A stretch of 24,780 bases of DNA from the IMG/VR virus record IMGVR_UViG_3300023100_000008, positions 1 through 24,780 of that record; one strand, written 5' to 3'. A program made the position numbers and the translations under genes. Source of the stretch: a virus. Taxonomy: Duplodnaviria > Caudoviricetes. Below are positions 1-24,780 of the stretch, in pieces; the first letter of the stretch is position 1; each line of letters begins with the position of its first letter. Under the pieces are notes generated by a model. It did not search any database. It was given only the letters and a program-made list of their open reading frames with translations, and was not told the origin of the DNA.

Positions 1-459
1 TTTTTCTTTGTCATCGGCAGCTTGTTTTGCTTCCAGTGCTTCTGCATCGGCTTTTGCTTTAGCATCGGCAGCTTGTTTTGCTTCCAGTGCTTCTGCATCG
101 GCTTTTGCTTTGGCATCAGCAGCTTGTTTTGCTTCCAGTGCTTCTGCATCGGCTTTTGCTTTAGCATCGGCAGCTTGTTTTGCTTCCAGTGCTTCTGCAT
201 CGGCTTTTGCTTTGGCATCAGCAGCTTGTTTTGCTTCTAGTGCTTCTGCATCTGCTTTTGCTTTAGCATCAGGTAGTTGAGCCTTTGTAGTCTGTAACTC
301 TTCAGCATCAACATCGATCTCGTTGATATCAACTTCAACTATTGCTTCTCCTGGAGAAACAACCTTTTTATTTGCCAATGTTCTTGCATGACTACGGGCT
401 GTATCTTCTTTATAGAATTGTTGGCCATCTGATGTAGTGAAATGTTCAGCTATATTCAT
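1..459 (-). CDS. Phage protein with Ala/Lys/Glu-rich 17-aa tandem repeats (3' end beyond window)
   Basis: Not in ORF track. ATG at 459, 1 nt after the stop of the upstream gene; open to position 1: MNIAEHFTTSDGQQFYKEDTARSHARTLANKKVV...(DAKAKADAEALEAKQAA)x5-DDKEK. Confidence 0.85.
   Translation of the reverse strand, partial: MNIAEHFTTSDGQQFYKEDTARSHARTLANKKVVSPGEAIVEVDINEIDVDAEELQTTKAQLPDAKAKADAEALEAKQAADAKAKADAEALEAKQAADAKAKADAEALEAKQAADAKAKADAEALEAKQAADAKAKADAEALEAKQAADDKEK
12..270. repeat. Coding tandem repeat, 5 x 51 bp plus a partial unit
   Basis: Units start at 12, 63, 114, 165, 216 and (267). Junction variants TTTAGCATCGG and TTTGGCATCAG alternate. Confidence 0.95.
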
Positions 460-460
460 C

Positions 461-973
461 TTAAATTGATTTTTTGAATTTGTAAATTAGATAGATCAGT
501 CCCAGGGCAATCAGAAAAATAAAAAATCGACCACACCATACTTCTGTTTGTTGCCAGTAGTTTAAAGGCTTTTCGTAAGGAACCGGTATTGTTTTTGTTC
601 CCTGCTTGTTTTCTGATATGTAAGTTTCTTTCCAGGAGGCGAAGAGCCGTTGTGCTTCTGCCTTACAATCAACGCTTAGTTTATTGTCCTGAATATTTAC
701 ATCCGGAGGTTTTAGGTTTTTCCCTGGTGTTAAAACGGGATCTCCTATTATTTTGACTTTTCCGTCTTTACATTCTAACCATGCGCTATAATAGCTGCTA
801 TCTTTTTCGGTCAACAAAACGGTGTCTCTAACTATTACTTTGGTTGTAATTGTGTTTACTTCGGTTGTTGTTGATAAAGGAACGCTGTTACTTTTGCAAG
901 AAACCAGCGTTCCGATAAGCAAAAACAAAAAACAGAAGTAAAATGAGCAGAGTGTATTTTTAATATTTTTCAT
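461..973 (-). CDS. Lipoprotein, putative unimolecular spanin (u-spanin)
   Basis: N-terminal lipobox (LVS-C), beta-rich middle, C-terminal TM helix (FFIFLIALGLIYLIY) with basic tail; directly after the endolysin. Confidence 0.7.
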   Translation of the reverse strand: MKNIKNTLCSFYFCFLFLLIGTLVSCKSNSVPLSTTTEVNTITTKVIVRDTVLLTEKDSSYYSAWLECKDGKVKIIGDPVLTPGKNLKPPDVNIQDNKLSVDCKAEAQRLFASWKETYISENKQGTKTIPVPYEKPLNYWQQTEVWCGRFFIFLIALGLIYLIYKFKKSI

Positions 974-997
974 ATTTAAATGCTTTTTAAATAGGCT

Positions 998-1456
998 TTA
1001 AAATCTTATAAAACCTTTCATTTGTGATATTTTACGATCATATCTTCGTGCGACTTCATAACCCTCTCGACTTCCATCGTCGTTGGTGTTACCTTCAATT
1101 GTTTGCAGTTTGCCATTTGGCAAAATCTTTTCTACAAAGCCAGTGTGTCCATTGCCTTTGCCAAAATCCATAATAAAGAAGTCACCCGGCTGCGGCGTGG
1201 TAACTCTTAGTTTTTCCATTTTATTGAACATTGCTAAAACACCGGCTGTTTGGGCTAATGGATTACTAACATTTAATTTTATTGATGCTTCTTTTACAGA
1301 CCAATAAACGAAAGCCATGCACCACGCGTAACCTTTTCCTAATCCCACTGATTTTAGATATTTTTCAACCGCTGGTCCAGCATTGCTGTTTTTGGGTATT
1401 TCTTGTACGCCGATTTGGCTTTGGGCTATTTCAAGTGCTTTACTTCGTAGTGTCAT
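998..1456 (-). CDS. CHAP-domain endolysin (peptidoglycan hydrolase)
   Basis: CHAP motifs AWCMAFV (catalytic Cys), GHTGFV (His) and IEGNT. Confidence 0.9.
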   Translation of the reverse strand: MTLRSKALEIAQSQIGVQEIPKNSNAGPAVEKYLKSVGLGKGYAWCMAFVYWSVKEASIKLNVSNPLAQTAGVLAMFNKMEKLRVTTPQPGDFFIMDFGKGNGHTGFVEKILPNGKLQTIEGNTNDDGSREGYEVARRYDRKISQMKGFIRF

Positions 1457-1739
1457 GGGGTTTTCCGTTTAGTTGTTTGAACTTTTGCAACTCATCTACT
1501 AACTGCTGATTTATAAGCATTAATTCCTTGTGTTGGATTTCCATTCCTTTGATAGTCTCGTAAGCTGCGGTCAATCTCGTTGCCATATCATCGAGCATAT
1601 CTCGGTAATATTTAACAGCCATTACGGCGTTATCAAGTTCAGCTGCTCGATCTTCTGCGAGCGATTTGCGTTTTGAAAAGAACCAGGTAATTAATGCTGC
1701 GAAAAAAGCAGTTAGAGTTGGGTATACAAATTGTTCCAT
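1440..1739 (-). CDS. Putative holin-like membrane protein (N-terminal TM + coiled coil)
   Basis: Single N-terminal hydrophobic helix and heptad-rich C-terminus; overlaps the endolysin start. Confidence 0.55.
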   Translation of the reverse strand: MEQFVYPTLTAFFAALITWFFSKRKSLAEDRAAELDNAVMAVKYYRDMLDDMATRLTAAYETIKGMEIQHKELMLINQQLVDELQKFKQLNGKPHDTTK

Positions 1740-1750
1740 TTAATCGTTTT

Positions 1751-1797
1751 AAAAAAAGGCTCTAATAATTGGCTTTAAAAAACCATTAGAGCCTTTT
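1751..1797 (-). terminator. Intrinsic terminator between capsid and lysis genes
   Basis: AAAAGGCTCTAAT (1754-1766) / ATTAGAGCCTTTT (1785-1797) inverted repeat, ending in T7 on the minus strand. Confidence 0.7.
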
Positions 1798-1821
1798 GCA
1801 TATTTATATCTCGTTTATGTC

Positions 1822-2745
1822 TTAAAGGATCGCTCCGATTTTCTCAGCTCTGAAAGGAGTTGCTAAGAAATAGTGACGGTAAGACAGATCATTTGTTTGA
1901 CCAGATGGATTTGCTGAAGCAGGCGCAAAATACTGATTTGTATTACCTGTTTTCTTTGCAACACCGCCCAATGAAAAAACAATCGAACCCGCCTTGTCAG
2001 TTCCGGCAGGTACAGAGCCGAAAGCTTTTTTTACACCCGCAGCCGTATAGTATGGCATGTTTTCGTAGGTATATAAATGAAATCCTGCGATCTTCGGTGC
2101 TGGCATTCCTTCTGTGTAATTGATCAGTTTATCACCAAAGTTTTTACGGTCTAATAACAAATCGTTCCAGTGATCTTCCGTTAAAACCAAACGTCTGTCT
2201 TTTAGAGGAAACTTACCTGACTTACAAACCGATTTAAATTTTACTAAGTCATCATAAGTCAGTCTTGGACGGGTACCGTCCATTAAAGGCGCATCAGTCC
2301 CATTCACACCCGTAGCAAAAAACACCGGGGTTTTGGTAGTATTTGTCTGTGGAGCTATCGAGTGGATTGCTTTAGCATATTTTTCAACCAAAATTGCTCT
2401 TACACAACTTTTGGTTACAGTGTCTATTTTATCATAAGACGCTCCCAATATCTGATCATCAGAAACCGTTACCACTTTAGTTTGGTACTTATCCAGTGTA
2501 AACTGTAAATGACCATCTGTATACTCCTGAACAGGAATCGGATAAGTGTTATTGTTGACTAATACGTCAACTTCGAAGTCTGTTGCAGCAATGTGAATAA
2601 TGTTTTGTTCAGTTGCTGTGTTTTTACCCAACTCACTAACATCAGCATCAAGTTCGGCAACTCCATCTAACCATGGAGCCTGATCCGCTTCATCTAGGTT
2701 TTCGATCACGCGATCTAACCAAATTTCTGGGAAATTTAATGGCAT
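1822..2745 (-). CDS. Major capsid protein
   Basis: 307 aa, directly downstream of the prohead protease and followed by a terminator; size and position fit a major capsid protein. Confidence 0.8.
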   Translation of the reverse strand: MPLNFPEIWLDRVIENLDEADQAPWLDGVAELDADVSELGKNTATEQNIIHIAATDFEVDVLVNNNTYPIPVQEYTDGHLQFTLDKYQTKVVTVSDDQILGASYDKIDTVTKSCVRAILVEKYAKAIHSIAPQTNTTKTPVFFATGVNGTDAPLMDGTRPRLTYDDLVKFKSVCKSGKFPLKDRRLVLTEDHWNDLLLDRKNFGDKLINYTEGMPAPKIAGFHLYTYENMPYYTAAGVKKAFGSVPAGTDKAGSIVFSLGGVAKKTGNTNQYFAPASANPSGQTNDLSYRHYFLATPFRAEKIGAIL

Positions 2746-2748
2746 ATT

Positions 2749-3708
2749 TTATTTTTTTGTGTTAAACAATTTTGCATACTCATCTGGTTGGGTAGTTTTA
2801 AAAGCCAACTGAGCATCCAGACTTAATTTTTGAAACTCTTCTTTAGTTGTGGCACCGCCACCAACAGCAACGACTGTTTTATCTGCTAAAGTGATTTTTG
2901 CCGGGATTGAATCCAGTGTAGTTTTAAGAATTGAAAGGCTAACGTTTCCTAGCGCTTCGAACTCCGCTCTTTTTGGAGCTGCAAACTTTCCTGCTGCCTG
3001 TCCTGCATCTAGCGTTGCTTTTAAATCAGCAGCTACGGCGTTGTCTTTTTCAGTTTGCATGGCCAGTAATTTGCCTTTGCTTTCTGCGTTCTCTAATGAT
3101 AATTTCAATACAGCTGCCTCAACAGCTTCAACATCCACTTCGGGCGTTGCTTTATCGAAACTTAAAGCTGTTAATACAGCAAGTGATAGTGTGATTTTTT
3201 TCATATCGTTTTTAGGGTTTAAATCCAGAGTTATTTTTTCGCCTGGTTCAGGCTGTAGTGACAAACACAATTGCTTAACCTCTTCATCTTTTAAGAGTTC
3301 ACCAGATTGGCTGTAAAGACGAACTGAATTAGCATTTGAAGGAACTGCAACAATAGAACACTCATAAAGCTCACATTTAGTCATGATGAGTTCCTCACCG
3401 ATAATTTGTAAATCTTCACGATTAAATGAGATTCCCATTGAGCATGATTTTATAAATTCACGATCAACTTTCCCTGCAACTATTGCGGCTTTCTCATCGT
3501 CCAAGTCGAAAACAGGTTCGCCAAGTAGTAAGTCACTGTCAACTTTCACGTTTTCCCATCGTCCCAGAACATTTGTAGTTGAGTTCCAGTGATCATTTAA
3601 CATCATTGGATTTTTCTTGAATCGCTTCAAACTAATTCCAGATGTTACAATTCTGAATCCGTAACTATTTATTTGCGTTTGATCATTAAAAACAAATGGT
3701 TTAGGCAT
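2749..3708 (-). CDS. Prohead maturation protease with C-terminal scaffold region
   Basis: NPMMLNDH, SCSMGI and ELYECSIVAVPSNANS motifs of HK97-type prohead serine proteases; Ala-rich helical C-terminal half. Confidence 0.88.
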   Translation of the reverse strand: MPKPFVFNDQTQINSYGFRIVTSGISLKRFKKNPMMLNDHWNSTTNVLGRWENVKVDSDLLLGEPVFDLDDEKAAIVAGKVDREFIKSCSMGISFNREDLQIIGEELIMTKCELYECSIVAVPSNANSVRLYSQSGELLKDEEVKQLCLSLQPEPGEKITLDLNPKNDMKKITLSLAVLTALSFDKATPEVDVEAVEAAVLKLSLENAESKGKLLAMQTEKDNAVAADLKATLDAGQAAGKFAAPKRAEFEALGNVSLSILKTTLDSIPAKITLADKTVVAVGGGATTKEEFQKLSLDAQLAFKTTQPDEYAKLFNTKK

Positions 3709-3743
3709 AGGCTAAATTTTGTGGTTATTTCATTTTCTGATGG

Positions 3744-3874
3744 CAAAGATTAGCAGTAAAAAAGCCTTAAAAAAAAATCGTGACACTCGCTGAACTCTTG
3801 TATAAACTGGTTGATTAAGGTTATAAACTCGCTGAACATCTTTTTTTTTGACCGCCTTTATTAAGTCAATTTTG
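3744..3874. promoter_or_regulatory. Divergent late promoter region with three boxes at 21-bp period
   Basis: ACTCGCTGAAC at 3785 and 3827, degenerate ACTGGTTGAT at 3806; flanked by A9 and T9 tracts and degenerate -7 boxes (AATCTTTG on minus, 3744-3751; CAATTTTG on plus, 3867-3874). Confidence 0.6.
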
Positions 3875-3891
3875 CTTATAAAATCGACACT

Positions 3892-4329
3892 ATGGCACTC
3901 AGAAAGGCACAGGAAAAGGAGTATGCAAAATCCTTATATATAGGTGGGGGATTAACTCAAAAGGAAATAGCTGAAAGAGTTTCTGTCACCGAAAAAACAT
4001 TAGCAAAATGGATTAAGGAGGGTAAATGGGAAAATCTTAAAAAGTCATTACTAACCACAAAGCAAAATCAGTTGTCATTTTTATATGATCAGCTCGACTT
4101 TCTGAATACCGATATTTCGAAAAGAGAATTTAAAGTCGCTGTTGGGAAAGAAGCCGATACGATTATAAAAATAACCGCTGCAATTAATCGACTTGAAACT
4201 GAAACCTCAATTGGCGATACTGTAGAAGTTGCCAGAAACTTCATTGAGTTTGTGCGCCCACAAGATTTAGAGCTTGCTAAAACAATTACCAACTTTTTTG
4301 ATGTCTTCATCACTGCAAAAATGAAATAA
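3892..4329 (+). CDS. Terminase small subunit (HTH, DUF1804-like)
   Basis: N-terminal HTH (LTQKEIAERVSVTEKTLAKWIKEGKW); TAATG coupling to TerL. Confidence 0.8.
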   Translation: MALRKAQEKEYAKSLYIGGGLTQKEIAERVSVTEKTLAKWIKEGKWENLKKSLLTTKQNQLSFLYDQLDFLNTDISKREFKVAVGKEADTIIKITAAINRLETETSIGDTVEVARNFIEFVRPQDLELAKTITNFFDVFITAKMK

Positions 4330-5858
4330 TGGCCAGCGCAGAAGATAAAAAGTACTACGAATTATGGCAGCAGTTTCGGGAGAACACCCGAAAGGCAACA
4401 CCTATTGATTTAACGGAAAGTCTGGTTGATAAACAAAACCGTATTTCCAAACTGGAAAAAAACCCGGAACAATGGTTTAAATACTATTTTCCTAATTTTT
4501 ACACCTCAGAACCGGCACCATTTCATAAAGCTTCAACATTAAGAGTTTTAAAAAATCCTGAATGGTATATAGTTCGTTCCTGGTCTCGTGAGCTTTCGAA
4601 AACCGGACGTACAATGATGGAAGTTCTTTACCTGGCAATGACAGGAAAAAAGAAAAACATTTTGTTAGTATCTAGTACTTATGATAATGCTGAGCGTTTG
4701 TTACTTCCTTACAAATCTATTTTAGAAGCCAATAACAGGATTATAAATGATTACGGCGAACAGGAAAGTTTGGGAGCTTGGGAAGCTGGCGAATTTGTTA
4801 CGAAAAAAGGTGTTTCGTTTCGTGCTCTGGGCGCTGGACAGTCACCTCGTGGAACTCGTAAAGATGAAGTACGTCCGGATTGTATATTGATTGATGATAT
4901 TGATACTGACGAGGAATGCCGTAATGCATCACGAGTAAAAGCCAAAGTAAAATGGTTAGAAGAGGCTTTATATGGTACTCGTTCAATTTCAAACCCCTTA
5001 TTATGGATTGCTTGCGGTAACATTATTGCTAAATATTGTTGTATAACCGAAATGGCAAAAGTTGCTGACGAGCACGAGATCATAAACATTCGTGACAAAA
5101 CCGGAGTTTCTACATGGCCACAAAAGAACACCGAAGCTTTAATTGATCGCGCGCTTTCTAAAATATCATGGACAGCACAGCAAAAAGAATATTTCAACAA
5201 TCCAGTTGCAGATGGTGATGTCTTTAAAGAGATTATTTACGGTAAATGTCCACCTTTAAATTCTTGTGATTCTGTCCTGGCTTATGCTGACCCGTCAACC
5301 TCTAATAAAGACAAAGGTGCCAGTAAACAAGCCTCTTATAAATCTGTGGGTATTATTGGTAAAAAAGGCGCTAAGCGTTACTTATACAAAGTTTGGCTTA
5401 AGCAAACTAATAATGCAACTTTCGTTAGTTGGCTTTTTGAAGCTTACGATTACCTGGTGCAAAACAAGGTAGATATTAAGAGAATTTACATTGAAAACAA
5501 TTCACTACAAGACCCGCATTACGAGCAAGTGATCACTCCTGAAATCAAAAAAAGAAACAAGGAAATGGATGTGTATTTACCAATTACTGAAGACACCCGT
5601 AAAAAGCCGGACAAGTTTTTTAGGATCGAGGGTACGCTGGAACCGATTCACTCAAAAGGAAACTTGATTTTCAATATTGATGAAAAAACAAACCCGGACA
5701 TGGTTGTTATGGAAGGTCAAATGTTAGGAGTGGAAGAAAATGCAAAAACAATGGATGGTCCCGATATGTTGGAGGGTGGCTGTTGGCTTTTAGAAAATAA
5801 AACAGTTCCTATGGAAGGCGGTTACTCTTATGGTTCTGTTAGTAATAGAAAATTTTAA
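4329..5858 (+). CDS. Terminase large subunit
   Basis: Deviant Walker A (WSRELSKT), GQSPRG, Walker B (ILIDDID), nuclease motifs YADPS and DGPDMLEG. Confidence 0.9.
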   Translation: MASAEDKKYYELWQQFRENTRKATPIDLTESLVDKQNRISKLEKNPEQWFKYYFPNFYTSEPAPFHKASTLRVLKNPEWYIVRSWSRELSKTGRTMMEVLYLAMTGKKKNILLVSSTYDNAERLLLPYKSILEANNRIINDYGEQESLGAWEAGEFVTKKGVSFRALGAGQSPRGTRKDEVRPDCILIDDIDTDEECRNASRVKAKVKWLEEALYGTRSISNPLLWIACGNIIAKYCCITEMAKVADEHEIINIRDKTGVSTWPQKNTEALIDRALSKISWTAQQKEYFNNPVADGDVFKEIIYGKCPPLNSCDSVLAYADPSTSNKDKGASKQASYKSVGIIGKKGAKRYLYKVWLKQTNNATFVSWLFEAYDYLVQNKVDIKRIYIENNSLQDPHYEQVITPEIKKRNKEMDVYLPITEDTRKKPDKFFRIEGTLEPIHSKGNLIFNIDEKTNPDMVVMEGQMLGVEENAKTMDGPDMLEGGCWLLENKTVPMEGGYSYGSVSNRKF

Positions 5859-5862
5859 AAAT

Positions 5863-6285
5863 ATGTTTTTAGAAAAAAATGATTTAGGAAGTGCCATTTA
5901 TGGCTATCAGGTTGACCAGATCACCGAGGGAAATGACGATTTAGTTATGCAGGCAATTGGAGCAGCAATTCAGGAAGTTGGCGGCTATTTGTCCGGCGCA
6001 TCATCTTATGACGTTCCTGCCATTTTTGCAACTACTGGAACCGCTAGAAATGCTTTGATTCTAACACACACCGTCACGGTTGCAAAATGGTATTTGGTTG
6101 AATTTTGCAATGCTGATATTATATATGAGCAAGCAAAAGAAAGATATGATAGAGCTGTGTCCTGGTTAATTAAATTATCAAAGGGAACTGTCATTTTAGA
6201 CCTTCCTACAATTCCAATAAATGAACAGGAAGATGAATTGGACACTTTCGGTTGGGGGTCAAGAACAAAATTTAATCACGAGTAA
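5863..6285 (+). CDS. Mu gp36-like (DUF1320) head-tail adaptor protein
   Basis: Start moved to ATG 5863, after the TerL stop. ERYDRAVSWLIKLSKG motif typical of DUF1320; lies between TerL and portal. Confidence 0.8.
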   Translation: MFLEKNDLGSAIYGYQVDQITEGNDDLVMQAIGAAIQEVGGYLSGASSYDVPAIFATTGTARNALILTHTVTVAKWYLVEFCNADIIYEQAKERYDRAVSWLIKLSKGTVILDLPTIPINEQEDELDTFGWGSRTKFNHE

Positions 6286-6287
6286 AA

Positions 6288-7541
6288 ATGGCAAATAGAA
6301 AAGTTAGATCACTAGCACGTAAAAATATAGAATTAGCGGCAAAAACAACAACTGTAAAATCAGGCTCTCCCGGATTAGTTAATCAAATTATACCGGTTGC
6401 TATGTCTCGCGTTCGTCAGGACGTGTTAACATGGAATACAGCATTAACAATGGCACGTAAACCTGAGAAGCCTAAGCGTTTTCTGTTGATGAATTTATAC
6501 GATGAAATTTTTATCGATGGTTTATTGCGTTCACAGGTTGGGAATCGTTTTTTAAAATCTTTAGCGTGTAACTTTCAAATAACTGATAAAGCAGGAAAAG
6601 TTAACGAAGAGGTAACCAATTTTTTGCAGGATAAAATTTGGGTTAATGAAATCAATAAAGCAATCTTAGGAACGGTCACACATGGTCATTCTGTTATAGA
6701 GCTGGATTGGATAAAAAAACTTAACAACCAAGAAGTAACAGAACCGCAATTGGGAGCCAAACTTTTAAAAAGGCAAAACATTGATCCCAAGGAAGGGATT
6801 TTCTATCCTGACTATAGAGATGACAAAGGAACTGCATATCGTGAAATGCGTGAGTTTGGAACCTGGATTTTAGAGTTCGGAGATACTGAGGATTTAGGTT
6901 TGATGAATTGTGCTGTACCGCACGTTTTATTCAAGCGTTTCGCGCAATCCTGTTGGTCTGAACTTTGCGAGATTGCCGGCATTCCGCCACGTGTTATGAA
7001 AACCGACACGCAAAATATTGCGATGCTTCGAAGAGCTGAGCGGATGATGAAAGAAATGGGAGCCGCTGCTTGGTTTATTATTGACGAAAATGAAAAGTTC
7101 GAATGGGCAGAAGCCACGAAAACGGATGGCGCTGTTTATGACAATTTAATGAAATTTTGTAACAACGAACTTTCAATGCTTTTCAATGGCGCTGTAATGG
7201 GGCAGGACACCAAAAACGGCAGCCGATCCAAAGAAACTTCGATGCAAGAAACATTACAAACTTTAGTTGATAGTGATTTATCGCTTATTGAGCAATATTG
7301 GAATGCAGTGGTTATTCCTGCATTGATCAACATCGGCATTATCTCTGGAGAATGTGTTTTCTCATATCCTGAAACCGAAGATATTGCCCAATTGTGGTCA
7401 ATGACAAAGGAAGCAATGCAGCATTATGAAATGGATATAGAATGGATGAATGCAACTTTTGGCTTAAAAATATTGAAGCCCAAACAAGCTGCATCAGCTC
7501 CGGCGACAAATCTCTCATTTGGCGAAGGTTTTTTCGTTTAA
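6288..7541 (+). CDS. Portal protein (Mu gp29-like, DUF935)
   Basis: 417 aa with WSELCEIAGIPPRVMKT and GAVMGQDTKNGSRSK motifs; sits upstream of MuF. Confidence 0.88.
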   Translation: MANRKVRSLARKNIELAAKTTTVKSGSPGLVNQIIPVAMSRVRQDVLTWNTALTMARKPEKPKRFLLMNLYDEIFIDGLLRSQVGNRFLKSLACNFQITDKAGKVNEEVTNFLQDKIWVNEINKAILGTVTHGHSVIELDWIKKLNNQEVTEPQLGAKLLKRQNIDPKEGIFYPDYRDDKGTAYREMREFGTWILEFGDTEDLGLMNCAVPHVLFKRFAQSCWSELCEIAGIPPRVMKTDTQNIAMLRRAERMMKEMGAAAWFIIDENEKFEWAEATKTDGAVYDNLMKFCNNELSMLFNGAVMGQDTKNGSRSKETSMQETLQTLVDSDLSLIEQYWNAVVIPALINIGIISGECVFSYPETEDIAQLWSMTKEAMQHYEMDIEWMNATFGLKILKPKQAASAPATNLSFGEGFFV

Positions 7542-7574
7542 GCCCCAAAGTTTATAAACAGTATTTTGGGGCTT
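7529..7574 (+). promoter_or_regulatory. Candidate programmed -1 ribosomal frameshift signal
   Basis: Heptamer T TTT TTC (7529-7535) in the portal frame, then hairpin AAGCCCCAAAGT / ATTTTGGGGCTT (7540-7551 / 7563-7574). The -1 frame is the MuF ORF. Confidence 0.75.
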
Positions 7575-9091
7575 TACATAGTCGCTTAAATTTTCTGTAC
7601 GATTGTAATTGTGAAGACTGTAAAACAGAAAAACAGACTTCCTTAACATTGGCAGCAGGAAGCAAATTTAAGACCGTTTTAAAGACTGTTGAAAAAGCAT
7701 TTAAAAAGCTTCATGAAAACGGAAGCTATAAGCCTGACGATTTATTAAACACGACAGCTTATAAAAATCTAATTAAAGAAACTAGCTCCATTTTTGAATC
7801 TGCAATTGCAGACAATGACATTCCTGATCAAATGAGTAGAAGTCTTCAAAATGATACTTTTATTTTCTCAGGATTAAAAACAAATGCTCAGTTACTTGAA
7901 GCTTCAAAACTTTTAATGACTGACGACAATAAAATTAAATCTTTTAGTCAGTTTTCAAAAGATGTTCAGAGTATTAAAGAAAACTATAATCAAAACTATT
8001 TAGAAGCTGAATATCAATTTGCTGTTTCTTCGGCTCAATCTGCTGCTAATTGGGCTAATATATCCAATGATTACGATTTACAATACCGTACAGCTAACGA
8101 CAGCAAAGTTCGTGATAGTCATGCAATTTTACATGACACAACACTTCCTGTTGCTGATCCTTTTTGGATTTCATTTTATCCGCCTAATGGTTGGCGATGC
8201 AGATGTACGGCAATACAAGTTCGTAAAGGTAAATATGATTCAAGCGACAGTAAAAAATCAATAGCAAATGGAGAAAAGGCAACTAGTCAGATTGATAAAG
8301 ATGGTAAAAACAAGCTAGCAATTTTTAGATTTAATCCGGGCATGTCTCAAAAGATTTTCCCGCCTGAACACCCATACGCAAAAGTTAAAGGAGCAAAAGA
8401 AGTTGTTAAGAACTTACAGCAGTCAAAAAACATTAATCTTTCTGAATACATAAAAGGAGACTCACCCACTAATAAGGAAATGAAAGATATTCTTTTAAAG
8501 TATGCGAATATCTCACCGGAAGATTTTAGGAATGGTCTTGATGATGTGAAGTTTTTAAAATCAACTTCCTACATGATGCAACATTCGATGGCGTACAATC
8601 CAAGAACCGGTAACTGGGTAGGAGGTTCTAAAATAACATTAAGTAGTCACGAGTTTTCAAGTATAAAGTTCAATCCGTTAGAAGAATTTAGAGGAGGTTT
8701 GGCGGCTATAAAGAGCGGTAAGAAATTGACCTTTAACCAAGAATATTCTTTTGAAAGCTTATGGCATGAAATATTACACGCCAAAACTAAAACGCCACCA
8801 AAACAATTAACGACAGTTGGTACCAAAAACATGGAAACCATAAATCAATTTGTTGCGCGTCATACTTACCCGGAGTTTATGAAAAAACTTGGCGGAGAAG
8901 CAATTCACCAAAAAGAAATTTTAGATAACGGCTATGGTTATAAAGGCTGGATAACTGATTTTAGAGAAAATCTTAAAAAGAACAATATTGATGAAAAGAA
9001 AGCAGCAAAAGATTTAATGCCTTTTTTATTGGAAGATTATAGCTCTATTGGAAGTAAGGTAATAGAATATATAAAGGAAAATACTAAATAG
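7535..9091 (+). CDS. MuF (Mu gpF-like) minor head protein with C-terminal HExxH metallopeptidase/toxin-like extension; probably translated as a portal fusion
   Basis: MuF motifs YNQNYLEAEY, LQYRTANDSKVRDSH, FYPPNGWRCRC and FRFNPG; ~220-aa extension containing LWHEILHA. The frame is open from 7442 but has no ATG near the portal stop (alternative TTG at 7649), so the start is uncertain. Confidence 0.85.
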   Translation, partial: RLSPKVYKQYFGALHSRLNFLYDCNCEDCKTEKQTSLTLAAGSKFKTVLKTVEKAFKKLHENGSYKPDDLLNTTAYKNLIKETSSIFESAIADNDIPDQMSRSLQNDTFIFSGLKTNAQLLEASKLLMTDDNKIKSFSQFSKDVQSIKENYNQNYLEAEYQFAVSSAQSAANWANISNDYDLQYRTANDSKVRDSHAILHDTTLPVADPFWISFYPPNGWRCRCTAIQVRKGKYDSSDSKKSIANGEKATSQIDKDGKNKLAIFRFNPGMSQKIFPPEHPYAKVKGAKEVVKNLQQSKNINLSEYIKGDSPTNKEMKDILLKYANISPEDFRNGLDDVKFLKSTSYMMQHSMAYNPRTGNWVGGSKITLSSHEFSSIKFNPLEEFRGGLAAIKSGKKLTFNQEYSFESLWHEILHAKTKTPPKQLTTVGTKNMETINQFVARHTYPEFMKKLGGEAIHQKEILDNGYGYKGWITDFRENLKKNNIDEKKAAKDLMPFLLEDYSSIGSKVIEYIKENTK

Positions 9092-9362
9092 CTGTATTTA
9101 TGCAGTCAAAGCCTAAGCCTTCACTTTTTAATTTTTTAGGTAGTTTTTGCCAATATGTATTTGCTTTTTTCTGATCGTTTCTAAATTCAAACAGAACGGC
9201 CAAATCATAATACGCATTTTCTTGTGAAACAAGATCTTTATAAAGCTCTGGAGTGAGTTCTTTATCAGTTTCAATACCAAACTTTAAGGCCATAGAAAAG
9301 CTATCAAAACGAATGTCGTTCAGTTCTCCTGGGGTGGGATTAAAATTAAATATTGTTTCCAT
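9084..9362 (-). CDS. Small acidic helical protein, candidate immunity protein for the MuF C-terminal domain
   Basis: 92-aa ORF filling the gap between MuF and gpG on the opposite strand, with its own consensus promoter; TPR-like segment AYYDLAVLFEFRNDQKKANTYW. Confidence 0.7.
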   Translation of the reverse strand: METIFNFNPTPGELNDIRFDSFSMALKFGIETDKELTPELYKDLVSQENAYYDLAVLFEFRNDQKKANTYWQKLPKKLKSEGLGFDCINTAI

Positions 9363-9367
9363 GAAAG

Positions 9368-9397
9368 CAAAATTAACATAACTATTTTGATTGACAA
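9368..9397 (-). promoter_or_regulatory. Bacteroidota primary-sigma promoter (leaderless) for the 92-aa gene
   Basis: TTG (9395-9397), 19 nt, TAATTTTG (9368-9375); 5 nt before ATG 9362. Confidence 0.7.
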
Positions 9398-9415
9398 TAC
9401 AATAAACTATAAAAT

Positions 9416-9964
9416 ATGGATATTAAGGAACTGGAAAAGAAGATTACCAATGATTTAGCCGTGGAACTGGCAGAAGAGTTTGACCGTAATTTTGAACGTA
9501 AAGCATTTTTTAATGAAAAATGGCCAACAACTAAAATTAATAATAGTCGCGGTTCTTTATTAAACAGAACCGGTAATTTACGCCGCTCTATAAAGTATTC
9601 TATTCGTGAAGGAATGATTAAGTTTAGTAGTTCCTTGCCGTATGCATCGGTTCACAATCAAGGAGGTGAAATTACAGTAACGGCCAAAATGAAAGCTTAC
9701 TTCTGGGCGATGTATTACAAAGCAATGGGAGGTATTACGACCAAAAAAAGCGGTGCGGAAAGTAAGAGTAAAAAAAACTTAAATCTTAGTGCTGAGGCTG
9801 AAAAGTGGAAAGGGCTTGCCCTGATGAAAATAGGTCATAAAATTAAAGTCGAAAAACGTCAAATTATTGGTGGACATCCAGAAGTAACAAAAATTGTTAA
9901 AGGGGTTGTTGAAGAAAATGTAAAAAAATTTAGTGAGGAATTAATGAAGCAATTTAGACGATGA
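9416..9964 (+). CDS. Virion morphogenesis protein (Mu gpG / tail completion S family)
   Basis: LLNRTGNLRRSI, YASVHNQGG and KRQIIG motifs. Confidence 0.85.
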   Translation: MDIKELEKKITNDLAVELAEEFDRNFERKAFFNEKWPTTKINNSRGSLLNRTGNLRRSIKYSIREGMIKFSSSLPYASVHNQGGEITVTAKMKAYFWAMYYKAMGGITTKKSGAESKSKKNLNLSAEAEKWKGLALMKIGHKIKVEKRQIIGGHPEVTKIVKGVVEENVKKFSEELMKQFRR

Positions 9965-10413
9965 AAGAATTTTTGGAGAATACACAAGTAAAGATTAGTG
10001 AAGTAATAGGAATCTCGTATATTGATGAAGATTGGGGGCAATTGGATGATTATTCGCCTAACACTCCTGTAAAATGGCCTTGCTGCTTAATCGATGTTAC
10101 CAATATAGAGTTTAGCGATATCGGAAGAGATAAAAAAGCTACACCACAAAACAGGCAAGAAGGAAACGGTAATATGACATTAACTTTCGCAAATATGAAA
10201 TTAACCAATACAAGTTTTAAAGCTCCACAAGGGCAAAAAGACAATGCCCGGGCAATACTTGATTTGATAGAAGAGGTACATGGAAAGATACACGGATTCG
10301 CTCCTGTAATAGGTTCTGGGAAGTTAATGCGTAAGTCTTTTAAACGAGTAAAACGGGATGACGGAATACAACAATATCAAGTCGTTTATACTATAGGGAT
10401 GCACAATCTCTAA
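9961..10413 (+). CDS. Mu gp37-like tail terminator/completion protein
   Basis: YIDEDWGQLD...PVKWPCCLID motif; ATGA overlap with gpG. Confidence 0.65.
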   Translation: MKEFLENTQVKISEVIGISYIDEDWGQLDDYSPNTPVKWPCCLIDVTNIEFSDIGRDKKATPQNRQEGNGNMTLTFANMKLTNTSFKAPQGQKDNARAILDLIEEVHGKIHGFAPVIGSGKLMRKSFKRVKRDDGIQQYQVVYTIGMHNL

Positions 10414-10655
10414 AAAGACATTTTCAATTGTTGATCTTTTATTTGTTCAAGCTCGGCAATTTCTTTATTAACCGGTGTGCAAAGTATTGTATGAAATGTC
10501 GTTCTTGAGATAGGATAAACAGGAAGAATGTATTTTCTTAAAATAACTGTATCTGGAATATCTTCTGTTTTATGACTTTTATACAAGTCCATAATAAGCC
10601 TGTAGCGTTTAAGCGTATTATATCTAATTCCGAAAGATTGGTTAGTTCGAGTCAT
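10410..10655 (-). CDS. Small basic HTH-like protein, candidate late-gene transcriptional regulator
   Basis: Start moved to ATG 10655. C-terminal ILPVYPISRTTFHTIL resembles a recognition helix; last gene of the early strand, with its own promoter. Confidence 0.6.
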   Translation of the reverse strand: MTRTNQSFGIRYNTLKRYRLIMDLYKSHKTEDIPDTVILRKYILPVYPISRTTFHTILCTPVNKEIAELEQIKDQQLKMSF

Positions 10656-10661
10656 ATTGTA

Positions 10662-10692
10662 CAAAAATATGTATATTTTTAATATCGTACAA
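10662..10692 (-). promoter_or_regulatory. Bacteroidota-type promoter (near-leaderless)
   Basis: TTG (10690-10692), 20 nt, TATTTTTG (10662-10669); 6 nt before ATG 10655. Confidence 0.6.
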
Positions 10693-10708
10693 CTCAACTT
10701 TTAAGCAT

Positions 10709-10739
10709 AAAAAAAGCCTCCATATTGGAGGCTTTTTTT
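10709..10739 (-). terminator. Intrinsic (bidirectional-type) terminator ending the early operon
   Basis: A7-GCCTCCA-TAT-TGGAGGC-T7 perfect hairpin right after the stop at 10738. Confidence 0.9.
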
Positions 10740-11448
10740 ATGAGTAATTGTGTATGTACCAATTGTTTTCTGAGATATTATTTTTATAAAATCTATAATC
10801 AAGATTTGGCGTTTTCTCCTTCAATTGTTGGCTTCTAAAATCTTCTATTGTTTTTTCTAAATCGACATTTGGTTTAAAAATCTTTTTCCAAACAGGGAAC
10901 AAATCCAAGTATCTTCCAGAAACTTCATCAAACCTTAAGGCTCTAATACCTTTTTTTTCAAGTTCTTTATTTTCACCGGCACTATAAATATAGAACTTCA
11001 CTTTGATGCATTCATCACAAATTACGAAAGGTTTAGCTTTTTTTTCTTTGTTCAAAGCATCAACAGGAATATAAACAACTTCATGATAGTTTTCAGGGTT
11101 GTTAGTAGTTTCGTCAATTCTTAAAAATTCAAATTTTGTTTTACTGTCTGAAACAACCTGATCTGCAAAAAATCTAGCCGTTTGATTATTTAATGAATCT
11201 AACGATTTTATATACTTTAAATCCTGCGCCTGGCTAAACATTGAAAACATTAAAAGTAAAACAATTGAAAAGCGTTTTTTAACTTGTCGCTTTTGTTCGA
11301 TACGTTTACGATATGGCTCAAAAAAAACTTGTTCAGTTTGCGCTAGTTCATTAAACGCTTTGACAGTAGTTCCCATTGCCATTGCTAATTTTTTCAAGGC
11401 AAGAGATAGCTCTTCCGCCGTATGGCCTGTTAATATAATTTTCTGCAT
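10738..11448 (-). CDS. Hypothetical protein with internal signal-peptide-like segment
   Basis: 236-aa ORF; residues 57-75 read KKRFSIVLLLMFSMFSQA|Q. Confidence 0.7.
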   Translation of the reverse strand: MQKIILTGHTAEELSLALKKLAMAMGTTVKAFNELAQTEQVFFEPYRKRIEQKRQVKKRFSIVLLLMFSMFSQAQDLKYIKSLDSLNNQTARFFADQVVSDSKTKFEFLRIDETTNNPENYHEVVYIPVDALNKEKKAKPFVICDECIKVKFYIYSAGENKELEKKGIRALRFDEVSGRYLDLFPVWKKIFKPNVDLEKTIEDFRSQQLKEKTPNLDYRFYKNNISENNWYIHNYS

Positions 11449-11452
11449 TTTC

Positions 11453-11686
11453 TTAACCTTTTAAATTAATTTCTATAGAATCGTGTTGATTACTTATACC
11501 TTTTCTTTGTATTGATTCAACTTGAATTGGTCTGCTTTTTAAGTGTAAAAAATCGATTAATTTTTCATTATCTAAACATGGCGCTTCCAGATGTGTTTGA
11601 AAAAAAGACGTTATACTGTCCGCTATCTCGTGACTTAAACCATCTGCGTCAATGCTTAAGTTGATCGTTATATTAGTTGTATTCAT
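11453..11686 (-). CDS. Hypothetical phage protein
   Basis: 77-aa ORF tightly packed in the operon. Confidence 0.65.
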   Translation of the reverse strand: MNTTNITINLSIDADGLSHEIADSITSFFQTHLEAPCLDNEKLIDFLHLKSRPIQVESIQRKGISNQHDSIEINLKG

Positions 11687-11687
11687 A

Positions 11688-12008
11688 TTACATTATTTTT
11701 AAATCTGGCAATTGTTCCAAGGATAATAAAAAATCTATGATTTCTAATTCTTTACTCAAATTTATTGATATGGCATCATGAGTTATAAAAAGGGAATTAT
11801 AGCTTCTTAATTTTGACAGTATCTCGCTATTGTCAAAAATTTTATTATTATGAAAATCAACAAGAAACATCCTTATTATAACATATATTTGAGAATATCT
11901 TGTAAATTTATTATCGTAACCTTCCCCCTCTACAAAGCCTAATGGAAGAAAATATAAATGTTTGTCTAATAAATTTTTGAACTGGTCAAAATTGTCTGTT
12001 GTACTCAT
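11688..12008 (-). CDS. Hypothetical protein (very AT-rich)
   Basis: 106-aa ORF, 1 nt from the next gene. Confidence 0.65.
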   Translation of the reverse strand: MSTTDNFDQFKNLLDKHLYFLPLGFVEGEGYDNKFTRYSQIYVIIRMFLVDFHNNKIFDNSEILSKLRSYNSLFITHDAISINLSKELEIIDFLLSLEQLPDLKIM

Positions 12009-12038
12009 GTTAAGTTTTTAGCTATTAATTATTCAAAT

Positions 12039-12194
12039 TTATGTAAAAAAGATCAGATATAATAAACCTACAGCTACAACTGCGATAATATACAACCTTC
12101 TAATTTTTAATTTATACTTACGATCTATCTCAGCATGTACTTTTGCCAACTTTTTAAGATGATAGTCCCTTATTTCTTGATCTCTATCTGACAT
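12039..12194 (-). CDS. Small membrane-anchored protein
   Basis: Start moved to ATG 12194 (MSDRDQEIRDY...) to avoid a long overlap; C-terminal TM LYIIAVVAVGLLYLIFF. Confidence 0.6.
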   Translation of the reverse strand: MSDRDQEIRDYHLKKLAKVHAEIDRKYKLKIRRLYIIAVVAVGLLYLIFFT

Positions 12195-12243
12195 GTTTTC
12201 AAAGGTATTAAGTTGGTTATTAATTATTTTACGGATATCCGTA

Positions 12244-12747
12244 TTAATATTTAAAATCTGTCCAATGAATGATTTTTCCTGAAAAACATTTATCTTCTGA
12301 AGCTTGAATAATTGGATAGAAATAGTTAAAAAAATCTTCCCAACAATCAAATCCGTCATTAATCGCCAACGCTTCCCTTTCAGGATAACCAAACAGTTCA
12401 CGACCGTTTACTGATATTTCAATTAAATCACTATGGTTGTAAGTCATAAAAACGGATTGAGTTCTAACTACTGGCACAACCGGAGCAAAGCGAAACATGT
12501 TTTTTTTACGAACATTGATAAAGAAATCAATTTTATTTCCTTTTCCCCAACGGTCTTTTGGGTCTTCCCGAATAGTGTGTAGTTTTGGTTTGCATTTTGA
12601 TTTTATATAAAAATTCATATTTGGAGGAACATGTTCTGGTGAGAAAGCAACCGAGTTGTTAAAAAATGGTAATCGTAATGCAGTTTGAATTTTCTCAACG
12701 AAATGTGTTGGTTTTCCGTTTAATTGTGTGCTAAATCCTAATATCAT
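12244..12747 (-). CDS. ASCH/PUA-like domain protein
   Basis: KLHTIRE..RW..G and LAINDGFDCWEDFFNYF...IIHW patterns resemble phage ASCH-like proteins. Confidence 0.55.
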   Translation of the reverse strand: MILGFSTQLNGKPTHFVEKIQTALRLPFFNNSVAFSPEHVPPNMNFYIKSKCKPKLHTIREDPKDRWGKGNKIDFFINVRKKNMFRFAPVVPVVRTQSVFMTYNHSDLIEISVNGRELFGYPEREALAINDGFDCWEDFFNYFYPIIQASEDKCFSGKIIHWTDFKY

Positions 12748-12995
12748 GGTTGTCCTTTTATAGCGTTAATAATGTTCCAGTTCGTTGTAATTAAGATGGT
12801 ACATTCTTGTGTTTCCATTTTTTTTACACATACTTTTTCAAAAATTGAATCAAACTCATATTTTGTTAGTGCTGCGCTATGATTCCATAGTTTACTTTTA
12901 AAATGGATAAAGTGAGTTTCAGTTCCGTCTAGCTTACTGACATGCTTTTGTAATGCATAAGCGACAAATTGATCTTCTATTTTTTGTAGTGCCAT
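12744..12995 (-). CDS. Hypothetical phage protein
   Basis: 83-aa ORF with ATGA overlap. Confidence 0.65.
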   Translation of the reverse strand: MALQKIEDQFVAYALQKHVSKLDGTETHFIHFKSKLWNHSAALTKYEFDSIFEKVCVKKMETQECTILITTNWNIINAIKGQP

Positions 12996-13000
12996 GATTT

Positions 13001-13438
13001 TTATTTTTTACGGAGTAACCATTGTTTATATTCTTCCTGAAATACTTGTCTGCCTAATTGTGCCATACCTTCACACACGTTGGAATATCCTTTGCTTTTA
13101 GTGAATTTGAGTTTCATTGTATAGCTGTCTTTTGGAGCTGCAGTTTTTGGTAGGGCTATTTTTGCATTGACCTGGCTTTGCTTTAATAAAGATTGACTGA
13201 TCAGGTATTGATACTTTTTACGGTGTGGTTTTGGGGTTTTTACAAACGGTGGTGCGAGTGTCCTAGATTCGAGTAGCTCATTTATGGTATGTTGAAAAAC
13301 GTTGTTTAAAGAGCCTTTAAACATTATTTTAGTCTTGTAGATTTGAAGCGTCCAATTGCCTTCGCTATTGGCGGCCAAATGAAAATGGCCGCCGGAAGTT
13401 TCTTTTATAATATTGAGTAGTTCCGTTTCCTTGTCCAT
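13001..13438 (-). CDS. Hypothetical phage protein
   Basis: 145-aa ORF in the operon. Confidence 0.7.
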   Translation of the reverse strand: MDKETELLNIIKETSGGHFHLAANSEGNWTLQIYKTKIMFKGSLNNVFQHTINELLESRTLAPPFVKTPKPHRKKYQYLISQSLLKQSQVNAKIALPKTAAPKDSYTMKLKFTKSKGYSNVCEGMAQLGRQVFQEEYKQWLLRKK

Positions 13439-13443
13439 AAGAT

Positions 13444-13872
13444 TTAGTATTCGTCGTTATATCTCTTTTGATTAAGCCAGGTAACTAAATGTGCTTTTGC
13501 CTGAGATGTTTTAACTAAAAACTCATCATATTTTTTAAGCGCATTGAAACACTTAATTTTCTCAACTAAGTTGAGTTTTTCATATGCTTTTTCGGAAGCT
13601 TCCTTTTTTACTTTTAAATTGTAAACTTTCCAAAAGGCTTCAAAGGAATAGTCGTTTAACACCATTTCAATTGTAACCAGGTGTTTGTATTTTGTCCAGA
13701 TTTCCATTTCATTTTTAGTACCCGGAAACTGAACATTTTGTAATAGCTTTAGTACTCTTTTGCCTTTAAGGTTGAAAAAACTATAAATGACACCATCATC
13801 ATTTCTATATTGAAAAAGCCATTCGTCAGTGGTTTCTTTAAAGGTTACTTTGTATGTGGTTAGCTCGCTCAT
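13444..13872 (-). CDS. Hypothetical protein with replication-initiator-like C-terminal domain
   Basis: FEAFWKVY..KVKKEASEKAYEKL...TWLNQKRYNDE resembles the C-terminal domain common in phage replication proteins. Confidence 0.65.
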   Translation of the reverse strand: MSELTTYKVTFKETTDEWLFQYRNDDGVIYSFFNLKGKRVLKLLQNVQFPGTKNEMEIWTKYKHLVTIEMVLNDYSFEAFWKVYNLKVKKEASEKAYEKLNLVEKIKCFNALKKYDEFLVKTSQAKAHLVTWLNQKRYNDEY

Positions 13873-14009
13873 TTTAAAAGGAATTTTATTGGTTTAATAT
13901 GGATAAATGTTTCTGAAATCCGCTTCGCTTCCTTACGAAGTCTTTTCTCAGTATCAAAGATGTTCTCAGCTTTTAACGTTGGTTTTTTAAGTGTTTTCGT
14001 TTGTCTCAT
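13869..14009 (-). CDS. Small basic protein (46 aa)
   Basis: Not in ORF track. MRQTKTLKKPTLKAENIFDTEKRLRKEAKRISETFIHIKPIKFLLK; coupled at both ends (TAATG and ATGA overlaps). Confidence 0.7.
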   Translation of the reverse strand: MRQTKTLKKPTLKAENIFDTEKRLRKEAKRISETFIHIKPIKFLLK

Positions 14010-14350
14010 TACGCTAATTTTTGGTTTAGAGTTGATTGAATAAATCTTACTGCATTACGATCATAATCGTTTAAAGGATAATTGATCATTACTAGCGTGT
14101 ATTGTTCTAAAAAGTGCGCTTCTACAAGTTCAAAAGAAAAAGAGTATGATTTTGGTTTAGTAAAGAGATCTGTTTGATCATGCTGAACTTCCAAATGTTT
14201 TTTCTGAAGCTTTAATGAAACTTTTTTTATTACGCTTCTTGCTACCTTTTCGGTACGCTCTTTTGTTGGTGTATTTGGCAATTCTCTCAAGATATAAACC
14301 AAACTTCCCAATTGTTTTACAGTTAACTTGAGTTTTATGTCTTTGATCAT
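14009..14350 (-). CDS. Hypothetical phage protein
   Basis: 113-aa ORF in the operon. Confidence 0.7.
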   Translation of the reverse strand: MIKDIKLKLTVKQLGSLVYILRELPNTPTKERTEKVARSVIKKVSLKLQKKHLEVQHDQTDLFTKPKSYSFSFELVEAHFLEQYTLVMINYPLNDYDRNAVRFIQSTLNQKLA

Positions 14351-14370
14351 AATCGTTGTATTTAGTTATG

Positions 14371-14514
14371 TTAACATTCTGTTTTAGATTCTGATATTTC
14401 AGCACCACACTGGATACAAACGAGTATTGTAGTTTCGCAGGTGCAGACGGTGTTGAGTACTCTGATTTTTGTCTCTTCATGTGGACAATCTTCTGGGATG
14501 CTGTAATTTTCCAT
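14371..14514 (-). CDS. Small Cys-rich (zinc-ribbon-like) protein (47 aa)
   Basis: Not in ORF track. MENYSIPEDCPHEETKIRVLNTVCTCETTILVCIQCGAEISESKTEC; ATG directly abuts the upstream TAA. Confidence 0.7.
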   Translation of the reverse strand: MENYSIPEDCPHEETKIRVLNTVCTCETTILVCIQCGAEISESKTEC

Positions 14515-14748
14515 TTAGTGTTTTAGACCACAATTTGAACAGTATAGCCGACCGTTTTTTTCCTTTACTGGCATTTCAATTTCACATTCGAAGCAATACA
14601 ACTCTTGCATTCCTTTGATTAATTTTGATTTCTTCTTTTTTGGTTTTTTCTTTAGTACCAAATACCAAACTGAAAAAGCGAACATAAATCCAGTCCAAAA
14701 GCAGTAAAACATTAACCAACGAATATCATTTTTAATTAATTCGTACAT
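14515..14748 (-). CDS. Membrane-anchored zinc-ribbon protein
   Basis: Start moved to ATG 14748. TM helix, poly-Lys stretch, CFEC...CSNC. Confidence 0.65.
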   Translation of the reverse strand: MYELIKNDIRWLMFYCFWTGFMFAFSVWYLVLKKKPKKKKSKLIKGMQELYCFECEIEMPVKEKNGRLYCSNCGLKH

Positions 14749-14749
14749 A

Positions 14750-15106
14750 CTATTTATAAGTTTTAATTGCCATTGATTCAAAACAACTGATCATTTTTGA
14801 AAGTTCCTTTTCGTCCATTTTCTTTAAAGGCTTATTAACTGGTGATTTATCACTCTTTAAAAACTCACTAAGTCTATTTAAGTCTGCAACTTCGCCCCAT
14901 TTTCCATTAGGCACAACCCATTGAACTGTGCGCAAATGTGATAGTATTGTTTTGTGCTGCTGATTATTATTGTCGAACAAACCCCAATTGCTTTTGCTGT
15001 GACTTCTTCCGCCTTGCACAATGATTTCAAGTTGTTTTTTTGGGTTTTGATAGTTGTCTACAGCGGAACCGGTTCCGCTGTAGACTTGTGGTTTATTTGG
15101 TGTCAT
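14750..15106 (-). CDS. Hypothetical protein, possibly GemA-like C-terminal fragment
   Basis: 118 aa; ...KPLKKMDEKELSKMISCFESM loosely resembles the Mu GemA-family C-terminus (weak). Confidence 0.55.
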   Translation of the reverse strand: MTPNKPQVYSGTGSAVDNYQNPKKQLEIIVQGGRSHSKSNWGLFDNNNQQHKTILSHLRTVQWVVPNGKWGEVADLNRLSEFLKSDKSPVNKPLKKMDEKELSKMISCFESMAIKTYK

Positions 15107-15297
15107 AGTTCCTCTACTTTTTTAGTCGCATCACACCCCTTATCAAATCCTGCTTTATAAGCATCATCATTTATCTTTTGTAAATAATTCTGACCTTCTA
15201 ATAATTTTTCAATAGTTGACGATACTGAGCTATTCTCAGGCACTTTAATGGTTTTCATTAATTCGTCAAATGCTTTTATTTTGTTGAAATTTTTCAT
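15103..15297 (-). CDS. Hypothetical phage protein
   Basis: 64 aa, ATGA overlap; ends with an AYKAGFDKG pattern common in small phage ORFs. Confidence 0.6.
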   Translation of the reverse strand: MKNFNKIKAFDELMKTIKVPENSSVSSTIEKLLEGQNYLQKINDDAYKAGFDKGCDATKKVEEL

Positions 15298-15302
15298 ATC
15301 CT

Positions 15303-15503
15303 TTATGATTTGTATATTGATTTGAAGTGTTTTTTTATTCTAGGATTTTTTATAACTACCTCTTCATATTTTTTAAATGCTAGAAGTTCTTTGTTTGATA
15401 AATCCTGTTTGCATGACCAGTTATTTAGATGGTCTCTATAGACCAAATGACCATTAACTTCGTATTGTTCGTGATCTGTTATTGGGATTATTTTTACGCT
15501 CAT
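15303..15503 (-). CDS. Hypothetical phage protein
   Basis: MSVKIIPITDHEQYEVNGHLVYRD...; start at 15503 or 15551. Confidence 0.6.
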   Translation of the reverse strand: MSVKIIPITDHEQYEVNGHLVYRDHLNNWSCKQDLSNKELLAFKKYEEVVIKNPRIKKHFKSIYKS

Positions 15504-15633
15504 TTTTCCACTGTTTATAGATTGTTCTGATTCTGAATTTAAGCCACTCATTAAAAGTGGCTATTGGTTTACGGTTTGTCATGTAAAGCGCTATTGCCAA
15601 TACCATGATCGTACTAAGATTCGACTGGTTCAT
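15454..15633 (-). CDS. Possible small hydrophobic protein
   Basis: MNQSNLSTIMVLAIALYMTNRK... fills the gap after DUF3164 but overlaps both neighbours. Confidence 0.35.
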   Translation of the reverse strand: MNQSNLSTIMVLAIALYMTNRKPIATFNEWLKFRIRTIYKQWKNERKNNPNNRSRTIRS

Positions 15634-16309
15634 TGTAAAACTCGAATTTGTAACCTTTTGAGAAATCAACTGAACTTGCAGAAAGCGGTATACTTGTCCT
15701 TGTACCGTCTTCAGCTATCAAAGTAGCTTCGATATACCAAACCGAGCGAATAGGCTTATAAGATTCTGAAATGATGTTTACACCGTCGGTAAATTCTACA
15801 TCATCAATCTTCTTGGTTAATTTTTGCAGTTCTAAAACTCTACTTCCTTTCAGATTTCCTTTTGCATCCTTCTTTAGGAGATTAAAAACAATGTCAACAA
15901 GCGCAGCTGTGGATTCATTTGTAGCCAGGGAACTGATATATTTTTCAACTTTGGCGATGCCGGCACTCACTGTGTCGTCCCATCCGTCAGTAACCCTGTA
16001 ACCGATTGTTATTTCAGCGCCCTTGCATGAAAATGTGTGTGACTGCTGTTTTTCTTTGATTCCGAACGTATCTGCTTTTAGCTTTAAAATATCTTCAAAT
16101 AATTGGAACGCTTGCGTTTTAGCGTTTGAAATCATTTCAGAAGCTGCACAAAGCGTAAAAATTGCTTTTGGGACTGCCTGCTCTACAAGTTCTTTATAAG
16201 CTTGTCGGTCATTGGCTTTTTTTGAATCTACTTTGTTTAAGGCTTCTTTTAATTGTTTAGCTGAGAATTTTGTTAAATCAATTGTTTCTAGTGGAGTTGT
16301 TGTATTCAT
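15614..16309 (-). CDS. DUF3164 family protein (Mu-like prophage early protein)
   Basis: Start moved to ATG 16309. QQSHTF, GYRVTDGWDDTV and KDAKGNLKGSRVLEL motifs. Confidence 0.8.
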   Translation of the reverse strand: MNTTTPLETIDLTKFSAKQLKEALNKVDSKKANDRQAYKELVEQAVPKAIFTLCAASEMISNAKTQAFQLFEDILKLKADTFGIKEKQQSHTFSCKGAEITIGYRVTDGWDDTVSAGIAKVEKYISSLATNESTAALVDIVFNLLKKDAKGNLKGSRVLELQKLTKKIDDVEFTDGVNIISESYKPIRSVWYIEATLIAEDGTRTSIPLSASSVDFSKGYKFEFYNEPVES

Positions 16310-16326
16310 AATTGTATTTTTTATAA

Positions 16327-16638
16327 TTAGTATATTTTTAAATGTTCTAAAAAGTTGCTTTGAGGATAACCTTTCCAACCCTGATCAATAATGCTTTTTA
16401 AACATTTTTCAATTTGTTGATCTAAGGAGACTGAAACTTCTGTAGTTCTCACTTGATTCTCTGATATTTCACCAGCTAAAAAACTTAAGTACTCATATTT
16501 GGACCCGCGCTCTTGGTTTATCGCAATTCGTTCTCCGGTTGTAAATACTGGCCTTTTTCCTTTTTCCTGTTCTGTAGTGCAGAATTGCAAAACCAGGTAC
16601 AGTAACTCTAGTCTCTGTAATGTTTGGGTTTTAGTCAT
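16327..16638 (-). CDS. Hypothetical phage protein
   Basis: 103-aa ORF in the operon. Confidence 0.7.
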   Translation of the reverse strand: MTKTQTLQRLELLYLVLQFCTTEQEKGKRPVFTTGERIAINQERGSKYEYLSFLAGEISENQVRTTEVSVSLDQQIEKCLKSIIDQGWKGYPQSNFLEHLKIY

Positions 16639-16641
16639 AAA

Positions 16642-16998
16642 TTAGTTTTGGCTTAAGATGTTAAGAACCCGAGTTCCTTTTACTTTTCGTTTCACAATTG
16701 GAGTAAGTAGCGGCATAGGTCGAATGTTGAAAAGATTGAGTGTGCATTCACTGTAACATTTGTTATAGTCCGCTGCCGTTACGTTTGGATTAGTATATAA
16801 CCTAGTCAGGTTAATAAACTCAGCTTCACATTTTGTCAGTTCTATTCTAAACCAGGCATTGACAGAACTGTTTGCCAATACCTGTTGAAATTGTCTATCC
16901 GTTACGGTAACACTAATACACCAATTGCTGTATAAATTAAAAATCATTGATTCGTACTGCTCTGGTGTGATTGCTAATTTTGAATTGATTATTGTCAT
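16642..16998 (-). CDS. Hypothetical phage protein
   Basis: Start moved to ATG 16998 (MTIINSKLAI), after the upstream stop at 17010. Confidence 0.7.
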   Translation of the reverse strand: MTIINSKLAITPEQYESMIFNLYSNWCISVTVTDRQFQQVLANSSVNAWFRIELTKCEAEFINLTRLYTNPNVTAADYNKCYSECTLNLFNIRPMPLLTPIVKRKVKGTRVLNILSQN

Positions 16999-17009
16999 TG
17001 TTTTTGTTT

Positions 17010-17648
17010 TTAGATTTTCTCTGATCCTCTTAATTTTTCGTAGCCTTCTTGCCAAACTATATAAGTTCCGCCATTGGGTCCTATTGTCCGTCCTTTGCAC
17101 GTTGCTAAATATCCCGACACGAATATTTTTTTGTTTGCATCGTACATAATCTTCTTTTCCATCTCAGAATATGGATTACTACCAAGTGCCATTCCTGAGA
17201 TTATTATTATTTTCCTTCGCTTGTATTTTCTTGTAAACTCAAAGTATTTTTCCAAGCTCTCGAAAAAATAAGATGCTGAATTAATTAGTACAACTTCTGG
17301 ACTATTACGGCGATCCAAAAATTCGCACAGTTCCTTATAATTATAACTGGCAGCATAGTAATTGTCTTTAACATCCTGCATATTTTTAAGATTGGTTCTT
17401 TTGATAAAATCGTCATCATCCAGTTCCTCTTCAAGCTCATTGTGTATTGCTTTTAGCTCTTCACAAAGGGCTTTCACAATATCTAGCAATACACTACTTT
17501 TTCCAGAACCAGAACCGCCCCATACAAACCAAACACCTCTGTTCTGCGGATTACCAAATGCCTGATATAACTTTGGTGCAATTTTTTCGAAATCAATGAG
17601 CGTAACTTTTTGGTTAACAATGTTGCCGACATTCAGGGCTTTTTTCAT
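17010..17648 (-). CDS. P-loop NTPase (RecA/KaiC-like fold)
   Basis: Walker A GGSGSGKS and Walker B-like VVLINS; ATGA overlap with MuB. Confidence 0.8.
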   Translation of the reverse strand: MKKALNVGNIVNQKVTLIDFEKIAPKLYQAFGNPQNRGVWFVWGGSGSGKSSVLLDIVKALCEELKAIHNELEEELDDDDFIKRTNLKNMQDVKDNYYAASYNYKELCEFLDRRNSPEVVLINSASYFFESLEKYFEFTRKYKRRKIIIISGMALGSNPYSEMEKKIMYDANKKIFVSGYLATCKGRTIGPNGGTYIVWQEGYEKLRGSEKI

Positions 17649-18580
17649 GCAAACATCTGGGTTGGTAGGTTGAGTACTTTTCTAACAAATTGCTCGTTAA
17701 GCTTTTCTCCGGTTCTGTCCGCTTCACGTAACGCAGGTACTAAAGCATCATGTAGTTCACCGTAATTTTCACACACTCGCTGTAAAAATGACCTAAGGGG
17801 TCTGTCTTCTACATTTTCCAAAAATCCCTGAAAGTTTTTATCAATACTTGGTAAAACACGTATTCCGAATTTGATACGTCGATAGAACTGACGCATACCT
17901 GCCTTTTTACGTTTTCTTAGTTTATCTAAATTGTCAATCAATTCATCCGTACCGATGAGAACTATTGAGCAATGTCCTTTCAAATCGTCTGTAAACTCCT
18001 TCATCATTGAAAGTGTTGGTTGTTTCATATATTCACATTCGTCAAAAATCAATTGCGGTTTTAATCCTTCAAATTTTTGCTTTTGCATAAACTTTACGAT
18101 CGCATTAATGTTTTTACTTTTGGTTTTAGCGTGTGCGATTTTGGCTTTGTCCAAAATTTTATCAATCAAGTCTGAAAGATTATCAGAACTACCAACTTTA
18201 ATTATAAAAGTGTCAAGTGGATGCTGTGCGGCAAATAGGTTAGAATTAAATGTTTTTCCGCAACCCGTTTCACCTATTACAGGGTTAATTGTGCCGTGTT
18301 CTTTCGAATCTTCTAATATTGCCATCATAGCGGTCATTTGTTTAGTTACTACAGGTTTCCAATACGTTTTGGTTAATGCTAATCCAATAAATGAAGCCAC
18401 TTTTTCAAACCATTTAGGGGCTATTTCAGTGGGACCAATCTTGAAACTTTTATTTCGCATGTTTGAGATATAAGCTTCATTAACTCCTGATTTCTTAACA
18501 AAGTCATTAGCTGACATTTCATGTTGTGATAAGTAGTTTTCTAACTCGTTTACAATTTACTTTTTTATTTCTTGTGTCAT
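17645..18580 (-). pseudogene. MuB-like AAA+ transposition ATPase with premature in-frame stop at codon 8 (290-aa ORF remains from ATG 18517)
   Basis: Walker A GETGCGKT, Walker B LIFDECE and arginine finger QFYRRI. Coupled ATG 18580 reads MTQEIKK*IVNELENYLSQHEMSAND..., in frame with 18517. Confidence 0.7.
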
Positions 18581-20661
18581 GGTCGTAGGTATTTGTTGAT
18601 GTCTGTCTTTTGGTTATAATATTCATCCTGTTCTTGTTGCCAGGTCTTACTTTCTTTAATTTCGATTAACGTTTCTTGTCGTTGCAGTAATTTTGTTCCT
18701 TTGTGCTGTAAACGTTGTCGGCTTTTCTGGTCTTTATGTTGCCCCCTTGAATCGACGATTAAATGTTTTGCAAGTGTGTCATTCAGTAAAGGATTTTCGA
18801 AGAGATTTTCTAATAAGAGCGCATTTTCTTCACGTTCGTTTGTGATGTATTCAATTGCACGTTTATTGTAGTCACTCACTCGTTTTAACTGCCCGGCATC
18901 CGCTTCGTTTCGATCATCCAAAGCCATTGCCTGAATATGTTTTCTTTCTAATAAATACCGGTGCTTATTATCTTTACTTACTGCCAGAACTTGATCTATA
19001 TTTTGCGAATCGTATAGTATTTCCCAATCCTGGTGCGCCTGTTTTCTGAAATCTAAATCAAAGCTGTCGTACACTTCTTTAGCACCGTCAATCCTTACGT
19101 TTAAACCTGATCCAACTAATTTGTTGGTGTGACCTGATTTTTTGCCTAAGGCTAACAGAAAGTTTTCTTGTGGCATTGTGAGTTTTAAATCTTCGGGTAC
19201 ATTTTCCCAACTATTGACATATTCATCTACCTTTTTTGCTCTTTCAGATCGAATGATACTTTCTAACTGCTGCCTGCATCCCTGTTCGTCCGGGAAATAC
19301 TTGCTTATCTTATTGATCATTTCTGAATTTGGCTGATTTTTAGAACCACTATTAATGTTGTAACCGCTCCAATTGTCCATTAACCTGCAATACGCGTTGT
19401 TTAAATGACTGAAATACGGCTCAATGATTTTTGATTTAGCATTCTTAACCTTTGCAGGTGTATACACGTGTGCGCATGCCTGATAAACCGGAGTAAGCAC
19501 CTTACTTTGATAATTATCACTTTGCAATTGTCTTGGATTCATTCTTTGACCAAATAATTCAGCTGTGTGGTTGATCGCATTTCGTAAAGCTTCTTTAATA
19601 AGCTCCGGTGATTCGTGAGAACCTATTGCATAACCAATTGGATATTTGTTGAAAGCATCCAGAACAACAACCAATGTTAACCTATTGTGATATGTCGTTG
19701 TAGAATATCCGGCTTTGTTAACAGTTGTATTTTGATATAAAAGTTCTGCGTCCCATCCGTCAAGTGTCCAATAAAGCATTGGAGCGCTTGGAGCTTGTCT
19801 TTTGTTTTGCATCAAAATATTATTTGACAATGCAGAAACACCATTGCGTCCGGCATAAATAACAAGGTTTCTTTCTTTTTTGCGGTTTCCAACGGTTTGA
19901 GCCGTAATGGTTGGCCACTTCATTTTTTCAGCAACGATGTTATATAAATTCGATACTAACTCATTATCTAAATTGGTGTGTTTCGCTAACAATTCATCTA
20001 TCAAAGCTTCCTGCTCGCGTTCCTTTAATTTCAGAGCATTTTGCGTTCCGAACTTATCAGAAATGATACTGGCATAGCCTTCTTTCACATACTTGTTTAC
20101 CTTAAATCTCAAAGAACTTTTTGTAGTTGGTAACTTGTGATCAACTTCGGTGAAGGCGTTTACATCGCGGCTTAAACTTTCCCAAATATCTACCGTTGTA
20201 CAGCTCAATGTTTTTAAATACTGCTTGCGATTCGTTTTCATCAGCAGTACTGTGTTTAAAACTGAGGCCTGAAACACATATTTTTGAATTACTGCCGGAT
20301 CAAGTTTTATATTTTCGCCATACTTATAGTCTATATAAAAATTAAACGCTTCACGATCTGCGATATAGTGCTGAGCAAACCAACTCTTTTTTATTTCCTC
20401 GTTTGGTTTTCCAAACTTCACCGCTAACTGATCTTTCCAATCCTGAGCGATTGATGAAAGTAAAACCAGAGCGTCACAGCCTAATGATCCGCGACGTAAT
20501 TCAGTTTCAGTACTCTTTTTAGAATTAAGGCGTTTGTATAATGCGTTATAACTAATAAGCTTTAAACTATCGGGATGAAAACATCGTTCGAAACGATCAT
20601 ATACTAAGTATTTCATTTTTACACCTAGTTTCTTGTCGTGATATTCGTAAGGCGTTTCCAA
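18577..20661 (-). CDS. MuA-like DDE transposase
   Basis: 694 aa; WTLDGWDAEL (D), QSDNY (D), KSKIIEPYF (E); TTG start 1 nt after the cro stop. Confidence 0.9.
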   Translation of the reverse strand: METPYEYHDKKLGVKMKYLVYDRFERCFHPDSLKLISYNALYKRLNSKKSTETELRRGSLGCDALVLLSSIAQDWKDQLAVKFGKPNEEIKKSWFAQHYIADREAFNFYIDYKYGENIKLDPAVIQKYVFQASVLNTVLLMKTNRKQYLKTLSCTTVDIWESLSRDVNAFTEVDHKLPTTKSSLRFKVNKYVKEGYASIISDKFGTQNALKLKEREQEALIDELLAKHTNLDNELVSNLYNIVAEKMKWPTITAQTVGNRKKERNLVIYAGRNGVSALSNNILMQNKRQAPSAPMLYWTLDGWDAELLYQNTTVNKAGYSTTTYHNRLTLVVVLDAFNKYPIGYAIGSHESPELIKEALRNAINHTAELFGQRMNPRQLQSDNYQSKVLTPVYQACAHVYTPAKVKNAKSKIIEPYFSHLNNAYCRLMDNWSGYNINSGSKNQPNSEMINKISKYFPDEQGCRQQLESIIRSERAKKVDEYVNSWENVPEDLKLTMPQENFLLALGKKSGHTNKLVGSGLNVRIDGAKEVYDSFDLDFRKQAHQDWEILYDSQNIDQVLAVSKDNKHRYLLERKHIQAMALDDRNEADAGQLKRVSDYNKRAIEYITNEREENALLLENLFENPLLNDTLAKHLIVDSRGQHKDQKSRQRLQHKGTKLLQRQETLIEIKESKTWQQEQDEYYNQKTDINKYLRP

Positions 20662-20662
20662 A

Positions 20663-20857
20663 CTAAAGTGATTTTAAAAGTTTTGTAACTGCATCATACA
20701 TTGTCTTGTATTCTTTCTTGACCGTCTCACTCATTTCACTTTGGCGGTTTCCCGCTAAACTCATTCTGATGAATCGTAGTGATAATCCGTACTTTTCTTT
20801 AATACGATTAAGGATTTCCGTATTGTGGTTATTTTTCTTTTGTGTAAGTTTGTCCAT
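20663..20857 (-). CDS. Cro/Ner-like small DNA-binding protein
   Basis: 64-aa basic HTH-like protein, divergent from the repressor and first gene of the early operon. Confidence 0.7.
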   Translation of the reverse strand: MDKLTQKKNNHNTEILNRIKEKYGLSLRFIRMSLAGNRQSEMSETVKKEYKTMYDAVTKLLKSL

Positions 20858-20939
20858 GGTGTAGTTTGTTCCTTTTAATGGAACAAATATATAACCTATT
20901 TTCTATTTTACAATATAAAAATAACCTTTTTTCTATTTT
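20823..20939. promoter_or_regulatory. Lysis/lysogeny switch: face-to-face promoters, operator repeats and an inverted repeat
   Basis: Plus: TTG 20823, 19 nt, TAAGTTTG 20845-20852. Minus: TTG 20911-20913, 19 nt, TATATTTG 20884-20891. Direct repeats ATAACCTWTTTTCTATTTT at 20891 and 20921. IR TTTGTTCC/GGAACAAA at 20865-20887. Confidence 0.65.
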
Positions 20940-20943
20940 TCGC

Positions 20944-21675
20944 ATGAAAGCAATTGACAGACTGTATCAATACATTGATTATAAAGGCATTAAGCCAGGA
21001 CCATTTGAGAAGCAAATAGGGCTCTCAAACGGGTATTTGAGCAAACAATTGAATAGAAATGCAGATTTAGGTGAAGGCATAATAACTAAGATAATAGAAA
21101 ATTGTCCAGATTTAAGCCCATTGTGGTTTTTGATGGGTACAGGAGAAATGACAAATAATTTTCCAACACCAGAAATTTTTGATAAAAAAAACGATGACGA
21201 TCAATCAACCCAGAAAGTTTTTAAAATGAAGACAGATAACTTAGTTCAAAAGCAATCTGTTCCATTATATGATGTACAGGCATCGGCTTCTGTAGTTGCA
21301 TTATTTAGAGATCAAAAGGGACAAAAACCAATTGATCATATTACTATTCCTAATTTGCCTAAATGTGACGGTGCTATTTATGTTAGTGGAGATAGTATGT
21401 ATCCTTTGTTAAAGTCTGGTGACATTGTAATGTACAAAAAGGTCGAAAATGCTCTGGATGCTATATTTTGGGGTGAAATGTATCTCGTATCAATAATTAA
21501 TGACTACGGTGACGAATTTGTTATGATCAAGTGGTTACAAAGATCGGAGCAAGGCAATGATTTTGTAAAATTAGTTTCTGAAAACAGACACCATCAGCCA
21601 ACCGAGTTTCACATCAAAAACATTAAAGGTTTAGCGCTAATTAAGGCTAGTGTTAGAATTAATTCAATGTATTAA
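20944..21675 (+). CDS. Phage repressor, HTH + S24 peptidase (CI/LexA-like)
   Basis: Start moved to ATG 20944. HTH (FEKQIGLSNGYL...LSPLWFLMGTGEM), catalytic Ser in GDSMYP, Lys in MIKWL. Confidence 0.9.
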   Translation: MKAIDRLYQYIDYKGIKPGPFEKQIGLSNGYLSKQLNRNADLGEGIITKIIENCPDLSPLWFLMGTGEMTNNFPTPEIFDKKNDDDQSTQKVFKMKTDNLVQKQSVPLYDVQASASVVALFRDQKGQKPIDHITIPNLPKCDGAIYVSGDSMYPLLKSGDIVMYKKVENALDAIFWGEMYLVSIINDYGDEFVMIKWLQRSEQGNDFVKLVSENRHHQPTEFHIKNIKGLALIKASVRINSMY

Positions 21676-21820
21676 TTATTACATAGTTGAAAATCAGGAT
21701 TTTACATACTTTTAATATATTATTTAGTGTATTACGGGGGGTGTTTCAAGCTCTTTTTTGACTATTTCATGCTAATAAATGCATTTACGGGATATAGTAA
21801 AGTTATTTTTAGTACAAGAT

Positions 21821-21859
21821 TTAGGCTACCCATTAGGCTACCCATTGGGCTACGCATTA
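21821..21859. repeat. 3 x 12-bp tandem repeat near the prophage end
   Basis: TTAGGCTACCCA TTAGGCTACCCA TTGGGCTACGCA TTA. Confidence 0.85.
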
Positions 21860-22011
21860 CTTAAAAATCATCTTTTTTGATTTATACAATAATCTACTTT
21901 AAACGCTTTAAAAAGACTTAGTATTCACAAACCATGCTATCCAAAAAACACCGTATTTAACTGATTTCACGACCTTTTACGGTATATTTGTCTCGTAACT
22001 ATAGTTAACCC

Positions 22012-22078
22012 TTTAAATAGTACTTTAAATCATTTTTAAATGGTACTTAAATGGTATGTAATGGTATGTAATGCGCAT
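22012..22078. repeat. Degenerate 10-12-bp tandem repeats (TAAATGGTA-like) near the prophage end
   Basis: TTTAAATAGTAC TTTAAATCATT TTTAAATGGTAC TTAAATGGTAT GTAATGGTAT GTAATGCGCAT. Confidence 0.7.
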
Positions 22079-22091
22079 TTCAAATATTTAC

Positions 22092-22122
22092 AAAAAAAGC
22101 CCACACATTGCTGTGAGGGCTT
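22092..22122 (-). terminator. Inward-facing intrinsic terminator at the prophage end
   Basis: Minus strand reads AAGCCCTCACAGCAATGTGTGGGC-T7. Confidence 0.55.
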
Positions 22123-22205
22123 GAATTTATTGGACATTTCGACCTTTTTTGGTTGTAGTGTTATTGTTTATTTTAATTTATGGCCTATAAAAATTGTACA
22201 TAAGC

Positions 22206-22663
22206 ATAATTGTAGAGATGCACAGCAGTGCATCTACGCAAAGTATATCGACAAAGAAGAAAAAAACTTAGAGATTCAGAGTATTTTTTTGCCACAGCAT
22301 AAAATAATTTTGAATCCGTGTAAATCAGTAAAATCCGTTTTATCTGTGGGCAATTTAATATTAAATACATTGTGTAGACGCACAGCAGTTCGCCTCTACA
22401 ATATAGATGCCGAAAAGATTGGTGAACTTTTGTATTTATAGAAACGCATCATTTTAAATTTGTATAATTGTAGAGATGCACAGCAGTGCATCTACGCAAA
22501 GTATATCGACAAAGAAGAAAAAAAACTTAGAGATTCAGAGTGTTTTTTTGCCACAGCTTAAAAAGATTTTGAATCAGCGTTAATCAGTAAAATCCGTTTT
22601 ATCTGTGGGCAATTTAATTTAAATACATTGTGTAGACGAACAACAGTGCGCCTCTACAATATA
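22206..22663. repeat. Host REP/BIME-like array: two ~200-bp copies (258-bp period), each with an inverted pair of GTAG-type REPs
   Basis: Copies start at 22206 and 22464. Each has GTAGAGATGCACAGCAGTGCATCTAC, an inverted GTAGACGCACAGCAGTTCGCCTCTAC-like REP, and an internal GCCACAG...ATCTGTGG element. Confidence 0.85.
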
Positions 22664-22683
22664 TACAACGAAAGATTGCATAT

Positions 22684-22717
22684 AAAAAAAGGGATAAACA
22701 ATAAGTTTATCCCTTTT
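22684..22717 (-). terminator. Intrinsic terminator downstream of the flavin oxidoreductase
   Basis: AAAAGGGATAAAC-AATAA-GTTTATCCCTTTT hairpin, ending in T7 on the minus strand. Confidence 0.85.
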
Positions 22718-22781
22718 ATATTTTAGTTCAATAACAAAACTTAGTACCTCAGAATCTTAGAGCCTTAGTACCTTTAAAAAA

Positions 22782-23888
22782 TTATTCTAAAACCAATGCT
22801 CCCAAAGCTTCTTTACTAAAACCTTTCAATTCATCAGTTTTCCCAGCTTTGATTTTTGCTACCCAATTAGGGTCAGATAAAAGAGGTCTTCCTACTGCAA
22901 CCAAATCAAAATCGCCTCTGTCGAAACGTCTGTTTAATTCTTCTAATGAAGTTGGTTGAGAACTTTCTCCTGCAAATGCACCAAAGAAATCACCAGAAAG
23001 ACCAACAGAACCTACTGTAATAGTTGGTGCTCCGGTTACTTTTTTAGCCCATCCTGCAAAGTTCAAATCAGATTCTTCGAATTCAGGTTCCCAAAAACGA
23101 CGTTGAGAACAGTGTAAAATATCAACTCCTGCATCAACAAGAGGTGTTAACCATGCTTCTAATTCCTGTGGATTTTTAGCCAGTTTATAATTATAATCAG
23201 AAGGTTTAAATTGAGAAAAACGCATGATAACAGCGAAATCATTTCCTACTTGTTTTCTGATTTCCTTTACCACTTCAATAGCAAAACGATTACGTTCCGG
23301 AAGTGTTTTTCCTCCGTAAATATCCTCACGTAAGTTGGTTTCGGCTCTAAAGAACTGGTCAATCAAATAACCGTGCGCTCCGTGAATTTCTATCGTATCA
23401 AAACCTAATCTTTTAGCATCGGCGGCAGCCTGGCCAAAAGCAAGAATGGTATCTTCAATATCTTTTTCGGTCATAGAAACACCATTTCTAAAATCAGGAC
23501 GGTTTAATCCCGACGGACCTTCAAAAGGAACCGGTGGCACCCATCCAGAATGATGATTATCCATAATTCCCATATGCCAGATTTGTGGTCCCATAGCACC
23601 TCCGGCAGCGTGAACTTCGTCGATCACTTTTTTCCATCCGTTTAAAGCTAAATCCCCATGAAAATGTGGCACATTAGCATCATTAGATGATGAAGCTCTG
23701 TTGATAACAGTTCCTTCAGATAATATTAAACCAACTTCACCTTCAGCTCTTTTTTGGTAGTAAGAAGCTACTTCATCAGTTGGAACTCCGTTTGGAGAGA
23801 ATGAGCGCGTCATTGGCGCCATTACGATTCGGTTTTTAAGATTTAACGTTTTTAAGTTAAATGGAGAAAACAGGTTGTTTGTACTCAT
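22782..23888 (-). CDS. NADH:flavin oxidoreductase (old yellow enzyme family), host gene
   Basis: NRIVMAPMTR, EIHGAHGYLIDQF and DLVAVGRPLLSDP motifs. Confidence 0.95.
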   Translation of the reverse strand: MSTNNLFSPFNLKTLNLKNRIVMAPMTRSFSPNGVPTDEVASYYQKRAEGEVGLILSEGTVINRASSSNDANVPHFHGDLALNGWKKVIDEVHAAGGAMGPQIWHMGIMDNHHSGWVPPVPFEGPSGLNRPDFRNGVSMTEKDIEDTILAFGQAAADAKRLGFDTIEIHGAHGYLIDQFFRAETNLREDIYGGKTLPERNRFAIEVVKEIRKQVGNDFAVIMRFSQFKPSDYNYKLAKNPQELEAWLTPLVDAGVDILHCSQRRFWEPEFEESDLNFAGWAKKVTGAPTITVGSVGLSGDFFGAFAGESSQPTSLEELNRRFDRGDFDLVAVGRPLLSDPNWVAKIKAGKTDELKGFSKEALGALVLE

Positions 23889-23894
23889 AGTAAT

Positions 23895-24197
23895 TTACAA
23901 ATTAGATTGAATTAAGTTACTGAGTGCTTCAAAGGCACCTTCGTTGCGTTTATAGTAAGTCCATTGTCCAACACGTTTAGATTCTATAAATCCGGCGCGT
24001 TGTAAAATAGAGAGATATTCAGAAACAGTCGATTGCGTCAAGCCAGCTTTGGCTTGTATTTGCCCCACGCAAACTCCGTGTTCAAATCCGGCATGCTGGA
24101 GCTGATCCGGAAAATTGATTTCAGGTTCTTTTAACCATTCCAGCATTTGCAATCTGGATTTGTTGGAGAGTGCCTTAAAGATTTCTATTGGTTCCAT
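23895..24197 (-). CDS. ArsR/SmtB family transcriptional regulator, host gene
   Basis: Start moved to ATG 24197. FKALSNKSRLQML and LTQSTVSEYLSILQRAGFI..KRVGQWTYY motifs; TATATTTG -7 box at 24202-24209. Confidence 0.92.
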   Translation of the reverse strand: MEPIEIFKALSNKSRLQMLEWLKEPEINFPDQLQHAGFEHGVCVGQIQAKAGLTQSTVSEYLSILQRAGFIESKRVGQWTYYKRNEGAFEALSNLIQSNL

Positions 24198-24324
24198 CGT
24201 GCAAATATATCGACTTTTCCCGATATGCCAATTTACAAGATAATTATTTAATAAAAAATTAAGATGAAGGAAGGTGAAAGCGGGAGATTTTAATAAAGAA
24301 AATTTATATTTGCTTATGAAAATT

Positions 24325-24403
24325 AATCTCGCAAAGGCGCCAAGACACAAAAATAAAAGCTTATAAGAAATAAAACTTTGTGGCTCTGCGCCTTTGCGAG
24401 ATT
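24325..24403. repeat. Host intergenic inverted-repeat element
   Basis: AATCTCGCAAAGGCGC (24325-24340) / GCGCCTTTGCGAGATT (24388-24403). Confidence 0.75.
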
Positions 24404-24444
24404 TAAAAAAAAACAAACCCCCAAATGAATAACTTAATCAAATT

Positions 24445-24780
24445 ATGAAGAAAACTCTACTTATTCTAGGACTTTTATTGTGCATAATAACGACGTCAAA
24501 AGCTCAGGTTGTGGGAACCGATGTTGGTGATATTGCTCCTGAAATTGATCTTCCGGATACAAAAGGAAATAATGTGGCACTTTCCTCTTTAAGAGGAGAT
24601 TTAGTCTTAGTAGACTTTTGGGCATCATGGTGCGGACCTTGTATAAAAGAACATCCGCAATTAATAAAATTAAACAGTACCTACGCAGGCAAGTTTTCTA
24701 TTTACAGCGTTTCTATGGATACTAAAAAGCCGCTTTGGCTGGGCGCTATCGCAAGGCAAAAATTGACATGGACACAAGTA
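24445..24780 (+). CDS. TlpA/ResA-family thiol-disulfide oxidoreductase (partial), host gene
   Basis: Not in ORF track. Signal peptide MKKTLLILGLLLCIITTSKAQ, then APEIDLPD and VLVDFWASWCGPC; open to the window end. Confidence 0.92.
   Translation, partial: MKKTLLILGLLLCIITTSKAQVVGTDVGDIAPEIDLPDTKGNNVALSSLRGDLVLVDFWASWCGPCIKEHPQLIKLNSTYAGKFSIYSVSMDTKKPLWLGAIARQKLTWTQV

Follow-up and report, generated by a model that had tools for sequence, protein, structure and literature searches.

A conserved, probable programmed −1 frameshift signal at the portal–MuF junction of Bacteroidota Mu-like phages

The junction between the portal and MuF genes of the phage studied here very likely functions as a site of programmed −1 ribosomal frameshifting, as judged from its sequence and from that of its relatives. 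The window, by which we mean the whole stretch of DNA analyzed, is a virus record of 24,780 bases, and we call the element a Mu-like transposable phage because it carries a transposase (rve) gene and an AAA ATPase gene at 17645–20661. In the reading that we favor, with a probability of about 0.88, tandem slippage of tRNA-Phe at U UUU UUC, stimulated by a downstream hairpin, would yield portal subunits in a plain and an extended form, which would assemble together and bring MuF with its effector into the head. The comparative evidence indicates that the recoding signal is real and strongly conserved, that it belongs to a known mechanism in a gene pair new to it, and that its polarity has been reversed repeatedly.

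Anatomy of the junction and its surroundings

The features of the window on which the argument rests are as follows.

3892–6285, plus strand: small terminase-like HTH, large terminase and Mu gp36 head–tail adaptor genes, upstream of the portal gene
6288–7541, plus strand: Mu-type portal gene (DUF935), 417 aa, with C-terminal Phe-Phe-Val-stop (Pfam PF06074 Portal_Mu, E 6e-67; PHROG 113 portal)
7529–7535, plus strand: T TTT TTC, a slippery heptamer of X XXY YYZ pattern in portal register, read directly from the sequence
7535–9091, plus strand: 518-aa MuF frame, entered by a shift to −1 (Pfam PF04233 Phage_Mu_F, E 3.5e-14)
7536–7541, plus strand: 6-nt spacer holding the portal stop TAA (7539–7541); the first G-C pair lies 6 nt 3′ of the heptamer
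7540–7574, plus strand: predicted stimulatory RNA hairpin of 12 bp with one G-U pair and an 11-nt loop, from folding
7562–7621, plus strand: linker with a YFGALH helix and Y-x-C-x-C-x-x-C, 3′ of the shift site and 5′ of TTG 7649 and ATG 7832
8429–9088, plus strand: variable C-terminal domain, a predicted zinc metallopeptidase-type effector with an invariant HExxH...E (8765–8779, 8834)
9084–9362, minus strand: convergent ORF of 92 aa, a candidate immunity protein tied to the window-type C-terminal domain
17645–20661, minus strand: transposase (Pfam rve, E 9e-5, below the curated cut-off) and AAA ATPase (AAA_22, E 1.5e-11) genes

The portal gene ends in GGT TTT TTC GTT TAA. An initial annotation of this DNA had placed a slippery heptamer one codon before the portal stop, followed by a hairpin, and both are present at 7529–7535 and 7540–7574, respectively. 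The predicted hairpin has a folding energy of −16.0 kcal/mol (z −4.3) that was equalled by none of 200 shuffled sequences; a search of Rfam found no known RNA family at the junction and one chance match (E 0.29). The MuF frame lies, as had been proposed, exactly at −1 to the portal frame and stays open to 9091, with the MuF core at about 7943–8215. Fusion of 416 portal residues to these 518 residues would give a protein of 934 aa and 106.3 kDa, alongside a plain portal of 47.4 kDa. An assembly or sequencing error at the junction was considered and ruled out, both by conservation and by two contigs, from one other study, that span the junction without an indel.

The packaging block runs in the order terminase, gp36 adaptor, portal, MuF and neck. 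Its large terminase has no Pfam match and was named by gene order in annotated relatives, and the closest named relatives of the portal are Flavobacterium portals (97% and 92% identity). Protease and major capsid genes at 1822–3708 on the minus strand oppose the terminase–portal block, which runs from 3892 onward on the plus strand, a divergent head module unlike that of Mu. At the left edge, 3′ of the lysis genes, an ORF truncated by the window boundary (1–459, minus strand) encodes about five tandem 15-residue repeats rich in Ala, Lys and Glu. At the right edge (22782–24780), the genes past the repressor resemble host genes, presumably for a flavin oxidoreductase, an ArsR-type regulator and a thioredoxin-like protein, and the record therefore probably takes in the right flank of the prophage.

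Register, heptamer, stem and start codons among relatives

Alignment of portal–MuF junctions, which the initial annotation had suggested, revealed conservation of the heptamer, the −1 register and the stem, with covariation in the stem. The first set of loci was gathered by similarity of the portal, without regard to the junction, and comprised 168 loci including the window, of which 165 reached MuF: 163 at −1, one fused and one labelled ‘0’, the last of which proved to have the usual junction with a break further on. The full set drew on genome, viral, metagenome and GenBank loci, with portal and portal–MuF fusion proteins as queries; many loci were fetched twice. Both portal and MuF were found in 376 of 403 sequences (27 were dropped for missing one match), and collapsing the set at 90% portal identity left 216 non-redundant representatives, with MuF at −1 in 180, fused in 25, at +1 in nine and at 0 in two. 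Frame offsets are thus far from random, as 180 of the 191 non-fused representatives share the −1 register. A phylum-wide genome sample contributed few loci (5/401).

Some departures from this register were inspected individually. The automatic ‘0’ or ‘+1’ labels of L052, L229 and L293 were rejected, as the junction is the usual one in each and the break lies elsewhere. In L278, L330 and L340, MuF is at +1/−2. About 60–70 nt before the portal stop, L330 and L340 have CTT TTT TCG in common, followed by a GC stem, and this site may represent the switch in a +1 or −2 version; no such site occurs in L278.

An in-frame X XXY YYZ heptamer is present in 176 of the 180 −1-type representatives (97/98 in the first set, also at 90% portal identity), and in 166 it is followed 5–7 nt 3′ by a GC stem. 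The 14 that fail this strict heptamer-plus-stem test have the heptamer alone (10) or a CTT TTT tetramer alone (4). In a control that used every fourth representative, 18,373 portal-body codons contained 116 heptamers and just five heptamer-plus-stem sites, so the frequency at junctions exceeds chance. The portal C-terminus reads FFx in 111 of the best 120 homologues listed. Among 92 representatives that end in Phe-Phe, the first Phe codon is TTT in all 92 (background 0.73) and the base 5′ of it is T in all 92 (43.8 expected). Nucleotide conservation at the heptamer is, on these counts, greater than the protein alone would require. Moreover, Asn-Phe, Pro-Phe or Leu-Phe (NF, PF or LF) replaces FF at some portal ends while the slippery pattern stays, and the 166 sites with a stem include variants of sequence A AAT TTT (7) and C CCT TTC (1).

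These substitutions bear on the idea that Phe-Phe serves the portal as a signal in the protein and that the hairpin acts on RNA stability or termination, with no fusion made in −1-type loci and MuF weakly expressed or unexpressed. FF is indeed nearly invariant at the portal C-terminus, and a hairpin after a stop codon is terminator-like. However, the replacements of FF retain slipperiness, the U run sits 5′ rather than 3′ of the stem, codon-level selection acts on the MuF frame from the shift site on, and particles of hankyphage contain MuF peptides. Nor was a terminator called at 7200–8000, a weak argument in that the 11-nt loop is above the scanner limit. We regard this explanation as extremely improbable.

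The stem keeps its position and varies in sequence. Of 97 scored stems, 91 have their first G-C pair 6 nt past the heptamer, a spacing preserved even where the portal stop has shifted, and a helix of at least 6 bp starts from the identical position in 181 of 193 junctions. Predicted folding energy peaks at −16 kcal/mol at the stem, compared with −6 to −9 kcal/mol in the flanks. When the arms differ from GCCC, pairing is retained in 49 of 55 cases, and the second pair of the stem is C-G in 147 junctions and G-C in 31. Pairing partners were picked by best pairing, and the control is thus a swap test rather than the pair table alone: arms swapped between loci paired in 1428 of 13,572 trials. In the aligned sequences, the arms of the predicted stem have been rewritten yet still pair, and hence covary.

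This geometry also informs a second alternative, in which RNA polymerase, not the ribosome, slips on the T run and adds one extra U to make the fusion. One extra T does yield an identical fusion in L015, and polymerase slippage is plausible in the distant phages fF4 and Peternella_1, which have long A runs and weak stems. By contrast, the window run is just six T, the A AAT TTT and C CCT TTC variants lack a long homopolymer, and the T run is kept in codon register. A stem 6 nt 3′ of the slip site fits the ribosome entry channel, whereas the same stem is still untranscribed while polymerase sits on the run; its fixed placement thus suits a ribosomal event. Overall, polymerase slippage seems to us highly improbable.

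Protein conservation in the MuF frame begins at the shift site. Within the linker, Tyr24, Cys28 and Cys31 are conserved in 97%, 93% and 95% of sequences, respectively; variability at third codon positions is highest in the −1 frame (1.59 bits versus 1.31 and 1.08); and the linker segment is also in frame in the natural fusions P0039, P0125 and P0133. A census of start codons in the MuF frame found no start position common to the representatives. Upstream of the conserved Leu, ATG occurs in 9/98 and any of ATG, GTG and TTG in 17/98, with near-cognate codons (CTG, ATT, ATC, ATA) in 60/98. Upstream of the first conserved Cys, the corresponding figures are 59/98 for ATG, GTG or TTG and 89/98 when near-cognate codons are counted. 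In 52 of the 180 −1-type representatives, the −1 frame opens no more than 16 nt before the portal stop. Database gene calls for the MuF family range from 392 to 634 aa.

Could MuF nevertheless be started separately, by re-initiation or from a weak start (ATG 7442, CTG 7595 or TTG 7649), with the hairpin merely tuning coupling? The window does offer two in-frame candidates, ATG 7442, which lies within the portal gene and was missing from the initial annotation, and TTG 7649; the first ATG after the portal stop lies at 7832, not 7831 as originally given. In addition, candidate starts precede the first conserved Cys in many representatives, an ATG overlaps the portal stop in hankyphage, and some relatives do use separate starts. 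We count ATG 7442 as non-conserved because in L001, the closest relative, a stop interrupts the −1 frame four codons before the portal stop, and conserved residues precede TTG 7649, the codon that the initial annotation had singled out as a possible conserved start. Against a separate start, too, are the lack of any shared position and the late opening of the −1 frame. A separate start would also leave unexplained the synonymous constraint on the heptamer and the heptamer variants, and the same signal occurs in single-ORF fusions, which need no start. We therefore consider separate initiation very unlikely. As there is no conserved MuF start, MuF is probably made in the window only as an extension of the portal. 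The junction thus has the elements by which a −1 frameshift site is recognized: an in-frame heptamer, a stable structure 5–9 nt 3′ and a long conserved −1 ORF without a conserved start.

Fused genes, reversed polarity and cultured phages

A search aimed at longer relatives yielded 40 portal–MuF proteins encoded by a single ORF. These retain Phe-Phe and an AP...GA junction pattern, which is what the heptamer and both stem arms encode in the 0 frame. At the DNA level, the junction motif is present in 37 of 43 fused loci (T TTT TTY in 32, N CTT TTT in 5). The 25 fused representatives comprise 17 with heptamer and stem, four with the CTT TTT tetramer and stem, one with an extra-T site (L015) and three without a signal (L208, L209, L373). 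In 21 of the 25, the signal is reversed, in that the 0 frame encodes the fusion and the −1 frame runs into a stop, which lies 0–41 codons past the slip in the 17 heptamer-plus-stem representatives. Parsimony on a quick portal tree of 128 rows, with no bootstrap and several long branches, counts eight polarity changes, at least five of them forced by strong branches (SH-aLRT ≥95). For example, L071, with a −1 fusion, and L196, with a 0-frame fusion, have portals that are 71.5% identical.

Two of the single-ORF fusions, L015 and protein P0125, read through the junction as FF-R-L, as frameshifting predicts. Both have a −1-type site plus one T (3658–3664 in L015) and are either homopolymer errors or hard-wired fusions. 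A structural model of the natural fusion P0039 shows two well-folded parts, portal and MuF, connected by a low-confidence linker (residues 385–443; pTM 0.49).

The maintenance of both polarities suggests that selection keeps two products. Of the initial proposal, that a −1 frameshift fuses MuF to a minority of portal subunits, the frameshift reading is supported by register, by the lack of a conserved start and by stem covariation; the claim that the fusion is a minor form is weakened. Reversed relatives read the fusion by default, and the ratio of fusion to portal may therefore be high or loosely constrained. It is the making of two portal forms, more than of a rare fusion, that seems to be the conserved function: in several lineages the 0 frame encodes the fusion, and the same slip would end a short portal.

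The signal extends to cultured phages with 22–28% portal identity. Hankyphage p00, the jmh isolates and Elizabethkingia phage TCUEAP3 (for which a literature search returned no paper that mentions it) have T TTT TTC, a 6-nt spacer, a GC stem and MuF at −1, and Porphyromonas phage007a and phage011a have the reversed form. Hankyphage keeps the signal in addition to the ATG that overlaps its portal stop. Mass spectrometry of hankyphage particles detected three MuF peptides and 20 portal peptides (PMC12135933 S6 Table); these data do not separate fusion from free MuF because small proteins were also present in the 85–250 kDa slice (PMC12135933). In lotta8-1, FPSV-S1, Mushuvirus and Mu, portal and MuF are separate genes. 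With five separate-gene relatives (including Mu, lotta8-1 and FPSV-S1) and three fused representatives that lack the signal, the switch is not universal.

Several distant loci have junctions of other kinds. In fF4 (L169, near 3700–3720) and Peternella_1 (L174, near 3665–3690), A-run heptamers with weak stems lie in a −1 overlap, and the annotated MuF starts (3730 and 3790, respectively) are probably artificial. The portals of lotta8-1 (L170, 3740–3790) and FPSV-S1 (L171, 3920–3965) end in K-x-L/M-Y...C-K-H, and MuF has its own ATG. This ending resembles the post-shift helix-plus-Cys linker, and the split point appears to have moved in these two phages.

Proposed mechanism, effector cargo and relation to known systems

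From this architecture, we infer ribosomal slippage and its efficiency, mixed rings, and effector packaging and delivery, in the following sequence. First, the hairpin 6 nt 3′ of the heptamer would slow the ribosome, which could slip one base back on U UUU UUC, such that one mRNA would give both the 417-aa portal and the predicted 934-aa portal–MuF-effector protein. Second, both portal forms would enter one ring during assembly. The C-terminus of a portal faces the head interior, and MuF with its swappable C-terminal domain would thus hang inside the head by a flexible linker from the portal C-terminus. Such a covalent tether would replace the non-covalent binding between portal and gp7 of SPP1. 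Finally, in lineages of reversed polarity, the same slip would end translation at a short portal. More broadly, we lean toward the view that in Bacteroidota Mu-like phages, including hankyphage and the Porphyromonas phages, the portal ring is a mixture set by recoding, that frameshifting in either polarity, with repeated flips, loads MuF effectors, and that start-less MuF genes and fused genes are mis-annotated halves of a single two-product locus.

The predicted cargo is variable. The model of the C-terminal domain of the window protein is confident (pLDDT 96.7), and the domain has no Pfam match and no fold match in the PDB at E ≤0.001. From the HExxH...E motif it may be a metallopeptidase, and one atlas cluster for the domain carries 18% Peptidase_M78. 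The 105 C-terminal regions of MuF loci form 17 groups, and a scan of 28 of these regions gave ADP-ribosyltransferase (ART), glutamine deamidase, PBECR2, LPD3 and weak CdiA_C/CdiA-like matches. The 92-aa candidate immunity gene occurs in 19 of loci L001–L168, always beside a window-type C-terminal domain and never without one, and has a weak TPR match (E 0.046). It overlaps the MuF stop by 8 nt, and hankyphage (L176, L224) has a similar convergent small ORF past MuF.

With MuF directly 3′ of the portal in a temperate phage and a C-terminal domain that varies across relatives, the locus shares the layout of the MuF polymorphic toxins, which are described as separately started genes after the portal (Jamet et al. 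2017 PMC5576092; Bxa PMC11699363; Apk2 PMC10083569); the word ‘frameshift’ is absent from their main texts. The likeness extends to the MuF1 domain and a small adjoining candidate immunity gene. In contrast to these toxins, the window has a C-terminal domain without a Pfam family and its candidate immunity gene on the opposite strand. In SPP1, gp7 (MuF) binds the portal in few copies, and only ~25% of the virions that lack gp7 are infectious (PMC6316719). The portal is thus the target of a small number of MuF molecules, which aid infection (PMC6316719, PMC5576092). The gp6–gp7 pair, however, consists of separate proteins bound non-covalently, whereas the window is predicted to encode a covalent tether set by recoding.

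Single-ORF portal–MuF proteins have the same domain order as the predicted window fusion (Microbacterium phages; PMC5512222; PHROG 35074). Those of Microbacterium phage subclusters EA3, EA5 and EA8 and cluster EB (PMC7302621), and a PBECR domain fused to MuF and portal (PMC5512222), are described as plain fusions. By contrast, most of the Bacteroidota-family fusions examined here keep a shift signal that is predicted to release a short portal.

Both outcomes have parallels in other systems. Tailed phages use a −1 frameshift in the tail assembly chaperone genes G/GT (reportedly described by Xu, Hendrix and Duda in 2004). Like portal–MuF, G/GT has the same heptamer, a −1 shift toward the 3′ end of a late gene, and a short and an extended product with a common N-terminus. 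Portal–MuF differs in joining a head portal to MuF, both virion components, in its tightly spaced covarying stem, in having a polymorphic effector as the extension and in the reversal of polarity in several lineages. Moreover, the G/GT pair lies 5′ of the tape measure gene, and the genes here are a portal (PF06074) and MuF (PF04233). In E. coli dnaX (tau/gamma), a −1 shift yields the short subunit of a mixed oligomer, and in orfA/orfB of the IS3 family a shift yields a fusion; the reversed loci thus resemble dnaX, and the window arrangement resembles IS3. Unlike dnaX and IS3- or IS911-type sites, the portal–MuF site has a heptamer that is U-rich instead of A AAA AAG, just 26 of 193 junctions have an SD-like motif upstream, and both polarities occur within one gene family. 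As for the heptamer itself, a shift on UUUUUUC is predicted in the SPP1 tail chaperone 17.5/17.5* (PMC6316719), and T TTT TTC is given for the tail chaperone shift of the Pseudomonas Mu-like phage PaMx73 (PMC4378225).

A term search of papers on this phage family (PMC7761591, PMC12135933, PMC10367356, PMC8776804) found no frameshift at the portal–MuF junction, and in PMC4378225 and PMC7911831 the frameshifts found by such a search concern tail chaperones alone. No description of portal–MuF recoding was found in a search that left out most subscription journals, frameshift catalogues and most supplements, and an earlier mention is possible.

If the proposed mechanism holds, the portal joins a short list of phage genes with conserved recoding. 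There are several implications. First, the model predicts where hundreds of MuF proteins, at present annotated from arbitrary starts, truly begin, as well as a hidden short portal within genes annotated as fusions. Second, sister lineages of opposite polarity would constitute a natural experiment on the evolution of frameshift signals and subunit ratios, and cultured phages with the signal exist. Finally, programmed frameshifting would offer a testable answer to a question in the MuF literature, namely by what route and in how many copies MuF effectors are loaded.
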